DNA from: a virus | Taxonomy: Duplodnaviria; Caudoviricetes | DNA: 64,000 nt | Virus record (IMG/VR): IMGVR_UViG_3300042013_000103 | Direction: 5' to 3' (one strand) | Shown here: in pieces, positions 1-64,000 of the stretch | Position numbering within the stretch: the first letter of the stretch is position 1 | How the letters are laid out: every line of letters begins with the position of its first letter | Notes under the pieces: generated by a model | What the model was told of the DNA's origin: nothing | Seen by the model: the letters and a program-made list of their open reading frames with translations, nothing else | The model's database searches: none | Translations under genes and position numbers: made by a program

Positions 1-81
1 GCGAATCGAACGTGCCATGCGAATTACCCCTTTGGGTTGTCTGTGATAATCGCAGCCAAACTTGGTGGTATACGGGCATAC

Positions 82-267
82 TTACTCCCATTCTTCTCGG
101 TCAGCAATCTCTTGCGCGTTATCACGCAGAGCTTTACGTTGTTCCAAGGTGAAGGACAGCCACATGGTTTTCAACGGATCGTTGATGTAGTTGCGCCAGT
201 TGTGTACCCGGCCCCCGTCTAGCCAGTTCGGATGAACCCACTCCGGGAGCTCGCCGTACTTATCCAT
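82..267 (-). CDS. small hypothetical phage protein
   Basis: 61-aa ORF in a minus-strand chain; HNWRNYI..W pattern; codon bias fits coding. Confidence 0.65.
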   Translation of the reverse strand: MDKYGELPEWVHPNWLDGGRVHNWRNYINDPLKTMWLSFTLEQRKALRDNAQEIADREEWE

Positions 268-424
268 CACTGGACCAGCGTGTTGGACGGTCCAAAAAGG
301 CTTTCAGTTTGGCCGTTTGTTCCGGTGTGGGTTCGGCTTCCACGATTTCAGTGATCCGATCAAATGCAGCATCGGACACCAGGATCTTTTCCGGGATCAA
401 CCCGGCCAGTTCGGTATCAGGCAT
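260..424 (-). CDS. 54-aa orphan protein resembling the C-terminal toxin-binding half of TacA/DUF1778 antitoxins
   Basis: Missing from ORF track (<60 aa). GGAG SD, ATG at 424, TAA at 260-262; MPDTELAGLIPEKILVSDAAFDRITEIVEAEPTPEQTAKLKAFLDRPTRWSSDG. ORF well supported, family call by eye. Confidence 0.6.
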   Translation of the reverse strand: MPDTELAGLIPEKILVSDAAFDRITEIVEAEPTPEQTAKLKAFLDRPTRWSSDG

Positions 425-433
425 GATTAACTC

Positions 434-778
434 CTAAGTGTTAACTTGGGCGTAAAGTTCAGAACACAGGCTGACCAGATAGACCGCTTTGCCGTCAGCG
501 TCATGTTCCAAGCCATTGGGGTGGTTGCCAGGGTAGAACGGAATGAAGTTCCCTGCGCCATCGGTTAAACGAAACTTGGCATCGGCCCCGTCCCGTGAGT
601 CGGTTAGCGACAGCATGATGTTGAGCCCCATTGTCATGCCTTGTTCGTAGAACGACAGTTCCCGTGCGGACCAACCAAATTGTTCCGCCACACCGGCTTG
701 AAATTCCATTCGTTGCTTACGCCATTCTCGAATGTCATCGATAAGGGCTTGACGGGTTTCGTCACTTGCCGGGGTCAT
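434..778 (-). CDS. hypothetical protein
   Basis: Start revised to ATG 778 (GAGGT SD, ATGA overlap with upstream stop). Confidence 0.7.
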   Translation of the reverse strand: MTPASDETRQALIDDIREWRKQRMEFQAGVAEQFGWSARELSFYEQGMTMGLNIMLSLTDSRDGADAKFRLTDGAGNFIPFYPGNHPNGLEHDADGKAVYLVSLCSELYAQVNT

Positions 779-1071
779 GGATGTGTCACCTCGATGGGGT
801 TGTCCAGGTGTAGCTGGATGTGTCGATCGCTCCAACCCAGGGCTTTGAGGCGCCGGGTTTCAGTGGCGGTGTTGATGCGGCTCAACAGGACTTTGTCCGC
901 GTCATCGTAAACACCCTTCTTGCTCAACAGATACGCCACGTCCGCCACTGTGGGTTCGTTGTTCGGGTTGGGGTCTATGCGCGTATGTAGTGCTTGGCGC
1001 CATTCCTCTTCCGTCCCTTTGAACTTACATTGCACTGCGGCTTCATAAGCCGACTTGCCGACATCGGTCAT
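775..1071 (-). CDS. hypothetical protein with SAYE..GTEEEW motif
   Basis: Start revised to ATG 1071 (AGGAG SD, ATGA overlap); KSAYEAAVQCKFKGTEEEW. Confidence 0.7.
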   Translation of the reverse strand: MTDVGKSAYEAAVQCKFKGTEEEWRQALHTRIDPNPNNEPTVADVAYLLSKKGVYDDADKVLLSRINTATETRRLKALGWSDRHIQLHLDNPIEVTHP

Positions 1072-1368
1072 AAGTAGAAACTCCTGTCGTCTTTCGGACG
1101 GTCCCGATACGGCAACCAGCTGGACGGTACGTTGTGAGGGAAATGGCGCATGTGCGAGATCTCGTGGGAGCGTACGTAGAACCCACATTCGGTCTGTCGG
1201 TCCTCGTGTGTCACCACATACGCCATGTGCCCTCCGACAGTGCGGGTTTTATGTGCTTCCTTGATGATCAACTTGTCGCCGAACCAACAAAACACCCCGC
1301 CCGGTGAATGGTCATTGGGTCCTTCCGCGATTAGGCGAATGGCGTAGACCGTGTCTTTCACTTGGAAA

Positions 1369-1382
<14 letters not shown>
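1068..1382 (-). CDS. hypothetical protein
   Basis: 104-aa ORF translationally coupled to the downstream gene. Confidence 0.65.
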
Positions 1383-3900
<2,518 letters not shown>

Positions 3901-3915
3901 GCTTGACTCCGGGGG

Positions 3916-4545
3916 TTAAATGACACCACTAAACTCCGAAGACGGGAGTGCACTGGCTTTCACCTCGGCACACTCGATGTTAAATGCCTTGCGGAGGATG
4001 TCCATGGAAAGGTTTTCCCGCAGGTCCGGTCCAAACTGAGTCACCCGAATGTCCTCGGTGACCGACGCTTGGGCGCATTTCAACAACGCCCGTTGTGTGT
4101 CGGTCAGTCCGTAAGGGGTGGCCTTGAAGAAGCGATGACTGGGTATGTGGTTCGCGCGTTCAGTGGAAATCACCACCGAACCTTCTGTCGTTCCCCGGAT
4201 GTCCCAGGTCAACCCACTGTTGGTGATGTGTATCACCGAACCGCTCTTCGAGATGAAATGGAACTCGAAGTTGGGACACTCTGCCTGGAGGTCGTGGAGA
4301 CGCGTTAACACCTTAGGGTTCCGGTAGTGGATCATTTCCCCGATCGCGCCTCCTACGCTGCTCAGGAGGGCTGGACCACCCCGTAATACCACCCAATCTA
4401 TGTCAAAACTCCAATCGCGCTGTTTGTTCGGGTGCGGGAGCACAAAGTCCATCAACGTCGTCTTGATCAACATGAACTTGACGGGGGCGTTGAGGTCTTC
4501 ACACAATAAGAACCCATCCTCGGTTTTTAACAAAAAAGAAATCAT
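3916..4545 (-). CDS. hypothetical protein (possible degenerate Ntn-fold)
   Basis: 209-aa ORF; second ATG (4545) has better GAGG spacing. Confidence 0.6.
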   Translation of the reverse strand: MISFLLKTEDGFLLCEDLNAPVKFMLIKTTLMDFVLPHPNKQRDWSFDIDWVVLRGGPALLSSVGGAIGEMIHYRNPKVLTRLHDLQAECPNFEFHFISKSGSVIHITNSGLTWDIRGTTEGSVVISTERANHIPSHRFFKATPYGLTDTQRALLKCAQASVTEDIRVTQFGPDLRENLSMDILRKAFNIECAEVKASALPSSEFSGVI

Positions 4546-4560
4546 ACCCATGCCTCATAA

Positions 4561-4580
4561 AGCTTCCCCGAAGGGAAGCT
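4561..4580 (-). terminator. intrinsic terminator hairpin (UUCG loop)
   Basis: AGCTTCCC-TTCG-GGGAAGCT followed by TTATG on the minus strand. Confidence 0.75.
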
Positions 4581-4585
4581 AGGGA

Positions 4586-5119
4586 TTAGAATTCGAAGCC
4601 CCGTACTCGGTCAAAGAGTTTGGTGGTTTCCGGGGGACCGAGCAGCGTGTCGTTATCCGTGGTTTTGAGGGCATCATCCCGCAACAGTTCTTCACGACGC
4701 TTCAGCTCTTGGCGAATGAGCGCACAAGCGGACAGGGTGGGCAGATCCAACGTGTCCCAGAACACCCAGTAGTTACTGAACCCGTGGCGGTTGCTCCACA
4801 CCCCATGGGGCAGGCGTAAACAAATCCAACCGTCCAAGGCGTCCACCAACCCCACCAACTTCGACAGGTTACCGTCACTGACTTGCCCCACCATTTCTCG
4901 CAACAGGCCTTGGGCTTCTGGGTTGGCGGTGATTGAATCGCTTCCCACAATGGTGATGCTTAACACATCGAACGCATTACCTGCCACCAACCAAGTATAG
5001 TCACTGGGTTTAATGGGGGTGAAGTGTAGAAAGAATCGCGCTACTGCTGGATCCACCCAATGCAGTTCTTCGGTAGCTGACACCAAAATGCGGTGTTGCA
5101 CCGGGTTTAGAGTTACCAT
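4586..5119 (-). CDS. hypothetical protein
   Basis: 177-aa ORF in the minus-strand chain. Confidence 0.7.
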   Translation of the reverse strand: MVTLNPVQHRILVSATEELHWVDPAVARFFLHFTPIKPSDYTWLVAGNAFDVLSITIVGSDSITANPEAQGLLREMVGQVSDGNLSKLVGLVDALDGWICLRLPHGVWSNRHGFSNYWVFWDTLDLPTLSACALIRQELKRREELLRDDALKTTDNDTLLGPPETTKLFDRVRGFEF

Positions 5120-5199
5120 AACGTGGGCCTCGTGTAAGGTGCCGCTTCATCGGCTTTGAATTTGATATAACCGCGAGACGCAGTCCATCAAAACACCTA

Positions 5200-5460
5200 T
5201 TAGTTGTTGACTGTGTTGAACAGCCGCAAGGAAAACTTTAGTGATCCGCCGGTAGGCAGCACCAACTCATTCACGCAGTCTTTGTCCACCACGTGAACTT
5301 CCAAGGAAGCCAACGCGTGAAAAGCCAGTTGCACGCCTGTGGCGACACCTGCGTCGTATGCGTTTTCTTCCGATTCACTCGCCGCGGTGTTTTTTGCCAC
5401 GTACGCTTCAGTGGCTGCGTACTGTAAACTTTTGAGTAACACTTGGAGATCAATGTTCAT
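5200..5460 (-). CDS. small helical hypothetical protein
   Basis: 86 aa; AYDAGVATGVQL resembles the 25225/25557 pair. Confidence 0.65.
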   Translation of the reverse strand: MNIDLQVLLKSLQYAATEAYVAKNTAASESEENAYDAGVATGVQLAFHALASLEVHVVDKDCVNELVLPTGGSLKFSLRLFNTVNN

Positions 5461-5503
5461 CAGTTCACCTTCTTCAGTGGAGGACGTACCTGGCCGGTTT
5501 AGG

Positions 5504-6133
5504 TTATACCCGTGGCGTGATGATCTCTGCGCCTTGGTTCAAATACTTGCCACCTCGGTCGGCGTAAGAGGTTTCGCATTCTTGATCCAACCGATGGAAG
5601 ACCAGTTGCAAACACCCTTCATTGGCGTAGAACCGGTTGGTGCGGCAGGTGGTGTTCTGGAACTCCAGGGTTACGTAACCTGGCCATCCGCATTCCAGTG
5701 GGGTGCACAAGCAATTCCAGCCCGCCCGGGCGATGGTCGACTTACCGATGCACACCGCCAACACGTCACGGGGCATGGCAATGCGTTCCACGCTGCGGGT
5801 CAGCAGAAAGCCACCCGGAGGGACGTCGATGTAATCCCCGAAGTGATCCGAGAACATCTCCGCGGGAATGTTTTTGTAATCGATGATCGACTGTTCCGGT
5901 TCATGCCCGGTGAACAACCACTGCAGTCGCTGCCAGAAGGTCAGCTTGGTCGGAGGGATGAATAATTTAAACTCACCCGCCGCCCGGATGTCGTACCCAC
6001 CGGACGACAGGCCGTAGGACGCAATCTTCTTACCGGTAGGGTCGACTTTAACGGATTGCCCAACAAAGGGCGAAATCATGGGGTTTTCACCCGTGCACAA
6101 GTCACGAATGGTTTTGTCGGACAATACGCTCAT
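5504..6133 (-). CDS. dcd: dCTP deaminase
   Basis: MSVLSDK, YGLSSGGYDIR, GKSTIARAG, TPLECGWPGYVTLE, ANEG, SYADRGGKY. Confidence 0.95.
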   Translation of the reverse strand: MSVLSDKTIRDLCTGENPMISPFVGQSVKVDPTGKKIASYGLSSGGYDIRAAGEFKLFIPPTKLTFWQRLQWLFTGHEPEQSIIDYKNIPAEMFSDHFGDYIDVPPGGFLLTRSVERIAMPRDVLAVCIGKSTIARAGWNCLCTPLECGWPGYVTLEFQNTTCRTNRFYANEGCLQLVFHRLDQECETSYADRGGKYLNQGAEIITPRV

Positions 6134-6196
6134 TTCAAACCTGCTTATAAAGGAAAGGACTCTAACAGAATAGGGACTTCCGTAGAATTACGTGGC

Positions 6197-6655
6197 TTAT
6201 TGGCCTGTCGCAAGAAAGATCATGTCCAAGGACCGGTTGACCGCATCGGGACCGTTGGCAACCAACAGATGATGACTGCTCAGGCCCGAATTGGCAGGGA
6301 TGCCAGCGGGGTCGGTCAGTTGTTCCACGGTGCCCGTGATAAAGAAGCACCGTCCGTGCATGGGGGACAGTCGCAATGCATCCACCACTGCTTGGGTACA
6401 AGGGAACACCACGTGGGTATCGTGTACCTTATCGGCTTCGGCCAAAATGTCAGTCACCCCTTCCACGTAATCCACAAAGTGAATCCGCGGATCGTTTTCT
6501 TTGACGTAGGTCCCAGGACAAGCCACGATCAACGACGTGATGGGGCGTTGCTCAATCGGCGGAAACGGTGATGCACAAGCTGACGCATTCATTTCAACAT
6601 CCTTAAAATTCAGTGAGTCGAGGGTCACGGGGGTCATGAATCTGTCGCCAGTCAA
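6197..6655 (-). CDS. hypothetical protein
   Basis: 152-aa ORF; start uncertain. Confidence 0.6.
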   Translation of the reverse strand: MTGDRFMTPVTLDSLNFKDVEMNASACASPFPPIEQRPITSLIVACPGTYVKENDPRIHFVDYVEGVTDILAEADKVHDTHVVFPCTQAVVDALRLSPMHGRCFFITGTVEQLTDPAGIPANSGLSSHHLLVANGPDAVNRSLDMIFLATGQ

Positions 6656-7280
6656 TCTCCTCGTAAGGTTCCTCGGATTCGTTGGCTTTTAACCAATCGT
6701 CGAGTAAACGAATGGAGTCCTCAAAGTACAGGTTTACCCGTACAGGCACCCCTGCGTCGACTGCCAGCCTGACGGCGGTGTTAGTGCCGCCGTGGACGCG
6801 TTCGTTCTCACGCTTACCGATGGGTTCAGCGTAATACCAAAGCTCTTTAACGAGCTCCTGGAGCGTGTGACCGTGTATCTGAAAGGCATTTCGTGTGTGT
6901 TGCCGAATACCCCACTCCCCTAAGCCACCCCAACCGCCACGCGCAAGGCTGGCCAACGCGCGTGCAGTGCTGTAGGTGTCTTCGAAAGCCAGGGCATCGT
7001 AGAAGAACGGCATGTCCTTGACCCGACGACGGTTGTTGCCGTCTTCCGCTAGGTAAATGCGTGCTCCGATTTCGTTGCAGCGTTCCGATTGTTTCGCCCC
7101 GTACCAAAAAGCACGGTCAGACCCGTACGCGTCGCCCGATGACCACGCATACCCCAGGTCGGTTTTGGTCCGACCCAACCGGATCATGTATTCAAGGATG
7201 TGCTCGGGGACTTTTCGGGAACCAACCCCGGCGACGTAGCCGAGGAACGGGCTGTCTGGTTCGATGAGTTCGGTTGCCAT
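6603..7280 (-). CDS. SLOG-superfamily (DprA/SMF-like) nucleotide-binding protein
   Basis: AGVGSRK, SSGDAYGSD (SGxAxGxD), GGTNTAVRLA motifs. Confidence 0.7.
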   Translation of the reverse strand: MATELIEPDSPFLGYVAGVGSRKVPEHILEYMIRLGRTKTDLGYAWSSGDAYGSDRAFWYGAKQSERCNEIGARIYLAEDGNNRRRVKDMPFFYDALAFEDTYSTARALASLARGGWGGLGEWGIRQHTRNAFQIHGHTLQELVKELWYYAEPIGKRENERVHGGTNTAVRLAVDAGVPVRVNLYFEDSIRLLDDWLKANESEEPYEEIDWRQIHDPRDPRLTEF

Positions 7281-7588
7281 GGGCGAGTAGCCTCCACGTA
7301 CATTTTGGTGTTGCCTTTGCTGTCCAGCTGGAGTTGGATATCGCCCCAGCCTTCTTGACGCATCAGCTTCTTAAACTGGATGGTTTGTTCCATGGTCAGT
7401 TTACGCGGCATCAACATCTCGAATGACCAGACCTCCAGTTGGTGAGCGTTGTTGCGCGTCACCTTCACCAGCGACTGCCGGTACTCGACGTTGGACATGG
7501 CAGTGTTAAAGAACCGTACCCACGTGTCGAGTTGGTTGATCACGATGGGTTCCACGGGCATCGCACTGAACGGGATCAACGTTTCCAT
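7184..7588 (-). CDS. hypothetical protein
   Basis: Start revised to ATG 7588 (TAATG overlap); C-terminal tail overlaps the next gene. Confidence 0.6.
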   Translation of the reverse strand: METLIPFSAMPVEPIVINQLDTWVRFFNTAMSNVEYRQSLVKVTRNNAHQLEVWSFEMLMPRKLTMEQTIQFKKLMRQEGWGDIQLQLDSKGNTKMYVEATRPWQPNSSNQTARSSATSPGLVPEKSPSTSLNT

Positions 7589-7995
7589 TAACGAGTCTCC
7601 ATGGGAATCCAGTACACCTGACGGTCCACCGTCGAACGCATCGGACGGTACCGATGTCCGTAGATGGACATGTTGGACCAAGGGTTACCGTTTTCTTTCG
7701 CGTTGGTGAACTCCAACGACACGGACTCGGCCGAGACGTAACCCTCCACTTGGGCCTGGGGCAACAGCTTAGCGATGAACGCGTTTAACTCGTAACGGTC
7801 CATCGGTTGCAGGACGTTGTAGGTCGAGCCCACCAACACGTTGCGCAGGACGTAGAACTTGTTACCCTTCAAGTCCAAGTAACTGAGCTTGACCATAGGC
7901 AGGTTCATTTCCAGGTCAATAGCTGACAGAAAAATACGTCGATCGCTGTGGTGTTTGATGTAGCGCTCTTCCTTTAGCGGAATGTGCTTTTGCAT
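7588..7995 (-). CDS. hypothetical protein
   Basis: 135-aa ORF, GAGG SD. Confidence 0.7.
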   Translation of the reverse strand: MQKHIPLKEERYIKHHSDRRIFLSAIDLEMNLPMVKLSYLDLKGNKFYVLRNVLVGSTYNVLQPMDRYELNAFIAKLLPQAQVEGYVSAESVSLEFTNAKENGNPWSNMSIYGHRYRPMRSTVDRQVYWIPMETR

Positions 7996-8012
7996 TGTTA
8001 ACCTCTGGTTGC

Positions 8013-8489
8013 TTAGAAGCCGAAGACGATGCGTTCCACGCCTTGGTCTTTCAGCTCTTGCATGTATTCGATGAATGGGTTGCCGACGTAATCACGGATG
8101 GTGATCTGCTCTTTGCAATCCCGGTACACTCGATCGAAATCGTAGTCCAGGATTTCCGAGAGCAACAGCCAACTGTTTTCGTTGTTGTCTTCGTCCAGAC
8201 AATACCCGTGCTTACCTGGAACCGGCGCGGGGACCACCAAGTCGTCCGGTAAGCCGCGGCAATTGGATGGGCCGATCTCCTTGTACCGCAGGAAATCAAA
8301 CGCCCAGCGCCCCATGCGCCCCCGTTTGTGTTGGCGCGGCTCCGTGACCCCGTAAGAGTTTTGATAATAGTACGGACCATTATCGTGCCGTGTTCCCTGA
8401 ATCGGAATATCCAAGGTCACCCAGATCCCGTCCGGGTGTTCTTCATCGACCACTCGACGCTGACCAATGGCTGTTAGGTAGAGTCCCAT
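8013..8489 (-). CDS. hypothetical phage protein
   Basis: RGLPDD...SWLLLSEI..YD pattern resembles a widespread phage family. Confidence 0.7.
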   Translation of the reverse strand: MGLYLTAIGQRRVVDEEHPDGIWVTLDIPIQGTRHDNGPYYYQNSYGVTEPRQHKRGRMGRWAFDFLRYKEIGPSNCRGLPDDLVVPAPVPGKHGYCLDEDNNENSWLLLSEILDYDFDRVYRDCKEQITIRDYVGNPFIEYMQELKDQGVERIVFGF

Positions 8490-8518
8490 ACCATCCCCCT
8501 ATTGAACCATACCGGTCC

Positions 8519-9832
8519 TTAGCTAGCGAAACCAAAAGCGGCTTTCTTGTTCTGGATCGGTTCCGGACGGAAGTTGATCACTTCGGCCAAGGTCACGTCG
8601 TTGGTCGCGAATTCAGCCAGCTCCAGGCCCATCATGGCACGCACGTCGTTGCCCTGCTCGTACGTCATGGTGCCGAACTTCAGAATGTCGAAGCAACGAC
8701 CCGGACGCACCAAGGCTTCATCCACCGAGGCGATGGTAGGCAGGTTGGTGGAGATGATGATCTTCACGTCACGCGACACAATCCCGGCGGTGGTGTTCAG
8801 CAACGCCGACATGGCACTGTTGCCTTCGGTACGTTTCATCACGAGTTTGTCGGAGTCTTCGGTGATCATTACCGAACCCGCTTGGCAATCGCGGATGTAG
8901 TCCGACAGGCCCTGGTGCAACAGCACGTCTTCACGGTCCGCCAAGTGAATCTTCTCGTCCCAGCCACGGGCTTCCATCATCTGCAGAATGAAGTTGGATT
9001 TACCCGTACCCGGAGGACCAATCAACAACATCACATTGGCGTTAGACGCCGCGAACTCGGCCCAGACCTGCGCCGGGGATTTGTTCATGTACGGGTAGAA
9101 CCGGGTGATGTCGCTGTACTCTTTGACCGGCGGAATGGTTTCCACCACCTGGGTCAGTTCGCCTTGCGCGGTCAACCGCAGGCGGGTCAGGAACGCAGTC
9201 GGTTTGGAGTTGGCCAGTTCGTTGAAACCTTTCTCAATGTACTCGGCCAGGGCCGGCACGGCGATCAGGTCCATGCTTGACTTGGTGGCGCTCGAATCCG
9301 GAATCACCAGCGCCCCCAGGATCTGGGTTTCGTTCACGATCAGTCGACCCATCAGCGTACGGATATAACGCAGGCCGATCGGTTTCAACAGCGCGCTGTC
9401 GATCTGCGCGATCAGTGCCTTATCGTGGTCTTCCGGTTTGGCGGCATGGGGCACGTCGGACCTCAGCCCCACCATGGCTTGGTCAAACCCTTTCGATGAA
9501 AAGTAGATCCGCGACACGTCATAAATGTTATCGCCGCGCAGCAGCGCCAGGCACTGGTTCCATTTATTGATTTCTTCCAACAGTGCAGGAGTTGCGGCTT
9601 CAGGCAGAAAATTCATAGTGTTCGTTCCATTTGTGTGGGTAAAGGTAGTGTGTTCGTATTCATCTGGGCGTTTTAAATCGGGTATGTACAAACAACGAAA
9701 GCGGAAGAACCAATCGGTGGTGGTACGAATGTTGAATTCAGCTGAATCGAATACAATCGCTGGGTCCAGGGATCGGGTATCTCGGTTGTCGGTGGGGTAG
9801 TAATCCTTTTTACGGTTAATATCGTGGATCAC
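8519..9832 (-). CDS. AAA+ ATPase (BCS1-like) with an N-terminal RKK-array unit
   Basis: Walker A GPPGTGKS, Walker B ITEDSD, LLNTTAG, ISTN sensor 1, RPGRCFD Arg finger; alternative internal start at 9616 with GGAA SD. Confidence 0.9.
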   Translation of the reverse strand: MIHDINRKKDYYPTDNRDTRSLDPAIVFDSAEFNIRTTTDWFFRFRCLYIPDLKRPDEYEHTTFTHTNGTNTMNFLPEAATPALLEEINKWNQCLALLRGDNIYDVSRIYFSSKGFDQAMVGLRSDVPHAAKPEDHDKALIAQIDSALLKPIGLRYIRTLMGRLIVNETQILGALVIPDSSATKSSMDLIAVPALAEYIEKGFNELANSKPTAFLTRLRLTAQGELTQVVETIPPVKEYSDITRFYPYMNKSPAQVWAEFAASNANVMLLIGPPGTGKSNFILQMMEARGWDEKIHLADREDVLLHQGLSDYIRDCQAGSVMITEDSDKLVMKRTEGNSAMSALLNTTAGIVSRDVKIIISTNLPTIASVDEALVRPGRCFDILKFGTMTYEQGNDVRAMMGLELAEFATNDVTLAEVINFRPEPIQNKKAAFGFAS

Positions 9833-10041
9833 CAGGTTTCCCCGTACCTACGGATGGCCATCGATTCCCGATCGCCCGGCACCAGATAATCGGGTCGGTA
9901 ACATTCCAGCACAGGTCCGTGTTCAACCACCGATTGATGGATGTACCGTTCATCCCCTTTCGACGTGGGAAACATGTCTTGCCGTTGGAAGGTGATTTGT
10001 CGGTACCAGTTCAACCATTTCTTGCGATCAATCGCGTGCAT
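9829..10041 (-). CDS. RKK-array microprotein G (70 aa)
   Basis: GGAGG SD, MHAIDRKK...; start revised from the 10143 ORF call; GTGA overlap with the AAA gene. Confidence 0.75.
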   Translation of the reverse strand: MHAIDRKKWLNWYRQITFQRQDMFPTSKGDERYIHQSVVEHGPVLECYRPDYLVPGDRESMAIRRYGETW

Positions 10042-10241
10042 GGGACCTCCTGCAAGAACGTTGTATAATCCACGGGGTAAGGGCACCACCGGGGAGCAGC
10101 AGGAGCGACACCGTGCTTCTCTGGGTTTTGTGGCTTTCGACAAGGATCACCACCGTGGTTGTAATCGTGTTCCGTGCACAGGTCCTTGTTGGGGTCGTCC
10201 GAACTACGCCAGATGAACCCCTTCTTTCGGTTGTACTCCAT
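10011..10241 (-). CDS. RKK-array microprotein F (76 aa)
   Basis: MEYNRKKGF...NPEKH...YPVDYTTFL. Confidence 0.7.
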   Translation of the reverse strand: MEYNRKKGFIWRSSDDPNKDLCTEHDYNHGGDPCRKPQNPEKHGVAPAAPRWCPYPVDYTTFLQEVPCTRLIARNG

Positions 10242-10434
10242 GGTGCGGCCCTAGGAAAGTTTGATGGTCGTTCGGGTATCGATAGAGGTAAGGTTCAAGT
10301 CGTTGGTGTGCCCACTGCTCCGGATCACAACCGACCTGCTTCTCCTCCATGGGTTTACCCTCATGAAAACTACGCAACCCTTTATGCACCCAGAACCCCC
10401 CGAAACACCGATTCTTTTTACGACAGACGTTCAT
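10204..10434 (-). CDS. RKK-array microprotein E (76 aa)
   Basis: GGAGAAGG SD, ATGA overlap; MNVCRKK...DPEQW...YPNDHQTFL. Confidence 0.7.
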   Translation of the reverse strand: MNVCRKKNRCFGGFWVHKGLRSFHEGKPMEEKQVGCDPEQWAHQRLEPYLYRYPNDHQTFLGPHHGVQPKEGVHLA

Positions 10435-10637
10435 GGTCGATAATCCTTCTCCAGCCTAAACACGGCATTGTTGTCAGGGTAGCCCGTGGGAGTTTCTCGA
10501 AGACACCCATATTCGTCCGGATTATCATTGTCGTCGAATTCACGGGCCGTGCGGGTGCCGTAATCGCACGTACGCGTACGGCTGTCCTTCCACCGACTGT
10601 ATTTCCGGGGATGTTTCTTACGCATGGTATCCAGCAT
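10431..10637 (-). CDS. RKK-array microprotein D (68 aa)
   Basis: GGAG SD; MLDTMRKK...NPDEY...YPDNNAVF. Confidence 0.7.
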   Translation of the reverse strand: MLDTMRKKHPRKYSRWKDSRTRTCDYGTRTAREFDDNDNPDEYGCLRETPTGYPDNNAVFRLEKDYRP

Positions 10638-10640
10638 CGA

Positions 10641-10853
10641 CTAGGTCTCCGGAAGAAAGGTAGTCTGACAGTGGCGGTCATCCCGGCGTAACTTGGTTTC
10701 TTTGTCCTCGAGGATGACCCACTCTTCTTGGTTTTCAGCCAAGTGGCTGTTGTAGTCAGTTACATGGACGGGATCGGCGTGCAAGGTACGTTGTCCATCT
10801 TGCCTAAAGGACCGTCGGGGAAAACCTTTCTTCCGGTAGACGTCTATAATCAA
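10641..10853 (-). CDS. RKK-array microprotein C (70 aa)
   Basis: TTG start; MIIDVYRKKGF...NQEEW...QTTFL. Confidence 0.65.
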   Translation of the reverse strand: MIIDVYRKKGFPRRSFRQDGQRTLHADPVHVTDYNSHLAENQEEWVILEDKETKLRRDDRHCQTTFLPET

Positions 10854-10856
10854 AAC

Positions 10857-11075
10857 CTATACCCCACCTTTTACTCTGGGCATGTGTCCGTCGTTGTTAT
10901 CGGGATGCATGGTAACGGTATCCAAACAATCAAACTCGATGTCAGGGTCTTCTGGTCCGGACAAATCTATCGAATGCCAATCTGACCAATTAGCCGATCT
11001 CGACATGCGTTCACCACACATCCCCAACCCAGGATTACGGTGCAATTGTTTCTTACGGGTGAGTTCATGGGACAT
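10857..11075 (-). CDS. RKK-array microprotein B (72 aa)
   Basis: Start revised to ATG 11075; MSHELTRKK...GPED...HPDNN. Confidence 0.65.
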   Translation of the reverse strand: MSHELTRKKQLHRNPGLGMCGERMSRSANWSDWHSIDLSGPEDPDIEFDCLDTVTMHPDNNDGHMPRVKGGV

Positions 11076-11106
11076 CGGTGGGCTGCCCTTCTTTCCATCC
11101 ATAACC

Positions 11107-11319
11107 TTACCTGCGGGTGATAAGACGACTTTGTCCCGTGTCCAAGGACTGGGTGTACGTTCTGTGTGCCCGACGAAAATCCGAGTTAGCCCAACCCATC
11201 TGGTCTTCCCGGGCAGTGTCGTAGAAATCACCCGTTTCCATGGCTTCCACCGAAACATGCGCGCGGCCAGGATGACGGTCCGCTTTCTTGCGCCAGAACT
11301 CTACGTCAACGCAGTTCAC
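11107..11319 (-). CDS. RKK-array microprotein A (70 aa)
   Basis: GTG start at 11319 within the 11107..11631 frame; MNCVDVEFWRKK... Confidence 0.55.
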   Translation of the reverse strand: MNCVDVEFWRKKADRHPGRAHVSVEAMETGDFYDTAREDQMGWANSDFRRAHRTYTQSLDTGQSRLITRR

Positions 11320-11476
11320 GGCGGTTCCCAGGTTTTCGCTGAGCGGTGGAGTTAGGGACCAACGCTTCTGACCGGAACACCAGTCGCGAGGAGCGTTGCA
11401 TCTCGATGTCGAGCAACCAATGAGCGTACAACATCTCATCGTCGAGACGAGGGATGGGGGCCTGCTTATTCGGCAT
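11306..11476 (-). CDS. 56-aa hypothetical protein, first ORF after early promoter
   Basis: Missing from ORF track; GAGG SD; MPNKQAPIPRLDDEMLYAHWLLDIE...; 40 nt downstream of the promoter motif. Confidence 0.6.
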   Translation of the reverse strand: MPNKQAPIPRLDDEMLYAHWLLDIEMQRSSRLVFRSEALVPNSTAQRKPGNRRELR

Positions 11477-11515
11477 AGTAAAGGTCCTCGTAAAATCGAT
11501 GGGGCTAGCATAAAG

Positions 11516-11530
11516 GTAATATAGTCTTGA
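11516..11530 (-). promoter_or_regulatory. phiKZ-type early (virion RNAP) promoter
   Basis: TCAAGACTATATTAC on the minus strand; contains the phiKZ early consensus TATATTAC; identical 15-mer at 27800. Confidence 0.8.
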
Positions 11531-11812
11531 CTTTTTCTAAAATGCGACATACTGCCTCCCAGCCGGGAGGCAGATATGCTTTTTGCCAAGACCTCTTTGC
11601 AGAGGCTATAGAACAAGGCGCCGTTGAACACCAGCGATATCTCACGACAAGGCCTTAAGGCGTTCGCTAGGTTATGGACTGGATCACCCCCTTAAAGTGC
11701 AGCGCTTAACGCAAACTGCCTCGCTCTATATAACATGATACAGCGGGTAGTTATTTACGAAATGGACAATCTTATGACCTTTCCCCATCCCCTTTAAACA
11801 GGATTGCCCGCA

Positions 11813-13912
11813 ATGTTCGATTTCTATCGGAAAAAGACGGACGTAGTACAGGCCAAGGAAAACGATACCGAAATCTTCTTGTCGGGCATCGATGGCCACG
11901 CCCTCATCCGGGACATCAACAAACACTGGAAAACCACCAAGATCACCAGCTACATGTTTAACAAGATCGAACGCACGGGGGTCAGCTTCTACAAGTTCTG
12001 GGCCGTGGAAGTGCTGTACATGGTTGCCGAAATCAAGAACTACCGCAACCGTTACACCTCGGTCCGCACCATGAATGCTATTAAGGAAGCGTTGCTCAAA
12101 GACACATGGCTGAAGTCCACGTTGCCCGAGAACACGTTGAACAAAGCAGGACGGTTGAACTTCGATAACCTCAAACGTTTGAAGTTCACGCCCGAGCCGT
12201 ACCAGATGGATTACTTCAAGGACTACGCCCACCGGTTAGACCAGTACGGGTTGAACGGGGACTTGATGGCTGCCGCCGCCGGTACCGGGAAAACTTTTTT
12301 GTCCACCGCCATTGCAGAAATGCTCGATGCCAAATATTTTGTGGTGGTAGCCCCGAAAGTAGCGATTGAGACGGTGTGGATTACATCCATCCCCGATATG
12401 TACCATAAAGAACCAACCACCTGGAACACCATCAGTGGCGACCCCTATAAAGGTGAGAGGGTATTGTTGGTACATTACGAGGCATTGGACCGTTTGTTGG
12501 AAATCACCGACCGCTTGGGGACCACAGATGTGGTGGTGTACCTGGACGAGTCGCACAACCTGAACACCCCCGACAGCTTACGGACCACGTTGTTTGCGCA
12601 AGCGTGCCGTGCGGTGAAATGCCGGAACATCCTGGAAGGGTCAGGCACGGCGTTGAAAGCGATGGGCGCGGAACTGATTCCCTTGTACCGGTTGATCGAC
12701 CCTCTGTTCACGGACAAGGTGGAATTCCGGTTCAAGAAGATCTACGGCAAAGAAGCCAAGAAAGGGTTGGACATCATTCAACACCGCTTGTCCATCTCTT
12801 CGTACAAGATCGAGAAAGCCGAACTGGCGTTGGCCCCACCGATCATGCGTGCTCACCCGATCAAAATCCCCAATGGGGACATGTTCACGTTGGACGCGAT
12901 CAAGGTCGATGCCCATAAGTTCATCAAAGAACGCTGGGTCTATTACGACAAACGCCGGAAGGCCGATGAAGCGTTCTGGGCCAGGTGCATGGACATGTTG
13001 CACAACACCCAGAAAGGCGGCACCAAGGAAGCGGAACTCAAGACCTACCTCCGGAACTTAAAGGTGGTGGTCAACGCAGGCATGGTCTGGGAAATCCCAG
13101 ATGAACTGAAAGCCTGCACCAAGTACGAGAAAGAAGTCTTTGAGAAGTGTTTGCCAGCGACGTGGGTAAAACAGTTCCGGGACGTGAAGTCCGTGATCAA
13201 GTACACCAATTTGAAGATACAGGGAGAGTGTCTTGGACGTATCCTCGGCGGTAAGAGAATTGAAGCTCACGTGGCAATGGTCCCGTTCGTGGACTGGGTT
13301 GGCATTGTGGAGTCTACGGAAAAGAAAACAATTATGTTTACTTCGTTTGTCGAAGCGCTTGAGGCAGCCGAGAGCCACACGCAGAAGTTAGGGTTTAAAC
13401 CGATCGTTGTCTATGGGAAGACTTCCAATGACTTGGCCACTAGCGTGGATCGTTTTGATACTGATGCTCAACTCAACCCCCTTATTGCTACTTTTGCCAC
13501 GTTGTCGACAGCGGTTCGCTTGACGATGGCCGACACCATGATCATGCTGAACTCCCCGTTCCGGCAATACATCATGGAGCAAGCGATTTCACGTATCTAC
13601 CGGATGGGCCAGGACTCGCAAACCTACGTGTACCAGGTCTCGCTCGACACCGGAGACAAACCGAACATCTCCACACGTTCTGCAGACATTCTGGCGTGGT
13701 CAACCGAAATGGTGGAGGCCATGCTTGGGGTAAAATCTCCATTCATCGTAGGCGAGGCTTTAGAGGCCTTTGAGCACTGCCAGTTCGATGAAGACCGTGC
13801 CTTGCACTATCAGCTGTCCAAAGCGTACGAACCGTTGGGCATTGACATTGCCCTTGAGCAATTCCTGATGCCTTCCCCTATTGCAAACAAACCAGCGTAC
13901 ATGAGCTGGTAA
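11813..13912 (+). CDS. SF2 (SNF2/DEAD-like) virion helicase, phiKZ gp203-like
   Basis: Walker A AAAGTGKT, DESH, SGT motif III, QAISRIYRMGQ motif VI; C-terminal ALE sites; start at ATG 11813. Confidence 0.9.
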   Translation: MFDFYRKKTDVVQAKENDTEIFLSGIDGHALIRDINKHWKTTKITSYMFNKIERTGVSFYKFWAVEVLYMVAEIKNYRNRYTSVRTMNAIKEALLKDTWLKSTLPENTLNKAGRLNFDNLKRLKFTPEPYQMDYFKDYAHRLDQYGLNGDLMAAAAGTGKTFLSTAIAEMLDAKYFVVVAPKVAIETVWITSIPDMYHKEPTTWNTISGDPYKGERVLLVHYEALDRLLEITDRLGTTDVVVYLDESHNLNTPDSLRTTLFAQACRAVKCRNILEGSGTALKAMGAELIPLYRLIDPLFTDKVEFRFKKIYGKEAKKGLDIIQHRLSISSYKIEKAELALAPPIMRAHPIKIPNGDMFTLDAIKVDAHKFIKERWVYYDKRRKADEAFWARCMDMLHNTQKGGTKEAELKTYLRNLKVVVNAGMVWEIPDELKACTKYEKEVFEKCLPATWVKQFRDVKSVIKYTNLKIQGECLGRILGGKRIEAHVAMVPFVDWVGIVESTEKKTIMFTSFVEALEAAESHTQKLGFKPIVVYGKTSNDLATSVDRFDTDAQLNPLIATFATLSTAVRLTMADTMIMLNSPFRQYIMEQAISRIYRMGQDSQTYVYQVSLDTGDKPNISTRSADILAWSTEMVEAMLGVKSPFIVGEALEAFEHCQFDEDRALHYQLSKAYEPLGIDIALEQFLMPSPIANKPAYMSW

Positions 13913-13927
13913 CACTGGAGTATACCC

Positions 13928-14281
13928 ATGCCCTCGGCTACTAAAACTTTCATGATCACCGAGATCAATCGGTTTCTGAACAAATTAATCGGCGCTACTC
14001 CCAAGGCGATCTACGTGACCAACACCTTGGCCGCAGGCGCGAGCGTGGTACTGGACGTTCCTGTTTTGTTGGGTTTTGTGGCGGCGAATTACCACGTCTA
14101 CACGACCTACCTGGATTTTAAGGTGGATGACCCGGATTCGGCAGCCAACCCTAAACCGGTAATTGCTTCGTACTTTGCACTGGACTATTCCATTGCAGCC
14201 GACGGCAAGGTCACCCTCACCAACCGTCACACCTCGCCAGTGGTTTACCACGGGCGGATCCAGACCCCAGTCAAGCAGTAA
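13928..14281 (+). CDS. putative virion structural protein
   Basis: 117-aa beta-rich ORF in an operon with the helicase and the 621-aa gene. Confidence 0.55.
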   Translation: MPSATKTFMITEINRFLNKLIGATPKAIYVTNTLAAGASVVLDVPVLLGFVAANYHVYTTYLDFKVDDPDSAANPKPVIASYFALDYSIAADGKVTLTNRHTSPVVYHGRIQTPVKQ

Positions 14282-14290
14282 GGAAATCCC

Positions 14291-16156
14291 ATGGTAGATA
14301 TCATCTCGGACAAAGTACCGGGATGGTACGGGGGCACCCTCGACGTAACCGTGACTTTTCCTGGCAACGTACGGAAAGCATTGGTAACCCGGGGTGAAGT
14401 TGCACCTGTACTGTCTGAAATCATCGCATACGACAAAGACCCGACCACCCAAGCACCGCGTCCATTTTTGGCCGTGACGCAAGACGGCCGGGGCAACGTG
14501 GTCTACGACGGAGGATTTCCCAAGTACTACAACGATAACGTAGTGGGCACCCCAACCACCTTTGCCCAACTGAGTGGGTCCTGTAAGTTCTTTCACAACG
14601 CCTTGAAGTTCTGTGCCAACCCGATCAAGGTAGCCCAAGGCAATAACAAAGTCCTTATTGTCGGGAACACCTTGGCCACGGAGTCGTTCAACCACAAGTT
14701 CAGCGTGGTCAACAACATCGGACCGTCTGCGCTGCAAGCACACGGTATGGCAGACGCTTGGTTACCCGCCGCGCAGATCGCGGGGTTTGTGGTCACCCAG
14801 AAAGACGCTTCGGATTTCCCGGGCGGTATCGTGGATCTCACGTTCGCGATGCTTGACCAATACTGCATGGTGGTGTTCTTGGCCTCGGTGAACTTGGCCC
14901 AAGGGACCACGCGGTTGACGCCCAGCACACCCACGGAACTGGCAACCTACCGGGCATCGGGGAACGGGATCTTTTTGATCACCGACCATTGTGGGGACGT
15001 CTACACTTCCGCGGCCGATGCGTTTGCTCGACGGAGTGTGTTTGCGGCCGATGCGATTTACATCGCAGCCCAGTACGGGACGTACTTCTCAGGGAACTAC
15101 GACCGCACCAACGTGCGCGTGGGGGACATTCGGGCAGAGAATGGGGACCATCCGTTGTTCGCCAACATTGGGGACAACGAAGAGCTCATTGGTATGGTGT
15201 CGGAGTCGATCGTGTACGTCGACGATCATGCAGCGGATGAAGTCTCGCCCCTCGCACCCATCACGTACAACCTCACCACCCCCGGGGTGAACCGTATCAA
15301 CGCCATGGTACAGCTGAATGACGGCACCATCATTTCCAGACCGATGCGGTTTGATTTGATCAACGTGTCCGACATTAAGATCCGGGATTCTCGCGTCCGG
15401 AACTTGAACGCTGGGATCACCACATCGAAGCGAGCGTTTGACCTGTCCTTGGCCTACCCCATTGCGTCACCGCCCACCCTGACGGGCAACGTGCGTAGCA
15501 ATGGGGTGTTTCAAGGCACGTTCAGCATCAGTGCTGGCGTAATGACTTACGTGCCCCGAACCGGTAACAACTCAACATTTGCGTTGAACAACACGGACAT
15601 CGTGACCTTCGAGATCCTGTTACCGTTTATCTACAACGTCAACATTACCATTACCACGGCCAACATGTCCACTTTGGTGGCTGGCTGGAAAAGCCCTGCG
15701 CAATTCAGCGGTGAATTGATCAAGACGTTTGATTACAACGGCATGTCCCGCATGGACGGGTTGAAGATGCATTGGGAGTTTGCCAACAAGCATTTCCGCA
15801 ATAAGCCATACACCTTGGGCAACGCTTGGGGCTATTGGCCTCGAATCTTGCCACGGATGCTGCGCACGCTCTCGGGAGTGTTGTCCTCCATTGACGTTTG
15901 GATTGTCACCAACGCAGCTCAATGGGCGACCACCAAACCCGCCAACCCATTCATTGGACAGACCTGCATCGTGGCCAACGACAACAGCCTGTACACGTGG
16001 TGGGACCGAGACAACAACGGACTGGTGGCGTGGTACCCCAATGCAGGCGCTTCTGACAACGCTGCAGCGGTGTTCCAAGTCGGACGAACGGCTTACAACC
16101 TGAGGGATGGATTGCCTTGGGTGATTAACTCTACCAACACCGTGCTGGCCCCGTAA
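14291..16156 (+). CDS. putative tail/baseplate-associated virion protein
   Basis: N-terminal PFLAVTQDGRGNVVYDGGFPKYYN module recalled from phiKZ-like structural proteins; N/T/G-rich beta composition. Confidence 0.55.
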   Translation: MVDIISDKVPGWYGGTLDVTVTFPGNVRKALVTRGEVAPVLSEIIAYDKDPTTQAPRPFLAVTQDGRGNVVYDGGFPKYYNDNVVGTPTTFAQLSGSCKFFHNALKFCANPIKVAQGNNKVLIVGNTLATESFNHKFSVVNNIGPSALQAHGMADAWLPAAQIAGFVVTQKDASDFPGGIVDLTFAMLDQYCMVVFLASVNLAQGTTRLTPSTPTELATYRASGNGIFLITDHCGDVYTSAADAFARRSVFAADAIYIAAQYGTYFSGNYDRTNVRVGDIRAENGDHPLFANIGDNEELIGMVSESIVYVDDHAADEVSPLAPITYNLTTPGVNRINAMVQLNDGTIISRPMRFDLINVSDIKIRDSRVRNLNAGITTSKRAFDLSLAYPIASPPTLTGNVRSNGVFQGTFSISAGVMTYVPRTGNNSTFALNNTDIVTFEILLPFIYNVNITITTANMSTLVAGWKSPAQFSGELIKTFDYNGMSRMDGLKMHWEFANKHFRNKPYTLGNAWGYWPRILPRMLRTLSGVLSSIDVWIVTNAAQWATTKPANPFIGQTCIVANDNSLYTWWDRDNNGLVAWYPNAGASDNAAAVFQVGRTAYNLRDGLPWVINSTNTVLAP

Positions 16157-16158
16157 TG

Positions 16159-16199
16159 CGGCATAAGGCCTCTCCTTGACGGGAGAGGCCTTTATGTCG
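16159..16199. terminator. bidirectional terminator between convergent genes
   Basis: AAGGCCTCTCC/GGAGAGGCCTT stem flanked by CGGCATA and TTTATGTCG. Confidence 0.85.
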
Positions 16200-16201
16200 T
16201 C

Positions 16202-16885
16202 TCAAATGGCACTGCCCCACATCCGACGTTGCTGATCTAGAAGCAAAATCGTGTTCTGGGTCAAGAGCATTCGGAAAGAAGCTTTGGACAAACTGTGGGC
16301 AACGTACTCCACTGCGTTCTGAAAGTCCATCAGGGAGTCCTCTGCGGGGGCTAGGCGATTCGACAGCTTCGCAGTCTTACCCATGGGCCCCTTTCGCTCA
16401 CGCACCGTCCAGGTCGTCTTACGGATGTCTCGCTTGGTCTCGGTCGGTTTGATCTGGCAGTAGTAATACACTCCCAGCACGTACTCGCTCAATACCCGCA
16501 CGTCTTTCAGGGACTTGTCGGTGGGGTCCAGGTGGATCGTAATGGACGCCATGAATTCTTGTTTATCGGGTCGATCGTTTATATCCCGTGCATCCGGTTC
16601 GAAGTCCAACCGCTTTATCGTGATCGTGATGCTGCCGTCTTTACGTTTGATGTCAATGCAACGCACGAAGTCAAACATATCGAAGTGGCGCTCGGTCCCG
16701 ATAATGGCGGCCTCTAATGCAGCGCGTTGTTCTGCATTGTACGTTCCCGAATGAATACTAAAAGCGGTGGCCAAATCCCCGAGGGCGGTCTGGGGATAAC
16801 TACTGGATATGAGAAGGCGTAATAGGATCTCCGGGCGGGACTTGCGACTCGGTCGGCCCGCCGTAGGACAGTAGGCTTGGGTCAT
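16202..16885 (-). CDS. hypothetical protein
   Basis: Start revised to ATG 16885 (GGTGG SD). Confidence 0.65.
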   Translation of the reverse strand: MTQAYCPTAGRPSRKSRPEILLRLLISSSYPQTALGDLATAFSIHSGTYNAEQRAALEAAIIGTERHFDMFDFVRCIDIKRKDGSITITIKRLDFEPDARDINDRPDKQEFMASITIHLDPTDKSLKDVRVLSEYVLGVYYYCQIKPTETKRDIRKTTWTVRERKGPMGKTAKLSNRLAPAEDSLMDFQNAVEYVAHSLSKASFRMLLTQNTILLLDQQRRMWGSAI

Positions 16886-16905
16886 GGTAAACCACCATGG
16901 TGAGG

Positions 16906-17337
16906 TTAAACGAGTCCGTGCTTCTTCAGCCAAGACTCACGTGTAGCCCGCGTGTCCGCTAGCGCATTATGGAGTAACTCAGATCCCTTACCCGAGAGGT
17001 CGTCATCGATTTCAAACGTCAGCGGTTGCACCATGATCCACTTGCCCATCACTTGACGCAAGGCCAAGCAATAAAAGAACACGTCGTTCGGGTGGTTGCA
17101 AATCACGTGCATGCCAGCAAACTGCTGCGTGAACTTAGCCAACCGCTCTTGAAACTCTTCGTGGGAGATTGGCTTCTTTTGCAGAATGGGGATGACGTTG
17201 GCCAAGACCCATTCGTCGGTGACTTGAGAATAGTCCAACACCTCGTAAAATTCCTTCTCGCCATCTTCCGTCACAATGGCCAGCGAAATCAAGGTGTTGC
17301 TTTTCTCCTCGAACTCAGCATCAATAAACACGTTCAT
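16906..17337 (-). CDS. DEDDh 3'-5' exo(ribo)nuclease, Rv2179c-like
   Basis: FIDAEF (Exo I), LISLAIV..G..FY, D in Exo II, HNALAD (Exo III). Confidence 0.8.
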   Translation of the reverse strand: MNVFIDAEFEEKSNTLISLAIVTEDGEKEFYEVLDYSQVTDEWVLANVIPILQKKPISHEEFQERLAKFTQQFAGMHVICNHPNDVFFYCLALRQVMGKWIMVQPLTFEIDDDLSGKGSELLHNALADTRATRESWLKKHGLV

Positions 17338-17446
17338 AAGGGGAGGAATCCTTCGTTAAAAGTTAATCATAAAGATAAAGGGCTGTGACGATATAAAAAA
17401 TAAAAGAGTACAGGCGAAGGCGTCCCTTCACCCATACCGAATCCTT

Positions 17447-17968
17447 CTAATCCATCGCTTTACGTTTCGCGAGGTCTAGGAGGTTGCGAACGATCTGGCA
17501 TCCCGCCACGAGGTTTGCTCGGGTGGTATGTAAACTGACGCCATAGTCATCTGCGGTGCGACGTGGTTGCTTACTGGACAGAATGCGATTCAGCACATAT
17601 TCGTCAATCTGTCGGTTGTCAAACACAAAGCTGGCCACGCTGTGATCCCAGCGCTGTTTTACGGTATTACTTGCGCGGATATAAAGATCAGCCAACTCAT
17701 ACGAATACCCAATACCAGCCAACCAAGACCGACGGCCTCGGGTGTAGATGATCCGCGTACGCGTATTTGATGGCACGGCAATGATGTAACCGGTGCCTGG
17801 GCACTTCCGTTCTTCAATAGGACGAATGTTCCAGTCGGCGATGTTCCGTGGGATTTCTCTCACGTCAGTTTCCTTGCCGTAGCTGCCAATGGGCAACCCT
17901 TTGGTTACTTGTTCATCTATCTCACGTGCAGTGCTAAACGTAATAACCATTATGTTTTCCCTCTCCAT
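17447..17968 (-). CDS. hypothetical protein
   Basis: 173-aa ORF. Confidence 0.65.
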   Translation of the reverse strand: MERENIMVITFSTAREIDEQVTKGLPIGSYGKETDVREIPRNIADWNIRPIEERKCPGTGYIIAVPSNTRTRIIYTRGRRSWLAGIGYSYELADLYIRASNTVKQRWDHSVASFVFDNRQIDEYVLNRILSSKQPRRTADDYGVSLHTTRANLVAGCQIVRNLLDLAKRKAMD

Positions 17969-18046
17969 GAGGTTTTATTCTACTGACGGCCAAGCACCCC
18001 GACCTTCACAACATAAGGCAACATGGTCAAAAAAAGAAGGCAGAAA

Positions 18047-18066
18047 GCCTCTCCCGAAGGAGAGGC
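18047..18066 (-). terminator. intrinsic terminator (UUCG loop)
   Basis: GCCTCTCC-TTCG-GGAGAGGC followed by a T-rich tail. Confidence 0.8.
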
Positions 18067-18072
18067 GATCGC

Positions 18073-18414
18073 TTAGACTTCGTTCAGGTACCCGGCCAGT
18101 GCATCGAACCAAAGTTGCAACAGCAGACCCCAGTCGATCACTTCGTCAGCGTCAGGTCGCGTTTGGATCTGGAAGTTATTTTCCACAGTGCCAAACTCCA
18201 GGATGAAGTCGCCCTGTTCCAAGTTAAACACAAGGGTGGTGGTGTATTCCCCAACGGACAACCGGAGGGTGTTTGCACCATGTTGATAACACAGCGGAGC
18301 ACCAGCGCTGATGACGGTGGTTAACCCATCGAGCCGTTGGAGCGACGTTTCAAACATCGAAATAGCCAACATCGCCCGGATTTTGTCGACCGAAGATTTG
18401 TATTCCTGAAGCAT
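18073..18414 (-). CDS. hypothetical protein
   Basis: Start revised to ATG 18414 (AGGA SD). Confidence 0.65.
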   Translation of the reverse strand: MLQEYKSSVDKIRAMLAISMFETSLQRLDGLTTVISAGAPLCYQHGANTLRLSVGEYTTTLVFNLEQGDFILEFGTVENNFQIQTRPDADEVIDWGLLLQLWFDALAGYLNEV

Positions 18415-18433
18415 TGGTAGCGTCCTATTAGGA

Positions 18434-18631
18434 TTAATCGTTGAATTCCGTGATCGCCAATTCGTAGTCGCCGAGGATGACGTAACGAAAACCAAACCGA
18501 GCGGGATTGCCTCGGATGTAATCGCGGCATTGCGCGGCTTTGGCAGCACTGATACGGAAGTTGTCGGTGTGTACTTTTCCGTTGTACTCGGCGTAATGCC
18601 CGAAGGCGGAGGCGATGGGTAAGTGGCCTAT
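18434..18631 (-). CDS. hidden 65-codon ORF with no canonical start (ATA start or -1 frameshift extension)
   Basis: Strong C/G third-position bias; IGHLPIASAFGHYAEYNGKV...RYVILGDY; ATA overlaps the upstream TAG (ATAG). Confidence 0.55.
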   Translation of the reverse strand: MGHLPIASAFGHYAEYNGKVHTDNFRISAAKAAQCRDYIRGNPARFGFRYVILGDYELAITEFND

Positions 18632-19134
18632 TGGACGATGTTGCTGTCCACCAACCCGAGGGTACGGTGGTCCAAAATGACGTACGATGCGGGACGGCGA
18701 TCAGGGTGTTTAAGGCTTTCCATCAACAACGTCAACAACTTCATGGGGTCCACGATGAATTGCTCAGTGGCCTGGGTCTGGGTGTACAGTTCAAACTCCG
18801 CGGTGAGGCGGTTGTACACGTAGTAGTCGCCGTTCTCCAAGTACCCCACGGCACGTTTCAGGACGTTAGGTGTAACGGGCAATGTTGCCAGTTGATCAGG
18901 CTTGGCCAACCGGTAATGCCTTACCCCGGCTTCGTCCATCGTGATCACGTAGTACTTGACCACCACCCCGGGTAAGGCCGCCAACAACTCACGCGCCGTC
19001 TGTAGGTCCAGTTTGGTCAAAACGAAGTCGTAGAAACTACCTTCGGCAAACGGAATGAAGGCATTGACCTTACCCGAATAACGCCGGGAAGTGCCAAGGT
19101 CATCGGTGTAACCAATCGAAACAATACGAGTCAT
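18628..19134 (-). CDS. hypothetical protein with two weak internal repeats
   Basis: 168 aa; IGY..YYVI and VGY..SYVI units. Confidence 0.7.
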   Translation of the reverse strand: MTRIVSIGYTDDLGTSRRYSGKVNAFIPFAEGSFYDFVLTKLDLQTARELLAALPGVVVKYYVITMDEAGVRHYRLAKPDQLATLPVTPNVLKRAVGYLENGDYYVYNRLTAEFELYTQTQATEQFIVDPMKLLTLLMESLKHPDRRPASYVILDHRTLGLVDSNIVQ

Positions 19135-19152
19135 TAGATATTCCTTTTATGT

Positions 19153-19196
19153 CATAAACCCTCCCCTGGCGTGAACCAAGAGAGGGGGTGTTTATG
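19153..19196 (-). terminator. imperfect hairpin terminator
   Basis: CATAAACCCTCCCC...GAGGGGGTGTTTATG. Confidence 0.55.
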
Positions 19197-19199
19197 GGG

Positions 19200-20255
19200 T
19201 TAACCGCGAAAACGCATGTTCAGGTCATACCCCACGGCAGTTACTTCATCTGTGAATCGGTCGTATAACCAAAGGCCAGTGCCCACGTCCATCTTCACCT
19301 GGTCACCCAATTGATTCTGGATGGACACCAGCTTCAGTGGGGTCGTGGTCAGCTTCCCCGAATAATGCTCTAGGTAAATCAAACCACTGGTGGTGTATTC
19401 GAACGTCAAAGCCAGGTCACTACAGTCCATGTCCCCCAGATCAGCCAACAGGTCCAATGGGCTCCCGTCAACAGTCCGGGTCAAGTGATTGATGGTGAAT
19501 GTATGCTTCAACTGCAACGTGGAATTACAGCGGTTCTCCGGGGAACATGACCCCCTCGAATAAGGACGGTGCCCGACTGCAAGTTTCACCACCTGCGTCC
19601 CCACTTGGAAGTAGAGGTTTTCCACCCACCATGACGGGTCTATTGTGGCGCGCGGGTCCAGCATCTTATTGGCCACCAGTTTAGGGAACAAACTAATGCC
19701 CGCTAAGTCAATCGCAACACCCATGCGCAACGGCGCAGTGTAGTGACGGTTCCAAAAGAAATCAAAAAACTCCTTTGCAGGAATGTCCGTTACGAAACAG
19801 TCCTTATTTTCAGGCGATAGGATCGGCATGAACTTGGTGCGGGCGTCTTCTTCTGTAAAGGTGTCCCTCGGTGGAACACCCTCCGGTGCGGCAGGACGCT
19901 GTTCCAAGGCTTTCCGTTCGTTGTAGATCCGGCGTTGGTTTGCTTGATGCGTTCCGATGTGGCAAGGGTGAGTCTCCGCATCGATTTTATCACCCCCAAA
20001 CCAATCCATGATCTCGATGTGACCCAGGGGTTCTTCCAGCAACAGCCCCTCAGCTAACAACACCGCCAAAGCGTGGCTACAGTCGCTTCCGCTTTGCAGT
20101 TGATGCTCCGCCACCGGAAAGTCCTGCAGCACCCGGTAAGTGCCTTTCAGCGTGCGCCCTTCTTCCGTGTGATGGTTTTGTCCCCAGACCAGGATGATCG
20201 ACCCGGCCTTATGGACATGTTCCGACGTGATGATGCGTTGGTGGTCTGGTGTCAT
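19200..20255 (-). CDS. protein with a C-terminal domain resembling part of the phiKZ-type major capsid protein
   Basis: TAPL..G..IDL.GIS...LD...ID...NLY..VG..VVK...P...T.T.DGS pattern, recalled from phiKZ gp120-family proteins. Confidence 0.55.
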   Translation of the reverse strand: MTPDHQRIITSEHVHKAGSIILVWGQNHHTEEGRTLKGTYRVLQDFPVAEHQLQSGSDCSHALAVLLAEGLLLEEPLGHIEIMDWFGGDKIDAETHPCHIGTHQANQRRIYNERKALEQRPAAPEGVPPRDTFTEEDARTKFMPILSPENKDCFVTDIPAKEFFDFFWNRHYTAPLRMGVAIDLAGISLFPKLVANKMLDPRATIDPSWWVENLYFQVGTQVVKLAVGHRPYSRGSCSPENRCNSTLQLKHTFTINHLTRTVDGSPLDLLADLGDMDCSDLALTFEYTTSGLIYLEHYSGKLTTTPLKLVSIQNQLGDQVKMDVGTGLWLYDRFTDEVTAVGYDLNMRFRG

Positions 20256-21130
20256 ACCGGCGACCCCAGTTCTTCGATGTGCTCCTCACGCGACAGTTCC
20301 ATGACTTCATGAACGCCACCTGCGGTCGGAGTGACCAAATCACCGAAAGGGTGATCCGGCGTTTCATCACCTTTGTCGAACAACGGATCAACGTTGTCTT
20401 CGGTCGGGGTGAGTTTGTACGCCCCATCAGTGCCTGCTAGAAACTCGTCTTTGGAAACAGCCCGTAGTTCCGAGTTATGTTTGGTGGGGTGGTACGCCAA
20501 ACACGTTTGTTCCGCCGCCACTGGTTGCAACTCGCGTTGGCGCTCGGTGTGTTTGTCCGACAACGCGGACGAAGTGATTTCATCCATCTGCAGCTCGGCT
20601 TCTTGCAGGGGTGTGTGTTCTTCCACGAACAGTTTTTCGCCGGCTTTGGCGGCAGCCATGGTTTGTTGGTAAGCGGAAGCCGCCTTGGTGGCTTTTGGCA
20701 GGTCCAGGAACAGGGTCTGGAAGACGCCGTCTTTGGTGGTCAGTTTGTACGGAGTGAGGTAAAAGCCGATAGACAGGAACGCTTGCATTGCACGCTCGTC
20801 ACCTTCTTTCACCAACGCACGGCCTTTCTTGCCTGCGAAGAAATTGCGGAAGAACTCACCGGCCAAATCCGTATCCCGGAAGGATTCCTTCAGGTACACG
20901 TTGCTGCAGTGCCAGCGGCCATCGGCATCTTTACGCGGGCAAGCATAACCGGCCATCTCGCCGTCCCAGTGAAGACCGTAGAAGAACTTCAGGTCACGTT
21001 TCGGGTTGACCCCCGCCAAGGCGCCTTCGTCCATCGACTGTTTGATGAGCGCCGCGGTTTCCGGGTCACGGAAGTTAACCGGTTGAATCGAGAAACCAGC
21101 GTCCAGTTGTGCAGGGCGAGTTACCATCAT
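20252..21130 (-). CDS. GNAT-like N-terminal domain plus acidic C-terminal region
   Basis: MAGYA..., SNVYLKESFRDTDLA (degenerate motif A), ERAMQAFLSIGF (motif B). Confidence 0.55.
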   Translation of the reverse strand: MMVTRPAQLDAGFSIQPVNFRDPETAALIKQSMDEGALAGVNPKRDLKFFYGLHWDGEMAGYACPRKDADGRWHCSNVYLKESFRDTDLAGEFFRNFFAGKKGRALVKEGDERAMQAFLSIGFYLTPYKLTTKDGVFQTLFLDLPKATKAASAYQQTMAAAKAGEKLFVEEHTPLQEAELQMDEITSSALSDKHTERQRELQPVAAEQTCLAYHPTKHNSELRAVSKDEFLAGTDGAYKLTPTEDNVDPLFDKGDETPDHPFGDLVTPTAGGVHEVMELSREEHIEELGSPV

Positions 21131-21174
21131 GATGCGTTTTCCTTTTGATTAAAGTAAAGTATAAACTGAGAAGA

Positions 21175-21795
21175 TTAGTCTTCGTTGATTCTGTCGATCG
21201 CGGCTTGGGTTATTGTCCGCAGCGCGTAGCCTTTGTGGGTTAATTCAAGGTCAGTGCCGTATCCCCGGAGGTATTCGTCTTTAATTAACATGGATAGAAC
21301 CAACGATTCCACCGCAGGGTCTAGGCTTAATGCCACCAAGCACGTCCCCAACATCGTCGACAGGGTTCCCCCAACCAGCTTGATCATGGAGTTTGGTGCG
21401 GGACCGTGTTTCAGTCCGGTATAACCCATCCAGGCTTTAACCCAGAAACGTTTAACGGCACAGAACAGCGGGTCGGCCTCGGGAGACGGATGAATGAAGT
21501 TGTCAATCTGGCCGCCGCCTAACAAGGCCAAGCATCCCAACGCAGCACTTTGGTAAGTGACGGCTTCTTCCATCAAGCGCCGACGGGCAACTGCGCCCAC
21601 GGCATTTCGCGTGGTGCCGTCCATGAACGAGTTGAAATTGTCTTGGTCATCATCGGTGGGAGTATCGTTGCCGGTTACCTGCACCCATACCTCCATGGGT
21701 GCACCGGTGGGTGTGCAGAACGAGTACAGTTTGAGTTCGTTTTCAGTGTCGCCTAACCAACCGGGTGGGCGAACCAACACATCGTAACGGTTCAT
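21175..21795 (-). CDS. hypothetical protein, tandem paralogue 1
   Basis: Shares GDT..E.KL.S, ALGCLALLGGG and LT.KG.A.R with 21813..22454. Confidence 0.75.
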   Translation of the reverse strand: MNRYDVLVRPPGWLGDTENELKLYSFCTPTGAPMEVWVQVTGNDTPTDDDQDNFNSFMDGTTRNAVGAVARRRLMEEAVTYQSAALGCLALLGGGQIDNFIHPSPEADPLFCAVKRFWVKAWMGYTGLKHGPAPNSMIKLVGGTLSTMLGTCLVALSLDPAVESLVLSMLIKDEYLRGYGTDLELTHKGYALRTITQAAIDRINED

Positions 21796-21812
21796 TGCAT
21801 TGTTCCTATTGG

Positions 21813-22454
21813 TTATTCGGCCACGGCGGCCCGTGTCAATTCACGGAACGCAAAACCTTTTTGGGTTAAGTTACCCGGGGGAGCAGAACCGTAATCGGCA
21901 TACTCCTTTTGAATCAACCACAGGTAGATGAAGTACGCCGCCGCGTCGGTGATCTTTGCTTCTAACGCGGTGAACTTCTCACGGCCTGGGCCAGGTTGGA
22001 ATGCCTCTAACACTTCCCCCACCAGTTCCAGCGTTTCACCCGGCAGGCCGCAGGAAGTAAATTCCAGCAGGCTGTACCAAAGGTCCAGATAAAAGTCGGC
22101 GGCACCTTCCCTCTGTTCCCCACCGCGGGAACTGGAAAAGATGTAGTCACCCGCCATGCCGCCACCGAGCAACGCTAAACACCCCAGCGCACCGTTCTGT
22201 TCAGCAATGGCGTGGGCCATCAACGTGTGACGTTCATCTTCCGTGGTGTAGAACCGATGGTCGGGGATGTCACCCTTGCGAAACAAATAGTGATCGAAGT
22301 TATCGGTGGTAAGTCCTTGGACGGGTGCGGTCATTCTGCACCAGACGGTTTTGGAAATTCCGTAACCGTCCACGTAGGACCACAGCTTGACTTCGGTATC
22401 GGTGTCCCCGAAGTAACCGTGGGTATGTTCTGCCACTTCGTAACGGAATGTCAT
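21813..22454 (-). CDS. hypothetical protein, tandem paralogue 2
   Basis: Shares the same motifs with 21175..21795. Confidence 0.75.
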   Translation of the reverse strand: MTFRYEVAEHTHGYFGDTDTEVKLWSYVDGYGISKTVWCRMTAPVQGLTTDNFDHYLFRKGDIPDHRFYTTEDERHTLMAHAIAEQNGALGCLALLGGGMAGDYIFSSSRGGEQREGAADFYLDLWYSLLEFTSCGLPGETLELVGEVLEAFQPGPGREKFTALEAKITDAAAYFIYLWLIQKEYADYGSAPPGNLTQKGFAFRELTRAAVAE

Positions 22455-22810
22455 GCCTGTGCCTTTTCGTAGTGTTGGTCAATGAAGAATTCAGTGGCGT
22501 CATACCAGAACGACAGCAAACGACCGACATCACGCCATTGTTCGCCGGTGTACGTCAGGTTCAGGGAATCGATATAAATCTTGCCGTGAACATCCGGCCT
22601 GAAGTGCAACGTGGTTTTCACCTCATCGATCAAAAACGACAGGCGAATACCATCGACTTCCCAATCGACCAGTACAACGTCTTGGCCTTCTTGGTACTTT
22701 CCATGGCTGTACGGATGCATTACTTGAAGACCGATCAGTTCCGTTATGGAGGCGTTGATCATCCGAAGACCGACTTCCAGTTTTCGCTCTTGCAGTAGTT
22801 GAGCGGACAT
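22451..22810 (-). CDS. hypothetical protein
   Basis: 119 aa; ATGA overlap with the downstream gene. Confidence 0.7.
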   Translation of the reverse strand: MSAQLLQERKLEVGLRMINASITELIGLQVMHPYSHGKYQEGQDVVLVDWEVDGIRLSFLIDEVKTTLHFRPDVHGKIYIDSLNLTYTGEQWRDVGRLLSFWYDATEFFIDQHYEKAQA

Positions 22811-22819
22811 TGTAGGTTC

Positions 22820-23566
22820 CTATTCTTCTTCGTCAACCATTTCAGTGATCAACGATTGGATGTTGTCGGGATGATTGAGGTTGGCAATCACATCGTGGTG
22901 CATCAACATGCGCATGTGAGGGTATTCCGGATAGCCCAAGGTGTTGGCGATCTGTCGGTAGCACTCATGTACTTTTAACTGCTTGCCTTCCACCACCCGC
23001 ATTTGGTGGACCACCCGTTTTAAGGTGTCTTGGTGCAAATAGCGTTCGGCGTGCACACACAACAACAATTCATCGATGCTGGTGGAGTCAGGAAACGCCA
23101 CCAACTTGATCGCTTGTTTCTCGGCCAAGGATAGTTTGCGCAGCAAGCACAAGCCCACTGCCGCCGCTCGGGTTTGGGAACGAATGCCTTCCCCGTCGTG
23201 CTTGGCCCGATAGACTTGGGTATTCTTGAGCCCCCGTTCCCAGTCGGTAACAAACACCTCGGTATTAGGGAACCGGTTACGGCACCGAGAGAACCTTACC
23301 CCGATGGCCATTTGTACCAGTACCCGAGCCCGTGTTTGGGTGATCACCCCTTGCGACAAGGCCATCAGGTGCGCCGCCCGTTCTTTCAGTTGGGCACCCG
23401 TGTGTTGCGGTTCCATGGCAATCAACAGTAAGGTACCCCCCACCGTAGTGTCATCAATGACGGCGTCTTCGTTGTGCAGAAAACCCGACAGGTTGTTGAC
23501 CGCCATGAACGCCAGGAAATGTTCCCCTAGGTTTTGGATAGCGGCCCGTGCTGTGATCTTAGTCAT
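22820..23566 (-). CDS. hypothetical protein
   Basis: Start revised to ATG 23566 (AGGA SD), 38 nt after the early promoter. Confidence 0.7.
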   Translation of the reverse strand: MTKITARAAIQNLGEHFLAFMAVNNLSGFLHNEDAVIDDTTVGGTLLLIAMEPQHTGAQLKERAAHLMALSQGVITQTRARVLVQMAIGVRFSRCRNRFPNTEVFVTDWERGLKNTQVYRAKHDGEGIRSQTRAAAVGLCLLRKLSLAEKQAIKLVAFPDSTSIDELLLCVHAERYLHQDTLKRVVHQMRVVEGKQLKVHECYRQIANTLGYPEYPHMRMLMHHDVIANLNHPDNIQSLITEMVDEEE

Positions 23567-23603
23567 TGCATCGTTCCTATTGACTGCGTTAATTACCAAC
23601 ACC

Positions 23604-23615
23604 GTGATATAGTTT
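23604..23615 (-). promoter_or_regulatory. phiKZ-type early promoter
   Basis: AAACTATATCAC on the minus strand. Confidence 0.7.
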
Positions 23616-23653
23616 CATACCCCGTTTAAATGCAAAATAAAAAGGCATACCGA

Positions 23654-23669
23654 GGAGCCCGAAGGCTCC
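23654..23669 (-). terminator. intrinsic terminator (UUCG loop)
   Basis: GGAGCC-TTCG-GGCTCC then CGGTATGCCTTTT. Confidence 0.7.
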
Positions 23670-23686
23670 CCGATATTTGGTCTTGC

Positions 23687-23938
23687 TTAATCCACCAAAC
23701 GGTAGAGCTCACCGAACTTAGCCCGACTCAACGAGAATTTGTCAACCCGGTCGCCAGTGTAGCTCAACTGGACATCGCGACGAGTCAACGAGTCTAGCTT
23801 CACATACGTGGTCTTGTGGTTCTTTTGCGACATGAAGGCACGGCCCTCATAGTCTGCCAGGTTTAACGTACTGGCTTTTACCAGATCTTCAAACGATTTC
23901 TTTTTGGTCTTTTGAGTCACTTCAGCTACGGCGGTCAT
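23687..23938 (-). CDS. small basic hypothetical protein
   Basis: 83-aa ORF. Confidence 0.7.
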   Translation of the reverse strand: MTAVAEVTQKTKKKSFEDLVKASTLNLADYEGRAFMSQKNHKTTYVKLDSLTRRDVQLSYTGDRVDKFSLSRAKFGELYRLVD

Positions 23939-23949
23939 TCACGAATACC

Positions 23950-25152
23950 TTATTCGGCTGTTTGGGTGGTTTGAGTTTCAGCAAGTTCTGGCAGGAGTTC
24001 GCCTTCTGGCGCGGACAGTTCTTCACCGTCCAAGTTAGGGAATGGACGACCGGCTTCTTCCGCTTCACGACGCACCTGATCGATCGGCTTGGCCAGGTTC
24101 AGCTCGGCTTGGTCCAACAGGTTCTTGTAGTAAAACATCGATTGGATCTTGCCCACGAAATCTTGCTGCGCTGGCGGGAAGAAGAATGCATGTTCACCGA
24201 TCAGTTCCATCGTGCGCTGGGCCATGCGCAGGGCAAACTCACGGATGGTCGGGATGTCTGCTTCGTTGCCGGTGATTTCTTTGACCGCGATGGTGTCCAG
24301 CAGTGCGTCGAGTTTTTGCTCGGTGGTCAGTTCCACGATCGGTTCTGGCGCGGCTGTTACCGGATCGGCGTCGGTCGGTGGGTTATCGGACGTAGCATTG
24401 CCTTCGGCTTGGGCCAACTCAGCTTCCGCTTCGGCCTTCTGCTCGTTCATTTGGCGGGCTTGTTCGATCTGCTTAACGCGCTGCGCGTCGATCGATTCAA
24501 CCACGATGGCCACCAGCTCTTCCACCGGACGGAGAGCGTCCAGCACGATGGTGTTGGGCGCGTTGGTGTACTGCTCGTAGGTCTTGCGGACCGACTCCAG
24601 GTACTCCGGGGACTGGTCTTCGTAACGGTCCAGCACACGGCCTTCCAGACGCTGTTTGCGCACGTCTTCCGGCAGGTGCAGCATGAACACCACCGGTTCG
24701 AACACGACACCTTCCAGCACCGGAGGGATCAGACCCATGAACAGGTTGGCCAGTGGGTCGGACGCCATGCCGTTGCCGTGGGGGACCACGTTCAGGGCGT
24801 AGGTGGACAGCATGAAACGTTCCGACAGCACCACTTCACCGCGCAGCAGCGCCGGGGTGATGGTGTTCATGACGTTCTGGCGACGGTACGCCATGTGGAT
24901 CAAAATGTCGGTGACCGGGGAGACGGCTTCCGGACGGTCTTTCTTCAACAGCACCGCGCGCAGTTCTTCGGCCATCGAACCACTATCCTTGATGCCACCG
25001 GGTTCACGTTGGTGCACGTGGGCCACGCCTTGGGCCGCGTAGTGCGCTGCCACGGCCTTTGCCACGGTGGATTTACCAGTACCTTCATTGCCTTCGAAGA
25101 CGGCCATCACACCTTGTGGGTTGGCTGGGATATTATCTGGCAGTGCGAACAT
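23950..25152 (-). CDS. tmk: thymidylate kinase with a long C-terminal extension
   Basis: FEGNEGTGKST P-loop, QREPGG, AYRRQ, LSERFMLSTYA, DRYE; about 180 extra C-terminal residues. Confidence 0.9.
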   Translation of the reverse strand: MFALPDNIPANPQGVMAVFEGNEGTGKSTVAKAVAAHYAAQGVAHVHQREPGGIKDSGSMAEELRAVLLKKDRPEAVSPVTDILIHMAYRRQNVMNTITPALLRGEVVLSERFMLSTYALNVVPHGNGMASDPLANLFMGLIPPVLEGVVFEPVVFMLHLPEDVRKQRLEGRVLDRYEDQSPEYLESVRKTYEQYTNAPNTIVLDALRPVEELVAIVVESIDAQRVKQIEQARQMNEQKAEAEAELAQAEGNATSDNPPTDADPVTAAPEPIVELTTEQKLDALLDTIAVKEITGNEADIPTIREFALRMAQRTMELIGEHAFFFPPAQQDFVGKIQSMFYYKNLLDQAELNLAKPIDQVRREAEEAGRPFPNLDGEELSAPEGELLPELAETQTTQTAE

Positions 25153-25224
25153 GTAGGTTACCTTAATAACGAATAAAGAAAAGTGGTGCTGGAGCAGCCT
25201 GTGGCCACCCCAGTTACAGCAGAA

Positions 25225-25476
25225 TCAGTTGTTCACTTCAGCCCAGAGCTGAGTAGACACCAGTGGACTTTCGGCGGCGCCGATCACCACGACCACGGTG
25301 CCTTCTTCGGCAGCCGGTTCATGCACGATGTAGCCATTGCTTTCCAGGGTCTCGACGGCGACTTTGGCGCCAGCCTTGAGGTAAGCCAGGTTGGCTTCGT
25401 AGCCTTCGGCATCCAGAGCACCAGCTTTCTCAACAACAGCGGTTTCCAGCAGCGACACGAGTTTGGCTTGAGACAT
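25225..25476 (-). CDS. small acidic protein, tandem paralogue 1
   Basis: LETAV...YLKAGAKVAVETLE..VIGA..PL.S.QLWA.VN. Confidence 0.8.
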   Translation of the reverse strand: MSQAKLVSLLETAVVEKAGALDAEGYEANLAYLKAGAKVAVETLESNGYIVHEPAAEEGTVVVVIGAAESPLVSTQLWAEVNN

Positions 25477-25556
25477 GTGTAGAGCACCTTAAACAGAAAA
25501 GAAGACGGGACAAAATAAGTAGGGGGCAGTTGGCCTACCCCCGAGGTGTTACTGGA

Positions 25557-25805
25557 TCAGCTATTGACCACGGCCCACAGTTGCTCGGACAGCAGTGGTA
25601 CACCAGCGCCGATGACCGCAACCAGGTCGTCTTTCCCGGCTTCGTCGATGTGCACAACCTGCACGCCGTAGTCGCCTGCTTCCAGGGTTTCCACGGTCAG
25701 CTTGACGCCGGCTTTCACGCCATCGAGGTAAGTTGCTTCAGCTGGGGTTTCCAGAGCGGCAACAGCGGTTTCGAGTTTGGTAACGAGGCTAGCTTGAGCA
25801 GACAT
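25557..25805 (-). CDS. small acidic protein, tandem paralogue 2
   Basis: Same motifs as 25225..25476. Confidence 0.8.
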   Translation of the reverse strand: MSAQASLVTKLETAVAALETPAEATYLDGVKAGVKLTVETLEAGDYGVQVVHIDEAGKDDLVAVIGAGVPLLSEQLWAVVNS

Positions 25806-25874
25806 GGGTGATTCCTTGTGTGTTTTATGGATGTTGCGGTAGAACTGCTATTAGATGGGGTGCCTGAGTAGATC

Positions 25875-26300
25875 TTAGGCGAGCTCAGCTTCGACCAAGA
25901 TGTCCCATTGGGCTTCAGTGCCCGTGAACCCTTGGCGTTGGGCCAACTGGAACACCGACGGTTCATCTTGGACTTCGAGGGCCTGGGGTTCATCGAACCC
26001 GTAACGCACCAACAACGTCAGTTCTTCGGCGCACAGCGGATTGGAGATCACATAGCGCCCTGTGTTGAAATCACACACGATCGAACAGAGCAACTGTCCA
26101 TTACCATTGTAAAGGGACGTGATGGCCTGGTTGTTGGCGTGCACCTGTTGGATCTTGACGCCCTCGAGGAACTCGCCTTCGTTTAAATAAGCTGCTGTCA
26201 CTTCAAAACTGGTCAGCCAGTCGGTATTCGGCAAAGTGGCGATGACTTCACGACACATGCCACGGGCAGGGCTTCGGACCAAACGAGATGTACACTCCAT
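25875..26300 (-). CDS. hypothetical protein with C-terminal FQLA..GFTGTEAQW motif
   Basis: 141 aa; TGATG overlap with the upstream stop. Confidence 0.65.
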   Translation of the reverse strand: MECTSRLVRSPARGMCREVIATLPNTDWLTSFEVTAAYLNEGEFLEGVKIQQVHANNQAITSLYNGNGQLLCSIVCDFNTGRYVISNPLCAEELTLLVRYGFDEPQALEVQDEPSVFQLAQRQGFTGTEAQWDILVEAELA

Positions 26301-26722
26301 CAGTTGTTGACCTCGTCGAACAACACCTGGGCGTGTTTCACGACACGGCTGTATTCCGCAGTGTCGTGCTTGTAGTTGACCTGGCCCATGATCGAACCCT
26401 TGCCTTCTTCGGTACGGTTGAACAGGAACGACGCGGTGGACGAACCGCCGATGCCGTAGGACAGGCCCACTTCAGCGATTTCCGGTTTCTTGGCCCAGAG
26501 TTTGGCCACTTGTTCGGAACCCACCAGCGCCACGGCGGTGAACAGGTTGCTTTCCTGACGCTGCATCTTTTTATGCTGCTCAGGGGTGATGCCGACTTCG
26601 TCGAGCACGACGGTTTTGTAGAGGTCATCCAACGCTGGGAAAGCCCCGGCGTCGTCGATCAGCAGTTTCTCGCGCAGGGCGAACTGATCAGCGAATTGAC
26701 TGGATTTGAGTTCTTTGGACAT
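26300..26722 (-). CDS. hypothetical protein
   Basis: 140 aa; strong codon bias; AAGGA SD. Confidence 0.8.
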   Translation of the reverse strand: MSKELKSSQFADQFALREKLLIDDAGAFPALDDLYKTVVLDEVGITPEQHKKMQRQESNLFTAVALVGSEQVAKLWAKKPEIAEVGLSYGIGGSSTASFLFNRTEEGKGSIMGQVNYKHDTAEYSRVVKHAQVLFDEVNN

Positions 26723-26782
26723 GATGGTATTTCCTTTTGATTAACGGGTTTAACCTAACCGCACGGCCGCGGGTAGGTGCAT

Positions 26783-27424
26783 TTATTTAGGGGTGTCGTT
26801 ACCCGCCGGCAGGATGGAACGGCAGTTGTAAACACCCCATAAGTCTTGCGTGTCACATTGCGGTACAATCCCCACGGTAAAAGAGGGGGCGATGTCAGAG
26901 CGCGACTTCAGGCGCGTAATGAGCCCGGTGTCGTCACTCAGCACCACGCCGGTGTCGCAGTTGATGGTAAAGATGAGTAGCCACGAATTCGGGTTTATCA
27001 CACCGCGGTAATCCTCGAAGTCACCGAGGTCTACCACTCTACGGTCATGATGAACCCCCACGACTTGACGCCGCTTATACATGCCATCGAAGTAGACAAC
27101 AATGTCCGATTCGAACGATGGGTAGTTGAGGGTGATCCACTCATTACCTTGTTTGAACTCGATGTGAGTCATCACGTAGCGGAACGTGGGATCGCCGCAT
27201 TCGTGCAGGTCGTTGGCCATTACCCAACCGCTGTCGGTTTCAGCCAAGACAGTTTCGCCTAGGACATACTGAGCGAAGATGTCCTCAGGTTGCACCGGAT
27301 CGCCCTCCAACGAATTGAAGAAGGTCAGGTTCAAACTGGGAACGTCGAACATCTGCCACTGGCCGGTTCGACCGTTGAGCATTTGGGAATGGATACGACT
27401 CTGTGTAGCCAAGGGTTCCGTCAT
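26783..27424 (-). CDS. hypothetical protein
   Basis: Start revised to ATG 27424 (AGGA SD). Confidence 0.65.
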   Translation of the reverse strand: MTEPLATQSRIHSQMLNGRTGQWQMFDVPSLNLTFFNSLEGDPVQPEDIFAQYVLGETVLAETDSGWVMANDLHECGDPTFRYVMTHIEFKQGNEWITLNYPSFESDIVVYFDGMYKRRQVVGVHHDRRVVDLGDFEDYRGVINPNSWLLIFTINCDTGVVLSDDTGLITRLKSRSDIAPSFTVGIVPQCDTQDLWGVYNCRSILPAGNDTPK

Positions 27425-27444
27425 AACAGTTCCTGTATCGGGGG

Positions 27445-27708
27445 TTACAAGTAACCATGTGCAGCCAACCACCGTCGCATGGTCACTTCGAACTCGTCGT
27501 CGACCAGTTGCTTGACTTTCGTCGCGATGGTGCCGTTGGTGATCCCGGCCTGCAACTCTTCTGAGGTGAGGCCGGAGCAGACCCGAGCGTAACAGTCGAT
27601 GGCTTGGGTGGACATGTGCAGGGTGAGTTCTTTCAGATCGTCAGCATTGGTCATACCACGCAGGATACGTTCGAGGGGATCAGCCTCGTTCAGATAATCG
27701 TCGTTCAT
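27445..27708 (-). CDS. hypothetical protein
   Basis: 87 aa; first ORF after the early promoter; GAGGT SD. Confidence 0.7.
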   Translation of the reverse strand: MNDDYLNEADPLERILRGMTNADDLKELTLHMSTQAIDCYARVCSGLTSEELQAGITNGTIATKVKQLVDDEFEVTMRRWLAAHGYL

Positions 27709-27799
27709 TTTTAGTTACCTCTATCTACCAAAATAAAAACGCGTAAAGTTACATGGCGTTATCCTCTAAGTAAGTAGCTTCACTTTAAAATACACCTCA

Positions 27800-27814
27800 G
27801 TAATATAGTCTTGA
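27800..27814 (-). promoter_or_regulatory. phiKZ-type early promoter
   Basis: TCAAGACTATATTAC, identical to 11516..11530. Confidence 0.85.
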
Positions 27815-27840
27815 GTTATTTTGGAATATAACGACATAAC

Positions 27841-27860
27841 GCTTCTCCCGGAGGAGAAGC
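27841..27860 (-). terminator. intrinsic terminator
   Basis: GCTTCTCC-TCCG-GGAGAAGC followed by GTTATGTCG. Confidence 0.8.
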
Positions 27861-27870
27861 TATTATGGTG

Positions 27871-28548
27871 TCAATTCCCTTGATGGGTACCTTCCGTTCC
27901 TTCTGCTTGACGGCGCGCGGTTCGCGCTTTCGACAGGGCCAGGATTGCCCGTACATGAAACAGCATCTTCTCGTTTTCGGCACAGGCAAAACGCCCTTCC
28001 TGAAAACCTTCCAACACAATCTCTTGCACTTTGGCCAGGTCTTCCAACGTGACCCCGTTCAACCCTACCTCCGGCACCGCCCCGTTCTGCAGGACAATCA
28101 CCAATTGCGTGGCGATACTGTCCGCATCCTGTTCTTCCCGGGCCGGGTTGTCGGTGGCGTCAAACCCCGAGATCACAATGCGCTTCGGCGAACCCGAGGC
28201 GGCATCGGGGTACATAGCGTCGAACGTCTTGGCGCGGGTGGAGTCATTGCCTTGGACGGCGTCAAACTCTTCAAACCCGTAGATGCCCTGACGGCTCACC
28301 CACTGGCCTTTAACCCAAACCCAGGTGACGTTACGGACTTGGAACGCTTCGTCCTCCTTGGGGTGCTTGGGGAGGTCTGCGGTGCTATCCAGGGCCCGGA
28401 TCGTTGCCACGGTCTCCAAAGCCACCGTAATGTCCGCGGCCGTGACTTCTTCGTGGGTGCCGGCTTCATCCTTCACCACCCCGTCGTCACCGGCGGTAGT
28501 CTCGGGCAAATCTTTGGGGGTGATCACAGCTAACGGTGTCTCGGACAT
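27871..28548 (-). CDS. tad1: Tad1-family anti-defence signal sponge with an N-terminal extension
   Basis: C-terminal LQNG..E.G.NGV...DL.......L.GFQ.G.F..AEN....HV..........R...G.EGT matches the recalled Tad1 pattern. Confidence 0.75.
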   Translation of the reverse strand: MSETPLAVITPKDLPETTAGDDGVVKDEAGTHEEVTAADITVALETVATIRALDSTADLPKHPKEDEAFQVRNVTWVWVKGQWVSRQGIYGFEEFDAVQGNDSTRAKTFDAMYPDAASGSPKRIVISGFDATDNPAREEQDADSIATQLVIVLQNGAVPEVGLNGVTLEDLAKVQEIVLEGFQEGRFACAENEKMLFHVRAILALSKARTARRQAEGTEGTHQGN

Positions 28549-28552
28549 AGTC

Positions 28553-28999
28553 TTAATCCACGTGGTTCATGGCCAGCTGAACCAGCAGGCGTTGAATAGG
28601 GGCCGGCAAATCAGCCGCTTCGGTTTTCACGACACTGAGGATCGCCGCGTTGCGCTTGAGCAGGTTCTTTTCCACCTTGCTGGTTTCCGCCGCTTCCAAG
28701 ATGGCGAACATCCCGGACCACGTGGTGTGGTGGTGGAACATGAGACTCTCCACCAAACCAATGTAGAGCGGGTCCTTTAACAGAGGGAACACCGTTTCGT
28801 GCACGCCGTGGTAATGGATCACGTTGGCCAACATCGCAGGGGACATGTCATGACCCACCTGCAAACGCATGTCGTTAGAAAGTAACCCGGAGACCAGTGA
28901 CGGGGCACCGTTCTGTAGGTACTCGTTAAACATCGCTTGTCGTCCATCAATGTTCAACAAGCGATAACCCAGCCGCTGTAACCAGTTCAACTTGAGCAT
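28553..28999 (-). CDS. hypothetical protein
   Basis: Start revised to ATG 28999 (GAGG SD). Confidence 0.7.
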   Translation of the reverse strand: MLKLNWLQRLGYRLLNIDGRQAMFNEYLQNGAPSLVSGLLSNDMRLQVGHDMSPAMLANVIHYHGVHETVFPLLKDPLYIGLVESLMFHHHTTWSGMFAILEAAETSKVEKNLLKRNAAILSVVKTEAADLPAPIQRLLVQLAMNHVD

Positions 29000-29057
29000 C
29001 TGCCTTTCCTCGTGAATTAAGTGGGTACTAATACATACAGTACCCACTCGAGTAGAT

Positions 29058-31052
29058 TTAGAAACGGTCGGTGGTTTGGGCGAACGCCGACAGGGTACGG
29101 GCGATGTCCCCGTCCAAGCCCCACGACATCAGGTTGGTGGGCGAACGCCAGCTGCGGAAGTTCTGCACGGCTCGGGTCAGGTTGAGGTTCAACCGTTTCC
29201 CAGCGTAATAGAAGTCCGCCCAGGTTTGTGACGTCAAGGTGCCCACGTAATCCTGGAACAACGACTGTTCATCCCACACGGCCCCTTCCGACAACGCGAT
29301 GCCCGTGGCCAAACCTGCTTCAGCGTTGCCCAAGGCCCCACCTATTTGTTCCGACGCCAACGCAGTGCCTGCCCGAGCCGCCGTGCCCAACCAGCTGTTC
29401 GAGGCAAAGCCGCCTTTCAACGGCATGTACATCAACTTTGACAGGTCTTTGAAGCTGATGCTGACTTCCAGGCCCAGCATGTCGTGGTCCGCGTTCCAAC
29501 CGATGTTACCGGTACCACGGCGTACGGTGATGTTGTCCACAATCCCCAGCTGCCGTTGTACGCGCCCTTGGTGGTAGATCTGTACAATGAACGGGGCGGT
29601 GTACGCCGACCGTCCAGCGGCCTTTGGGAGGCCCAAAGGCAGGATCATCGCCAAGGGGATGTACAGGTTCATGAACCGGGAGATCTTGTTCCCGTACGGC
29701 GACACCAAGGGAATGGTGTAACTCGCCGTCGGCAGTTGCGCTGTGGCCGATTCCCAGTATTCCGGCACGTCCACAAACGCCGAACCGGTCAGTGTGGCCA
29801 AGCCCGACATGTTCACCGAGTCGGCAGCACCCCCGATCACGCCTTTCACCATCGCAATGGCTTGCCCCACGCCTTCCGTGACGTTACCGCCCATGAAGTT
29901 GAACGACGCAGCGCGCCCTTCCTTGACCTTAGTGTCCAGTTGTGAAGCCACCCCCACTTCGGTGGTGGAGTTGCTGAACGATTCCGACACTTCCCCCGTG
30001 TAGTCCACCCGGAAAGTCACGAACTGCGAACCGTCCCGTTGTGCACCGATAATGAAATCGTACGACTGGGACAAGTCCGACCAGCTCGAGAAAGACTCCG
30101 TGTCGATGATCCCGCTGTCGCCGGACTTGTTGGTTTTGGCCAAATAGTCCAGGGCATACTGCCTCGCTGAAACCCCCGGGTTCGGGTCTTCTTGACTGGT
30201 CTTCTGCAGTGCCAACACCCCGGCCTTCAGTTCCGCGATCGTGGTGGCTTTCTCTTGGAGGGATCGCATGGCTTTTTGAGCCGCGTCTGATTTACGTTGA
30301 GTACGACCAGCAAGAGCCATAACATCGACACCACCTTCCTCGCGAAAGAAACCGGGGAAGATGCGGTGGAGTTCTTTGACGTCTTCATGGGTCACCTGCT
30401 GTCCTGGGTCTTCCATTGGTGCGGGCGTGTTGGCGTCCCCCATGATGCGGGGAGTGATGCCCAGACCAATCGCGAATTCATTGGCCAGTAGGTTCACGGC
30501 AGACCAGTACGCGTGCATGTTCGGTTTGAAGTAAAACCACTTCGAGGGGTTGGTTTTCTGCAGGAACGACATCACCCGGCTCGCCCCGGTCAGGCCGATG
30601 ATAAACGGTTGCAAGGGCAACGTAACAATGAAGCCCCCCACGTTCCCCAGGTTGTACCAGAGGCTCGACACTTGCCCGCTGTTGGCAAAGGCTGCCGCGG
30701 AACGGTCGTAGAAGTTCACGAAGAACCCCGACCAGCTGGAGAACCGAGGGTCCCCCACGGAAATGTGAATCTGTTGCCGTGTGTCATCGTGCGCTTCGGA
30801 ATAGTAACGTCCCATGCCCATGATGGCGTCTTTGTCTTCCCGACCGCGCCCGGGTAACCGGATGTCACAGTAACGGGTGTACTGCGGCAGGTTGTTGATG
30901 GTGTAGTTGCCGCCTAAGGTCGTGTTGGTGAACTTAAAGGCCGCGGACGTAGCGTTGCGTCGTCCGGTCTCGGAACCGAAAGACCCTTTCTCAAAGCTGG
31001 TGGGCACGAGGAAAGCTTGGCGCATGTTGATGGGCGTTGGAATCGTCGCCAT
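29058..31052 (-). CDS. virion structural (baseplate/tail) protein, phiKZ gp182-like
   Basis: Position directly after the tape measure; GMGRYYSE and GI...[11 protein letters not shown] pattern; start 31052 with AGGAG SD. Confidence 0.7.
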
Positions 31053-31084
31053 AGCAATGCTCCTGTCTGGAAAATGCGAAATAA

Positions 31085-31110
31085 GAGACCTCCCCCGAAG
31101 GGAAGGCCTC
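31085..31110 (-). terminator. intrinsic terminator (UUCG loop)
   Basis: Imperfect GC stem after the tape measure stop. Confidence 0.6.
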
Positions 31111-31118
31111 ATTCAAGG

Positions 31119-34100
31119 TCAGCTCAAAGATACAGGTGGTGCGGTCTGCTGTGCAGATCTGCCTGTCGGAGCCGGACTAGTAGAGGACATACTATTGTCC
31201 CGCTGCTGGGTCAGGGTCTCTAACAAGACAACCATCCGTTGTTGGGCTGCTAATTGCAGGGCGCCGTTGTCCAGCATTTGCTGCTGGATGTTGATTTGCT
31301 CACCCACGTCCTTGGTCCGTAGTTGGTCTCTCGCTTTGGCCGCTTGGTACGCCGGGCTCAACCCCGCTGGGGCTGCAGGAGCAGCGTCCATTGGAGCAGG
31401 AGCGTCCGGGGCTTTCAGCATCCCAACCGGTCCGGTCGGGGCTTGGGCCTGTGGTGCTCCGCCACTGGTGTTGGTCGGGGTGGAACCCGATGGACCCGTG
31501 GTCGATGCGGCGGCTTTGGAGACGTTGTAGGCTTTGGCTTCGTCCAAGGCTTTCTGCCCAGCGTCCGTTTCGGGAGCTTTGGCTTCGGCCACCACGTCCT
31601 TCATCTGGCCTTCCATTGCCTTCGCCTTGGCCGCTTGTGCTTCCTCTGGCGTGGTCTCTTTGCCTTCCTGGGCTTTGTTGACCGAACTGTTGGCGCCCGT
31701 CCGGTGAGGTTTGATCTTCGCATCGAACAACGCGTAGACTTCCCCGATGGTGCGGGCTTGGCCGGCTCTGAAGTAGAAGATCGACTTGTTGGCCTGGGCT
31801 TGCGCCGGGAACAACTGCGCAGCAACGGCCCCTTGATCGGCCATCAAGAATCGACGTGCCGTTTCAGGACCAAAGAAGTGGGCACAGTACATGTCCACGT
31901 CCGTCGGTTCACGGCCCAACTTACCCGCCAGGAAGCGGTAGTTGTCGAGCATGAACAAACCACCCATCAGGGCGTTGATCCGAGGGTCCAGTCGCTGTTG
32001 GCGGTTGGTGTCAGGAGGCAGGCCATACTTCGCACCGTACTTCTTGATGTAACCGTCCCACGTCCCGTTAATGAACTGGAACCAACCTGTGGCCGAAGAC
32101 GTCCCAGCTTTCGCCAGGTAGTCAAAGTTAGATTCCAACGAGACGAAGATGTTCAACAGCTCCAACGGCAACCCGATCATGTCCGCCACCGCTTTCAGCG
32201 TGGGCTGAGCCGCAGCTTTGGATCTGTTCGAAGCCGGCATTGGAATCTGTTCCCAGGTGCCGCCGTTCCCTTTGGTCAACCCACCGAACGAAGTCCCCGA
32301 CACAGCAATCTTATCGGTGACCCCGGTGTTGTACTTCAGGGTGTCGTAGACGTCTTTCCCCGAGTCGGCTACCTTGCCCCCGAACTCCGTGACCGATTCC
32401 CACGCGTTGGAGACAGTGTCCTTCACCGCCGAGAACAACCGGGCCGAGAAGCCTTTGCCCGATTGCGCGTCAACTTTCCCGTCGACCTGTTGGCCAGCAG
32501 TCATGGTGGGGGTTTCGATGATGTCCCCGGAAGCAACTTTCTTCAGGTACTCCAGTTCCGTCGCCGCCAAGGTCTGCAGCGCGTCCAGATCCCCCGTCAC
32601 CTCGAAAGGCGGTTGGACTTTCCAGATGCTGCCTTCCGGCCCGTCGGATTTGGCCCCGATGATCGCGTTACCGACCGTGACTTTGTCCGCCGCCTTTAGG
32701 GAAGCTTCCACCCGCGCCAAGTCGGTGTTACCCGTGATGACCTTGATCGACCCGATGTACGCTCGGAACACCGGCCCAAAGCGGTTCACGATCCAATGCA
32801 CAAAGCGATCGCGTTTCGCCCCATCCGACAACGACAACCCAAACATCGGTGCCGCGTCTTCCACCAAACTCCCCAGGTCCGCCGTGTAGTCCGCGGTCCC
32901 GTCTTGTTGGATTTTCAACCCCAACATGAACCGGGCTTCGAACGACAGAATCGAACTGACCGACGCCACGTCCGCCGATTCCAACCCGTACGCCCGGAAG
33001 CGCAACGATTGCAAACCGGTCAGCTTAGTGGTCGGAGCCCGCACCGTGGCCATCGCCGGAGCAATGGACGCCGTCATCTTGGCCCGCATGTCTTTGGTCA
33101 ACCCTGCAGTAACCCCAACCGCCACGGGGGACGGTTTAACCTCAGGGCCACCCATGATGTCGTCCGCGGTGAGTTCTTTAGCAGCAGACGGTTTCTTGGC
33201 CGGAAGAGCAGCAGCCGCGGCTTTGGCACCAGCGCCCGCCATGGCGGTGGTGGTCACCACGCCCGAGGCCGCCCCGGAGGGGTCTTTGGCTTTGAGTTTG
33301 TACTGCGCTTTCAACGCGGCGAGCATCTCCTTGATCTTAGGGGTCAGGTCTTCCAGGTCGTCTTCATCACCGAACGGGTTCATCCGGTACTGGTACGGGG
33401 AATTGCTACCGTCCAAGGACGACACCGAATCCAGCAGGCTGTATTTCAACGCGTCATCGATTTTCCCATCGATGTCATTCAACAACACCGACGATTGACC
33501 GATGTTCGTCAACCCTTGCAGCCAAGCGGTGAACACGGGTTTGAAGCGAAGGTCCAACCACCGCGCCATGCGCAGCACCTGATCGTCCGCATCCATGTCC
33601 ACCCCGAGGATGTCCGCAACCTTCGGCAACGACTCCTTGTTGATCTTGATCGCAAAACCATTGGCCCGGTCCACCGTGCCTTCGAGGAACGCTTCCAGCT
33701 CCAGGACTTTCTTCTGATCGCCCATAGCGTCGGCGCCGTACTGCAACAAACGCAGTTGACGCAATTCCCCACGGGTTTGCAGGTACTGTGCACCTTTATA
33801 AGCACCGTACCCTACTGCCGCCACACCGGCCGCCACCAGCACGACCGGCGACGTCAGCGCCGCCAACAACCCAGACGCCACCGAAGCCAGCGCCGTACCG
33901 GCCATGGCCATCCCAGACATCCCGACCGTACCTGCTACCGCGGCGGTGCCTTTGGCGACCGACCAAGCCGCTCCCGCACCACGGGCCATCAGGCCAGCTT
34001 TCGGAACCTTCGGCATGACCGGTTTGCGCAGCTTCCCTTTACGGCGACGACCGCCGGTGATTCCGTCCTTGATATCAGCCAAGTCCGCAGCGTCAGACAA

Positions 34101-37100
34101 CCCAAAACCGTCGTCGTCGTCTTCCTCGGCTTTATCCTTACCGCCGAGTTTGGCCATGAGTTTGCCCAAACCCCCTTTCATCAGGTTCCCAAACCCCCCG
34201 TCCGCTTTATCCGCTTTGGTTTGTTTGGTCCCGTCAGGGTTCTTCTCGGCCTCTGCTGCCCGGGACATCTTCTCCTGCCAGCTGCCTTTGCGAGGACCAG
34301 GTGGGTTCAAGCGGTTGACCAAGGTTTCGAGGATCCCGCCCAGCAGTTGATCGGTAGGGGTTTCCAACTTGCCGTAGTCAATGAGCTTACCGCCCAATCC
34401 GCCCAGCACACCCCCCATCTTCTTGCCTGCTGCGCCTGCTTTACCGCCCAACCAACCGTAGTACTTCTTGGTCATCTTCCAGTAAGCTTTGACCGGGGCT
34501 TTCAGCATCTTCTTCAGCATGCTGGATTTCTTGGCCAGGGCATGGGGCTTGCCGTCGGAGTTCAACAGCAACGGCATCTGCGTGGCGGTGAGTACGACGT
34601 TGCCTTTTAGATCGAACAACGGTCCTTTCAGGTTGTCGAAGTCGGTCAGAACTTCACCGTCCGAGTTGGCGTACTGGCCTCGACGGAGTTCATACGCCGA
34701 GACTGCTGGGTCCACTGTGCCGGGCAAGTAACCGTCTTGGTTACCGACCAAACGGTCCGTGATGAGTTTCACCCCACCCCACGCCAAGGCGCCGGCATTG
34801 GCCCCACCTTTCAGCAACATCTTGGTCAGCTTCTGCGACTGGGTTCCTGGACCAAAGAGGTAATCCTTGGCCGCTTTCGCTGCTCCTTTGACCGCGGTGA
34901 GTTTCCCCGTGGCACTGTCCACCAGTCCGTCTTTCAAGTCCTGGGCCGTGGCCACAATGCGCCCGGAACGGTCCACGATGGTCCCGGTGATGTCGTCCAG
35001 TTTCTGGATGACTACGCCCGTGGCTTGGTCCAAGTACTCGCCGGCTTTGATGTCCCGTCCTAACAACAACGGTTCCCGTCGCCCTGGAATGACCCAATCC
35101 GTCCGGGAGAATTCCCCTTCGATGGTCTGACCGAACATCTGTGCAGTAGGGTCCCAATTGTCCATGGCCTTCTGAGCCCGTTCCATGAACTCCCCTTCCA
35201 CGGCCTGTTGGGTACGCACAACCAATTGACCAGCGGAGTTGGCCAACCCACGAGTGGCTTCCATTTCCGACAACACTAAGTTGCCTTCACGGTTGATCAC
35301 TGCCCCGGTGATGTCCTTGATCGAGGTGATGATCTTTTTGGTTTTGACGTCCATCAAGTTGCCGTTGAGGATATCTGTCGCCCGGATCACCAGCTGGTTC
35401 GTGTCAGGCAAAGACAAGTCCATGACGAACTCGGACACTTTGGCTTTGGCTCCCTGCAACACGTCCGCTGCCTTGGAGAACGCTTCAGAGGCCATGGCAC
35501 CGCCAGCGGCCACCTGAGCTTTCTGGTGGGCTTCCTGAGCATAACCTTTAACCTGGTCGCCGAAATCCCCTGCCATCGCTTTAGCGTGCGCTGCAGCTTC
35601 TCCTACGGTGGCCCGCGCCTGTTCGTAGGCATCCATGGCGGGACCTTTGACCTGGGCCTTGATTTTACGGTAAGCTTCGGCAATGGCACCCCCGGCTTTA
35701 GACCCGTGAGCCCGTAACTGATCGCCCCAACCCCCAGCCTGCGCCCCAGCGCCTTGTGCGTGCGCCGCTGACGCCGCTCGGAACTCGGCTGAGCCGTCCC
35801 AAGCTTTCTGCCCGGCCACCTTGGCCTTGTTCTTCAGTTTGTCCGCCAGCTGTCCGAAGCGCCCGCCCATGCCCTGAGGCATTGGACCGACAAACCCCGC
35901 ACCGGTTGGCGTGGACTCATTGGTGGCAAACGGGTTGTCCGAAGAAATGTCCGCCCGCATGAGTTCCCACAGGCGTTCGTAGTTAATCCGGTCGTTGCCA
36001 TTCTCGGTGACGACGATGCCCAGAATCCGCAAGGACTCCGTGCCCCCCGATTCCACCAACCGCGAGATTTCGTTAAACGGATCGGCCGCCACGTCGCGAA
36101 CGTTCAAGAACGCTTTGGAGAACTCACTCAGCTTCTTGTTGTTGCCGCCGGTGTTTTCCATCTTACCGTCGGCCCCCGAAGTGAACTGGGCCTTGAAGAA
36201 CCCTGCGAGCTCTTCCTGCACGCCCCGGTCTTGGGTGTCCTTGTACCCACTGGCTTGGCTGTACTTCGCTGGGTCGAACCGCTTATTGGTGGCCGAATCC
36301 CGCAGCAACCGAGCCCCCAGTACCTTCCGCGCCTCTGCTGATAGCTTGCCTTCTTTGTCGTAGGTGTTCAGCGTGTCGTCGATGGTGCTGGACACGTTAC
36401 GGGCGGATTGACGCCCGATCACCGAAGCCGACAGGTTCTTGAGTGCAGCCCCTTCTTCCGAAAACTTCCCGTTGGTGATGTCAAACTTCACCAAGGCGGC
36501 ATCGCTGCGTCCGGTCCGGATGTTCGTCAGTTCCCGCAGTTGACGTGCCAACAGCCCAGGAATAATGTCCACCAAAGTGCGCTGGCCCAGTTGGTTCCAG
36601 GTCGCTTGTTTCTCAATGGTTTGATACTTGCTGGACTTGAGCTGATCGTCTAAGCGGAATTGGGGCAAAAAGGACGACATCGCCTTCTGCAACAACCCCT
36701 TCGCGCCGGTTTGGTTCTGTGAATTATTCATCCACTCTTGGAGCAAGGCAGGGGCGTTGTCGATGGCGTACGAAGCACGGTGTTGACCACCGCCTCGAGC
36801 ATCTAAGAACTTATCCACACCCGGACGGAGCTTGCGCCCTATCCGTGGCGCCACCGAGTTCTTGAGGAACCCCATGACGCCGTCACCGGCTAACGACCCG
36901 GCCATTTCGTAACGGTTGTCCCAGGCTTGTTTCTTCATGCCCGAGCTGCTTTGCATGGCCATGGACAATGCGCTGATAGCGCTGCCGGCTTTCTCCGAGA
37001 GGTTGCCCCGGATCTGATCGCCGTACGTCCCTAAGAACGCAGGCAGGCCTTTGGCAATCGCCCCCGAGATGCGCGACGCGGCACCCTGAGCCATTTCCAT

Positions 37101-37985
37101 GCTGACCAGTTCTTTCATGGACGACTTCATGTGCTCCGGCGTACCGGTGTTGCGCACCAAAGCTTTATAACCCATCTGGTGCAACTGCACCTGTGCTTCC
37201 GACACCCGCAGCAAATCCCGGGTGGCTTGGTAGGTACGGAATTGCAGCTCCAGTTGTTTGCGCTGGATGTTGTAACCGATCTGTTCGTTGTAGTTGGCCA
37301 TCCGGGTGATGCCGTCGACGGCCATCGACATGCCACGGGACATGAAGTCATAACGCTTACCCGAGACCCGATCGCGGATACCACGTTCGGCTTGGGCCAG
37401 GGTAAAGCGACGGTCCGCGTTGCGTTCCGATTCCTGGTGGGTGCGTTGGGTGACCAACGTGTTCTGGTCCATCGCCCCACGGATTTCGTCTTCGTCAGCC
37501 TGTTGCTGAGCCCGTTGACGGATCTTGAGTTGGTCGCGGCTGGATTCTTGTTGGTACTTATACTGGTCAAGTTTACTTATTGTAGCTTGATCCAGACGGT
37601 CGTACAAAGACTGGGGAATTTTGCTTTGAAGAGCTGGCATAGCCAACTGCGCTTCTTTAGCAATGGTGGACAAATCCCCCGGATGCTTCCGTTCAATCTC
37701 ATCCACCACGTCCGTCAACATCTGCTTGCTGGCGTCCATCACCCCAAAGGTCCGGTTAATCCCGTCCGGGGTCATGCTGCGCAAGAACGACGTCAGTACC
37801 GTCTTCCCTTTATTCTTATCAACCAACGACCCTTTCATGCCAACAGCAAACTGGCGCAACGGGCCTTTCTTTTTCTCAGTGGGATCAGGGCCAAAGATAT
37901 CGTCGATATTCCCCAAGTCCAACACGGCCATCTGTTGCGTGATGCCCGAGTTTTTCTGTAATAACTTAGTCTTTTTGGTCGCCAT
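31119..37985 (-). CDS. tail tape measure protein with lytic transglycosylase domain, phiKZ gp181-like
   Basis: About 2288 aa, Ala/Gly-rich helical; SLT motif SLESNF...SSATGWFQFINGTW near the C-terminus; divergent from RNAP beta'. Confidence 0.92.
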   Translation of the reverse strand: MATKKTKLLQKNSGITQQMAVLDLGNIDDIFGPDPTEKKKGPLRQFAVGMKGSLVDKNKGKTVLTSFLRSMTPDGINRTFGVMDASKQMLTDVVDEIERKHPGDLSTIAKEAQLAMPALQSKIPQSLYDRLDQATISKLDQYKYQQESSRDQLKIRQRAQQQADEDEIRGAMDQNTLVTQRTHQESERNADRRFTLAQAERGIRDRVSGKRYDFMSRGMSMAVDGITRMANYNEQIGYNIQRKQLELQFRTYQATRDLLRVSEAQVQLHQMGYKALVRNTGTPEHMKSSMKELVSMEMAQGAASRISGAIAKGLPAFLGTYGDQIRGNLSEKAGSAISALSMAMQSSSGMKKQAWDNRYEMAGSLAGDGVMGFLKNSVAPRIGRKLRPGVDKFLDARGGGQHRASYAIDNAPALLQEWMNNSQNQTGAKGLLQKAMSSFLPQFRLDDQLKSSKYQTIEKQATWNQLGQRTLVDIIPGLLARQLRELTNIRTGRSDAALVKFDITNGKFSEEGAALKNLSASVIGRQSARNVSSTIDDTLNTYDKEGKLSAEARKVLGARLLRDSATNKRFDPAKYSQASGYKDTQDRGVQEELAGFFKAQFTSGADGKMENTGGNNKKLSEFSKAFLNVRDVAADPFNEISRLVESGGTESLRILGIVVTENGNDRINYERLWELMRADISSDNPFATNESTPTGAGFVGPMPQGMGGRFGQLADKLKNKAKVAGQKAWDGSAEFRAASAAHAQGAGAQAGGWGDQLRAHGSKAGGAIAEAYRKIKAQVKGPAMDAYEQARATVGEAAAHAKAMAGDFGDQVKGYAQEAHQKAQVAAGGAMASEAFSKAADVLQGAKAKVSEFVMDLSLPDTNQLVIRATDILNGNLMDVKTKKIITSIKDITGAVINREGNLVLSEMEATRGLANSAGQLVVRTQQAVEGEFMERAQKAMDNWDPTAQMFGQTIEGEFSRTDWVIPGRREPLLLGRDIKAGEYLDQATGVVIQKLDDITGTIVDRSGRIVATAQDLKDGLVDSATGKLTAVKGAAKAAKDYLFGPGTQSQKLTKMLLKGGANAGALAWGGVKLITDRLVGNQDGYLPGTVDPAVSAYELRRGQYANSDGEVLTDFDNLKGPLFDLKGNVVLTATQMPLLLNSDGKPHALAKKSSMLKKMLKAPVKAYWKMTKKYYGWLGGKAGAAGKKMGGVLGGLGGKLIDYGKLETPTDQLLGGILETLVNRLNPPGPRKGSWQEKMSRAAEAEKNPDGTKQTKADKADGGFGNLMKGGLGKLMAKLGGKDKAEEDDDDGFGLSDAADLADIKDGITGGRRRKGKLRKPVMPKVPKAGLMARGAGAAWSVAKGTAAVAGTVGMSGMAMAGTALASVASGLLAALTSPVVLVAAGVAAVGYGAYKGAQYLQTRGELRQLRLLQYGADAMGDQKKVLELEAFLEGTVDRANGFAIKINKESLPKVADILGVDMDADDQVLRMARWLDLRFKPVFTAWLQGLTNIGQSSVLLNDIDGKIDDALKYSLLDSVSSLDGSNSPYQYRMNPFGDEDDLEDLTPKIKEMLAALKAQYKLKAKDPSGAASGVVTTTAMAGAGAKAAAAALPAKKPSAAKELTADDIMGGPEVKPSPVAVGVTAGLTKDMRAKMTASIAPAMATVRAPTTKLTGLQSLRFRAYGLESADVASVSSILSFEARFMLGLKIQQDGTADYTADLGSLVEDAAPMFGLSLSDGAKRDRFVHWIVNRFGPVFRAYIGSIKVITGNTDLARVEASLKAADKVTVGNAIIGAKSDGPEGSIWKVQPPFEVTGDLDALQTLAATELEYLKKVASGDIIETPTMTAGQQVDGKVDAQSGKGFSARLFSAVKDTVSNAWESVTEFGGKVADSGKDVYDTLKYNTGVTDKIAVSGTSFGGLTKGNGGTWEQIPMPASNRSKAAAQPTLKAVADMIGLPLELLNIFVSLESNFDYLAKAGTSSATGWFQFINGTWDGYIKKYGAKYGLPPDTNRQQRLDPRINALMGGLFMLDNYRFLAGKLGREPTDVDMYCAHFFGPETARRFLMADQGAVAAQLFPAQAQANKSIFYFRAGQARTIGEVYALFDAKIKPHRTGANSSVNKAQEGKETTPEEAQAAKAKAMEGQMKDVVAEAKAPETDAGQKALDEAKAYNVSKAAASTTGPSGSTPTNTSGGAPQAQAPTGPVGMLKAPDAPAPMDAAPAAPAGLSPAYQAAKARDQLRTKDVGEQINIQQQMLDNGALQLAAQQRMVVLLETLTQQRDNSMSSTSPAPTGRSAQQTAPPVSLS

Positions 37986-38042
37986 GGGAAACTCCATCGA
38001 CTGTTAAATAATCATATCGTAACCCTCTAAGAGGTACCTACA

Positions 38043-39698
38043 ATGAAAAAGGTGTTAACTCCTTTTAACATTAGTTTGTTAATCCCCACCAAGGCCCAGT
38101 TGTCCTTACTCGGCCAGGTCACCAGTCACGAGATTTTTGAAGGACTCGGTGGGAATTTCCATGAACAGGGATTGTTCTCGGTGAGCATCTTTGGACGGGT
38201 AGGCAGCAACGCTCGAGAATCCAACTTCGGTTACATACACTTGGGGCTTTCAGTATTGCACCCCTTGGTCTACCGAACCCTGATCAAGCTCAAGCGTTTT
38301 TATGAACAGCTGATTCAAGGTCATGCCTACGCCAAGTGGGACGACGCGGCCAAAGACTTTGTCCCGGCGGGGGAACTCGAAGGCCAAACGGGCATGACGT
38401 TCTTTCTGCAGCACTGGCAGAAGATCAACTTCAAGACCTCTGAAAGTTCCGCCCGAAAGATTCGCCTGGATCTGATTGAAAAGTACAAGCACCGCGCTTT
38501 GCTCACCGACATGCTGGTGTCCCCTGCGGCGTTCCGGGACGTGGAGATCGGGGCAGACGGTCGAACGGCCATGGACGAAATCAACGACAAGTACCGGTAC
38601 CTGCTGAACCAATCCAAAGGCATCCCGGAACACTTCGGTCCGAACGACGACGTGTCGATCTATGACCGCAAACGCGTGGCCATGCAGTTCACCTGCAACG
38701 AGATCTACGAACACTACGAACGGTTGCTGTCGGGCAAAGGTGGGTACATCCAAGCCAAGTGGGCTTCCCGCCGGATCTTCAACGGCACCCGAAACGTGTT
38801 GACCTCGATGGACACCAACTCGGCGGACCTGGACTCGGCGCACCGCGTGCGGTTCAACGACGCGACGGTGGGACTCTACCAGTCGGCACGGGGGATCTTA
38901 CCCAAGGTTATCCACGGCATCCAACAGAACACCCCAGTGCGTGAAATCTTCGGGGGGTTGTCGAACCGGGTGGAACTGGTCAACCAGAAAACCCTGCTGC
39001 GGGAATGGGTGGAACTGAACTCGGAGGAAGTCGACCGCTGGACCACGGTCAAAGGGGTGGACAAAACCATCAACGAGATTGAGGTGGCTGAGAAGCGTAC
39101 CCGTCCGGTGATCGTGGGGGGTCATTACCTGTATTTGATTTATGCCGACGATGCTGGCAACTACCGCATCCTCCGGGACATCTCGGAACTGCCGGCTGAC
39201 AAAGAACGTCGCTTCGTGCGCCCGATCACCTACGGGGAAATGATCTACCTGTGTTGCTTGGACGTGTGGCGGGAAACGGCCGGGTTCGTGACCCGTTACC
39301 CGGTGGAGAATTACAACTCCTCGATCCCGATCATGCTTTACGTCAAGACCACGGTCAAAGGCGAAGTGCGCTACCCGCTCAATGACAACTGGGAACGGGA
39401 CGAGTCCCTGCCGGTGGCCGTGGAGTTCCCGGTGTTCGAACTGGGCAAACCCGCATCCTGGCACGACTCGGTGGCGGTCTCTCCTGCTTACTTAAGTAGC
39501 CTTGGTGCCGATTTCGACGGGGACACCGTGTCCATCCTGCTGGTGTACTCCGACGAAGCCGTGGCCGAAGCGAAAGCCTTCTTCGACTCACGCATTGCTT
39601 ATATAAAGGCCGGTGGTGGTTTGGCCTTCAGTGCGAACATCCACACGCTCAACCTCACGCTCCGTTACATGACCGGCGAACCTAAAAGTAGGGTTTAA
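38043..39698 (+). CDS. rpoC: virion RNA polymerase beta' subunit (N-terminal piece), phiKZ gp180-like
   Basis: Catalytic LGADFDGD; GLFSVSIFG..G; FGYI.L...VLHP; GKGGYIQ..W..R. Confidence 0.95.
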   Translation: MKKVLTPFNISLLIPTKAQLSLLGQVTSHEIFEGLGGNFHEQGLFSVSIFGRVGSNARESNFGYIHLGLSVLHPLVYRTLIKLKRFYEQLIQGHAYAKWDDAAKDFVPAGELEGQTGMTFFLQHWQKINFKTSESSARKIRLDLIEKYKHRALLTDMLVSPAAFRDVEIGADGRTAMDEINDKYRYLLNQSKGIPEHFGPNDDVSIYDRKRVAMQFTCNEIYEHYERLLSGKGGYIQAKWASRRIFNGTRNVLTSMDTNSADLDSAHRVRFNDATVGLYQSARGILPKVIHGIQQNTPVREIFGGLSNRVELVNQKTLLREWVELNSEEVDRWTTVKGVDKTINEIEVAEKRTRPVIVGGHYLYLIYADDAGNYRILRDISELPADKERRFVRPITYGEMIYLCCLDVWRETAGFVTRYPVENYNSSIPIMLYVKTTVKGEVRYPLNDNWERDESLPVAVEFPVFELGKPASWHDSVAVSPAYLSSLGADFDGDTVSILLVYSDEAVAEAKAFFDSRIAYIKAGGGLAFSANIHTLNLTLRYMTGEPKSRV

Positions 39699-39700
39699 CC

Positions 39701-42700
39701 ATGCGTTTAAAAATAGTACCGTTTCTGAAAGCGTTCGGCTTGCGTCAAGCGGCCAACCTGCAGAACCCGCGTTTGATTCCCATCGCTAAGCTGGAACTGC
39801 CGCTCGAGTCCATCTTCCATTTCTTCGTGGACAACAAAGCGGCCCGTGGCCCTACGCAAACCGACCCCCTGTTCAACCGCCTGCAGGGCAAGACGTACTT
39901 GGAACACGTGACGGAGCTGGTGTCGTTTGAAGGCAACCCTCGTCAGACGGCGTTGAAAGCCCCGCTGTTGATCAACGAGTTCCGTCGGACCAACCGGTTC
40001 TTCAAACCGTTGATGCGGGACCAAGCGTTGCCGTTGAACCAGCAGAACACGCTGATCGTCAACTACAACCTGCTGCCGGCCTTGTACCGTTACCAGGACA
40101 CGTTCAAAGCCCATTGGTTCCGTTGGTCGAACGAACACCGGACCTTCTGGACCCACGTAGCGGCCACCCACCGTCGGTTTGGTTGGAACCAGTTCGTGGA
40201 GGTGCACCTGCCGGAGAACATGCCGTCGCTGTCCGAGTTCCGTCGCATGGCGTCGGGGCAACCGGCCGTGGCCATGGAAGCCTTAGTGAATGACGCAGCT
40301 GGACTGGAAGCGTTCACCATGGAGCTCATGCAGGCCTTTGGTCAAGACTCGCAGCTTAACCTCCTCGACCTGTACAACTGGCTGGGTAACCGCCGGGAAA
40401 CGTCGTTGATGTCGGTGGTGCCACCAGAGGCGTACGAGAAGCTCAACCTGCTGTTCCGGGTGCAGGGCAGTTTCTTCGTGATCAACCTTGGGCAACTGGA
40501 CGAATGGCGGAAGAACCCCGAAGCCACGGCCGAGGTGTTGTTGGGGGCTGATGGTAAACCCCGTGACCTGAAGTTGAGCCCGTTGACCGAAGCCGAGAAG
40601 CTGGAGATCGCGGCGCAGACCAAAGGACTGGACGGGGAAATGCTGCAACGTCGGTTCTTGTCGCTGATCGCGGCGATGATCGAGTTCAAAGCGGGGAACT
40701 CCACGCTGTTGGAACTGGACCCGGTGGACGCTGCCCAGCACCAACAAGAACTGGTGGACCATTCGGAACTCCCGGACGCCAAGGCTCCAGGGGACGACGA
40801 AGAAGAGGAAGAGTCTGCGGAACTGCCTACCGCGGCGGCGCCGTTGTTCGAAGAACTCGAACTGATGGACCTCGACTTCAAAGAAACCACCTACACCCCA
40901 CCGGACCCTGAGCTGTTCAAAACCCAGCTGGTGGTGGAGACCGATGAACTGGCGGCCGCTAAGGGCGCTGACGGGACGATCGAACCCACGGCCCCAGTCC
41001 GGGTCCTGCGGGTGACGGAAGAACCTGAGGTGGTGCGTGATGCCCCTCCATTGCTGAAAGCGGTGGTCAAAGACGCCCACGACATGTACCGGGTCGGGTT
41101 GATCTCGGCCGGCACGTTCGAACGCGCCATTGAAGACGCCCAGTCGTACCAGCGGATTCCCAACCCGTTTGGGGAAGGCACCATCGAAGAAGCGATGCAG
41201 TACCAAGAGTCGGATTACCAGATTCCGGCAGACACTGCGTTCCGTGACAGCAAGACCGTGTTCGACAAGTCCATGCTTTCGTCCAAACTGCAACCGATGC
41301 AACGCAAGTACATCAAGACCCTGTTGCCGAAGGACATCTTGAACTGCGTGGTCGCCGCCCAGAAACAAGGTGCGGCGTTGCTGGACTACAAGGTCACGGA
41401 AGTCAAGGATTTGATGAACCACTATCAAATCCACAAGATCGTCATGAAGCCGGTGCGCGGTAAAGCCTCGCCGTTGATGTTCAAGATCCCAGTGATCGAC
41501 GACGACGGCCGCTTCCGTTACAACGGCGTGACTTACCGTCAACGCCTGCAACGCGGGGACAAGCCGATCCGTAAAGTCAGCCCGACCTCGGTGGCGTTGA
41601 CCTCATACTACAACAAGACCTTCGTGTTCCGTTCCAAGCTGGCGGCGAACAACTTTGACGAATGGCTCTGCCGGGAAATCCGCAGCCGAAACATGGACGA
41701 GAAAGATTCGTCCGTGCACGACGTGCAGTTTGCCGAGTTGATCCAGTCCGAGTACCACCTGCCACGCATCTACACCCTGTTGGGTTCCGCATTCCGCGCC
41801 CTGGGCAGTAACCAGTACAACTTGTACTTCCGTTACAAGGACCGGGTGGAGCACTTCGAGAAAACCTACGGTATTAATGTGGCGTCGTTTGAAACGCCGG
41901 ACATGGTGGTGGTCGGGGCGGTTGGCAAAGACCCTATCCTGCTCGACTTCAAATCCCAGTTCTACCTGTTGAAGGGCGGGGACCTGGAACCGTTGGGGGA
42001 CGTCTGTGACCTGATAGGGATCGACCAAACCACGGCGTCGATTGAAGCGGTAGTAATGTCGGTGTCCAACAAAGACCTGCCGGTCGGGTTTGTGATTGCG
42101 TACCAATCTGGGTTGACCAAGCTGCTGGAGACCTTGGGGGTGACTTACACCCGCCATGCGCGGGCTGAACGTTTGACCTTGAGCCCGGACAACTACGTCT
42201 TGACCTTCATGGACGAGAAGCTGGTGTTCTCCCGCAATGACTACAAAGCCACGTTGGTGCTGGCCGGGTTCCTGCAGTTCCGCAAGTCGTTGGTGAACTA
42301 CTCCATCTACGACTTTGATCGCAAGGACGTGTACTACCGGTTGATGGAAGACAAGGGCATGAACGCCCGGTACCTGCGGGAAATCGAGTCCCTGTATAAA
42401 AGCTGGATGGACCCGATCACCGAAGGCATCTTGTTGTCCATGGACGAACCGACGGACTTCGAAGCGTTGCTGTACCGCTCTGTGGAGCTGCTGATGACGG
42501 ATTGGAGTCCGTCTGAGGTCGATGGTGCTTACATGCGCTATCGTGGCTACGAACGCATGGCAGGGACGATCTACAACGAACTGACCGCCTCGATCAAACG
42601 CTTCCGGGCGCGCAACACCGACGTGCAGATTCAGATGGACCCGCACGAGATCTGGCGCCGGATTGTGGCTGACCCTACCGTGGCCACGATTGAAGACGCC

Positions 42701-44131
42701 AACCCGATTGCCCAGATCCGCGAACAGGAAGCCATGACGTACCGCGGTGCGGGTGGTCGAGGTTCCCAGTCGATGGTGGCCCGTACCCGTATCTACAACG
42801 AAGCGGACTTGGGGGTGGTGTCGGAATCCACGGTGGACTCGGGTGACGTGGGCGTGATCGCTTACTTGACCCAAGACCCTAACTTTACCGACATGCGGTA
42901 CAACAGCCGTCCGTTTGATCATGCGAGTGAAAGCCCAGGTAAGCTGCTCTCCACCTGTTCCCAACTTGCAGTAGCGTCGACGAACGACGACTCGAAGCGG
43001 ATTGCCTTTATCAGCATCCAACAACAGCAAGGCGTGTACGCGGATGGTTATTCGGTAACGCCGTTGCGGACGGGTGGGGAAGGCATCGTTGCTCAGCGGA
43101 CGGGTGACATGTTTGCTGGCACCGCCGAACAAGACGGCGTCGTGAAATCCATCACCGAACACGGGATCATCGTGCAGTACTTGGATGGTTCGGAACGCGG
43201 TTGGCAGCTCGGCACCCGCCACGGTTCCGCCGCCGGTACTAACTACCCGCACTCGCTGGTCACGGACATGGTGGTCGGGGAACGGTTCCAGAAGGGGGAC
43301 TCGGTTGCTTACAACGAGAAGTACTTCGCCAAAGACCGCCTGAGCCCTAAGCAGGTCCTGTGGAAGGCCGGGGTGATGGTCACCGTGGCGTTCAGCGATA
43401 ACCTGGACACGTTGGAAGACGGTTCCGTGGTTTCGGAAGAAGTGGCGCGTCAGCTGAATACCCAAACCACCAAGGTCAAAGACATTCACGTGCGGTTCGA
43501 CCAGAATGTTTACGACGTGGTCAAGGTGGGGGATAAAGTAGACCTGGAGTCAATTCTATGTATTATCGAAGACCCCGAAGCCGGCGGTAACACGCTGTTT
43601 GACGATTCGACCCGTGCCGCACTGATGCGGATGTCAGCCTTCTCGCCTACCTCAGGTGTGGTCGGTGAAATCTCCAAGATCGAAGTGTTCTATCACGGCG
43701 ACCTGGAAGACATGTCAGGTTCCTTGGCGAAGCTGGCAAAAGAGTCGGACAAACAACGCTTAGCCATTGCTACTGCAACCGGCGGGGACGTTTACACGGG
43801 GGAAGTGGACGAAGACTTCCGCACTGGTGGGGAAGGCCTTGAGCTGGAGAACATGGTTATTCGGGTTTACATCGACCACGACGTTCCGTTTGTTTCGGGC
43901 GACAAAGCGGTGGTGTGCAACCAGATGAAAACCGTGGCTTCCCGTGTCATGGTCGGTACCAACAAAACGGCAGACGGTCGAGACATCGGCCTGATCTTCG
44001 GCAACACTTCCGTGGAAGAACGGATGGTCTTGTCGCCTAAAATTATTGCTTGCTACAGCATCCTTCAACTCGAAGCGGGTAAACATGTAGCGGGCGTCTT
44101 CAGAGGAACTAGCAATGCAAAAGCTCAGTAA
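39701..44131 (+). CDS. rpoB: virion RNA polymerase beta subunit, phiKZ gp178-like
   Basis: QQQQG..., LEDGSVVSE, GDK.., SGDK..V.NQMKTV, D..GLIF motifs; follows the beta' gene. Confidence 0.93.
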   Translation: MRLKIVPFLKAFGLRQAANLQNPRLIPIAKLELPLESIFHFFVDNKAARGPTQTDPLFNRLQGKTYLEHVTELVSFEGNPRQTALKAPLLINEFRRTNRFFKPLMRDQALPLNQQNTLIVNYNLLPALYRYQDTFKAHWFRWSNEHRTFWTHVAATHRRFGWNQFVEVHLPENMPSLSEFRRMASGQPAVAMEALVNDAAGLEAFTMELMQAFGQDSQLNLLDLYNWLGNRRETSLMSVVPPEAYEKLNLLFRVQGSFFVINLGQLDEWRKNPEATAEVLLGADGKPRDLKLSPLTEAEKLEIAAQTKGLDGEMLQRRFLSLIAAMIEFKAGNSTLLELDPVDAAQHQQELVDHSELPDAKAPGDDEEEEESAELPTAAAPLFEELELMDLDFKETTYTPPDPELFKTQLVVETDELAAAKGADGTIEPTAPVRVLRVTEEPEVVRDAPPLLKAVVKDAHDMYRVGLISAGTFERAIEDAQSYQRIPNPFGEGTIEEAMQYQESDYQIPADTAFRDSKTVFDKSMLSSKLQPMQRKYIKTLLPKDILNCVVAAQKQGAALLDYKVTEVKDLMNHYQIHKIVMKPVRGKASPLMFKIPVIDDDGRFRYNGVTYRQRLQRGDKPIRKVSPTSVALTSYYNKTFVFRSKLAANNFDEWLCREIRSRNMDEKDSSVHDVQFAELIQSEYHLPRIYTLLGSAFRALGSNQYNLYFRYKDRVEHFEKTYGINVASFETPDMVVVGAVGKDPILLDFKSQFYLLKGGDLEPLGDVCDLIGIDQTTASIEAVVMSVSNKDLPVGFVIAYQSGLTKLLETLGVTYTRHARAERLTLSPDNYVLTFMDEKLVFSRNDYKATLVLAGFLQFRKSLVNYSIYDFDRKDVYYRLMEDKGMNARYLREIESLYKSWMDPITEGILLSMDEPTDFEALLYRSVELLMTDWSPSEVDGAYMRYRGYERMAGTIYNELTASIKRFRARNTDVQIQMDPHEIWRRIVADPTVATIEDANPIAQIREQEAMTYRGAGGRGSQSMVARTRIYNEADLGVVSESTVDSGDVGVIAYLTQDPNFTDMRYNSRPFDHASESPGKLLSTCSQLAVASTNDDSKRIAFISIQQQQGVYADGYSVTPLRTGGEGIVAQRTGDMFAGTAEQDGVVKSITEHGIIVQYLDGSERGWQLGTRHGSAAGTNYPHSLVTDMVVGERFQKGDSVAYNEKYFAKDRLSPKQVLWKAGVMVTVAFSDNLDTLEDGSVVSEEVARQLNTQTTKVKDIHVRFDQNVYDVVKVGDKVDLESILCIIEDPEAGGNTLFDDSTRAALMRMSAFSPTSGVVGEISKIEVFYHGDLEDMSGSLAKLAKESDKQRLAIATATGGDVYTGEVDEDFRTGGEGLELENMVIRVYIDHDVPFVSGDKAVVCNQMKTVASRVMVGTNKTADGRDIGLIFGNTSVEERMVLSPKIIACYSILQLEAGKHVAGVFRGTSNAKAQ

Positions 44132-44312
44132 TAACGTGGTACATGGACAAAACCTGACCGTCATGTCCGGGGCTGTGGAATTCGGTACGGAGTTGTTTCT
44201 CCGTGCCCTCAACGCGGAGGCTTCGGCCACCACGCTGAATGGTGAGTTCCTGACCATCGAAGATATCAAACAAGCCATCGCTACCCGGTTTGCAAGCCAG
44301 AAAGGCATTTAA
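44115..44312 (+). CDS. small hypothetical protein
   Basis: 65 aa; GAGG SD; overlaps the beta stop; coding-type codon bias. Confidence 0.6.
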   Translation: MQKLSNNVVHGQNLTVMSGAVEFGTELFLRALNAEASATTLNGEFLTIEDIKQAIATRFASQKGI

Positions 44313-44322
44313 GGAGTTCCCC

Positions 44323-46026
44323 ATGTACAACGCTGAAACTATGGACGCGGTGCGCACATCCGCACAGATTCTCACCGAATCCAGTCGCGTCCTGACGGTA
44401 GGTAACCCTGAGTCTCCTCTGGCCCGGTATTTGGATTCGTACAACATCGACACGGAGTCCACCCGGACTCCCGTCAGTGACGAGATGCTGGCAGCGACCG
44501 AGGAGTACTTCGAAGAGATCAACCAAGAACCCACTCCGTTGCGCGCTGAAGAAAACGAATCGTTGCTCGACCAAGCCGCCAAAGGTTTGAGCGTGTTCCA
44601 GTTCAACGCCCGGAACGTGATCGTGCCGGCCATCGATGACATGGCCCGCAACTTCGCCGAACGGTACCGTGTGATCACGCAGCCGGACCTGGACATCACC
44701 ACCTACAACTACGACGCGATCCACTCGGCACCGGAACTCACCAACCACCTGACCCGTTACGACGCCGTCAGCCCTCGGGCGGAATACCGGACGTTCCTGC
44801 TGGCCAAGCGCTCCGCGGCCGAGATCATTCAACTGGTCGCCGAGAACAACGCGCATTTGTCCACGGAAGAAGTGACCTCCTGGGCCTTGAAAATCCCAGC
44901 GGCCACCATCGAACAAGTCTGGGCGGATCTGTTCTCCGGCAGCCGTGCCTTGGCACCGGGTCAACTGCGTTACGTGCGCGGCATGGACACTGCGGGTTCG
45001 ATCGACCCCCTGACCTTGGCGTACTTCATTGCCGGTGCGTTCCTGGACAACCCACAAGAAGTCTTGGCGGAAGACGTGGGCCTGCCGGAATGGGAAGTGG
45101 CCATTCAGATGCTGCACGAAATGTTTGGCTTCTACTTGGCCCGTGCGCACCAGCGCCGTGCTGACGACAAGCAAGACGGTGTGGTGGTGCTGGGTTCGGA
45201 AGCGACCAACGCCATCGAAGAGCGCCGTGTGCGCATCGTGCTGAACGGTGACGTGGCGGGTCCATGGCTGGACGCCGGTAACGACGTGCAGGCGATCATC
45301 GGTGCCGTGCTGGAGTCGCCGTCTAACGTGACCCTGGCCACCGTGGAAGGCAAAGGTGAGTACTTCGTGAACCGCTGGCAGTCGGTGTACCCACTGATCA
45401 AGCAAGCGGCCCAAGATTATGCGGACCGCTCTGCGCGGACCGAAGTGGTCAAGGCCTTCCTCGAAGTGGCGGCCACCAACGAAGCGCTGCAGGCCGTGGG
45501 TGTGGTGGACCTGGGTAACCTGGTGCAAGACGCCGTGCGCAGCCTGCGCCAAGACGACATCCGCAACCCGTTCAAATCCTTCGGGTATCTGATCTGCCGC
45601 ACCTTCTACACCGACAACGTGTATTGGGAATTCCTGTGCAACATGGACGACTACAGCAAACAGCACCCTGGCGCTACCGGTCGTGAACTGGCTACCCAAG
45701 CACTGTTCACGCTGATCGCCGTGTGGCTGGCAGACCAAACCGTGATCGTGCCTTACCAGGCGGACATTGCGGTCGGAGCGGTCGTGCCTTCGGCGCACCA
45801 CGATGACGAGGGGGAACCTACCGGTCCGGAAGTCGCGGACGCGGTGCAACAGGCCGTGGTCGGTGAAGTTCCGGGTTCGGAAGAACCTCACGAAATGGAA
45901 ATGACGCCAGAAGGCGCCGCGGCATTCCACGACGACCTGCAGTCCAAGCTGGACACTGACCGGGCGACCCAGTTCGCCGAAGGTGCTCAAGCCGCCGACA
46001 CTGACCCCGCTGCATTCGGAGCGTAA
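44323..46026 (+). CDS. conserved protein, phiKZ gp177-like
   Basis: Synteny; start at ATG 44323 with AGGAG SD. Confidence 0.7.
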   Translation: MYNAETMDAVRTSAQILTESSRVLTVGNPESPLARYLDSYNIDTESTRTPVSDEMLAATEEYFEEINQEPTPLRAEENESLLDQAAKGLSVFQFNARNVIVPAIDDMARNFAERYRVITQPDLDITTYNYDAIHSAPELTNHLTRYDAVSPRAEYRTFLLAKRSAAEIIQLVAENNAHLSTEEVTSWALKIPAATIEQVWADLFSGSRALAPGQLRYVRGMDTAGSIDPLTLAYFIAGAFLDNPQEVLAEDVGLPEWEVAIQMLHEMFGFYLARAHQRRADDKQDGVVVLGSEATNAIEERRVRIVLNGDVAGPWLDAGNDVQAIIGAVLESPSNVTLATVEGKGEYFVNRWQSVYPLIKQAAQDYADRSARTEVVKAFLEVAATNEALQAVGVVDLGNLVQDAVRSLRQDDIRNPFKSFGYLICRTFYTDNVYWEFLCNMDDYSKQHPGATGRELATQALFTLIAVWLADQTVIVPYQADIAVGAVVPSAHHDDEGEPTGPEVADAVQQAVVGEVPGSEEPHEMEMTPEGAAAFHDDLQSKLDTDRATQFAEGAQAADTDPAAFGA

Positions 46027-46030
46027 CTAA

Positions 46031-46750
46031 ATGGGCACGTTGAAGCGTGATGCTAAACGTGTTCTTAGTCACCTGCACTTGCAAGAAGATGGGAGCGTCA
46101 TCACCGACGCTCCTTGCACCATTGAGATCCCTGTTCGGTTTACCGAGCGGAACTTGGCAGTGCTCGGGAGTGATGTCTTTACCATCGGCTTCTTCCCGAT
46201 CATCTTCAACGGTGAGTACTACGGGGTTAATAACACGATTGGGATGGTGCAGATTGTCCCAAGCAGTACCGAGAAAGTTATTCGTGGTGGTAAAGACGAG
46301 TACTACGCCTTCAGTTTCCAACGGGGCGACGTGCTCTTTAAGTCAGTGGACATCGTGGTCAACGACACCCTCACTTATTACCTGTATAACGAGTTTGTCT
46401 CCATGGGGAACATCCCGTGGTACATGAACTACTACGATACGGCCAACATGTTTGAAACCGCCTTTGAGCACGCGGGCGTGACGCTGGGGGCTCGTTCGAT
46501 TCTGGAACTGATCATCTCCACCATCACCCGTGACTCGACGGACCTCACGCGGCTGTATCGCCACATCCTGTCTTCCCACGAGGACATCTGGACCAAACCA
46601 CCCGTCACGGTTCCCTTTAAGTCCGTTATCTGGAACACCGCGGACACCGTGTCGAAACTCAACGGCGCTAACTTCAACGACGGCATCACTTCGGCCGTGG
46701 TGAACCCCAGCGAAAACGTTGAGTTGATCGAAGAACTTTTAAGGACGTAA
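46031..46750 (+). CDS. conserved protein, phiKZ gp176-like
   Basis: Synteny between the gp177-like gene and the protease. Confidence 0.7.
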   Translation: MGTLKRDAKRVLSHLHLQEDGSVITDAPCTIEIPVRFTERNLAVLGSDVFTIGFFPIIFNGEYYGVNNTIGMVQIVPSSTEKVIRGGKDEYYAFSFQRGDVLFKSVDIVVNDTLTYYLYNEFVSMGNIPWYMNYYDTANMFETAFEHAGVTLGARSILELIISTITRDSTDLTRLYRHILSSHEDIWTKPPVTVPFKSVIWNTADTVSKLNGANFNDGITSAVVNPSENVELIEELLRT

Positions 46751-46754
46751 TGCC

Positions 46755-47600
46755 ATGAACGCTCCCTATCGCAAGACGCGAGGATTTGAAAGCACTGCCC
46801 CTGGAGCCAGTACCCCGAACCAAGTCCGCGTGGGTTGCACCATGCTGGCCGGTACGGGCAAGAAAGGCATTCTGACCCCCGATGCAGATGGTTACTACAT
46901 CCTCGTGGTGGGGTCCTACGGGACCAAGAACTCAGCAGGCATGTTCTACGACGGTCCTTCGGGCTGTTCGATGTTTAACCCGGGCACTCCCCTGATGCGC
47001 CGCTTGGCCAAGGGCGTGCTCTACATGGAATTCAAACACCCTGAACCGTTCTGGAAAGACGGTCGCCGCATGAACGACACGGAGTACCTCGGACGCATTC
47101 GTCAAATCGACGATGACCGGGTCTGCGCACACATTCGGGCGTTGACGGTGGTCGACGGGGTGAACGAAGACGGCCAGCCATGCAAGCTGGTGATCGCCGA
47201 AGCCAAGCCTTACGGCCCGTACGGGAAGCACTTCCAAGACTCTTTGGACAACCCGTCACAGAACACCTACTGCTCGGTGCGCTCGATCACCCAAGACGAC
47301 ATGATGCGTGGCATCAAGTACACCCGTGAAATCTCCACCTGGGACTTCGTGGGCGAAGGCGGTATCTTCACCGCCAACAAGTACAACTCCCCCGCACTGG
47401 AATCCTTCGGTGCAGTGGAAACCGAACAAAGCTTCGAAATGGAAATCACCCCCGCCACGCTATGGAAAGCACAGAAGGAAGCCCGGAAGTTAACGCGCCT
47501 CGGTCTCGAATCGTCGGCGCACGACGTCTCGGACTTGATCACGACACTGGGTTGGGAACGTAAAGTGCAAGCGGCGCGTCCTGCCTACATGAAGTGGTAA
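46755..47600 (+). CDS. prohead (head maturation) protease, phiKZ gp175-like
   Basis: EFKHP (catalytic His), CSVRS (catalytic Ser), TWD (Asp), C-terminal ALE/GLE self-cleavage sites; synteny. Confidence 0.85.
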   Translation: MNAPYRKTRGFESTAPGASTPNQVRVGCTMLAGTGKKGILTPDADGYYILVVGSYGTKNSAGMFYDGPSGCSMFNPGTPLMRRLAKGVLYMEFKHPEPFWKDGRRMNDTEYLGRIRQIDDDRVCAHIRALTVVDGVNEDGQPCKLVIAEAKPYGPYGKHFQDSLDNPSQNTYCSVRSITQDDMMRGIKYTREISTWDFVGEGGIFTANKYNSPALESFGAVETEQSFEMEITPATLWKAQKEARKLTRLGLESSAHDVSDLITTLGWERKVQAARPAYMKW

Positions 47601-47616
47601 AAAAGAAACGGCATAA

Positions 47617-47638
47617 GCCCTCTCCCGAAGGAGAGGGC
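47617..47638. terminator. bidirectional terminator (UUCG loop on minus strand)
   Basis: GCCCTCTCC/GGAGAGGGC between convergent genes. Confidence 0.85.
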
Positions 47639-47658
47639 AATATGTTGTCTCGCGCTGT

Positions 47659-48729
47659 TTACAGGATCGCAATGCCCGGGTACATTTCTTTCAACAAATC
47701 CTGGGCCCGCATGGTGGTGTAGAACGGCGCGGTGATGACGGGGCCACGATACAGGGCGGAGGTCATGAAGCACAGTTGGGCGTGTTCCGACGCTTGACCG
47801 ATGACCCCTAGGTTCCAGACTTTCTCAGCACCCCGGTAGGTTTCAAACCAGTCCGGCTTCAGCAGGTCCAAGGCGTACACCAACCGGGTCAGGCGGGTTG
47901 GGTAATCCCCTGGGGTGGTGCCTTCTACAAAGGTGTAGTTGGCCAGCATCAGGGTGGCAAAGTTCGGGGTCTCGGCCACCAGCGGTTTGGGGTTGGGGAT
48001 GTAATAGCCTGGGGCCACGGGGTCGGTGGTGGGGGGCACGTAGGTCCCAGCCAGTTCCATCAACCGAATGATGGATTCGACGTCGGAGGTGTAGCCGATT
48101 CTTGGGGCAGCGCGTTGAATGATGATCCGGGTGACTTCGGGGGATTGCCCACGGACCACTTCGTCCATCAACTCCGGAACCCCCCATTGGGAGACCTCTT
48201 CCATCACCCCCCTTAGGATCGAGGCTTCCGCCCCCAAGTCCAGCATCTTCAGCATCGGGTTACCGGAGATGTCCGACATGAACCCCACGATGGATTGCAT
48301 CTTCCCGTAGTTGTCACCTTTGAAGATCTGTTCGCCGTTCTCGGTGATCATCTTGACCGAGTTGTACGCCCCGTTGGCTTTGGACAACACGCCCGTCGGC
48401 GACTCAATGCCCATGAGGTCCTGCAAGATGGTCTTCTCGAACATCCCACCCAAGGATAGGATGTCGGCCTTAGAACCTTTCAGTGCGCCTTCCAGACGCC
48501 TCTTAGCGGACGCCAGGTCCATGCCGTTGTTCTGCAGCATGTCCTTGATGCTTTTGGTGCTGGAAATGGCTTTCTCGTACACCCCAGTCAACCCGGAGCT
48601 GAACGAGGTGATGTTGGATTTCAACGAACTGCGCACTTCCGGCGAGACTTCGTTGTAGACGTCCACCATTGCGGGGGTGTCTTCGGGCAAGCCGATAAAA
48701 GAAAACGAGGGGGCAACGGTGCTGGCCAT
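47659..48729 (-). CDS. virion structural protein, phiKZ gp174-like
   Basis: 356 aa, convergent with the protease as in phiKZ. Confidence 0.65.
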   Translation of the reverse strand: MASTVAPSFSFIGLPEDTPAMVDVYNEVSPEVRSSLKSNITSFSSGLTGVYEKAISSTKSIKDMLQNNGMDLASAKRRLEGALKGSKADILSLGGMFEKTILQDLMGIESPTGVLSKANGAYNSVKMITENGEQIFKGDNYGKMQSIVGFMSDISGNPMLKMLDLGAEASILRGVMEEVSQWGVPELMDEVVRGQSPEVTRIIIQRAAPRIGYTSDVESIIRLMELAGTYVPPTTDPVAPGYYIPNPKPLVAETPNFATLMLANYTFVEGTTPGDYPTRLTRLVYALDLLKPDWFETYRGAEKVWNLGVIGQASEHAQLCFMTSALYRGPVITAPFYTTMRAQDLLKEMYPGIAIL

Positions 48730-48783
48730 GACGAACTCCCTAAGGAAACAAAAAAATAAGACTATAGGATTAGCGGCATAGAG

Positions 48784-48800
48784 CCTCCCCCGTGAGGAGG
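48784..48800 (-). terminator. imperfect terminator hairpin
   Basis: CCTCC/GGAGG stem followed by CTCTATGCCG on the minus strand. Confidence 0.5.
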
Positions 48801-48824
48801 AGACCCATACGACGACTTACTGGC

Positions 48825-49238
48825 TTAAACGGTGGTGCAACTGTCTTTGATTTTGTACATGAGCTTCATCACGGTGGATTTCCAACTGAGGTAGACCTTC
48901 TCATCCCCCTCCGTGGTCCACACGACCGTGGTTTCACCTTCCTTCAGGAAACACTTCAGGAACGGGAAGCGTTTCAGGTTGTGTTCCAACGCCTCCAGCA
49001 ACTGATCGTCCAAGTCGTCCAAGAACGACCACTCCCCCGAGCGTACCGCTTTGATTTGTTCGAGGGAGGTGGCGGCCAGGTACTCAGGGTGTTTCGACCC
49101 GGTGATCAAGTACATGCGCAACCCGTACCAGGTGTAAAACAGCTGGTTGGTCAACGTGTACTTCTCGGAGGGTGCCGTGAAGTGGAACAGTGCTTTGATG
49201 GTGGAGCCTGCATTGTTGCCCAGTTCGATCAAGTTCAT
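48825..49238 (-). CDS. hypothetical protein
   Basis: Start revised to ATG 49238. Confidence 0.65.
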   Translation of the reverse strand: MNLIELGNNAGSTIKALFHFTAPSEKYTLTNQLFYTWYGLRMYLITGSKHPEYLAATSLEQIKAVRSGEWSFLDDLDDQLLEALEHNLKRFPFLKCFLKEGETTVVWTTEGDEKVYLSWKSTVMKLMYKIKDSCTTV

Positions 49239-49242
49239 TTCG

Positions 49243-49974
49243 TTACACCGTGAAGTAAGGGTCAGTGATGATGGCCTGGACAACCCGCGGCTCAATCTTG
49301 GGATCGTTGGTCCAATGGAGGGTTAAGGTGTACACCTCGCGTTTGGGGCCCAAGGTTTTGATCCCTCGACGGAACACGTTCCACGACATCTTATCGTCCG
49401 TGATTGACCGCCGCAGCGTGTTGACGTTGCTGGCAATCTCTTCTGGCTTCAAACCGATCACGTTGGCGGGGTTGGCCGCCCAGTGGGTGAACAAGGCAGC
49501 AAAGCGGTCTTTGTCAATGCCTTCTTCGGCCACGATGTGCCGAAACAAATGGGTCATCAACGACTTGGGTGCTTTCATGCCCTTGAACACGTCGGTGTGT
49601 TTGTAAGGAAAGTTATTGACCGTCAGGTTAGTTTCATCTTCCGTGGGGTCGACAATGACACTGTACTTCGACACCCGGTCATCACCCCAGGTCAGTTCGA
49701 TGTCCAGCACCGCGGAGTAGGGACTCAGGAAGTCGATGGCTTTCTTGAAACTGGTCCAATTGAGGTCATCGGATTTGAGGGCTTTGTTCAGGTTGCCTTT
49801 GTCAGGGTTGGCTTTGTTGTGCGGTTTCTCGAAGTACAAGTCCAAGCGGCGTTGCCACTTCTTGGTGTTCATTTTTTCCCAGAGCAGGACTTGTCGAAAC
49901 AGATAACACAACACCCCTTGGGCTCTCTGCGTTCCTTTTAGTTGGTCATTGAGAAGATCTTTTACAGAATCCAT
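49243..49974 (-). CDS. hypothetical protein with a two-fold internal repeat
   Basis: LFR...D..W..F...I..L.P...L.W occurs twice; AGGT SD. Confidence 0.75.
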   Translation of the reverse strand: MDSVKDLLNDQLKGTQRAQGVLCYLFRQVLLWEKMNTKKWQRRLDLYFEKPHNKANPDKGNLNKALKSDDLNWTSFKKAIDFLSPYSAVLDIELTWGDDRVSKYSVIVDPTEDETNLTVNNFPYKHTDVFKGMKAPKSLMTHLFRHIVAEEGIDKDRFAALFTHWAANPANVIGLKPEEIASNVNTLRRSITDDKMSWNVFRRGIKTLGPKREVYTLTLHWTNDPKIEPRVVQAIITDPYFTV

Positions 49975-50030
49975 ATTACTGGTCACCTACGGTGGTTTAA
50001 GTTGCATACGGTGTACTGTGGTCTAAGACC

Positions 50031-50576
50031 TTACGTGGTTACGTCATGGCGCTCTCCCATGTGTTCGACCAAGGTGCGCAACAGCACCAACAGGTCGTAA
50101 TACACCCGATTCAGTTGACGGGCGTAGTAAGTGGTTTCTTGGGCTTTCAACAGCGTGTCCTGCACCGACAACAGCACCTGAAGTTTCGCAATGGCCCGCT
50201 TCGGTTCGATCGGCAACCCATCCACCACGAAGTACTCGTCGAGGTACATGTCCTTGCGGTCATGGAACGCTTCTTTGCAGAGGCGGATGATGGTGTCGTC
50301 TGCGGCGTTAGCAATGGCGTTGTTGGCTTCTTCCAGCAACGTAGCAATTGCCCCAAACGTAGCGTGCCGGGTTTCCACCCGAATGCCCATCAGGTCCCGC
50401 GGCGTCAACGCCGTGATCGCGGTGATGTCCACGCTGCGCATGAAGTTCAGGATCAACGTAGGGAGGGCTTCTGCTTTCAGGGCTTCGTTGTCGAAGAACT
50501 CCAGTTGTTGCATGTAGGTTTCTTTCTTCGTCAAACTCGTGACTTTGCTGAACAAACCCCGCAGTTTCTTAAACAT
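50031..50576 (-). CDS. hypothetical protein
   Basis: 181 aa; GGAG SD. Confidence 0.7.
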   Translation of the reverse strand: MFKKLRGLFSKVTSLTKKETYMQQLEFFDNEALKAEALPTLILNFMRSVDITAITALTPRDLMGIRVETRHATFGAIATLLEEANNAIANAADDTIIRLCKEAFHDRKDMYLDEYFVVDGLPIEPKRAIAKLQVLLSVQDTLLKAQETTYYARQLNRVYYDLLVLLRTLVEHMGERHDVTT

Positions 50577-50652
50577 TATATAGTCTCCATTACGTTAGAT
50601 AGCCGTAGCATATGGTTTGGCTGTCATGTACATTTCGCCTGAGGTTATTACA

Positions 50653-51141
50653 ATGAGCGCACTATTGCCACCCCCGCTCCCTTCCAGAGAACCCATGTTC
50701 ATTTCCGATGAGGACCTGGAATACGAAAACATTCTGAACTTCGGCCAGCGCATCCGGATGGAGATGGCGCATCGCCAAATCGCCGAGGGCGTCCCAACCG
50801 ACAAAGATGGGGTGGAACTGTTGCTCAAAACCTTGGGCGAGATGGACAAGACCGCCCTGCAGAAACAGAAGAACCTGATCGATTCCAACCAAGGCGGATC
50901 GAACGCCGAGATTGCATCGGCCATGGCCCTGATGATCCGCAACCAGATGAACCAGTCCCCGTTCATTCGCGACCCTGCGCTGCTGTCCGAAGACCGGGTC
51001 ATGGAAGAACCACCCGCCGACCTGTTCGTGGGCATCACCCATGCAGAAGGCGAAACCGTGATGGGGGTTATCTCAGAAACCGTGGACGAGTTCAACGCCC
51101 GGATGGACCAGATGTTCGCCACGGAAGACGATGACGAATAA
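50653..51141 (+). CDS. acidic hypothetical protein
   Basis: GAGGT SD, ATG 50653. Confidence 0.7.
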   Translation: MSALLPPPLPSREPMFISDEDLEYENILNFGQRIRMEMAHRQIAEGVPTDKDGVELLLKTLGEMDKTALQKQKNLIDSNQGGSNAEIASAMALMIRNQMNQSPFIRDPALLSEDRVMEEPPADLFVGITHAEGETVMGVISETVDEFNARMDQMFATEDDDE

Positions 51142-51161
51142 CCCAAAAAAGAAAACACTGT

Positions 51162-51185
51162 GCCCAGCTCCTTTCGGGGCTGGGC
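51162..51185. terminator. terminator between convergent genes
   Basis: GCCCAGCTCC/GGGGCTGGGC followed by TTATGTCG. Confidence 0.8.
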
Positions 51186-51197
51186 TTATGTCGTCGA

Positions 51198-51551
51198 TCA
51201 CTTCACCTGTGCTAACCAATCCTGAACGATTGGCATAGCCCACTCCGGATCTCGGTCACCTGCCACACAGGCATTGACGAGTCTCAGGGAATTGGTGATG
51301 TGATCATTGTTCTCGAGGTTGGAGTAATCAAACTCTCCAGTGTTAATCGAGACGTCTTGCGGACGGGTGGGTTCGTGCGGCGCCCAGTCCATGTCTTCCA
51401 GGTCTGGCGCGCCGGTCGCGGTGGCCAGGTCGTACTCGTTGTTGATTACGCTGCGCACCAGCAGGACGGCCCCGACTGTGGTCAAGACCGCGACGGATGC
51501 CATGGCCAGTTCACCCACGTGTTTCTCGCACCACTTGGTAAAACGGTTCAT
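51198..51551 (-). CDS. single-pass membrane protein
   Basis: Start revised to ATG 51551 (AAGGA SD); TM segment LAMASVAVLTTVGAVLLV; acidic C-terminus. Confidence 0.7.
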   Translation of the reverse strand: MNRFTKWCEKHVGELAMASVAVLTTVGAVLLVRSVINNEYDLATATGAPDLEDMDWAPHEPTRPQDVSINTGEFDYSNLENNDHITNSLRLVNACVAGDRDPEWAMPIVQDWLAQVK

Positions 51552-51616
51552 GTTGAGTTCCTTAAATTTGAGTTCTACTGCCATTGGAGTGTTCCTTTTG
51601 TAAAGCACGGCATAAA

Positions 51617-51636
51617 GCCTTCCCCGAAGGGAAGGC
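51617..51636 (-). terminator. intrinsic terminator (UUCG loop)
   Basis: GCCTTCCC-TTCG-GGGAAGGC then TTTATGCCG. Confidence 0.8.
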
Positions 51637-51649
51637 CGTAGCGGTTCGA

Positions 51650-51880
51650 TCAGTTGACGGCTTCGTCACCCAGGGTTTCCACGTGGGCATCCACCACGAT
51701 TGGGCCGGTGCTGCTGGCATCGTCCAGTTCCGCAGCGTTGGCAATGCCTTCCGGATCGGTAGGCTCAGCCGACTGCGAGTTGTACAGGCACACCGCACCG
51801 ATGGTAGCCAGGGTCAGGCCAGTGCCGGACAGGAGGGCGATACGGTTGCGGGACAGGAAAGAACCGATTGCTTTGAACAT
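51650..51880 (-). CDS. single-pass membrane microprotein
   Basis: TM segment IALLSGTGLTLATIGAVCL; acidic C-terminus. Confidence 0.7.
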   Translation of the reverse strand: MFKAIGSFLSRNRIALLSGTGLTLATIGAVCLYNSQSAEPTDPEGIANAAELDDASSTGPIVVDAHVETLGDEAVN

Positions 51881-51927
51881 TGAGTTATACCTTTTGAGGA
51901 GTTACAATTGATAGTAATTGCGCAGAA

Positions 51928-51940
51928 GTGATATAGTCTT
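51928..51940 (-). promoter_or_regulatory. phiKZ-type early promoter
   Basis: AAGACTATATCAC on the minus strand, 48 nt upstream of the 51880 ATG. Confidence 0.75.
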
Positions 51941-51959
51941 TTAAATCGTTTCAATGCAA

Positions 51960-52262
51960 TTAACTAACCGGGGGTTCATCGGACAGCATGTGGCGGATGC
52001 AATCCAGGATCAAAGAATCCGCCGTGCCATCTTCTTTCAGGTCAGTGATCAACAGGGCGATGTCGTCCTGCATTTCTTTGTCCGCTGCATTCAGCAGGGT
52101 TTGCAAATCATCTGGAAGAAAGCTCACGTCGGTGTCTCCTAGATCGTTGGCAAAGATTGCTGGAAGGGCCAACGCGACAGCCCCTCCCAGTGTGACTACG
52201 CCGAGTGCAATAGTCCCAGCGACTTTGAACTTGTTACCATGGCGTTTCCAAAACTCTTTCAT
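51960..52262 (-). CDS. single-pass membrane protein
   Basis: TM segment VAGTIALGVVTLGGAVALAL; acidic C-terminus. Confidence 0.7.
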   Translation of the reverse strand: MKEFWKRHGNKFKVAGTIALGVVTLGGAVALALPAIFANDLGDTDVSFLPDDLQTLLNAADKEMQDDIALLITDLKEDGTADSLILDCIRHMLSDEPPVS

Positions 52263-52278
52263 TTCTCAATCCTTTCGT

Positions 52279-54762
52279 TTACCCGAGCGTTACGTTTTTG
52301 TTGTAAACGTCAGGCACCACGCAGTTGGTCGGATCCAGCACTACAAACTCTGCAGTATTGAAGGCTCCGTGGATGGATTCAAAGTGAGAGATGTAGAAGA
52401 TTTGTTTGTACGTGCCCATCTCGATGAAACTCGAAATGAACGGCACGACGTTGGTGCGGTGTTGTTCGTCGAAGTCACGCCCGAACTCGTCCAGATACAG
52501 CGGGTAGTCGTTGTAACCCAAGAACTTCAACACGGCCAACCGGAAGGCAAAGTTCACGATGGCGACTTGGGAGTCGGAACCGTCTGCAATGTCATCCGTG
52601 ATCACGGCACCGTTGTTCACGGACAGGGGGAAGTTGTAATCCAGTTCGTCTTTGGTGAGCTTGGACGGCAACACCTCCAGTTTGTGCGACCACACGTTGT
52701 CGATGATCGCGTTCACCAGCCCACAGACCCCTTGCATGAAGCCCATCATGTACGTTCCGATCAACCCCCCGGTTGGCGCTAAGGCTTTCACCAGCAGCGT
52801 CAAGTCCGCGTGGGCTTCGGATGCGTGCAGCACGGTCTCTTCCATGGCCCGGATCGTGGTTTCCCGTTTCTCCAGTTCGTGCAGCGTCCGTTGGGTGTGC
52901 GACAACCGCACCTGGGTCACGTTGATCTCTTCCTCGTAGGCTTTGTCCAACAGCCATTCCGCGTGGGCTTTCAATTTACCCTGCAAGCGTTCGTACCGGT
53001 CGAACAACCGTTCCGCCGCTTCGAGGAACGCCTCCACCTGCAACCCAGAATCGGCGTAGGCTTGGTTCTCCCTGCGTTTGTCGTTGATGAACAGCGAGCG
53101 GGTGTTGATCTCGGCTTCCAACCGTTGAGCCCGTTCCCGCATGTACCCGACGGCGTCTTGGTCAATCTCCGCGATCTGCTGCAGGCGCTGCTCCAGTACG
53201 TTAGCCCGAGCCAAGCGCAGTTTCGACTGAGCGTACTCGCGCATGGCCGCGTGCCAATCCAACATGTCTGTGACATGGAGCCTTGGGCTGCGGTACATGA
53301 TTGACTCACCCCCGCAGTAATCCCACAGGTCCTGGAACTGGGAGAAGTCCTTGGTGATCTGCACAAAGTTGTACACGTGACCCGAGTAGGTCTGGTACGC
53401 CTCCATGTATTCCTCCAAAGCTTTCAGTTCCACGTCGGTTTGGTCCAAGGCATCGGCTAAGCGAGCTTGCTTGGTTTCCAACCCCGACTGCTCTTCCGGT
53501 TCCACCCCTGGTCGGAAGGTGTGCTGGCAATTCGGGCACTTGACGTGTTCACAGCCTTTCAACGTGGCGATCCGACGAGAGACCGTGGTGTGCATCCCGT
53601 CCAAGGTTTTGCGTTTGTCCCGCAGTTCATGCAGCCGCGCCCGGTTCACTTGCGCGTCGGCGGAGTTCATCCAGCCATCGGCGTTGTCCGGGATCGACGT
53701 CGCTACGGCGTGCCAACGACTAAAGAGTGCATCCAGCTTACCAAGTGGATCACCGCTAATATCGAAAGCGATGAGAGGGAATTGCCCAGCATAACGCTGA
53801 CTGTACTCGGCGTGCTGTTCCGCGTGCCGCAGGTGTTCCGTGTGTTCATCCTTCAAAGCCTGTAATTCTGCCGGGGTAATCCGCTCGGCGGTTTGGGTGT
53901 TGGTGTTGAGTAAGCTTTCCAGCTCTTCTATCAGACGGTCTACAACGTGCTGTACGCCGGTGTACTCCGCTACCTGCTCACTGATCAGAGATCGGTGTTC
54001 ATCGCGCCCAGAAACGCGTACAGAGCCTGTCAGACGGGGATACTGGCGCAGCAGCGTGTGTGCATCGGCCACGAGGGCTTCTAATTCCGCTTTTGCCGCT
54101 TCTGGGGTGCGGAACTGTTGCTGCACGTTGTTCTGACGGTCTTGGAACAACCGGTTGAGCCGGCCTACCAAGCGATCAGTCTCACTGCGCATCTGAGACA
54201 TCTGTGCGTCGTCGAGCAAATCGTGGTTCTTGGTGCTGAGTTCCCGGGTGGTCTCTTTGATCTGCCCGAGTTTATCGCGGTGCGCGGTTTTGGTGCGGTT
54301 GTACACGTTGAACGCGTAGCCCAGGTCCACCGGCGACATCCGGGTCAACCACTCACGGCGTTTCGCGGTGGTGAAGTTGGTGAATCGATGCTGCCCGGTC
54401 ATGAGCTGTTTGATTTCGGTGTTCATGCGGAACTCTTGCCAGCAGAGCTCTTCCTGCACCGCAAATGTACCGCCTGGGTTCAACTCCACCCCATCGCGGA
54501 TAAACGAATGTTCCCCCGTCCCGCGGTTGTACACCGAATGCAGTTGGTAAACGGATTCGTTGTGCAAGCAATGGAAGGTTTTCGACCCCCCAACCTTGAA
54601 CGCAAAGTGCTTTGGTGGGAGTGGGGTCATTTGGTCAATGACCGATGACTTGCCCGATCCATTACGCCCTATTACGATCATCAGGTTCTTAGAGGGAGTC
54701 CATTCGAATGTTTGAATGTTAGACAGCATTAAACGCTTGTACTTCTTCAAACACAGCAACAT
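52279..54762 (-). CDS. sbcC: SbcC/Rad50-like SMC ATPase, phiKZ gp165-like
   Basis: Walker A GRNGSGKSS, coiled coils, Zn-hook CPNC, signature GSDSQ, Walker B LYLDE, ISH H-loop. Confidence 0.92.
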   Translation of the reverse strand: MLLCLKKYKRLMLSNIQTFEWTPSKNLMIVIGRNGSGKSSVIDQMTPLPPKHFAFKVGGSKTFHCLHNESVYQLHSVYNRGTGEHSFIRDGVELNPGGTFAVQEELCWQEFRMNTEIKQLMTGQHRFTNFTTAKRREWLTRMSPVDLGYAFNVYNRTKTAHRDKLGQIKETTRELSTKNHDLLDDAQMSQMRSETDRLVGRLNRLFQDRQNNVQQQFRTPEAAKAELEALVADAHTLLRQYPRLTGSVRVSGRDEHRSLISEQVAEYTGVQHVVDRLIEELESLLNTNTQTAERITPAELQALKDEHTEHLRHAEQHAEYSQRYAGQFPLIAFDISGDPLGKLDALFSRWHAVATSIPDNADGWMNSADAQVNRARLHELRDKRKTLDGMHTTVSRRIATLKGCEHVKCPNCQHTFRPGVEPEEQSGLETKQARLADALDQTDVELKALEEYMEAYQTYSGHVYNFVQITKDFSQFQDLWDYCGGESIMYRSPRLHVTDMLDWHAAMREYAQSKLRLARANVLEQRLQQIAEIDQDAVGYMRERAQRLEAEINTRSLFINDKRRENQAYADSGLQVEAFLEAAERLFDRYERLQGKLKAHAEWLLDKAYEEEINVTQVRLSHTQRTLHELEKRETTIRAMEETVLHASEAHADLTLLVKALAPTGGLIGTYMMGFMQGVCGLVNAIIDNVWSHKLEVLPSKLTKDELDYNFPLSVNNGAVITDDIADGSDSQVAIVNFAFRLAVLKFLGYNDYPLYLDEFGRDFDEQHRTNVVPFISSFIEMGTYKQIFYISHFESIHGAFNTAEFVVLDPTNCVVPDVYNKNVTLG

Positions 54763-54848
54763 GATAAACATAATAAAGCCCTTTTAGACGTGTACCCTTT
54801 ACCCTATAGACTTAACCACTCCAGTAGATTTAGCCCGGAACGGTACCC

Positions 54849-55697
54849 ATGGAAACTTCTGAATTCAAACTCGTGTCAATTGGCTTAGTCCATGAGATGA
54901 AACCGCGCGGTGAGCGCCAATGCAACGTGATCAAAGTAGAGGACTCGTCCGCCCTAGACGGGGAGACTGCCTACAACCCTCAAACCAAGGTTCTCAAGGG
55001 CACGGACAAAGAAGGCAAAGAGTACAACGTCAAGGCCACCACCGAAGCCGGGTTGATCATGGAATGGCTGCCGTCCGAAGACAACCGAGTCACCCCACCC
55101 GACATGGTTCGGGGGGAACTGGTGGAAGTCTGGCAGATGAGCGACGGCGACAAGTACTTTTGGCGGTGCCTAGGGCTCCGTAACGGCTTACGCAGCCTCG
55201 AGTCGGTGATCTGGATGGTAGGGGCCACCCCCGACATCAAAGGGCACGGCATGGACTTCAGCAAAGCCTACATCTTCCAAATGTCCGGCCACGACAAGCA
55301 CATCACCATCGCCACGTCGAAAGACAACGGCGAACCGCACGCGTGGACCTTCCAAATCAACACCGGGCAATCGGAGTTCACTCTCAAGGACGACATCGAC
55401 AACGAGTTCGAGATCGTTTCCGCGGATAACCGGTTGCAACTGAAGAACGCCGACGGGACGTACATCAAGATCGAACGCCAGTTCATTGAAATGGACGCCG
55501 CCCAGTACATCCAACTCAAGGTGGGGGGAACGGTGATGAAACTCACCCCTGACGCGTACACGTTGAAGACCACCAACGACACGGTGACCTCCACCAACTC
55601 GAAACACACCACCAGCACCCGGCAAGTCACGGCCTCCTCGTATAAAGTCGAAGCGGCCCAAGTCAGTTTCGTCTGCGGTACGTTTGCCATCATCTAA
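54849..55697 (+). CDS. baseplate central spike protein, phiKZ gp164-like
   Basis: N-terminal OB-like region, C-terminal beta-helix-like T/S-rich strands, followed by a PAAR gene. Confidence 0.75.
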   Translation: METSEFKLVSIGLVHEMKPRGERQCNVIKVEDSSALDGETAYNPQTKVLKGTDKEGKEYNVKATTEAGLIMEWLPSEDNRVTPPDMVRGELVEVWQMSDGDKYFWRCLGLRNGLRSLESVIWMVGATPDIKGHGMDFSKAYIFQMSGHDKHITIATSKDNGEPHAWTFQINTGQSEFTLKDDIDNEFEIVSADNRLQLKNADGTYIKIERQFIEMDAAQYIQLKVGGTVMKLTPDAYTLKTTNDTVTSTNSKHTTSTRQVTASSYKVEAAQVSFVCGTFAII

Positions 55698-55708
55698 GGA
55701 ACCCACCC

Positions 55709-55972
55709 ATGACCGGCATTGCACAAGGGAACATCAGCACCGCAGGGGGTGTGATTCTTCCCATCCAAACCAAGCTCATCGTGAAGGGTCAACCAGCGGC
55801 TACGTTGGGCTCACCCATCGCGTCCCACGGACCGGGTCCTCATGTCGGGGCTACCATGGTTCAAGGCTCAGCCAAACTCACGGTAGACGGCGTCCCAGTG
55901 GTGTTGGCGGGGCACCGAGCAAGCTGTAACCACGTCGCCACTGGCAACCCGGCGGTGAGCTGTTCTGCGTAA
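55709..55972 (+). CDS. PAAR spike-tip protein
   Basis: PAATLGS and PVVLAGH repeats; His/Cys metal ligands; 87 aa. Confidence 0.88.
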   Translation: MTGIAQGNISTAGGVILPIQTKLIVKGQPAATLGSPIASHGPGPHVGATMVQGSAKLTVDGVPVVLAGHRASCNHVATGNPAVSCSA

Positions 55973-55983
55973 CGCGGCATAAA

Positions 55984-56007
55984 GGCCCCTTCCTGACGGG
56001 AGGGGCT
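55984..56007. terminator. bidirectional terminator
   Basis: GCCCCTTCC/GGGAGGGGC flanked by CGGCATAAA and CTATGTCG. Confidence 0.8.
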
Positions 56008-56015
56008 CTATGTCG

Positions 56016-57185
56016 TTACAGGCCTTCGTTCTCGTAGTGCGTGATGCACTGGCCGATGAAAGCCAGGTAGATGTTCAACGTCACCGCCAACCAATGCATG
56101 TAGTAACCTTGCGGCTCCTGCAGTTTTTTGGAGATCTCCCCCAGCATGTGGATGAGTTGGTTGTCGTTCTTACCGGTCGCTTGGTTGCTCTCGGCAATCT
56201 GACGGATGGCGTCGTCCACCACGTGCTTCACCGACACGAAACTGGTTTCCCCGACTTTCACTTTGTCAGTGAGGGCCAGGATCGCCGCGATGGCGTCCAA
56301 CAGTTTCCCTAGTTGCATCACTGGGGGTACTGCAATCTCGCGTTCCGAGCGGTCCATGGTGGCCAGCTGCAGTTCCGAGAAAGACATGATCAAGGCTTTG
56401 CGGATGGCGTTCTGCGAGTCCTCGTTGGCTTCGCAGCGTTCCACGACTTCTTCTGGTGGGGTGTACACGAACGCGTAGTTCCCCGGCAAGATCGTTGAAC
56501 GGTCCAACCCTTCTTGGCCCATTTCACGCCCAGACATGGCCACGGCCCCTTTCGGACGCACGAAGTGCTGGCGCATGGCGGTGGCAAACTCTTGGGCCCC
56601 TTTCGCGGCGACGTCGTCCCCAGGGTTATTGGCCACCAGGTTCAACATCCGACGGCTGCTGTCCCGGGCAATCCCCACCACGGCTTTCGGATACACGTTC
56701 AGCACGTAATCCGTGATCGCGGCGATGTCGCTCAGGTTGGACAGCTCCGACCCGACAAACTCGCCATTGATGGACAAGCGTTGCAGGCCGGAGACCGTGA
56801 TGCTCCCCGAAGTGGCACGGGAGTTCAGTTTGGAAAACCGTTTGGTCAGCCCGATTTGTGTCTTGCGGACACGGGCGGTGCTGCCAGTGAACTTGACGTA
56901 GAGAGAACTGAGGGTTTCGTACACGTACCGGATCATTTCCCGGGCGATACGGGCAGCTTCTTTCAAACCTGCCTTCAAAGCCCTCAGTGTGATCATCCCA
57001 GTTTGCGCAACGTCAAACTGAGGGTCAATGCTCTCAATGGAGATGAGCATGGTTTTTGCCACGTCACCTCCAATCTCATCGCGTCCATCCAGCAACCGAA
57101 TGTACTGCTCCAGACTGGTCGAGTACTTGGCCAACCGCTCCATGTCCCGATCCACATCTCGGTTAAACTGTTTGATGGACATCAT
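56016..57185 (-). CDS. internal head protein (phiKZ gp162/gp163 paralogue family)
   Basis: SLE/SIE processing sites; shared S.ILPG.Y...; L..GGEF motifs with its neighbour; synteny. Confidence 0.72.
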   Translation of the reverse strand: MMSIKQFNRDVDRDMERLAKYSTSLEQYIRLLDGRDEIGGDVAKTMLISIESIDPQFDVAQTGMITLRALKAGLKEAARIAREMIRYVYETLSSLYVKFTGSTARVRKTQIGLTKRFSKLNSRATSGSITVSGLQRLSINGEFVGSELSNLSDIAAITDYVLNVYPKAVVGIARDSSRRMLNLVANNPGDDVAAKGAQEFATAMRQHFVRPKGAVAMSGREMGQEGLDRSTILPGNYAFVYTPPEEVVERCEANEDSQNAIRKALIMSFSELQLATMDRSEREIAVPPVMQLGKLLDAIAAILALTDKVKVGETSFVSVKHVVDDAIRQIAESNQATGKNDNQLIHMLGEISKKLQEPQGYYMHWLAVTLNIYLAFIGQCITHYENEGL

Positions 57186-57188
57186 GAG

Positions 57189-58898
57189 TTACGCCTCGGC
57201 AGGTGCTTCGTGGTGACCGACGAACGCTTCCAGCACGGCGATGTGTGCTTTCACGGTGTTGAACAGGTAGCCCAGGAACGGACGGTTCTGTGCAATGCCG
57301 TGTTTGGCGATCGACTGGTACAGGTTGCCCATGGCGGTGACGTCTTCGTTGCTGCGCAGGAAGCCTTCGATTTTCAGACCGGTGCCCATGGTCGACATGC
57401 CTTTGGCCAGCGCCTTGTACTTCTCGCGGCCTTGCTGGTTTTCGATCACACCGTCCACGATTTCACGCAGGGCTTTCACCATGCCTTTCATTTCAGCTGG
57501 GTTCGGCACGTCCACGACGAACTCGCCTTGTTCCTGAGCCGACGCACCGTCGATACGGCTGAAGTCGATGTTCAAGGCTTTGCCGCCTTGTTGCAACATC
57601 GCCACGGTGTCGTCACCCGCTTCGGCGTTCTCGTTGATGCCCACGAACAACGCGTAGTCACCCGGCAGGATCGCGGAACGGTAGACCAGGTCGTAGTCGC
57701 TCATGGCCGAGGAGGCTTGGGCGTCTGGAATCGGTTTGGCCGTTTTGAACGTACCCGACACGTTGGCTTTCAACGCTTGGGCCAGTTTGGTCTGGAAGCT
57801 GGTGTTGTCACCGGCCTTGGCAGAAGCCATGATGTCGGTCAGCGTTTTTTGGAAGCTGCCCGGCCAGGTCACCAACAGTTCGGTGGCCACTTCTTTCAGG
57901 TTCTTCAGGCCTTGGGTGTTCTTCGCCGAGAACTCGCCGCCAATGGTCAGACGCGCTGCACCTTTGATGGCGATCTTGTCCTTGTTGGCTTTGCCCACGG
58001 TACCGGCTTTGGCATCCAGTGCGTCCAGGCGCTCTTTCAGCTTGCCGGCGTCTTGGGTGAAGGCTGCCCAGGCGTCGAGGATCAGCTGGATCAGTTTGGC
58101 CAAGGCTTCTTTGGCCACGGCGCCCACTTGGGCAGCACCTTTCTGCAGGTTTTCCAGCAGTTCGTTGGAGACCACGATGCGGTCCACCGGCGAAGCGAAG
58201 CCTTCGTTGGACGGCACGGTCGGGGCGTGTTTCTGACCGAACAGGTCCATCGAGAACGCTTCCAGGCCGATGCGAATGGTTTCAGCGGTTTCTGCCGAGA
58301 TGAAACCTTTGTCCGCAATGGCCTTGCCCACGACCGCTTGGTAACGTTCCAGTGCAGCTGCTACGGATTCGAAACGTTCCAGGTCGTCGGCCACGCCGTC
58401 GGATTCTTCGAGGAACTCGTCGGAGCGAGCGCCAATGCCGGAGTCGGTGATGGCGTCCACCGCCGCATCGATGTCTTCCGGCGCAGTATCGGCTTCCACG
58501 GTTTGCGACGGGATGGTCGATTCGCCTTCGTTCTCGACGATGTTCTCGGTCGCCGGTTTGGCTGGGTCGATGGCGTCTTTGACCACCACGGTGTCGGCCA
58601 CGCCGGCCACGGCACCTTCCACGTCGCCTTGGTCCACGCCGTCTTGCGGCAGGACGCTCGGTTTGGCCGGTTCTTGAGGAGCCAGTTCTGCGTTGCCTTC
58701 ACCGTTGTTCTTTGGACCGAGTTCGGTGGTGGTGCCCGCTGGGCTGGCGGTTACACCGGCGTCAGCGCCGACCACGGCTTGGATTTCGTCTTCCACGGTG
58801 GTTTCGTTTTTCAGGTTGGCAGCAACGTCACCGGTCGGGGCAGCATTGGTGCCCAGGTTTTCCAACGCGGCAATCAGTTTGGTAGAGTTAAAGCGCAT
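57189..58898 (-). CDS. internal head protein with a long acidic propeptide (phiKZ gp162/gp163 family)
   Basis: ALE at residues 11-13, GLEAF, SNEGF; SAILPGDY; paralogue of 56016..57185. Confidence 0.75.
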   Translation of the reverse strand: MRFNSTKLIAALENLGTNAAPTGDVAANLKNETTVEDEIQAVVGADAGVTASPAGTTTELGPKNNGEGNAELAPQEPAKPSVLPQDGVDQGDVEGAVAGVADTVVVKDAIDPAKPATENIVENEGESTIPSQTVEADTAPEDIDAAVDAITDSGIGARSDEFLEESDGVADDLERFESVAAALERYQAVVGKAIADKGFISAETAETIRIGLEAFSMDLFGQKHAPTVPSNEGFASPVDRIVVSNELLENLQKGAAQVGAVAKEALAKLIQLILDAWAAFTQDAGKLKERLDALDAKAGTVGKANKDKIAIKGAARLTIGGEFSAKNTQGLKNLKEVATELLVTWPGSFQKTLTDIMASAKAGDNTSFQTKLAQALKANVSGTFKTAKPIPDAQASSAMSDYDLVYRSAILPGDYALFVGINENAEAGDDTVAMLQQGGKALNIDFSRIDGASAQEQGEFVVDVPNPAEMKGMVKALREIVDGVIENQQGREKYKALAKGMSTMGTGLKIEGFLRSNEDVTAMGNLYQSIAKHGIAQNRPFLGYLFNTVKAHIAVLEAFVGHHEAPAEA

Positions 58899-58939
58899 GG
58901 GGTAGCTCCATTGGGTCTAAAGGAAACACATAGGGTTAT

Positions 58940-59554
58940 TTACGGAATCAATCCGTGGTCTTTGATGATTTTGGTCAGGATGATGTTCTGCTGAACCGCA
59001 GTGTCCCGTTGCCGGGTCATCTCCAATAACCGTGCATGATCGGTGGTGCGGTTGGTAATCAACGCTTCCCGGGCCGCTTCCATCGTGGCGTATTCAGTGG
59101 GGGTTAAGGTCGTGCTCAATGGCACCACCCCAAGGTTAATCGTGGGGATAACCCCCAACACATCAGAAATGACCGTGGCCACCTGTTGCTTCATGAACGT
59201 CAAGTCGGTGAAGGTCGACAAGGGCCCACACGATGCCGAGATGATCACGTGCTGGAGCGGGTACGACGACAGGTCCGGAGGGGACAGGACGTAACTGGTG
59301 GGCACGTACAGCGGCGCCAGCGTGTCGGACATCAGCGTGAGGATGACTTGCCCGGACGCCCGGTCGGCGGAAAAGACGGACTCGGGAATCTGGAACGGTT
59401 TGTAACACAGCTCGTAAACGTCCACCCCTTGGTTTTCGAGGTCATTGAAGAACCGCGCCGCCCCACAGGTGTACAGCACACCTACCTGGGTCGTAAAGGG
59501 CGCTTTGAGCTGCCACCTCCCTTTGGTCCCAATCGGTGGAATCATGAGTGCCAT
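58940..59554 (-). CDS. conserved phiKZ-like hypothetical/virion protein
   Basis: 204 aa; PPIG..G.W.LKAPF start; synteny. Confidence 0.65.
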   Translation of the reverse strand: MALMIPPIGTKGRWQLKAPFTTQVGVLYTCGAARFFNDLENQGVDVYELCYKPFQIPESVFSADRASGQVILTLMSDTLAPLYVPTSYVLSPPDLSSYPLQHVIISASCGPLSTFTDLTFMKQQVATVISDVLGVIPTINLGVVPLSTTLTPTEYATMEAAREALITNRTTDHARLLEMTRQRDTAVQQNIILTKIIKDHGLIP

Positions 59555-59612
59555 AAAGAATACTCGTTACGGGAAAGTTAGAATGTTCATGAGATTGGGC
59601 ACAATAGTCGTT

Positions 59613-60098
59613 TTAATGCAACGGCAAAAACTTACCGTACGCAAACCAAATCGACGAGTCCACGCGACGAATCCAAAAATTGGGGGTTACCGTCCCACCG
59701 GCGTACTCGATGGAGTTAATCGACAACCACACGTCCGCCGCCGTCATGTTCAAACCGCGTTTCACGTTGATCCAGTCAATCAAGTCCTTGGACGTGGTTT
59801 TGTTCTGCATCGCAATGATGTCGGCCGGTGACGGCACCCACGGGGCCAGCAACTCGGTAAGGGAAAACCGGTCATAAAAGAATTCGTAACGGAGCTCCGG
59901 GTTACGGTCCTTTTCTATTAATAGTCGGGTGCGCCACGGACGGGGGGCAGTGGCGGCCGGTTGCACCGAAAGGATCCGGGAGTTCTCCAAGGTCAGCCCC
60001 AAGGCCGGGTGTTCTCGCGTCAAGGCCAGGTACAGTCCGGTTAAAGGGTTTGCCCCCGTGGGGTTCTCAGCGAGCAACAGTGTAAATGTTCTGGACAT
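59613..60098 (-). CDS. hypothetical protein
   Basis: 161 aa; GGAGG SD. Confidence 0.7.
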   Translation of the reverse strand: MSRTFTLLLAENPTGANPLTGLYLALTREHPALGLTLENSRILSVQPAATAPRPWRTRLLIEKDRNPELRYEFFYDRFSLTELLAPWVPSPADIIAMQNKTTSKDLIDWINVKRGLNMTAADVWLSINSIEYAGGTVTPNFWIRRVDSSIWFAYGKFLPLH

Positions 60099-60115
60099 GG
60101 TACCTCCCTCAACAA

Positions 60116-60135
60116 TGGGGGTTCGAAAACCCCCA
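60116..60135 (-). terminator. hairpin (UUCG loop)
   Basis: TGGGGGTT-TTCG-AACCCCCA. Confidence 0.6.
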
Positions 60136-60141
60136 CTGGAT

Positions 60142-61458
60142 TTAAATCAACGCTTCCACGGAGTGTTTGGTGACCACCATGTAGTTGACGTTCTTGAAGA
60201 ACGCCGTGGCGTAGATCACCCCGTTGCGGACCATGCGCGCAATGCCGACCGGCACCGAGCTGTAACGGTCCATGGTTTCTGCGATCACAATCAGGCGAGA
60301 GAACAGGGCGTACCATTCACGGGTCACCGGGTCCATGCGGTTGAAGTCATCCGAATCGTTGGTGACCAACATGTAGTCCGGGAACTTCTGCGAGAACTGG
60401 GTGATCCCTTCCCGGTTCTGTGGGTTGCCCACCGACGCGAACGCCAGCGATTTGTAAATGTTGGACGCGAGCTCGTACTTGGCCTCGATCCACACCGGGG
60501 AATACCCTGGGCCGTTCACCGCGGCTTTCACCAACGGCAACAACAACCGGGGGTCCATGATCGGACTGTAGATCCCGGCGCGGAAGTCCCGCTGCGGGGC
60601 AGAGTACTGGTGCCAGAACGGGGTGAAGATAAACTCCGTGGTCAGAAACAGGTCGGGGAGGATAACTTCCCAGTCCTCCCGCACGTGGGTGCTGCCCGCG
60701 ATCAGTTCTTTGGCGATCTCGTCCTTGATGATGTCGGGGTTGTTGCCCGCTTGGCCGTAGATCAACGCGATCCAGTACGCCGGCTCAGTGAACGTGGCGT
60801 CCTGGGGGTTGTGGTAATCGAAACGGAAGGCCTGTTGGAAGGTGTACGGGTACTGGGCCCGTTTGGCTTGCACCTCTTCCAGCTTCTCCACCATGTCGTA
60901 CGCACGCAGCGACTCACGCACCGCCAGCGGGTCTTTGAAGAAGTCGTTGAACGGGATGATCGGGTGCACGATCTCGATGAAGTACTCGTCGTACTGTGCC
61001 GCGAAGCTTTCGTCCACCAGCCACAGGTTGACCCGGTTGAGTTCGGCCGCGGTGGGGTTGTTGAACACCAACTCGACCCACTCCGGCATTTTGTGGTTGC
61101 CGTCGTCGAGGATCGCACCGCTGTCGAACGAGGTCAGCACATCGGCGAACTCGGCCATCACCATCTGGCGCAACACCGCCGGATCGTTGGTGATGGTGCC
61201 CGCCACGGCCTGTGCGTAAATGTACTGGCCCACCTTTAGGCACCAGTCCGAGTACAAACCCTTCACAGAGACCGCCACTTCATCCCTAACACTATGGAAC
61301 GCGATTAGGATTGTGTCTGGGGTTGACTGACCAGAATAGTACGTTTTGTCTTTTGCATAGGTCTTGGAGTTGTCACTCAACTCCCCGAACTTGGCGACCT
61401 GGTCCGGAGCGTTGTTCACCAGCGTTGGGAAGCTATAAAAGCCTTTCAAATTGTACAT
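60142..61458 (-). CDS. virion structural protein, phiKZ gp157-like
   Basis: Start revised to ATG 61458 (GAGGA SD); MYNLKGF..; FGELS..TY motif; synteny. Confidence 0.7.
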   Translation of the reverse strand: MYNLKGFYSFPTLVNNAPDQVAKFGELSDNSKTYAKDKTYYSGQSTPDTILIAFHSVRDEVAVSVKGLYSDWCLKVGQYIYAQAVAGTITNDPAVLRQMVMAEFADVLTSFDSGAILDDGNHKMPEWVELVFNNPTAAELNRVNLWLVDESFAAQYDEYFIEIVHPIIPFNDFFKDPLAVRESLRAYDMVEKLEEVQAKRAQYPYTFQQAFRFDYHNPQDATFTEPAYWIALIYGQAGNNPDIIKDEIAKELIAGSTHVREDWEVILPDLFLTTEFIFTPFWHQYSAPQRDFRAGIYSPIMDPRLLLPLVKAAVNGPGYSPVWIEAKYELASNIYKSLAFASVGNPQNREGITQFSQKFPDYMLVTNDSDDFNRMDPVTREWYALFSRLIVIAETMDRYSSVPVGIARMVRNGVIYATAFFKNVNYMVVTKHSVEALI

Positions 61459-61654
61459 GTTGCGTTCCTCATAAGTAGCACGCGATGGTGTTCCATCTAT
61501 AAAATCAAGCACACTACTTGTGGTTAATATAAAGTCACAGTATAGTGATCTCTCCTATGAGGCGATCATGGGTTTGTTGTCTGCCACATTGGTACGCTCA
61601 CAAGGCTTGCTGTTTAGTGGGTAGGCATAGTTTCCTAACTGAATCGAGGTTAAC

Positions 61655-61915
61655 ATGTTCAGTTTGACTATGAAAGCCATCTTCTTAATTTGGCCTTGGC
61701 TTAAACGGGCGATCTTTGGTGATCGGACCGTGCGAGAAGTCGTATGGGAAAACAAACACTTGACGGTCATGGGTGGATTGGTTCTCGTTATGCTGTGGTT
61801 GTTCCTTGCGTTGTTTACGGAGCATTTGGCCCTCAAGGCCGAAGTAGTAGTTCTCCGCCACCAATGCGTTGCCGTCCAGCAGCTGGCGAAGCTCCCACCC
61901 GTCCACGGCGAGTGA
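61655..61915 (+). CDS. small membrane protein
   Basis: TM segment LTVMGGLVLVMLWLFLALF plus a coiled-coil tail; precedes RNase H. Confidence 0.6.
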   Translation: MFSLTMKAIFLIWPWLKRAIFGDRTVREVVWENKHLTVMGGLVLVMLWLFLALFTEHLALKAEVVVLRHQCVAVQQLAKLPPVHGE

Positions 61916-62022
61916 GGTGAACCCTGCGGTACACACTTAACATAACACGCTACAGGTTTCTTTATACTCCACTAGCTAATTATCTAGTCAGTATTGGGTA
62001 AAAACTTTTGGGGATGAGAATT

Positions 62023-63492
62023 ATGGCCGACGGGATCGTACTGTACACTGACGGTAGCTTCCGTCAGAACAAGGCGGGTTGGGGCGTCCACGGTTACACC
62101 TACACGGACGTGTCCATGAAGACGCGGTTGCCACAGAAGCAGCAGCCCACCTCGAGTGGGTACAAAGACGTGCCTGCCGACGAAACGTGCACGGTGATCA
62201 ACTACATCGACGCTTACGGCGCGGTGCTGGACTCACCCACCAACAACACCGCAGAACTGTCAGCTGTGATCAACGGGTTTGAAATCGCTCAGAAGAGTGA
62301 AGCCAAGGCCTTGACATTTCTGATGGATTCTGAATATGTCCGTAAAGGACTGACGGGGTACGTTCAAAAATGGATCAAGAACGGTTGGATCAAGGCGGAC
62401 GGTAACCCTGTAGCGAACAGAGGGTATTGGGAAAAGTTACTGGGCCTGAAGAACCAATGGACCGATTCCAATCGGCCACTGGAGCTGCAATGGGTCAAAG
62501 GCCACTCCGGCGATTTAGGTAACGACAAAGCAGACGAAAACTCCGTCTTGGGTGGCGGCACGAAAACAGCGGTGCCCAAGGAAGTGCAGTTGGAGGCTGA
62601 CAGCGTCGAGAAACTCAAGAAGACACCAGTGCACCCACTGATGTTGGAGAGTCGGTTGATGTTCTCGGTCACCCAGGGGCCTACATTTGACGGTTACTAT
62701 CACATGTACAACCTCGGCCGGTCGCACAACTACGGCAGCAAGCCACGGGATACAAAAGTCGACAAGTTGATGAAGGCTGACTTGTTGCATGGGCGTCGCA
62801 TCTCGGATGCCACGTTCGGTGTGTTTAAACCTTTGGCTGCGGAACCTTATCTGGAAGACGTCATTGCGTTACACAACAGCACGTACGCTTCGGAACTCGA
62901 TCAGTTGGGGATTCTCAACTTATCCACTGTGTACAACAAGAATGTGCGACAGAAGATCGAGACCATGGGGTTGGACGCTTTGCAGCGTTTCGACGAAATC
63001 AAAGTGCTGGCAACTCCAGATTTTACGCTCGTTAGTCGGACTCTCGACCCACCACGGCTTGCCCACGAGGCGTTAAGTACCTTCGGGATACTGCGTCGAC
63101 AGTTGGATGAGTTTATGAGTGGGGAAACCGGAGAGTCGGTGGATGTTTTAGATGTTACCGACAGTTTCTTTGAAACGGTTACTGAAGGTAAGAAAACAAT
63201 CTCCCGTTTGCTCAAAACCATCACCAGCAGCACCGCGGCCATCGAAATCCCTGTCGTGCACAAAGGACACGATCTCAAACTGCGTTTGGTTCTGAGTATC
63301 GACATCCCAACACGGAATCAGTTGGCACGCATCGGAACGGCCGGCAACAAGGTGACACTGTTGGTGACTGCAACGGGTCCAATCGCATACTCGTACTCGA
63401 TTGTGTTTACGTCGGATGATGGTTCTGCCATCTACGCTTCACCGTACACACAATTCATCCTACCGAAGAAGCAGGTATCCCATGAAGATTAA
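62023..63492 (+). CDS. rnhA: ribonuclease HI with C-terminal extension, phiKZ gp155-like
   Basis: YTDGS, TNNTAEL, MDSEY, WVKGHSG, GNDKAD catalytic motifs. Confidence 0.93.
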   Translation: MADGIVLYTDGSFRQNKAGWGVHGYTYTDVSMKTRLPQKQQPTSSGYKDVPADETCTVINYIDAYGAVLDSPTNNTAELSAVINGFEIAQKSEAKALTFLMDSEYVRKGLTGYVQKWIKNGWIKADGNPVANRGYWEKLLGLKNQWTDSNRPLELQWVKGHSGDLGNDKADENSVLGGGTKTAVPKEVQLEADSVEKLKKTPVHPLMLESRLMFSVTQGPTFDGYYHMYNLGRSHNYGSKPRDTKVDKLMKADLLHGRRISDATFGVFKPLAAEPYLEDVIALHNSTYASELDQLGILNLSTVYNKNVRQKIETMGLDALQRFDEIKVLATPDFTLVSRTLDPPRLAHEALSTFGILRRQLDEFMSGETGESVDVLDVTDSFFETVTEGKKTISRLLKTITSSTAAIEIPVVHKGHDLKLRLVLSIDIPTRNQLARIGTAGNKVTLLVTATGPIAYSYSIVFTSDDGSAIYASPYTQFILPKKQVSHED

Positions 63493-63880
63493 GTCCATTT
63501 TATTGGCTCCTTTCTCTCGACTCTGGACATACGTCTGGACGAAAGTGGATGCGGAGTTCAAAAGGATGTGCGTCATGGCTGTCCTTCATGCCAAATGGCG
63601 TCTGTGTTCTGAAGACGATCTGTGTGAGTTGGATCGTTTCAACTCCACGTTCAAGCTTTGCAAAGACACATCCGTCCTGCGGTTCCCCACGCTCTTTGGG
63701 GTTCATGTATGGAACTCGGTGCCCAATGAGGCCAATGTAGTTACTCCGTCGGATAAGTTCTTTCGACGGATCGAACTGCTGACGCCATGCTGGCTGAAAT
63801 ATACCGACCCGAATGCGTACATGGAAGAACTCCGTGCACTTTACACGTACTGCGCCACGGAGCGCAGCCAGGCCAGTTAA
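63482..63880 (+). CDS. hypothetical protein
   Basis: Start revised to ATG 63482, overlapping the RNase H end. Confidence 0.65.
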   Translation: MKIKSILLAPFSRLWTYVWTKVDAEFKRMCVMAVLHAKWRLCSEDDLCELDRFNSTFKLCKDTSVLRFPTLFGVHVWNSVPNEANVVTPSDKFFRRIELLTPCWLKYTDPNAYMEELRALYTYCATERSQAS

Positions 63881-63892
63881 TCGATGCAGCAT

Positions 63893-63920
63893 AAAGCCCA
63901 CTCCTTGCGGGGTGGGCTTT
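63893..63920. terminator. bidirectional terminator
   Basis: AAAGCCCACTCC/GGGGTGGGCTTT followed by TATG. Confidence 0.85.
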
Positions 63921-63927
63921 TATGGCG

Positions 63928-64000
63928 TTACAGGTCGCGCAGTTTCTGTTCGATGCTGGCCAGCACGTTGTTGGCTTCGATGACCTTGGTGGTGATCAGC
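63928..64000 (-). CDS. C-terminal fragment of a gene running off the window
   Basis: ...LITTKVIEANNVLASIEQKLRDL* with strong codon bias. Confidence 0.65.
   Translation of the reverse strand, partial: LITTKVIEANNVLASIEQKLRDL

Follow-up and report, generated by a model that had tools for sequence, protein, structure and literature searches.

A 54-amino-acid peptide encoded in a 64 kb stretch of phage DNA (the window, by which we mean the whole stretch analyzed) is, judged from its sequence, homologous only to the toxin-neutralizing C-terminal segment of TacA/DUF1778 antitoxins. Most likely, it derives from a host-type antitoxin of which a fragment was captured. We propose that it serves as an orphan antitoxin-like counter-defense protein, which would switch off a tRNA-acetylating GNAT toxin of the host during infection, and we give this reading a probability of about 0.55. 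The peptide does not qualify as a full DUF1778 protein, as it lacks the N-terminal ribbon-helix-helix (RHH) domain for DNA binding and dimerization, a toxin partner within the 64 kb, and a Pfam match.

The open reading frame (ORF; P0001) is located on the minus strand at positions 260..424, stop codon included, and extends from an ATG at 422-424 to a TAA at 260-262. A Shine-Dalgarno (SD) motif, GGAG, is present at 431..434 of the minus strand, 6 nt before the ATG. Thus, reading of the sequence confirmed the ORF of 54 codons and the GGAG motif that had been reported in a first-pass annotation of this DNA, in which residues 14-50 of the protein were quoted. The GGAG motif overlaps the TAG stop codon (434-436) of the upstream gene, which encodes 115 amino acids and is separated from the ORF by a gap of 9 nt. 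At the other end, the stop codon of the ORF and the start of the downstream gene share an overlap of eight nucleotides (ATGGATAA, 260..267, minus strand), which suggests translational coupling of the two genes. The downstream gene (85-267, minus strand) starts with an ATG at 265-267, encodes 61 amino acids from this ATG, and belongs to phrog_9546; it is annotated as a "RecX-like filament modulator" and is not among the GNATs. From stop to stop, the reading frame of the ORF comprises only 57 codons, and therefore no N-terminal RHH domain can be encoded in frame. A gene for an NAD-dependent DNA ligase is found about 1.1 kb upstream, and the ORF itself lies in a run of small genes on the same strand. 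A scan of positions 1-4000 for sigma-70 promoters and terminators yielded nothing above shuffled sequences, and none was found between the small same-strand genes. The ORF is packed into this minus-strand operon, a polycistronic block in which small accessory genes of the phiKZ-like jumbo phage are gathered.

The nature of the phage is evident from the proteins encoded in the window, which include a beta subunit of the phiKZ-type multisubunit RNA polymerase, internal head proteins, and virion proteins. The ligase is closest to the ligases of PhiPA3-like Pseudomonas jumbo phages, with which it shares 44% identity. The DNA of the window was present in rhizosphere metagenome runs of two studies, and the source is a phiKZ-like, lytic-type jumbo phage of soil or rhizosphere. 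Megablast of positions 1-5000 against the phage collection gave no match, showing that this collection contains no close relative. Searches for related loci also returned nothing, neither in viral contigs with the ligase or an alignment as the query, nor in metagenome contigs with the 54-residue peptide as the query.

The homology of the peptide was established from several directions. When 7.3 Gb of plasmid sequences were searched with tblastn, the top match was the C-terminal end of a DUF1778 gene of Pseudomonas cerasi, which overlaps its GNAT toxin gene at exactly the matched end. The E value was 0.2 when the whole database was considered. However, the family had been named before any search was performed, and DUF1778 tails make up a minute part of the plasmid database, so that a restricted test is legitimate and chance can be set aside. 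In the pairwise alignment with the Pseudomonas antitoxin, 17 of 38 residues were identical (45%), the C-termini of both proteins were aligned, and the identical stretches included SDAAFD and LDRP-RWS. A subfamily profile of 97 positions was built from 79 relatives of the matched antitoxin, all from Pseudomonas. With this profile the peptide scored 18.9 bits on positions 62-97 of 97, while not one of 20,000 shuffled peptides reached 10 bits. Among the 1,171 six-frame segments of the window, the 54-codon ORF was the sole match to the profile, and the RHH half of DUF1778 matched no six-frame segment of the window at all. The hhalign probability of the peptide against DUF1778 was 95.1%. The nearest clusters in the ESM Atlas were all TacA1/PF08681 (best value 0.84, rated as a lead only by the tool), and a search seeded with the alignment gained one more Pseudomonas DUF1778 protein. 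These results bear out two claims of the first-pass annotation, namely that the peptide resembles the C-terminal part of DUF1778 proteins and that only this part is present. The word "mimic", which had been chosen there, is not appropriate, as the peptide is a homolog and not a convergent look-alike. The closest subfamily consists of DUF1778 proteins of plant- and soil-associated Pseudomonas, and the sequence comparison suggests capture from a host-type antitoxin without its RHH half.

Standard family assignments did not recover the peptide. It had no match in Pfam, including PF08681 (TacA1), at E values up to 10, no match in NCBIfam even at an E value of 10, and no family in a PADLOC scan. 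A match to the Pfam DUF1778 profile had been proposed as a check of the original assignment, and this check failed. It is, however, poorly suited to a protein that consists of the tail alone: when a genuine DUF1778 member was reduced to its C-terminal 43 residues, the score was 18.1 bits, whereas the gathering score of TacA1 is 21 bits. Because a true DUF1778 tail also stays below the threshold, the Pfam failure of the peptide is uninformative. In protein collections, phmmer against about 1.84 billion representative proteins retrieved only the 54-residue protein itself, and the same was true for a word-indexed search of 5.8 billion proteins, apart from one match to a repetitive protein of 1,310 amino acids that was rejected as spurious. 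A search with PF08681 over control genomes returned nothing. A likeness to phrog_17758 (E value 0.034) was too weak to be used. Separately, a tblastn match with an E value of 0.03 was observed within a hypothetical protein of 275 amino acids of Pseudomonas phage Torfinnsbu.

The segments of the peptide can be matched to those of KacA, which consists of an RHH domain (residues 5-51) and a C-terminal region comprising strand betaB (52-56), helix alphaC (57-70), a linker (71-PPAP-74), and helix alphaD (75-86) (PMC6698736). This C-terminal region wraps around the toxin KacT, whereby it joins the sheet, fills the acetyl-CoA site, and blocks dimerization (PMC6698736). Residues 14-18 of the peptide (ILVSD; 371..385, minus strand) are the counterpart of betaB and are predicted to add to toxin strand 75-79. 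Residues 18-29 (DAAFDRITEIVE; 338..373, minus strand) form the first amphipathic helix, the counterpart of alphaC, which is helical in the model; the block SDAAFD is identical to that of the Pseudomonas antitoxin. In the alignment, residues 32-35 (PTPE; 320..331, minus strand) represent the proline linker and correspond to 71-PPAP-74 of KacA. Residues 34-44 (293..325, minus strand) make up the second helix, the alphaD counterpart, which is predicted to lie on the acetyl-CoA loop of the toxin. Residues 46-50 (RPTRW; 275..289, minus strand) constitute a C-terminal R-P-x-R-W/Y motif that is common to the Pseudomonas DUF1778 subfamily and to the phage modules described below. The alignment with KacA, AtaR, and TacA covers the strand-helix-PxP-helix part only. 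Within it, K39-L40 of the peptide are aligned with R77-L78 of KacA, and the basic residue is kept as K39. In KacA, neutralization is lost in the R77A variant, and it is kept when the N-terminal 10 residues are deleted (PMC6698736).

An AlphaFold model of the monomer contained helices at 18-29 and 34-44, had a pTM of 0.29, and was devoid of a compact fold. From this model the peptide is expected to be intrinsically disordered, as would befit a tail that becomes folded upon binding; disorder and specificity are described as the reasons why type II antitoxins are difficult to detect (PMC11825919). For co-folding, GNAT toxins adjoining nine members of the Pseudomonas subfamily were considered, and the closest one was modeled together with the peptide. 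The scores of three runs were 0.75, 0.74, and 0.75, whereas the best of three controls scored 0.00. The pLDDT of the partner was at least 74, and at least 83% of the contacts were common to the runs. In the calibration, 58 of 80 solved complexes attained the mark, as did 2 of 110 mismatched pairs. The predicted contacts follow the KacA mode: residues 14-18 pair with toxin strand 75-79, and the second helix is placed on toxin residues 112-124 and 154-156, including the Q-G-Q-G acetyl-CoA loop. A predicted interface with a GNAT toxin had been among the checks suggested at the outset, and it was indeed obtained with the Pseudomonas toxin. Because the AtaRT, KacAT, and TacAT complexes have already been solved, the score may reflect these known structures, and we take it as evidence of likeness to a toxin-binding tail and not of binding.

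The peptide is one member of a sizeable, uncharacterized family of phage modules. In the phage collection, tblastn with the peptide gave weak matches in a T4-like Klebsiella phage (98 amino acids) and in Yersinia phage vB_Yru_GN1 (62 amino acids), and both of these proteins end with the module ...ILSEESFDKVQELINNPPAPSDKLIELMTRPRRY.... The Yersinia phage protein scored 21.8 bits against Pfam TacA1, above the threshold, on profile positions 44-77 of 80 only, and it also matched phrog_10531, the PHROG of full-length DUF1778 proteins. DUF1778-tail modules without RHH were found in at least 193 lytic phage records. The carriers are mostly T4-like phages of Klebsiella, Enterobacter, Cronobacter, and Citrobacter, and jumbo phages of Erwinia and Pectobacterium are also among them. 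Examples are WOL25251.1 of Klebsiella phage iPHaGe-KPN-12i, BES79846.1 of Yersinia phage vB_Yru_GN1, and gp111 of Erwinia phage Deimos-Minion. The modules are assigned to phrog_7517, phrog_26056, and phrog_15218, all of which are annotated as "unknown function". When six phage modules were combined into a profile from which the window peptide was left out, the peptide scored 23.9 bits, whereas the maximum of 20,000 shuffled peptides was 13.1; a direct hmmscan of the peptide against phrog_7517 yielded an E value of 0.061 only. When a profile of three phage proteins, including the window peptide, was compared with all PDB sequences, the top five matches were DUF1778 chains. The best of them was 6gtq_C, a C-terminal AtaR fragment of 46 residues (E value 2.9e-4), and KacA was also among the matches. 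In the literature on phage-encoded DUF1778/TacA-like inhibitors we found no characterized phage DUF1778-tail protein. In a proteomic study, a "DUF1778 domain-containing protein" was listed for two Klebsiella phages on the basis of HHpred, without comment (PMC10100988).

The degree of identity between the modules varied with the type of host. Based on 30-40 aligned columns, the module of the window peptide shared 44% identity with the Pseudomonas antitoxin, 17% with AtaR/KacA, and 20-36% with the other phage modules; for the enterobacterial phage modules the corresponding values, on the same basis, were 17-31% with the Pseudomonas antitoxin and 27-43% with AtaR/KacA. These values hint that phages have repeatedly captured the antitoxin type found in their host clade, or that the modules have co-evolved with it. 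They are likewise suggestive of a Pseudomonas-like rhizosphere host for the window phage, and the likeness to a Pseudomonas-type antitoxin agrees with both the rhizosphere source and a ligase that is nearest to those of Pseudomonas jumbo phages. The window peptide is a bare module of the Pseudomonas type, whereas the other phage modules resemble the AtaR/KacA type, and this difference in sequence suggests a separate capture.

Taken as a counter-defense protein, the peptide would be made early in infection and would bind TacT-like GNAT toxins of the host in the way the tail of the cognate antitoxin does. Upon binding, the toxin sheet would gain a strand from the peptide, whose two helices would cover the acetyl-CoA site as well as the dimer interface. 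In this way, the toxin could be kept inactive even once the labile host antitoxin is no longer replenished. Aminoacyl-tRNAs would stay unacetylated, and translation of the phage could continue. A toxin that targets translation would act in the cytoplasm, and it would therefore be a defense that is not countered by exclusion through the protein "nucleus" of such phages. Two points have to be set against this reading. A literature search found no paper on GNAT-DUF1778 modules as anti-phage defense, and PADLOC has no model for them. In addition, type II antitoxins are usually specific to the cognate toxin (PMC11825919), and this specificity counts against a role in counter-defense.

The alternative that survives best, although we regard it as unlikely, is that the module has been repurposed as a portable strand-plus-two-helix binder of a host protein other than TacT, e.g. 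another GNAT acetyltransferase or an unrelated partner. In some phages the module is located behind a Cys-rich domain or a domain of 130 residues of unknown function, and in others it precedes a P-loop kinase-like domain; given such fusions to unrelated domains, the module may in some phages act on something other than a GNAT toxin. Residues 7-29 of the peptide also have a weak local likeness to the enolase inhibitor gp60 of SPO1 (PEIP; 7xml_C, E value 0.6), a match that was too weak to use. In contrast, the residues of the toxin-contact segment are kept in the window peptide, including K39, the counterpart of R77 of KacA, and the R-P-x-R-W end. Furthermore, the peptide shares 44% identity with the host-type antitoxin and no more than 36% with any phage module, and the co-fold with the GNAT toxin passes its controls. 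These observations speak against repurposing.

A second alternative, which we consider improbable, is that the peptide is the antitoxin half of a phage-borne pair, so that it would provide self-immunity or addiction instead of counter-defense, with the GNAT toxin encoded elsewhere in the genome. Complete GNAT toxin modules do occur in temperate phages, with full-length DUF1778 proteins forming phrog_10531, and our toxin search covered 64 kb of a phage genome of well over 200 kb. However, neither tblastn nor an HMM search detected a GNAT of the TacT type anywhere in the window. The annotation had noted that no cognate toxin is adjacent to the ORF, and this statement can now be extended to the full 64 kb. 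The genes of canonical pairs, moreover, are not dispersed: at every GNAT-DUF1778 locus that was fetched, the toxin and antitoxin genes were adjacent and overlapping. Finally, the complete genomes of the Klebsiella and the Yersinia phage, both of which encode the RHH-less module, contained no match to the GNAT family PF00583, whereas the control gave a match in each of 14 genomes. Absence of both the toxin and the RHH domain therefore appears to be the rule for the phage module and not an accident of one window.

We rate as equally improbable that the ORF is the functionless remnant of a decaying toxin-antitoxin cassette that is open by chance. The peptide is shorter than every bacterial homolog, and its sequence relatives are near-identical strain variants only. 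It was these variants, though, that allowed the ORF to be examined for selection. Three were compared, i.e. a JGI contig of 967 bp that is 97.8% identical to the window, a second rhizosphere assembly, and contigs from a wastewater library. Within the ORF, 6 of the 9 substitutions were synonymous, and neither indels nor stop codons were found. With a neutral share of 0.25, the probability of six or more synonymous substitutions among nine is about 0.01. The same count of 6 of 9 applies to the antisense frame with shared wobble positions, which is open over 309-437 only and matches nothing. Of the three replacements, T4N and L9S affect the N-terminal tail, which does not belong to the homologous region, and A20V is the remaining one. 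The 54-residue protein is contained letter for letter in the ESM Atlas, and on the 967-bp contig a gene was called by JGI, with a TTG as its start because the end of the contig cuts it short. A functionless remnant is also at variance with the strong SD motif, with coupling on both sides, with a truncation that falls exactly at the domain boundary, and with an RHH-less architecture that is kept in at least 193 other phage records. Taken together, the ORF is a small gene that is conserved and coding-like. With respect to transcripts, none of the datasets that contain the DNA is on record as RNA. The wastewater library, which by guess is RNA-Seq, yielded contigs over positions 103-548 with about 97% identity; DNA carry-over is possible, so we give these contigs no weight as evidence of expression.

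That the ORF is no gene and its similarity to DUF1778 fortuitous is very improbable: the ORF is short, the plasmid tblastn match is weak database-wide, and nothing was found in Pfam, but the family was named beforehand, DUF1778 C-termini are a tiny share of the plasmid database, no shuffled peptide came near the profile score, independent profiles agree, and other pipelines called the ORF.

More tentatively, the counter-defense reading can be extended to phages in general. The role of GNAT-RHH modules is still debated, and they have mostly been studied in persistence and virulence. It is conceivable, although we hold it to be somewhat less probable than the role of the peptide itself and short of an even chance, that GNAT-DUF1778 modules are genuine anti-phage systems and that unrelated lytic phages have repeatedly captured a host-clade-matched antitoxin tail, of which the window peptide would be the minimal natural form. 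The phages concerned are T4-like phages of Klebsiella, Enterobacter, and Citrobacter, phages of Yersinia and Erwinia, and the nucleus-forming, Pseudomonas-type jumbo phage. The occurrence of toxin-less, RHH-less tails in so many lytic phage records and in a jumbo phage is indirect evidence that phages meet GNAT toxins as a barrier. For nucleus-forming phages, it would point to a cytoplasmic, translation-directed layer of immunity that requires a countermeasure of its own. Small natural peptides that neutralize tRNA-acetylating toxins would be useful tools for studying such toxins, and the phage modules would be ready reagents for testing GNAT toxins as a phage barrier.

Among known systems, the TacA/AtaR/KacA antitoxins (PF08681; nearest are proteins of the P. 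cerasi/syringae group like WP_065348713) are most similar to the peptide. They share with it the strand, helix, proline linker, and second helix as well as the R-P-x-R-W end; the identity is 45% over 38 residues with the same end point, and a similar docking on a GNAT toxin is predicted. The differences are equally clear. These antitoxins have an RHH domain, whereas the peptide has none and thus neither operator binding nor RHH dimerization. Their genes are followed by an overlapping GNAT gene, whereas no such gene accompanies that of the peptide, which is encoded by a lytic-type jumbo phage. Another counterpart is the C-terminal AtaR fragment in 6GTQ/6GTR, structures that we take to stem from the AtaR-AtaT work of Jurenas et al. 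2019. This chain of 46 residues has nearly the same length and represents the same antitoxin segment, and the construct shows that AtaT can bind the tail on its own. It was, however, made by truncating an E. coli antitoxin, whereas the peptide is the product of a natural stand-alone gene and is of the Pseudomonas type. The proteins of phrog_7517, phrog_26056, and phrog_15218 are encoded by lytic phages and share with the peptide the DUF1778-tail module without RHH, and no toxin gene was found in two complete genomes of such phages or in the 64 kb of the window; they are AtaR/KacA-like and often have extra domains, whereas the window peptide is a bare, Pseudomonas-like module.

With regard to strategy, two comparisons can be made. 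Dmd of phage T4 is a small protein that replaces the labile host antitoxin by direct binding of the toxins RnlA and LsoA. In contrast to Dmd, which is not homologous to RnlB or LsoB, the peptide is homologous to the antitoxin that it would replace. AdfN, a NADAR protein of T4-like phages, and AdfM, a macrodomain protein of chimalliviruses, are orphan DarG-like antitoxins that act against DarTG (PMC11825919, PMC13309987), and to the knowledge of its authors AdfN was the first antitoxin homolog in the counter-defense of a lytic phage (PMC11825919). The strategy is the same, i.e. a lytic phage encodes a homolog of a host antitoxin without the toxin, and AdfM also comes from nucleus-forming jumbo phages. 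If our proposal is true, orphan-antitoxin counter-defense would extend from the enzymatic AdfN and AdfM to type II binding antitoxins: AdfN and AdfM are enzymes of the type IV kind that undo the damage done by the toxin, whereas the window peptide would be a disordered type II neutralizer that acts by binding only.

Its hallmark genes identify the window as part of a phiKZ-like jumbo phage. They comprise an NAD-dependent ligase that is 44% identical to those of PhiPA3-like phages (1502-3583, minus strand), an RNA polymerase beta subunit (phrog_3148; 39701-44131, plus strand), and paralogous internal head proteins (phrog_8282; 56016-58898, minus strand). An ORF of 2,292 aa was also present (31119-37997, minus strand). 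No close cultured relative of the window's phage was found.

The gene of the 54-aa peptide is translationally coupled to a 61-aa gene on the minus strand (85-267), which matched phrog_9546 (E 6e-19), a family annotated as 'RecX-like filament modulator'. The strain variant represented by the 967-bp metagenome contig L002 has a stop as the penultimate codon (W60*) of this neighbor, whose product is therefore two residues shorter there. Contigs from a wastewater library, about 97% identical to window positions 103-548 and 1362-1693, span the peptide gene and its neighbors. The contigs are a possible hint that a related strain is transcribed. The library is labelled metagenomic RNA-Seq, but this assignment is tentative, and carried-over DNA may be their source.

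Residues 7-29 of the peptide (window 337-406) showed weak local similarities to phrog_17758 (E 0.034) and to SPO1 gp60 (PDB 7xml_C, E 0.6). The latter carries the entry name 'Putative gene 60 protein' and is the phage enolase inhibitor PEIP. The likeness is probably due to chance or to a common strand-plus-helix binding motif.

In all Pseudomonas DUF1778-GNAT loci compared (L006, L010, and L013-L019), the DUF1778 gene overlaps its own GNAT toxin gene, in most cases by 43 nt. Resolvase or integrase genes often adjoin these pairs, and most of the toxins had no precomputed Pfam match on record.

The DUF1778-tail module lacking the RHH domain is also embedded in larger proteins of two jumbo phages, Erwinia phage Deimos-Minion (gp111; L020:272-847) and Pectobacterium phage vB_ParM-25 (L021:455-1315). 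One of these proteins has a 130-residue unknown domain ahead of the module; in the other, the module is followed by a Walker-A kinase-like domain with weak Pfam matches to KTI12 and APS_kinase. It also forms the C-terminal end of small proteins of lytic enterobacterial phages, in Klebsiella phage iPHaGe-KPN-12i (L004:1033-1329), in Yersinia phage vB_Yru_GN1 (L005:1135-1323), and at two further loci (L022:287-595 and L023:284-577). These small proteins belong to phrog_7517 and phrog_26056, both of unknown function, and proteins of this kind occur in at least 193 phage records. In the T4-like phages among them, a Cys-rich CxxC...CC segment lies N-terminal to the module, and the gene is located a few small ORFs past the DNA ligase gene, an arrangement downstream of the ligase that resembles that of the window.

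Follow-up and report, generated by a model that had tools for sequence, protein, structure and literature searches.

The window analysed here, a stretch of 64,000 nucleotides taken at its whole length, derives from a phiKZ-like jumbo phage of roughly 308-kb found in rhizosphere metagenomes. Between an AAA+ ATPase gene and a divergently transcribed virion helicase gene, it carries a tandem array of small minus-strand units that each encode the tripeptide RKK close to their start. The locus contains the following features:

8519..9616, minus strand: AAA+ ATPase core, 365 aa, orthologue of phiKZ gp208 (Pfam AAA, 4.7e-9)
9617..9832, minus strand: unit 8, 72 codons, (M)IHDINRKK..., no stop, in frame with the ATPase
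9829..10041, minus strand: unit 7, 70 aa, MHAIDRKK..., GTGA overlap with unit 8
10011..10241, minus strand: unit 6, 76 aa, MEYNRKK..., tail overlapping unit 7
10204..10434, minus strand: unit 5, 76 aa, MNVCRKK..., tail overlapping unit 6
10431..10637, minus strand: unit 4, 68 aa, MLDTMRKK..., ATGA coupling to unit 5
10641..10853, minus strand: unit 3, 70 aa, TTG start, (M)IIDVYRKK..., sister-strain copy P0127
10857..11075, minus strand: unit 2, 72 aa, MSHELTRKK...
11107..11319, minus strand: unit 1, 70 aa, GTG start, (M)NCVDVEFWRKK...
11306..11476, minus strand: leader ORF, 56 aa, MPNKQAPIPRLDDE..., uncalled, without RKK, its end overlapping the start of unit 1
11516..11530, minus strand: early-promoter-like element, TCAAGACTATATTAC, core TATATTAC
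11552..11573, no strand assigned: perfect 9-bp hairpin, CTGCCTCCC-4 nt-GGGAGGCAG, immediately ahead of the promoter-like element
11816..13912, plus strand: SNF2-type virion helicase, orthologue of phiKZ gp203, divergent transcription, starting MFDFYRKK

The preliminary description of this DNA had placed eight consecutive unit starts on the minus strand at 11319, 11075, 10853, 10637, 10434, 10241, 10041 and 9832, and these starts, along with the spacing of 193-244 nt between them, were reproduced exactly. Unusual start codons are used at 11319 and 9832 (GTG) and at 10853 (TTG), and the units comprise 68-76 codons each. RKK is present in every unit, with its arginine at residue 10, 7, 7, 6, 5, 5, 6 and 7 (units 1-8). 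The synonymous variation that had been claimed for its codons is likewise there, arginine being encoded by CGC, CGT, CGG, CGT, CGT, CGA, CGC and CGT in the same order and the lysine codons varying too. The reported start/stop coupling holds for units 4 and 5 (ATGA) and for units 7 and 8 (GTGA); longer overlaps join units 5 and 6 (38 nt) and units 6 and 7 (31 nt), and unit 7 is preceded by a strong AGGAGG Shine-Dalgarno sequence. A six-frame count found 21 RKK tripeptides in the whole 64-kb window. Nine of these lie within 9814-11828, each 4-9 codons past a start codon, the ninth belonging to the plus-strand virion helicase. The array contains no DNA repeats beyond chance 12-16-mers, which places the conservation at the peptide level.

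Coding evidence came from a comparison of the window with a 98.3%-identical sister strain (contig L011). Across units 1-7, 28 of the 39 substitutions fall at codon position 3, and the pooled values are dN 0.010, dS 0.089 and dN/dS 0.11. Individually, dN/dS is 0.05 in unit 1 (5 of 6 strain differences synonymous), 0.09 in unit 3, 0.09 in unit 5 (third codon positions account for 8 of 11 differences) and 0.08 in unit 7, and both of the differences in unit 2 are synonymous; the value of about 1.1 for unit 6 is drawn from 5 differences only, too few to interpret. Unit 8 stands out as a hot spot of divergence between the strains: 23 substitutions fall within its 216 nt. More distant orthologue pairs (L005 versus L007) give dN of 0.24-0.54 with dS saturated. 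In 7 of 8 units the proposed frame outscores the other five in codon usage. The units show weak codon adaptation, at about 0 bits/codon versus 0.53 in core genes, and their GC3 is 0.50-0.63 versus 0.73. Judged by these substitutions, the units are real genes under purifying selection.

The weak codon bias could be taken to mean that the reading frames are spurious and that the repeated CGN-AAR-AAR is a nucleotide-level signal, whether a regulatory or recombination site or an RNA element. The same could be said of the omission of units 1, 2 and 6 by gene callers, for which the sister contig agrees with the mis-called units noted earlier, and of a 13-nt perfect inverted repeat in unit 3 that joins its RKK-coding and TFLP-coding parts. 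The third-position substitutions and the dN/dS of 0.11 effectively refute this explanation, which we hold to be exceedingly improbable; the R and K codons vary synonymously, RKN, RRK and SKK variants occur among relatives, and searches for DNA repeats, Rfam matches and tRNAs found none.

Upstream of unit 1, the leader ORF has a codon-usage score of +0.28 bits/codon versus -0.60 for the upstream extension of the unit 1 frame, is called as a gene on L011 and shows 0 differences between the two strains. The 15-mer TCAAGACTATATTAC ahead of it is found again at 27800-27814 on the minus strand, and its core TATATTAC has 2 occurrences in the window versus 0.27 expected. The core also stands about 40-65 nt ahead of the first helicase-adjacent small gene in phiKZ (gp204), Phabio (297, 299), L009 and L010. 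Early operons of these phages are marked by AT-rich conserved -10 motifs (PMC7598289), and the proposal that the array follows an early promoter was borne out to the extent that a phiKZ-type early-promoter-like element does precede it. Since phiKZ and Phabio have kept TATATTAC in the corresponding position, the array is probably expressed early. A text-string literature search for the promoter core returned no useful paper. The hairpin looks like a terminator on both strands, and the layout of hairpin then promoter is repeated at 27800-27860 as well as in phiKZ, Phabio and L009. The only candidate for RNA evidence, a wastewater 'RNA-Seq cDNA' run, has contigs of 150-280 nt and of uncertain nature that match two of the units (2 and 4), the ATPase and the leader region; since one contig also covers the promoter, DNA carry-over is possible in this run.

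With phiKZ gp208, encoded at 215789-216889, the ATPase shares 41% identity. Over the full length its fold is best matched by mitochondrial Bcs1 and B. subtilis YjoB (Foldseek E 3e-12 to 1e-9; every top match is one or the other, over 360-408 columns). The same two are the closest to its AAA domain in sequence, phmmer matching it to Bcs1 at 3e-5. Identity to these proteins is 14-16% and the TM-scores are only 0.31-0.44, so the likeness is a resemblance of fold and not proof of function. Unlike Bcs1 and YjoB, the phage ATPase has no evident membrane anchor and, in this clade, bears an RKK tail that is predicted to be disordered. GPPGTGKS and the E325-D326 pair (motif TEDSD) are invariant among 59 ATPase homologues. 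Unit 8 makes up the N-terminal 72 residues of the ATPase ORF. Its orthologue in the 451-aa ATPases P0002-P0004 is their RKK-bearing N-terminus, and the in-frame fusion persists in the P0001-P0004 clade, where the ancestral start is still present within the ORF. By comparison with unfused homologues, in which it is in use, that ancestral start is the internal ATG at 9616 (MNFLPE...). The sister strain has an ATG one codon ahead of the unit 8 GTG. Fusion of unit 8 to the ATPase needs the loss of just one stop codon.

The preliminary description had linked the array to the ATPase and had suggested that linkage and copy number be followed in related phages. In all six RKK lineages arrays of 4-8 genes lie directly upstream of the ATPase, fused to it in one clade, and the other neighbours differ (the helicase in the window; in L005 and L008 thymidylate synthase, among others). 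The ATPase is also present in phages without RKK arrays (phiKZ, Phabio, L009 and L010) and thus does not need RKK proteins; in those phages the position is occupied by other small genes or by a distinct family with the motif [AT]R.[ED]N. The locus is likely accessory, since the phiKZ cluster gp206-216, which includes the ATPase orthologue gp208, is dispensable. When unit 7 was modelled in complex with the ATPase core, the prediction scored 0.00, a value that by the tool's own statement counts neither for nor against binding. In L005 and L008 a Peptidase_S80-like paralogue and a second AAA gene occur downstream of the ATPase; an ATPase-protease system is unsupported in the window because the gene adjoining its ATPase is unrelated.

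The RKK-array loci compared were those of the window and L011, L005, L007, L008, L013 and L014. Together they yield 46 family members in at least six uncultivated phiKZ-like phage lineages. The three residues of the tripeptide are retained in 43, 44 and 43 of the 46 members (R, K and K), always within about 13 residues of the N-terminus, and D stands at position -3 in 21. Outside the tag, members share 14-25% identity and are barely alignable. The recurrence of the same array in lineages whose ATPases are only 46-56% identical agrees with the earlier view of an ancient, diversified paralogue cassette. In a six-frame scan of these loci nearly every RKK is a unit N-terminus; the same scan found no RKK near any start in Phabio, and the few start-proximal RKK of L009, L010 and phiKZ are mostly in 16-51-codon ORFs off the array. 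A profile search of 1.84 billion representatives matched only 18 proteins, all of them 63-99-aa RKK proteins. The units gave no significant match in Pfam (best E-value 0.06, one member only) or PHROGs (best E-value 0.023, one member only), neither they nor the leader ORF matched NCBIfam, the leader was likewise without a match in Pfam and PHROGs, and an ESM Atlas feature search produced no usable match. With Pfam and PHROGs empty, the statement that the units belong to no described family can be upheld.

Weaker motifs had also been proposed, and these fared unequally. [DN]P[DE] is enriched, occurring in 4 of 8 window units versus 0.8 in shuffles (P=0.002) and in 13 of 24 relatives versus 3.1, as is G-x-x-[TS] (3/8 window units versus 0.8; 9/24 relatives versus 3.2). 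The C-terminal [TV]F turned out to be window-specific (5/8 units, 1/24 relatives). When the RKK part is removed from the relatives' profile, the window units score at shuffle level, so homology beyond the tag is provable by motif enrichment only and not by profile.

The units are predicted to be disordered. AF2 modelled one free family member with a mean pLDDT of 55.7, a low-confidence result with no fold for structure search, and residues 1-70 of the fused protein (unit 8) have pLDDT 35-50 versus >90 in the ATPase core. The units are very hydrophilic (GRAVY -1.0 to -1.7), with R at 10.3%, H at 5.1%, C at 2.6% and W at 2.4%, and with A and L depleted.

The N-termini of the helicase homologues follow M-x-D-x-F-R-[SRK]-x-F-G...V-K-E-T in more than 100 proteins. 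RKK itself is confined there to the window and the sister strain, the nearest relatives having RKM or RRI and most others RS. As the N-terminal segment is family-wide, the extra K of the window helicase is probably a coincidence, and its RKK with it. A tie between the helicase RKK and the RKK arrays is unsupported, this RKK being found in the window and sister only and the helicases of the other contigs being unassigned.

The fusion of the eighth unit to the ATPase, together with the shared tag, makes the RKK proteins look like a new family of 'address-labelled' accessory proteins. The reading that we favour, with a probability of roughly 40%, takes M-x-x-D-Φ-x-R-K-K for a short linear motif that variable effector bodies share for docking or targeting and that is functionally tied to the ATPase; the basic targeting tag of the preliminary description is still the most economical interpretation, if an inferred one. 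A single operon, probably early, encodes the 56-aa leader and then eight paralogues of about 70 aa, the last fused to the Bcs1/YjoB-like AAA+ ATPase. Selection holds the N-terminal motif M-x(1-3)-D-Φ-x-R-K-K constant and retains the weaker internal D-P-D/E, and the remainder of each unit drifts past alignability. The RKK motif would then serve as a common handle that recruits all family members to one partner, to which the fused unit 8 would bring the ATPase. The variable bodies may engage differing host or phage targets, in accessory host-takeover or counter-defence. As reader of the handle, the likeliest candidate is the ATPase encoded alongside; the units would then be its interchangeable adaptors or substrates, the fused unit being one that is already built in. 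Several considerations speak against this reading: the ATPase exists in phages without RKK arrays, gene adjacency and a single fusion could be historical accidents, and beyond RKK there appears to be no statistical tie of the window units to their relatives.

The units might instead have no shared partner, being birth-and-death accessory proteins with unrelated jobs in which RKK and D-P-D/E are remnants of ancestry or answer a generic need such as solubility or expression. A composition close to random sequence, weak codon adaptation, low GC3, the lack of a predicted fold and the different small family at the same locus in Phabio-type phages would all fit. However, retention of the tripeptide in 43-44 of 46 members despite saturated dS is hard to explain without a specific reader, and in the six-frame scans the other genes of the phage do not carry it, so that it is not a general expression device; we regard this explanation as unlikely, if still credible. 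The principal rival that we considered takes RKK for a capsid (prohead) targeting signal, with diverse units packaged and injected with the DNA against host defences, in which case the tagged ATPase and the head-packaged helicase would share the label. The architecture is that of the T4 internal proteins, which are highly diverse and have only a 10-20-residue N-terminal capsid targeting sequence in common (PMC3012670; PMC5694885). It is consistent with this rival that the window helicase starts MFDFYRKK, phiKZ gp203 being packaged in the head and proteolytically processed (bioRxiv 10.1101/2025.11.23.690004), and that the helicase-family M-x-D-x-F-R-[KRS] resembles the unit consensus. Yet the phiKZ-type prohead-protease site [SAG]-x-E is not enriched after the tag, lying within 30 residues in 14 of 32 members versus 9.6 when shuffled, at no fixed position, and units 3, 5 and 6 are without any; the promoter element is early-type and not TATG late-type (PMC7598289), and the helicase RKK looks coincidental. 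IPI, IPII and IPIII of the T4-even phages do resemble the array as products of a hyperplastic locus whose small, unrelated-looking proteins share only a short N-terminal tag, and both systems are presumed to be in an arms race with the host. The T4-even proteins have a prohead-protease site after the tag and are late and virion-borne, whereas the array has no conserved cleavage site, an early-type element, predicted disorder and its tie to an AAA ATPase. Capsid targeting seems to us rather improbable.

Bcs1 transports folded proteins across a barrier, and it is conceivable, if very unlikely, that the Bcs1-like ATPase recognises RKK as a sorting signal and would move small effectors across a phage-made boundary, which could be the early infection vesicle, the shell of the chimallin nucleus or the prohead. 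The ATPase would translocate or insert a changing set of effectors, and the fused form would position the ATPase itself. The earlier suggestion of ribosomally made precursor peptides, in which enzymes encoded nearby would process a variable core behind a conserved leader, found no support and is hardly believable. Tandem small genes with a conserved N-terminus and a variable rest, and a Cys content fivefold above core genes, would suit it, but no more than 3-6 residues are conserved, Cys, Ser and Thr form no patterned core, a 365-aa enzyme is joined to one of the units, and Pfam detects only AAA, helicase, dCTP deaminase-like and ligase proteins among the neighbours and no maturase.

The docking motif that we favour has a likeness in the terminal tags of AAA+ systems (ClpX N- and C-motifs, adaptor-delivered substrates), where a short basic disordered terminus is likewise carried by unrelated proteins; the array adjoins, and is once fused to, an AAA+ ATPase. 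Unlike ClpX-type systems, the window has no evident protease partner, its ATPase is Bcs1/YjoB-like and not Clp- or Lon-like, and the tag reader is putative. To our knowledge, nucleus-forming jumbo phages have no described linear motif for sorting or docking. For protein sorting among cytoplasm, phage nucleus and capsid in jumbo phages, the locus offers a natural experiment in which dozens of otherwise unrelated proteins with predicted disorder and one enzyme carry the same tripeptide beside a Bcs1-like ATPase. If the tag is a handle, it should be transferable to reporters and mutable, and its reader, the role of the ATPase and the function of the accessory locus would become directly testable. 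Were it a sorting signal, nucleus-forming phages would gain their first described linear targeting signal and, in the ATPase, their first energy-driven sorter. If it is not a handle, jumbo-phage annotation still gains a clean new protein family, some of whose genes are at present overlooked by gene callers.

Small-gene arrays at the same helicase-ATPase position, behind the same TATATTAC, are found in Phabio (PHABIO_299-306) and L009. Their genes resemble the RKK units in being hydrophilic, paralogous and fast-evolving, at 70-90 aa. They differ in sharing the motif [AT]-R-x-[ED]-N at about residue 17-25 in place of an N-terminal RKK, and in these phages an RNA ligase gene is inserted ahead of the ATPase.

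The RKK units constitute a real, previously undescribed and clade-restricted family of tagged small proteins, predicted to be disordered and linked to a Bcs1-like ATPase. The window belongs to a 308,580-bp contig and encodes an NAD-dependent DNA ligase, a phiKZ-type capsid-protein domain, an SNF2-type helicase orthologous to phiKZ gp203, and an AAA ATPase. The ATPase shares 52.7% identity with its homologue in Pseudomonas phage Phabio and 41% with phiKZ gene 215789-216889 (gp208), and DNA of this stretch is contained in rhizosphere metagenomes. Gene content, homologies and source therefore identify an uncultivated phiKZ-like jumbo phage. Given this source and its nearest cultured relatives, Pseudomonas would be a tentative candidate host.

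The eight minus-strand units proposed in the preliminary description were present at every claimed start, with lengths of 68-76 codons and the RKK Arg at residue 5-10. Only 21 RKK tripeptides occur in the six frames of the 64-kb window; nine of them lie between 9814 and 11828, every one 4-9 codons past a start codon. The reported synonymous variation was likewise found, with Arg encoded by CGC, CGT, CGG or CGA and the Lys codons alternating. Since these codons vary, and since the array stretch yielded no DNA repeats beyond chance 12-16-mers, no tRNA and no Rfam family, the motif is conserved at the peptide level. A separate feature of unit 3 is a perfect 13-nt inverted repeat (10649-10661 and 10824-10836), of which about 0.04 pairs are expected by chance in the stretch. 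The segment that codes for RKKG and the one near the 3' end that codes for TFLP are exact reverse complements, so that the opposite strand of the former reads TFLP in frame; TFL also occurs in units 5 and 6, without complementarity to the RKK segment.

Coding capacity was evaluated against the sister strain L011, which is 98.3% identical to window positions 6787-12285 and shares its source strain with a 307-kb JGI contig. In units 1-7, 28 of 39 substitutions fall at position 3 of the claimed frames, and the pooled dN of 0.010 and dS of 0.089 give a ratio of 0.11. This substitution pattern fits the coding frames, and a non-coding reading of the units is effectively out. The claimed frame is the best of six by codon usage in 7/8 units, with scores near zero versus 0.53 bits/codon for core genes and a GC3 of 0.50-0.63 versus 0.73. 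Between the more distant array-bearing contigs L005 and L007, orthologous units show a dN of 0.24-0.54 with saturated dS, and the ATPase core a dN of 0.13. Codon-usage analysis ruled out a long in-frame upstream extension of unit 1 as coding and supported instead a 56-aa ORF in another frame. That ORF carries zero differences between the two strains, where its neighbours have a dS of about 0.09, and family searches with it returned no match. The features upstream of the array, and a second copy elsewhere, are as follows.

11552-11573: perfect hairpin upstream of the leader ORF
11516-11530: early-promoter-like element TCAAGACTATATTAC, after the hairpin and upstream of the leader ORF
11306-11476, minus strand: unannotated 56-aa ORF (MPNKQAPIPRLDDEMLYAHW...) between the promoter-like element and unit 1, with good codon usage
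27800-27860, minus strand: second hairpin and TCAAGACTATATTAC copy (identical 15-mer at 27800-27814)

The copy at 27800-27860 is presumably a further early promoter, serving an operon from about 27707. In L005, L007 and L008, a hairpin and a common CAATACATTACGGTATAGA-like element stand ahead of the first unit. The core TATATTAC, which we take to be the phiKZ early promoter core, occupies the equivalent place in phiKZ (gp204), Phabio and the comparison loci L009 and L010, ahead of the first small gene transcribed divergently from the helicase. It is therefore reasonable to infer from sequence that the array is expressed early. In phages of this type, early promoters of the virion RNA polymerase are defined by conserved AT-rich elements around -10, and TATG occurs in late promoters (PMC7598289).

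RKK arrays also lie directly upstream of the ATPase in the genomic contexts of ATPase homologues. Five such contigs encode ATPases with 46-56% identity to that of the window.

RKK units per array in contigs related to the window
L005: 8
L007: 7
L008: 6
L013: 6 or 7
L014: 4

L007 lacks one unit (MADIDRKK...) that is present in L005, so array copy number changes between close relatives. L007 also carries a GIY-YIG homing-endonuclease-like gene (1316-1915) immediately ahead of its first RKK unit. The consensus of 46 members is M-x(1-3)-D-[IV]-x-R-K-K, with R conserved in 43, the two K in 44 and 43, and D at -3 in 21. Nearly all six-frame RKKs at the array loci are unit N-termini. The Phabio locus has no start-proximal RKK, and the L009, L010 and phiKZ loci have one or two, mostly in off-array ORFs of 16-51 codons. 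The units match no described family, Pfam and PHROGs being empty for them, and when 1.84 billion representative proteins were searched with a profile, only 18 matched, all RKK proteins of 63-99 aa. Of the weaker motifs initially described, [DN]P[DE] is enriched both in the window (4/8 versus 0.8 expected) and in relatives on which it was not defined (13/24 versus 3.1). The C-terminal [TV]F is confined to the window, and relatives have [DW]-[YWF]-T-x-[EP] in its place. G-x-x-[TS] is likewise enriched outside RKK, and a profile from which the RKK part was left out failed to pick out the window units. Phabio-type phages have another tandem family in this position, with products of 70-90 aa (L002, the Phabio locus, 3016-4351; L009 4459-5399 and 6729-6944) that have in common the motif [AT]-R-x-[ED]-N around residue 17-25 (EARVEN, ARSEN, ARRENW, CRGENI), and an RNA ligase gene is inserted ahead of the ATPase.

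The units are very hydrophilic (GRAVY -1.0 to -1.7) and almost neutral in charge, with abundant R, D, H, C, W and P and little A and L. Supplied with the family alignment, AlphaFold2 gave a mean pLDDT of 55.7 for one family member, and in the 437-aa fused protein residues 1-70 scored 35-50 versus more than 90 for the ATPase core. Low pLDDT and hydrophilic composition suggest that the units are most likely intrinsically disordered, with RKK resembling a short linear motif.

The ATPase core resembles Bcs1 and Bacillus subtilis YjoB in fold (Foldseek E 3e-12 to 1e-9 over 360-408 columns), and phmmer gave a Bcs1 match at 3e-5. Among ATPase homologues, the fused RKK tail is restricted to the clade P0001-P0004, within which it is orthologous (M-x-HD-x-x-RKK ... 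DP[AE][LI][IV] ...). The remaining homologues begin at the position that corresponds to the internal MNFLPE (9616), which is therefore the ancestral start. In L011, a C-to-A change, silent in unit 7, places an ATG one codon ahead of the window GTG at 9832, which backs the assigned start of the fused unit 8-ATPase ORF. The tail (9680-9817, minus strand) is a divergence hot spot between the two 98.3%-identical strains, with 23 substitutions (12 non-synonymous) in 216 nt versus 8 in 1,095 nt of the core. As its dS (0.27) is threefold raised alongside a dN of 0.075, a recombination patch appears more likely than pure positive selection. Transposon insertions are tolerated in the phiKZ gp206-216 cluster, which includes the orthologue gp208 (bioRxiv 10.1101/2025.11.23.690004). 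L008 and L005 encode, downstream of the ATPase by two to four genes, a 150-156-aa prohead protease family paralogue (Peptidase_S80, E 6.5e-9; 8416-8886 and 9663-10115, respectively) and a second AAA ATPase (9645-10778 and 10884-12017); the window gene adjoining the ATPase (8013-8489) is unrelated to either.

The locus fits an 'address label plus variable cargo' design, and the family extends the 'conserved tag, variable effector' theme of phages. Because adjacency is invariant and the fusion conserved, we rank the co-encoded ATPase first as candidate reader of the RKK label, although the ATPase is also found in phages without RKK arrays. That RKK is purely a slow-evolving leftover of common ancestry with no shared partner is plausible but less likely. 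The precursor-peptide reading considered in the preliminary description is effectively out. The closest known architecture is that of the T4 internal proteins (PMC3012670, PMC5694885), by analogy with which RKK would be a capsid tag on head-packaged proteins, and the adjoining head-packaged helicase does start MFDFYRKK. We regard such a capsid role as improbable, however, since no conserved protease site follows the tag, the array promoter element is of the early type, and RKK is exceptional within the family-wide helicase N-terminal segment (M-x-D-x-F-R-[SRK]...V-K-E-T). More than 100 virion-helicase homologues (P0139-P0258) share the N-terminus M-x-D-x-F-R-x-x-F-G-x-V-x-V-K-E-T (window 11816-11870, plus strand), whose conserved Glu (residue 16-17; A-K-E in this phage) may mark where the prohead protease reportedly cuts phiKZ gp203.

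About 20 helicase homologues reach roughly 1,050 aa through, or together with, an intein-type insert of the homing-endonuclease family PF14528. Upstream of the helicase, a 55-57-nt non-coding block (11677-11731) is 91% identical to the gp203 upstream region of 47 phiKZ-type phages. Protein identity between the two phages is only about 40-50%, and their GC contents lie nearly 20 points apart. Phabio, L009 and L010 lack the block. A second short common block (11768-11778, AATCTTATGAC) includes the TATG late-promoter core. A test for RNA structure gave no signal (z -1.3 and -0.03), and an upstream promoter element, a small RNA and a DNA site are all conceivable roles for the longer block.

What the first reader, a model, noticed from the sequence alone, without database searches (positions are those of the whole stretch)
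27871..28548. Tad1-like immune-signal sponge with a head-protein propeptide, encoded in a late structural operon
Seen: the C-terminal ~110 aa match the recalled Tad1 pattern (FQ.G...GV...DLL....RL..FQ.GPF..REN..A..HVEEA...R...R...V.GT) with substitutions (RL to VL, REN to AEN, EEA to RAI). The N-terminal 45 aa are acidic and end in ALE, followed by a small W-rich module. The gene is co-oriented downstream of the gp182-like structural gene and upstream of a terminator. Known: Tad1 sequesters Thoeris gcADPR and CBASS cyclic oligonucleotides, and the phiKZ protease cleaves S/A/G-X-E propeptides of head proteins. Inference: a virion-packaged, injected sponge acting before early transcription, perhaps with altered ligand specificity.
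Basis: partly seen in the sequence, partly recalled or inferred. Interest (0 to 1): 0.8.

Follow-up and report, generated by a model that had tools for sequence, protein, structure and literature searches.

The report
Head-packaged Tad1 sponge, phiKZ gp184 ortholog
This gene in an undescribed phiKZ-like giant phage is the counterpart of phiKZ gp184, a protein already reported to ride in the phage head, be cut by the head protease and be injected as a Tad1 sponge for bacterial immune signals, so the reading is right but not new.

Summary
Window 27871-28548 (minus strand) is a 225-aa ORF whose last ~130 residues are a true Tad1 domain. This is shown by phmmer to CmTad1 (E 2.6e-6), by a family profile that hits every solved Tad1 (E ~1e-29), and by fold searches (Foldseek top 20 all Tad1; VIA Z 10.2-11.5).

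The gene is the positional ortholog (40% identity) of phiKZ gp184, in the order gp181-gp182-x-gp184-gp186-gp188. Published work already describes gp184 as a head protein cut by the gp175 protease. A short beta piece of it is seen in the capsid cryo-EM (8Y6V chain I), it is injected into translation-blocked cells, and it is annotated as Tad1. So the "packaged, injected sponge" idea is supported by homology but is known biology.

- The W-rich module (residues 46-93) matches the capsid-bound piece of gp184.
- It is flanked by two protease-type sites, ALE45 and GFE93. E93 is invariant in 13 orthologs, so the free sponge probably starts at residue 94, not 46.
- The gcADPR/dinucleotide pocket residues are kept (F182, N192, R209, R213). 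The cyclic-trinucleotide site (A190, F197) is not.
- The same module sits in a different head protein in phiPA3.

The scan had noted this same stretch once more, in an overlapping window of the same genome; nothing was found on other DNA.

The parts
27871..28548 (-). Whole CDS (225 aa plus TGA stop); ortholog of phiKZ gp184, phiPA3 gp217 and 201phi2-1 gp280
   Evidence: ORF list and translation. phmmer to 8y6v_I gp184, E 2.4e-41. tblastn gives 40% identity over 92% of the query to phiKZ-like phages. Synteny. The same 225-aa gene is called on two Logan contigs.
28414..28548 (-). Residues 1-45: acidic, disordered N-terminal segment ending in A43-L44-E45 (S/A/G-X-E type site)
   Evidence: Net charge -9. 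pLDDT 45-51. A site of the same type lies at the equivalent place in orthologs: AIE in phiKZ; ALE, STE, AVE and SFE in others.
28270..28413 (-). Residues 46-93: W-rich beta module, inferred capsid anchor, ending in G91-F92-E93
   Evidence: pLDDT ~87-92, four strands. It matches the 34 modelled residues of phiKZ gp184 in the capsid map 8y6v_I (TM 0.77, rmsd 1.6 A, 35% identity). E93 is invariant in 13 orthologs, and the site fits S/A/G-X-E in 12 of 13. The module also occurs in phiPA3 gp096 at 62% identity.
27874..28269 (-). Residues 94-225: short linker plus Tad1 domain (beta-sheet and two long helices), the predicted free sponge
   Evidence: pLDDT 90-98 from residue 101. Foldseek and VIA hit Tad1 only at the top. 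Profile E ~1e-29 to all solved Tad1. Pocket residues F182, N192, R209 and R213 are kept. Homodimer model scores 0.89 against a best control of 0.02.
27835..27867 (-). Hairpin 4 nt after the stop codon (core stem 8 GC-rich pairs, tetraloop), terminator-like
   Evidence: RNA fold dG -27.5 kcal/mol, z -5.8, 0 of 200 shuffles as stable. Not listed by the consensus terminator scan.
28553..29047 (-). ORF in the position of phiKZ gp183 (164 aa, or 148 aa from a later start); 4-nt gap to the Tad1 gene, so probably co-transcribed
   Evidence: ORF list and gene call. No Pfam, PHROG or NCBIfam match. No similarity to phiKZ gp183 or phiPA3 gp215/216.
29058..31112 (-). gp182-like virion structural protein gene, upstream in the same orientation
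   Evidence: phrog_3181, E 3e-227. 68% identity to phiPA3 gp214 and its relatives, annotated as similar to phiKZ gp182.
31119..37997 (-). gp181-like giant tail protein gene (2292 aa), head of the co-oriented block
   Evidence: ORF list. Same position as phiKZ gp181 and phiPA3 gp213.

Best explanation
The gene encodes a three-part precursor of a head-packaged Tad1 sponge, the ortholog of phiKZ gp184.
- Part 1 (residues 1-45) is an acidic, disordered leader ending at ALE45.
- Part 2 (46-93) is a small Trp-rich beta module that docks on the inner face of the capsid near the vertices, as the matching piece of gp184 does in the phiKZ capsid.
- Part 3 (94-225) is a Tad1 domain that pairs into dimers. 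It keeps the pocket that binds Thoeris gcADPR and CBASS cyclic dinucleotides.

Proposed course of events: the gene is made with the structural genes gp181-gp182. The module carries the protein into the prohead. The phiKZ-type head protease, which cuts after S/A/G-X-E, cuts after E45 and after E93. The anchor stays on the shell, and the freed ~132-aa sponge leaves with the DNA at the next infection. It can then soak up immune signals before any phage gene is expressed.

Shown here: ORF, domain identity, fold, synteny, conserved sites and pocket residues.
Inferred from phiKZ: packaging, cleavage and injection.
Inferred from conserved residues: ligand binding.
For: Tad1 identity:
- E 2.6e-6 to CmTad1.
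- family profile E 1e-28 to 1e-29 to all solved Tad1, covering residues 5-124 of the 125-residue CbTad1.
- Foldseek top 20 all Tad1, probability 1.00, target TM ~0.7.
- VIA Z 10.2-11.5 with 110-125 aligned residues; the next unrelated tier is Z 7 or less.

Orthology to gp184:
- E 2.4e-41; 40% identity over 92% of the query.
- same gene order, gp181-gp182-x-gp184...gp186...dTMP kinase.

Anchor module:
- it matches the 34 residues of gp184 modelled in the phiKZ capsid (TM 0.77, rmsd 1.6 A).
- PMC11297242 places that piece between gp86 and hexamer 1, and says gp184 is cut by gp175.

Cleavage sites:
- E93 is invariant in 13 orthologs inside an otherwise variable linker, with S/A/G at P3 in 12 of 13. 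This holds in orthologs with and without the module.
- A second site of the same type lies just before the module in all module-bearing orthologs, except one that has T at P3.

Injection and Tad1 role in phiKZ:
- PMC10449902: gp184 validated as injected into gentamicin-treated cells.
- 10.1101/2025.11.23.690004: states that the C-termini freed by the head protease are injected, naming gp93 and gp184/Tad1.
- PMC11724313 and PMC13282480 also name gp184 as Tad1.

Pocket and dimer:
- CbTad1 F82, N92, R109 and R113 map to F182, N192, R209 and R213. These positions are near-invariant in 146 homologs.
- homodimer model of residues 94-225 scores 0.89, best of 3 controls 0.02. That mark was reached by 20 of 30 proteins solved as pairs and 1 of 23 solved as single chains. 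The runs share at least 88% of contacts and partner pLDDT is at least 85. Tad1 dimers are solved, so this shows likeness rather than proof.
Against: - No direct evidence exists for this phage: no virion proteome, no expression data and no binding data.
- I could not read Thomas et al. 2012 or Li et al. 2024 (Nature). The exact verified cleavage site(s) of phiKZ gp184, and whether gp184 itself was assayed for ligand binding, are therefore known to me only through citing papers.
- The N-terminal W-x-x-S-L-E motif found in phiKZ gp184 and most orthologs is absent here.
- The near-invariant Phe of the FQxG motif is Leu here. It is L or M in 10 of 12 jumbo-phage orthologs and F in 132 of 134 others; the effect is unknown.
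- The trinucleotide and hexamer-interface residues of CmTad1/CbTad1 are not kept (A190, F197 and neighbours), so the oligomeric state and ligand range may differ.
- Pfam, NCBIfam and PADLOC gave no hit for the single sequence.
Confidence: 0.8

Rival explanations
1. It is mainly a minor capsid (vertex-complex) protein. The Tad1-like domain stays tethered inside the head as a structural or DNA-contacting part and has no sponge role in infection.
For: The only part of phiKZ gp184 seen in the capsid map is structural and fills a gap between gp86 and a capsomer (PMC11297242). The trinucleotide site and the hexamer-interface residues of characterised Tad1 are not kept.
Against: All four gcADPR/dinucleotide pocket residues and the C-terminal EGT lid motif are kept under strong conservation. 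An invariant protease-type site separates the module from the Tad1 domain. In phiKZ the gene is dispensable by TnSeq and the protein is injected (10.1101/2025.11.23.690004; PMC10449902). phiPA3-type orthologs keep the Tad1 domain without the capsid module.
Confidence: 0.08
2. It is a cytoplasmic Tad1 made during infection, like the Bacillus phage Tad1, and is not packaged. The N-terminal 93 residues serve another purpose, for example regulation or localisation.
For: Canonical Tad1 proteins are free ~125-aa proteins expressed after infection (one search gives the background). No virion data exist for this phage.
Against: The N-terminal module is homologous to a piece seen in the phiKZ capsid and to a module in a phiPA3 virion structural protein of the inner-body gene cluster. 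The gene sits behind structural genes with a 4-nt gap to the preceding ORF. Protease-type sites flank the module.
Confidence: 0.07
3. It is packaged and injected as proposed, but the sponge has drifted to a different signal (for example another ADPR-derived or cyclic nucleotide signal) and no longer binds gcADPR.
For: Clade-specific change of the near-invariant Phe153 to Leu/Met. Loops around the pocket differ between Tad1 homologs and set their dinucleotide range. Sponge families are known to shift specificity (10.1101/2025.08.24.671296).
Against: The residues whose mutation abolishes gcADPR and 2',3'-cGAMP binding in CbTad1 are all present.
Confidence: 0.05

Closest known systems
phiKZ gp184 (PHIKZ184, 'Tad1'), PDB 8Y6V chain I
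   Same: Same genome position after gp181-gp182. Same architecture: acidic N-terminus, W-rich beta module, Tad1 domain. 40% identity over residues 17-225. S/A/G-X-E type sites at both ends of the module. Same pocket residues (Tyr in place of F182).
   Different: The window protein lacks the N-terminal W-x-x-S-L-E motif of gp184. It has Ala rather than Glu at the CbTad1 R90 position. It has a 7-residue longer linker and a 3-residue insert before the first helix region. It comes from a phage with no megablast match in the GenBank phage set, whose gp182 is closer to phiPA3-like phages (68% identity).
Clostridial prophage Tad1 (CbTad1 7UAV/7UAW/8SMD; CmTad1 8KBB-8KBD) and SBSphiJ7 Tad1
   Same: Same fold (Z 10-11.5). 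Same dimer-type interface in the model. Conserved F/N/R/R pocket for gcADPR and 2',3'-cGAMP. Conserved C-terminal EGT lid.
   Different: Those are free ~125-aa proteins with no capsid module or protease sites. They form hexamers and bind cA3/cAAG through R90/T97 (CbTad1), which are A190/F197 here. Sequence identity is only 22-25%.
phiPA3 gp217 / 201phi2-1 gp280 (Tad1 orthologs without the module) and phiPA3 gp096 (module without Tad1)
   Same: gp217 is at the same locus, has a 53%-identical Tad1 domain, and has a conserved S-N-E site at the column of E93. gp096 carries the W-rich module at 62% identity, flanked by SNE and GFE.
   Different: In phiPA3 the two parts lie in separate genes about 120 kb apart. 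gp096 sits in the inner-body gene cluster. Here and in phiKZ the two parts are fused.

Membership tests
Tad1 (Thoeris anti-defence 1) sponge family | Significant sequence or profile similarity to characterised Tad1 over the whole domain | tested here: met
   Single sequence: E 2.6e-6 to CmTad1. Profile of 146 homologs: E 1e-28 to 1e-29 to all solved Tad1, covering residues 5-124 of 125.
Tad1 (Thoeris anti-defence 1) sponge family | Fold: N-terminal antiparallel beta-sheet followed by two long C-terminal helices | tested here: met
   AF2 model at pLDDT 90-98 over residues 101-225. Foldseek top 20 all Tad1. VIA Z 10.2-11.5, rmsd 2.7-3.9 A, 110-125 aligned.
Tad1 (Thoeris anti-defence 1) sponge family | gcADPR / cyclic-dinucleotide pocket residues (CbTad1 F82, N92, R109, R113) | tested here: met
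   They map to F182, N192, R209 and R213. The positions are near-invariant across 146 homologs.
Tad1 (Thoeris anti-defence 1) sponge family | Homodimer that forms the ligand pocket at its interface | tested here: met
   Model of two copies of residues 94-225: score 0.89, best of 3 controls 0.02. The mark was reached by 20 of 30 solved pairs and 1 of 23 single chains. Runs agree in at least 88% of contacts; pLDDT at least 85. Solved Tad1 dimers exist, so this shows likeness only.
Tad1 (Thoeris anti-defence 1) sponge family | Hexamer (trimer of dimers) with a cyclic-trinucleotide site (CbTad1 R90/T97; CmTad1 R88/T95) | tested here: not met
   The equivalent residues are A190 and F197, and the neighbouring interface residues also differ. 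This feature is not family-wide: A, E and D are the commonest residues at the R90 position in the nearest 134 homologs. Its absence therefore limits the predicted ligand range, not membership. The hexamer itself was not modelled.
Tad1 (Thoeris anti-defence 1) sponge family | Binding of gcADPR or CBASS signals and rescue of phage from Thoeris or CBASS | not testable with these tools
   Needs purified protein and phage-host assays.
phiKZ gp184-type head-packaged, processed Tad1 | Conserved locus downstream of gp181-gp182 in a phiKZ-like (Chimalliviridae) genome | tested here: met
   Gene order matches phiKZ and phiPA3.
phiKZ gp184-type head-packaged, processed Tad1 | Capsid-binding beta module as seen in the phiKZ capsid map | tested here: met
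   Residues ~50-88 fold confidently. They superpose on the 34 modelled residues of 8y6v_I (TM 0.77, rmsd 1.6 A, 35% identity). Sequence identity to the phiKZ module is 45%.
phiKZ gp184-type head-packaged, processed Tad1 | S/A/G-X-E head-protease sites that bound the processed parts | tested here: met
   ALE45 and GFE93. E93 is invariant in 13 orthologs. That the sites are actually cut was not testable.
phiKZ gp184-type head-packaged, processed Tad1 | Presence in virions and injection into the host | not testable with these tools
   Shown only for phiKZ gp184 (PMC11297242; PMC10449902).

The most novel reading that the evidence does not exclude
The 48-residue W-rich module is a portable capsid 'address tag' bounded by head-protease sites, which jumbo phages move between cargo proteins. 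It is fused to Tad1 in phiKZ and in this phage. It sits inside an inner-body paralog (gp096) in phiPA3, whose Tad1 ortholog lacks it. It forms the N-terminus of an 881-aa metagenomic protein. If so, packaging of the sponge is a modular, exchangeable trait, and the module could be used to load chosen proteins into jumbo-phage heads. A second, smaller point is that the free sponge starts at residue 94 after a cut at the invariant E93, and that this clade binds gcADPR and dinucleotides but not cyclic trinucleotides.
Probability: 0.4. Interest if true: 0.5.

Novelty: new member of a known kind. Interest (0 to 1): 0.28.

Why it matters
A sponge delivered ready-made with the DNA can blunt Thoeris and CBASS signalling before the phage has made any protein, which is when a giant phage is most exposed. 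That principle is already established for phiKZ gp184.

This window adds three things:
- A divergent ortholog (40% identity) from an undescribed phage.
- Comparative evidence for where the protease frees the sponge.
- Evidence that the capsid-docking module is exchangeable between head proteins.

These are useful for annotating jumbo-phage genomes and for designing tests of head-cargo loading. They do not open a new question.

Tried and rejected
- Pfam, PADLOC and NCBIfam scans of the whole protein and of residues 130-225 or 94-225 gave nothing meaningful. The only NCBIfam hits were chance-level, far below cut-off. PHROGs gave only families of unknown function.
- The precomputed PF24729 tag on four homologs could not be reproduced with the local Pfam copy. 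I did not rely on it.
- Megablast of 8 kb around the gene found no phage record, so the phage could not be named.
- No whole genome is held for the window. I could not check whether this phage also has a gp096-like gene carrying a second copy of the module; within the 64-kb window there is none.
- Thomas et al. 2012 (PMC3323674) and Li et al. 2024 (PMC12159963) are not held. The 2023 preprint of Li et al. does not mention phiKZ. The verified gp184 cleavage site, and any direct assay of gp184, therefore remain second-hand.
- The consensus terminator scan did not list the hairpin after the gene; folding showed it.
- The gp183-position ORF has no similarity to phiKZ gp183 or phiPA3 gp215/216.
- I considered the A136-R137-E138 site inside the Tad1 domain as a cleavage site. 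I rejected it because it lies in the folded domain and is not conserved (AAM in phiKZ, AAD in phiPA3).

Full report
THE SEQUENCE. Window 27871..28548 on the minus strand is an uninterrupted 225-codon ORF with a single possible ATG start. Its start lies 4 nt after the stop of a 164-aa ORF (28553..29047). That ORF follows a 684-aa ORF (29058..31112) and a 2292-aa ORF (31119..37997), all on the minus strand. Gene callers on two public contigs that carry the identical protein give the same 225-aa product. Four nucleotides after the TGA stop is a hairpin with an 8-bp GC-rich core. It folds at -27.5 kcal/mol with z = -5.8 against shuffles. The simple terminator scan missed it because the T-run is weak.

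WHAT THE PROTEIN IS. Curated libraries were silent, and PHROGs gave only unknown-function families. Against PDB sequences, the best hit is phiKZ gp184 (8y6v chain I, E 2.4e-41, residues 17-225). Next is CmTad1 (8kbb, E 2.6e-6, residues 151-222), with weaker hits to CbTad1. An exhaustive search found 1316 homologs at E up to 1e-3, most of them 120-140-aa proteins aligned to residues ~100-225. A profile of 146 of them matches every solved Tad1 at E 1e-28 to 1e-29 over the whole Tad1 chain.

THE FOLD. The AlphaFold2 model has mean pLDDT 80 and divides into four parts:
- Residues 1-49: disordered.
- Residues 50-88: a confident four-stranded module.
- Residues 90-100: a weak linker.
- Residues 101-225: a domain at pLDDT 90-98.

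Foldseek's first 20 PDB hits are all Tad1 (E 3e-7 to 1.5e-5, probability 1.00). VIA-align gives Z 10.2-11.5 for eight Tad1 entries, with 110-125 residues aligned. The next tier, Z 7 or less, is generic helical hairpins. Tad1 membership is therefore secure.

CONTEXT AND ORTHOLOGY. The 684-aa neighbour is 68% identical to phiPA3 gp214 and its relatives, which are annotated as similar to phiKZ gp182. The order gp181-gp182-(variable small ORF)-gp184...gp186...thymidylate kinase is the same in phiKZ, phiPA3 and the window. The phage itself has no megablast match in the GenBank phage set. It is an undescribed phiKZ-like jumbo phage, and a 308,580-bp contig carries the gene.

WHAT IS ALREADY KNOWN ABOUT GP184.
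[quoted passage not shown] It describes gp184 as mainly beta-strands filling the gap between gp86 and a capsomer. It states that gp184 is cleaved by the head protease gp175 and that most of the chain is not resolved.
- PMC10449902 validated gp184 as injected into gentamicin-treated cells.
- PMC11724313 reports Tad1 as the only anti-defence gene found in phiKZ by AntiDefenseFinder.
- 10.1101/2025.11.23.690004 calls gp184 Tad1 and finds it non-essential. It says the N-termini of such proteins are wedged in the capsid, while the C-termini freed by the head protease are injected.
- The review PMC13282480 says Tad1 is injected by phiKZ and blocks CBASS and Thoeris, citing Li et al. 2024.

I could not read Li et al. 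2024 or Thomas et al. 2012, and the 2023 preprint of Li et al. has no phiKZ data.

ANATOMY AND LIKELY PROCESSING. Residues 1-45 have net charge -9 and end in A-L-E. Residues 46-93 contain three Trp. In the model they superpose on the only 34 residues of gp184 built in the phiKZ capsid map (TM 0.77, rmsd 1.6 A, 35% identity).

I aligned 13 jumbo-phage orthologs. The Glu at position 93 is invariant, although it lies in a poorly conserved linker. The tripeptide ending there fits the phiKZ protease motif S/A/G-X-E in 12 of 13 sequences (GFE, GHE, GIE, SNE, SVE, SAE, ATE). This holds whether or not the ortholog has the W-rich module.

A second site of the same type precedes the module in the module-bearing orthologs: ALE, AIE, STE, AVE and SFE, with one exception that has TLE.

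I infer two cuts, after E45 and after E93. They would leave a ~48-residue anchor on the shell and free a 132-residue Tad1, the size of canonical Tad1. This is inference from conservation plus the phiKZ statements; no proteomic data exist for this phage.

LIGAND PREDICTION. Li et al. (preprint) show two sites:
- CbTad1 F82, N92, R109 and R113 form the pocket for gcADPR and 2',3'-cGAMP at the dimer interface.
- R90 and T97 (CmTad1 R88 and T95) bind cyclic trinucleotides at the trimer-of-dimers interface.

Using the ungapped HMMER alignments, the pocket residues map to F182, N192, R209 and R213, all kept. R90 and T97 map to A190 and F197. In the 146-sequence alignment the pocket positions are near-invariant. 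The R90 position is mostly A, E or D, even outside the jumbo-phage clade.

The 'REN to AEN' change is therefore ordinary within the family. It predicts no canonical cA3/cAAG site, rather than a new specificity.

A two-copy model of residues 94-225 scores 0.89 against a best control of 0.02. The mark was reached by 20 of 30 solved pairs and 1 of 23 single chains. The runs share at least 88% of contacts, and pLDDT is at least 85. Because Tad1 dimers are solved, this shows likeness only. Whether the protein forms hexamers is open, since the CmTad1 hexamer contacts are not conserved.

One clade-specific oddity is Leu153 in place of the Phe of the FQxG motif. That position is F in 132 of 134 other homologs.

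MODULE SHUFFLING. The W-rich module alone finds 61 Pseudomonas jumbo-phage records.
- In phiKZ-like phages it lies in gp184.
- In phiPA3 and PA1C-like phages it lies in gp096, a 321-aa virion structural protein in the inner-body gene cluster. There it is 62% identical to the window's module and flanked by SNE and GFE.
- The phiPA3 Tad1 ortholog gp217 lacks the module.
- An 881-aa metagenomic protein carries the module at its N-terminus.

The module thus behaves as a movable capsid-docking unit bounded by protease sites. This is the most novel reading left open by the data, and I did not find it discussed in the papers read.

VERDICT. The element is a new, divergent member of a known kind (head-packaged, injected Tad1 of phiKZ-like phages). 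Interest is modest.

Noticed in passing
L003:2961-3926 (phiPA3 gp096); also proteins P0031 and P0112: The W-rich module of the Tad1 precursor occurs at 57-62% identity in other head proteins: phiPA3 gp096 in the inner-body gene cluster, and an 881-aa metagenomic protein. In each it is flanked by SNE and G[FH]E protease-type sites. The phiPA3 Tad1 ortholog gp217 lacks the module.
   Followed up: partly
window 28553-29047 (-): The ORF between the gp182-like gene and the Tad1 gene (164 aa, or 148 aa from a later start) has no family match and no similarity to phiKZ gp183 or phiPA3 gp215/216. The slot between two conserved genes holds unrelated genes in different phages.
   Followed up: partly
window 25225-25476 (-) and 25557-25805 (-): Two adjacent small ORFs (83 and 82 aa) are paralogs, 46% identical (E 3e-15), with a shared C-terminal LWAxVN ending. 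No function assigned.
   Followed up: partly
window 28090-28092 (-), residue L153 of the protein: The Phe of the FQxG motif is F in 132 of 134 non-jumbo Tad1 homologs. It is Leu here, and Leu or Met in 10 of 12 jumbo-phage orthologs. This is a clade-specific change next to the ligand-binding region, of unknown effect.
   Followed up: no
window 26783-27472 (-) and 27445-27708 (-): The 229-aa and 87-aa ORFs just downstream of the hairpin have no convincing Pfam or PHROG match. The 140-aa ORF at 26300-26722 is the gp186 / phiPA3 gp222 homolog (39% identity).
   Followed up: partly
L004 and L005 (Logan contigs of SRR18728772 and SRR35210382): The identical protein, with the same neighbouring genes, is present in two independent public sequencing runs. 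The phage has therefore been sampled more than once, although it has no match in the GenBank phage set.
   Followed up: no
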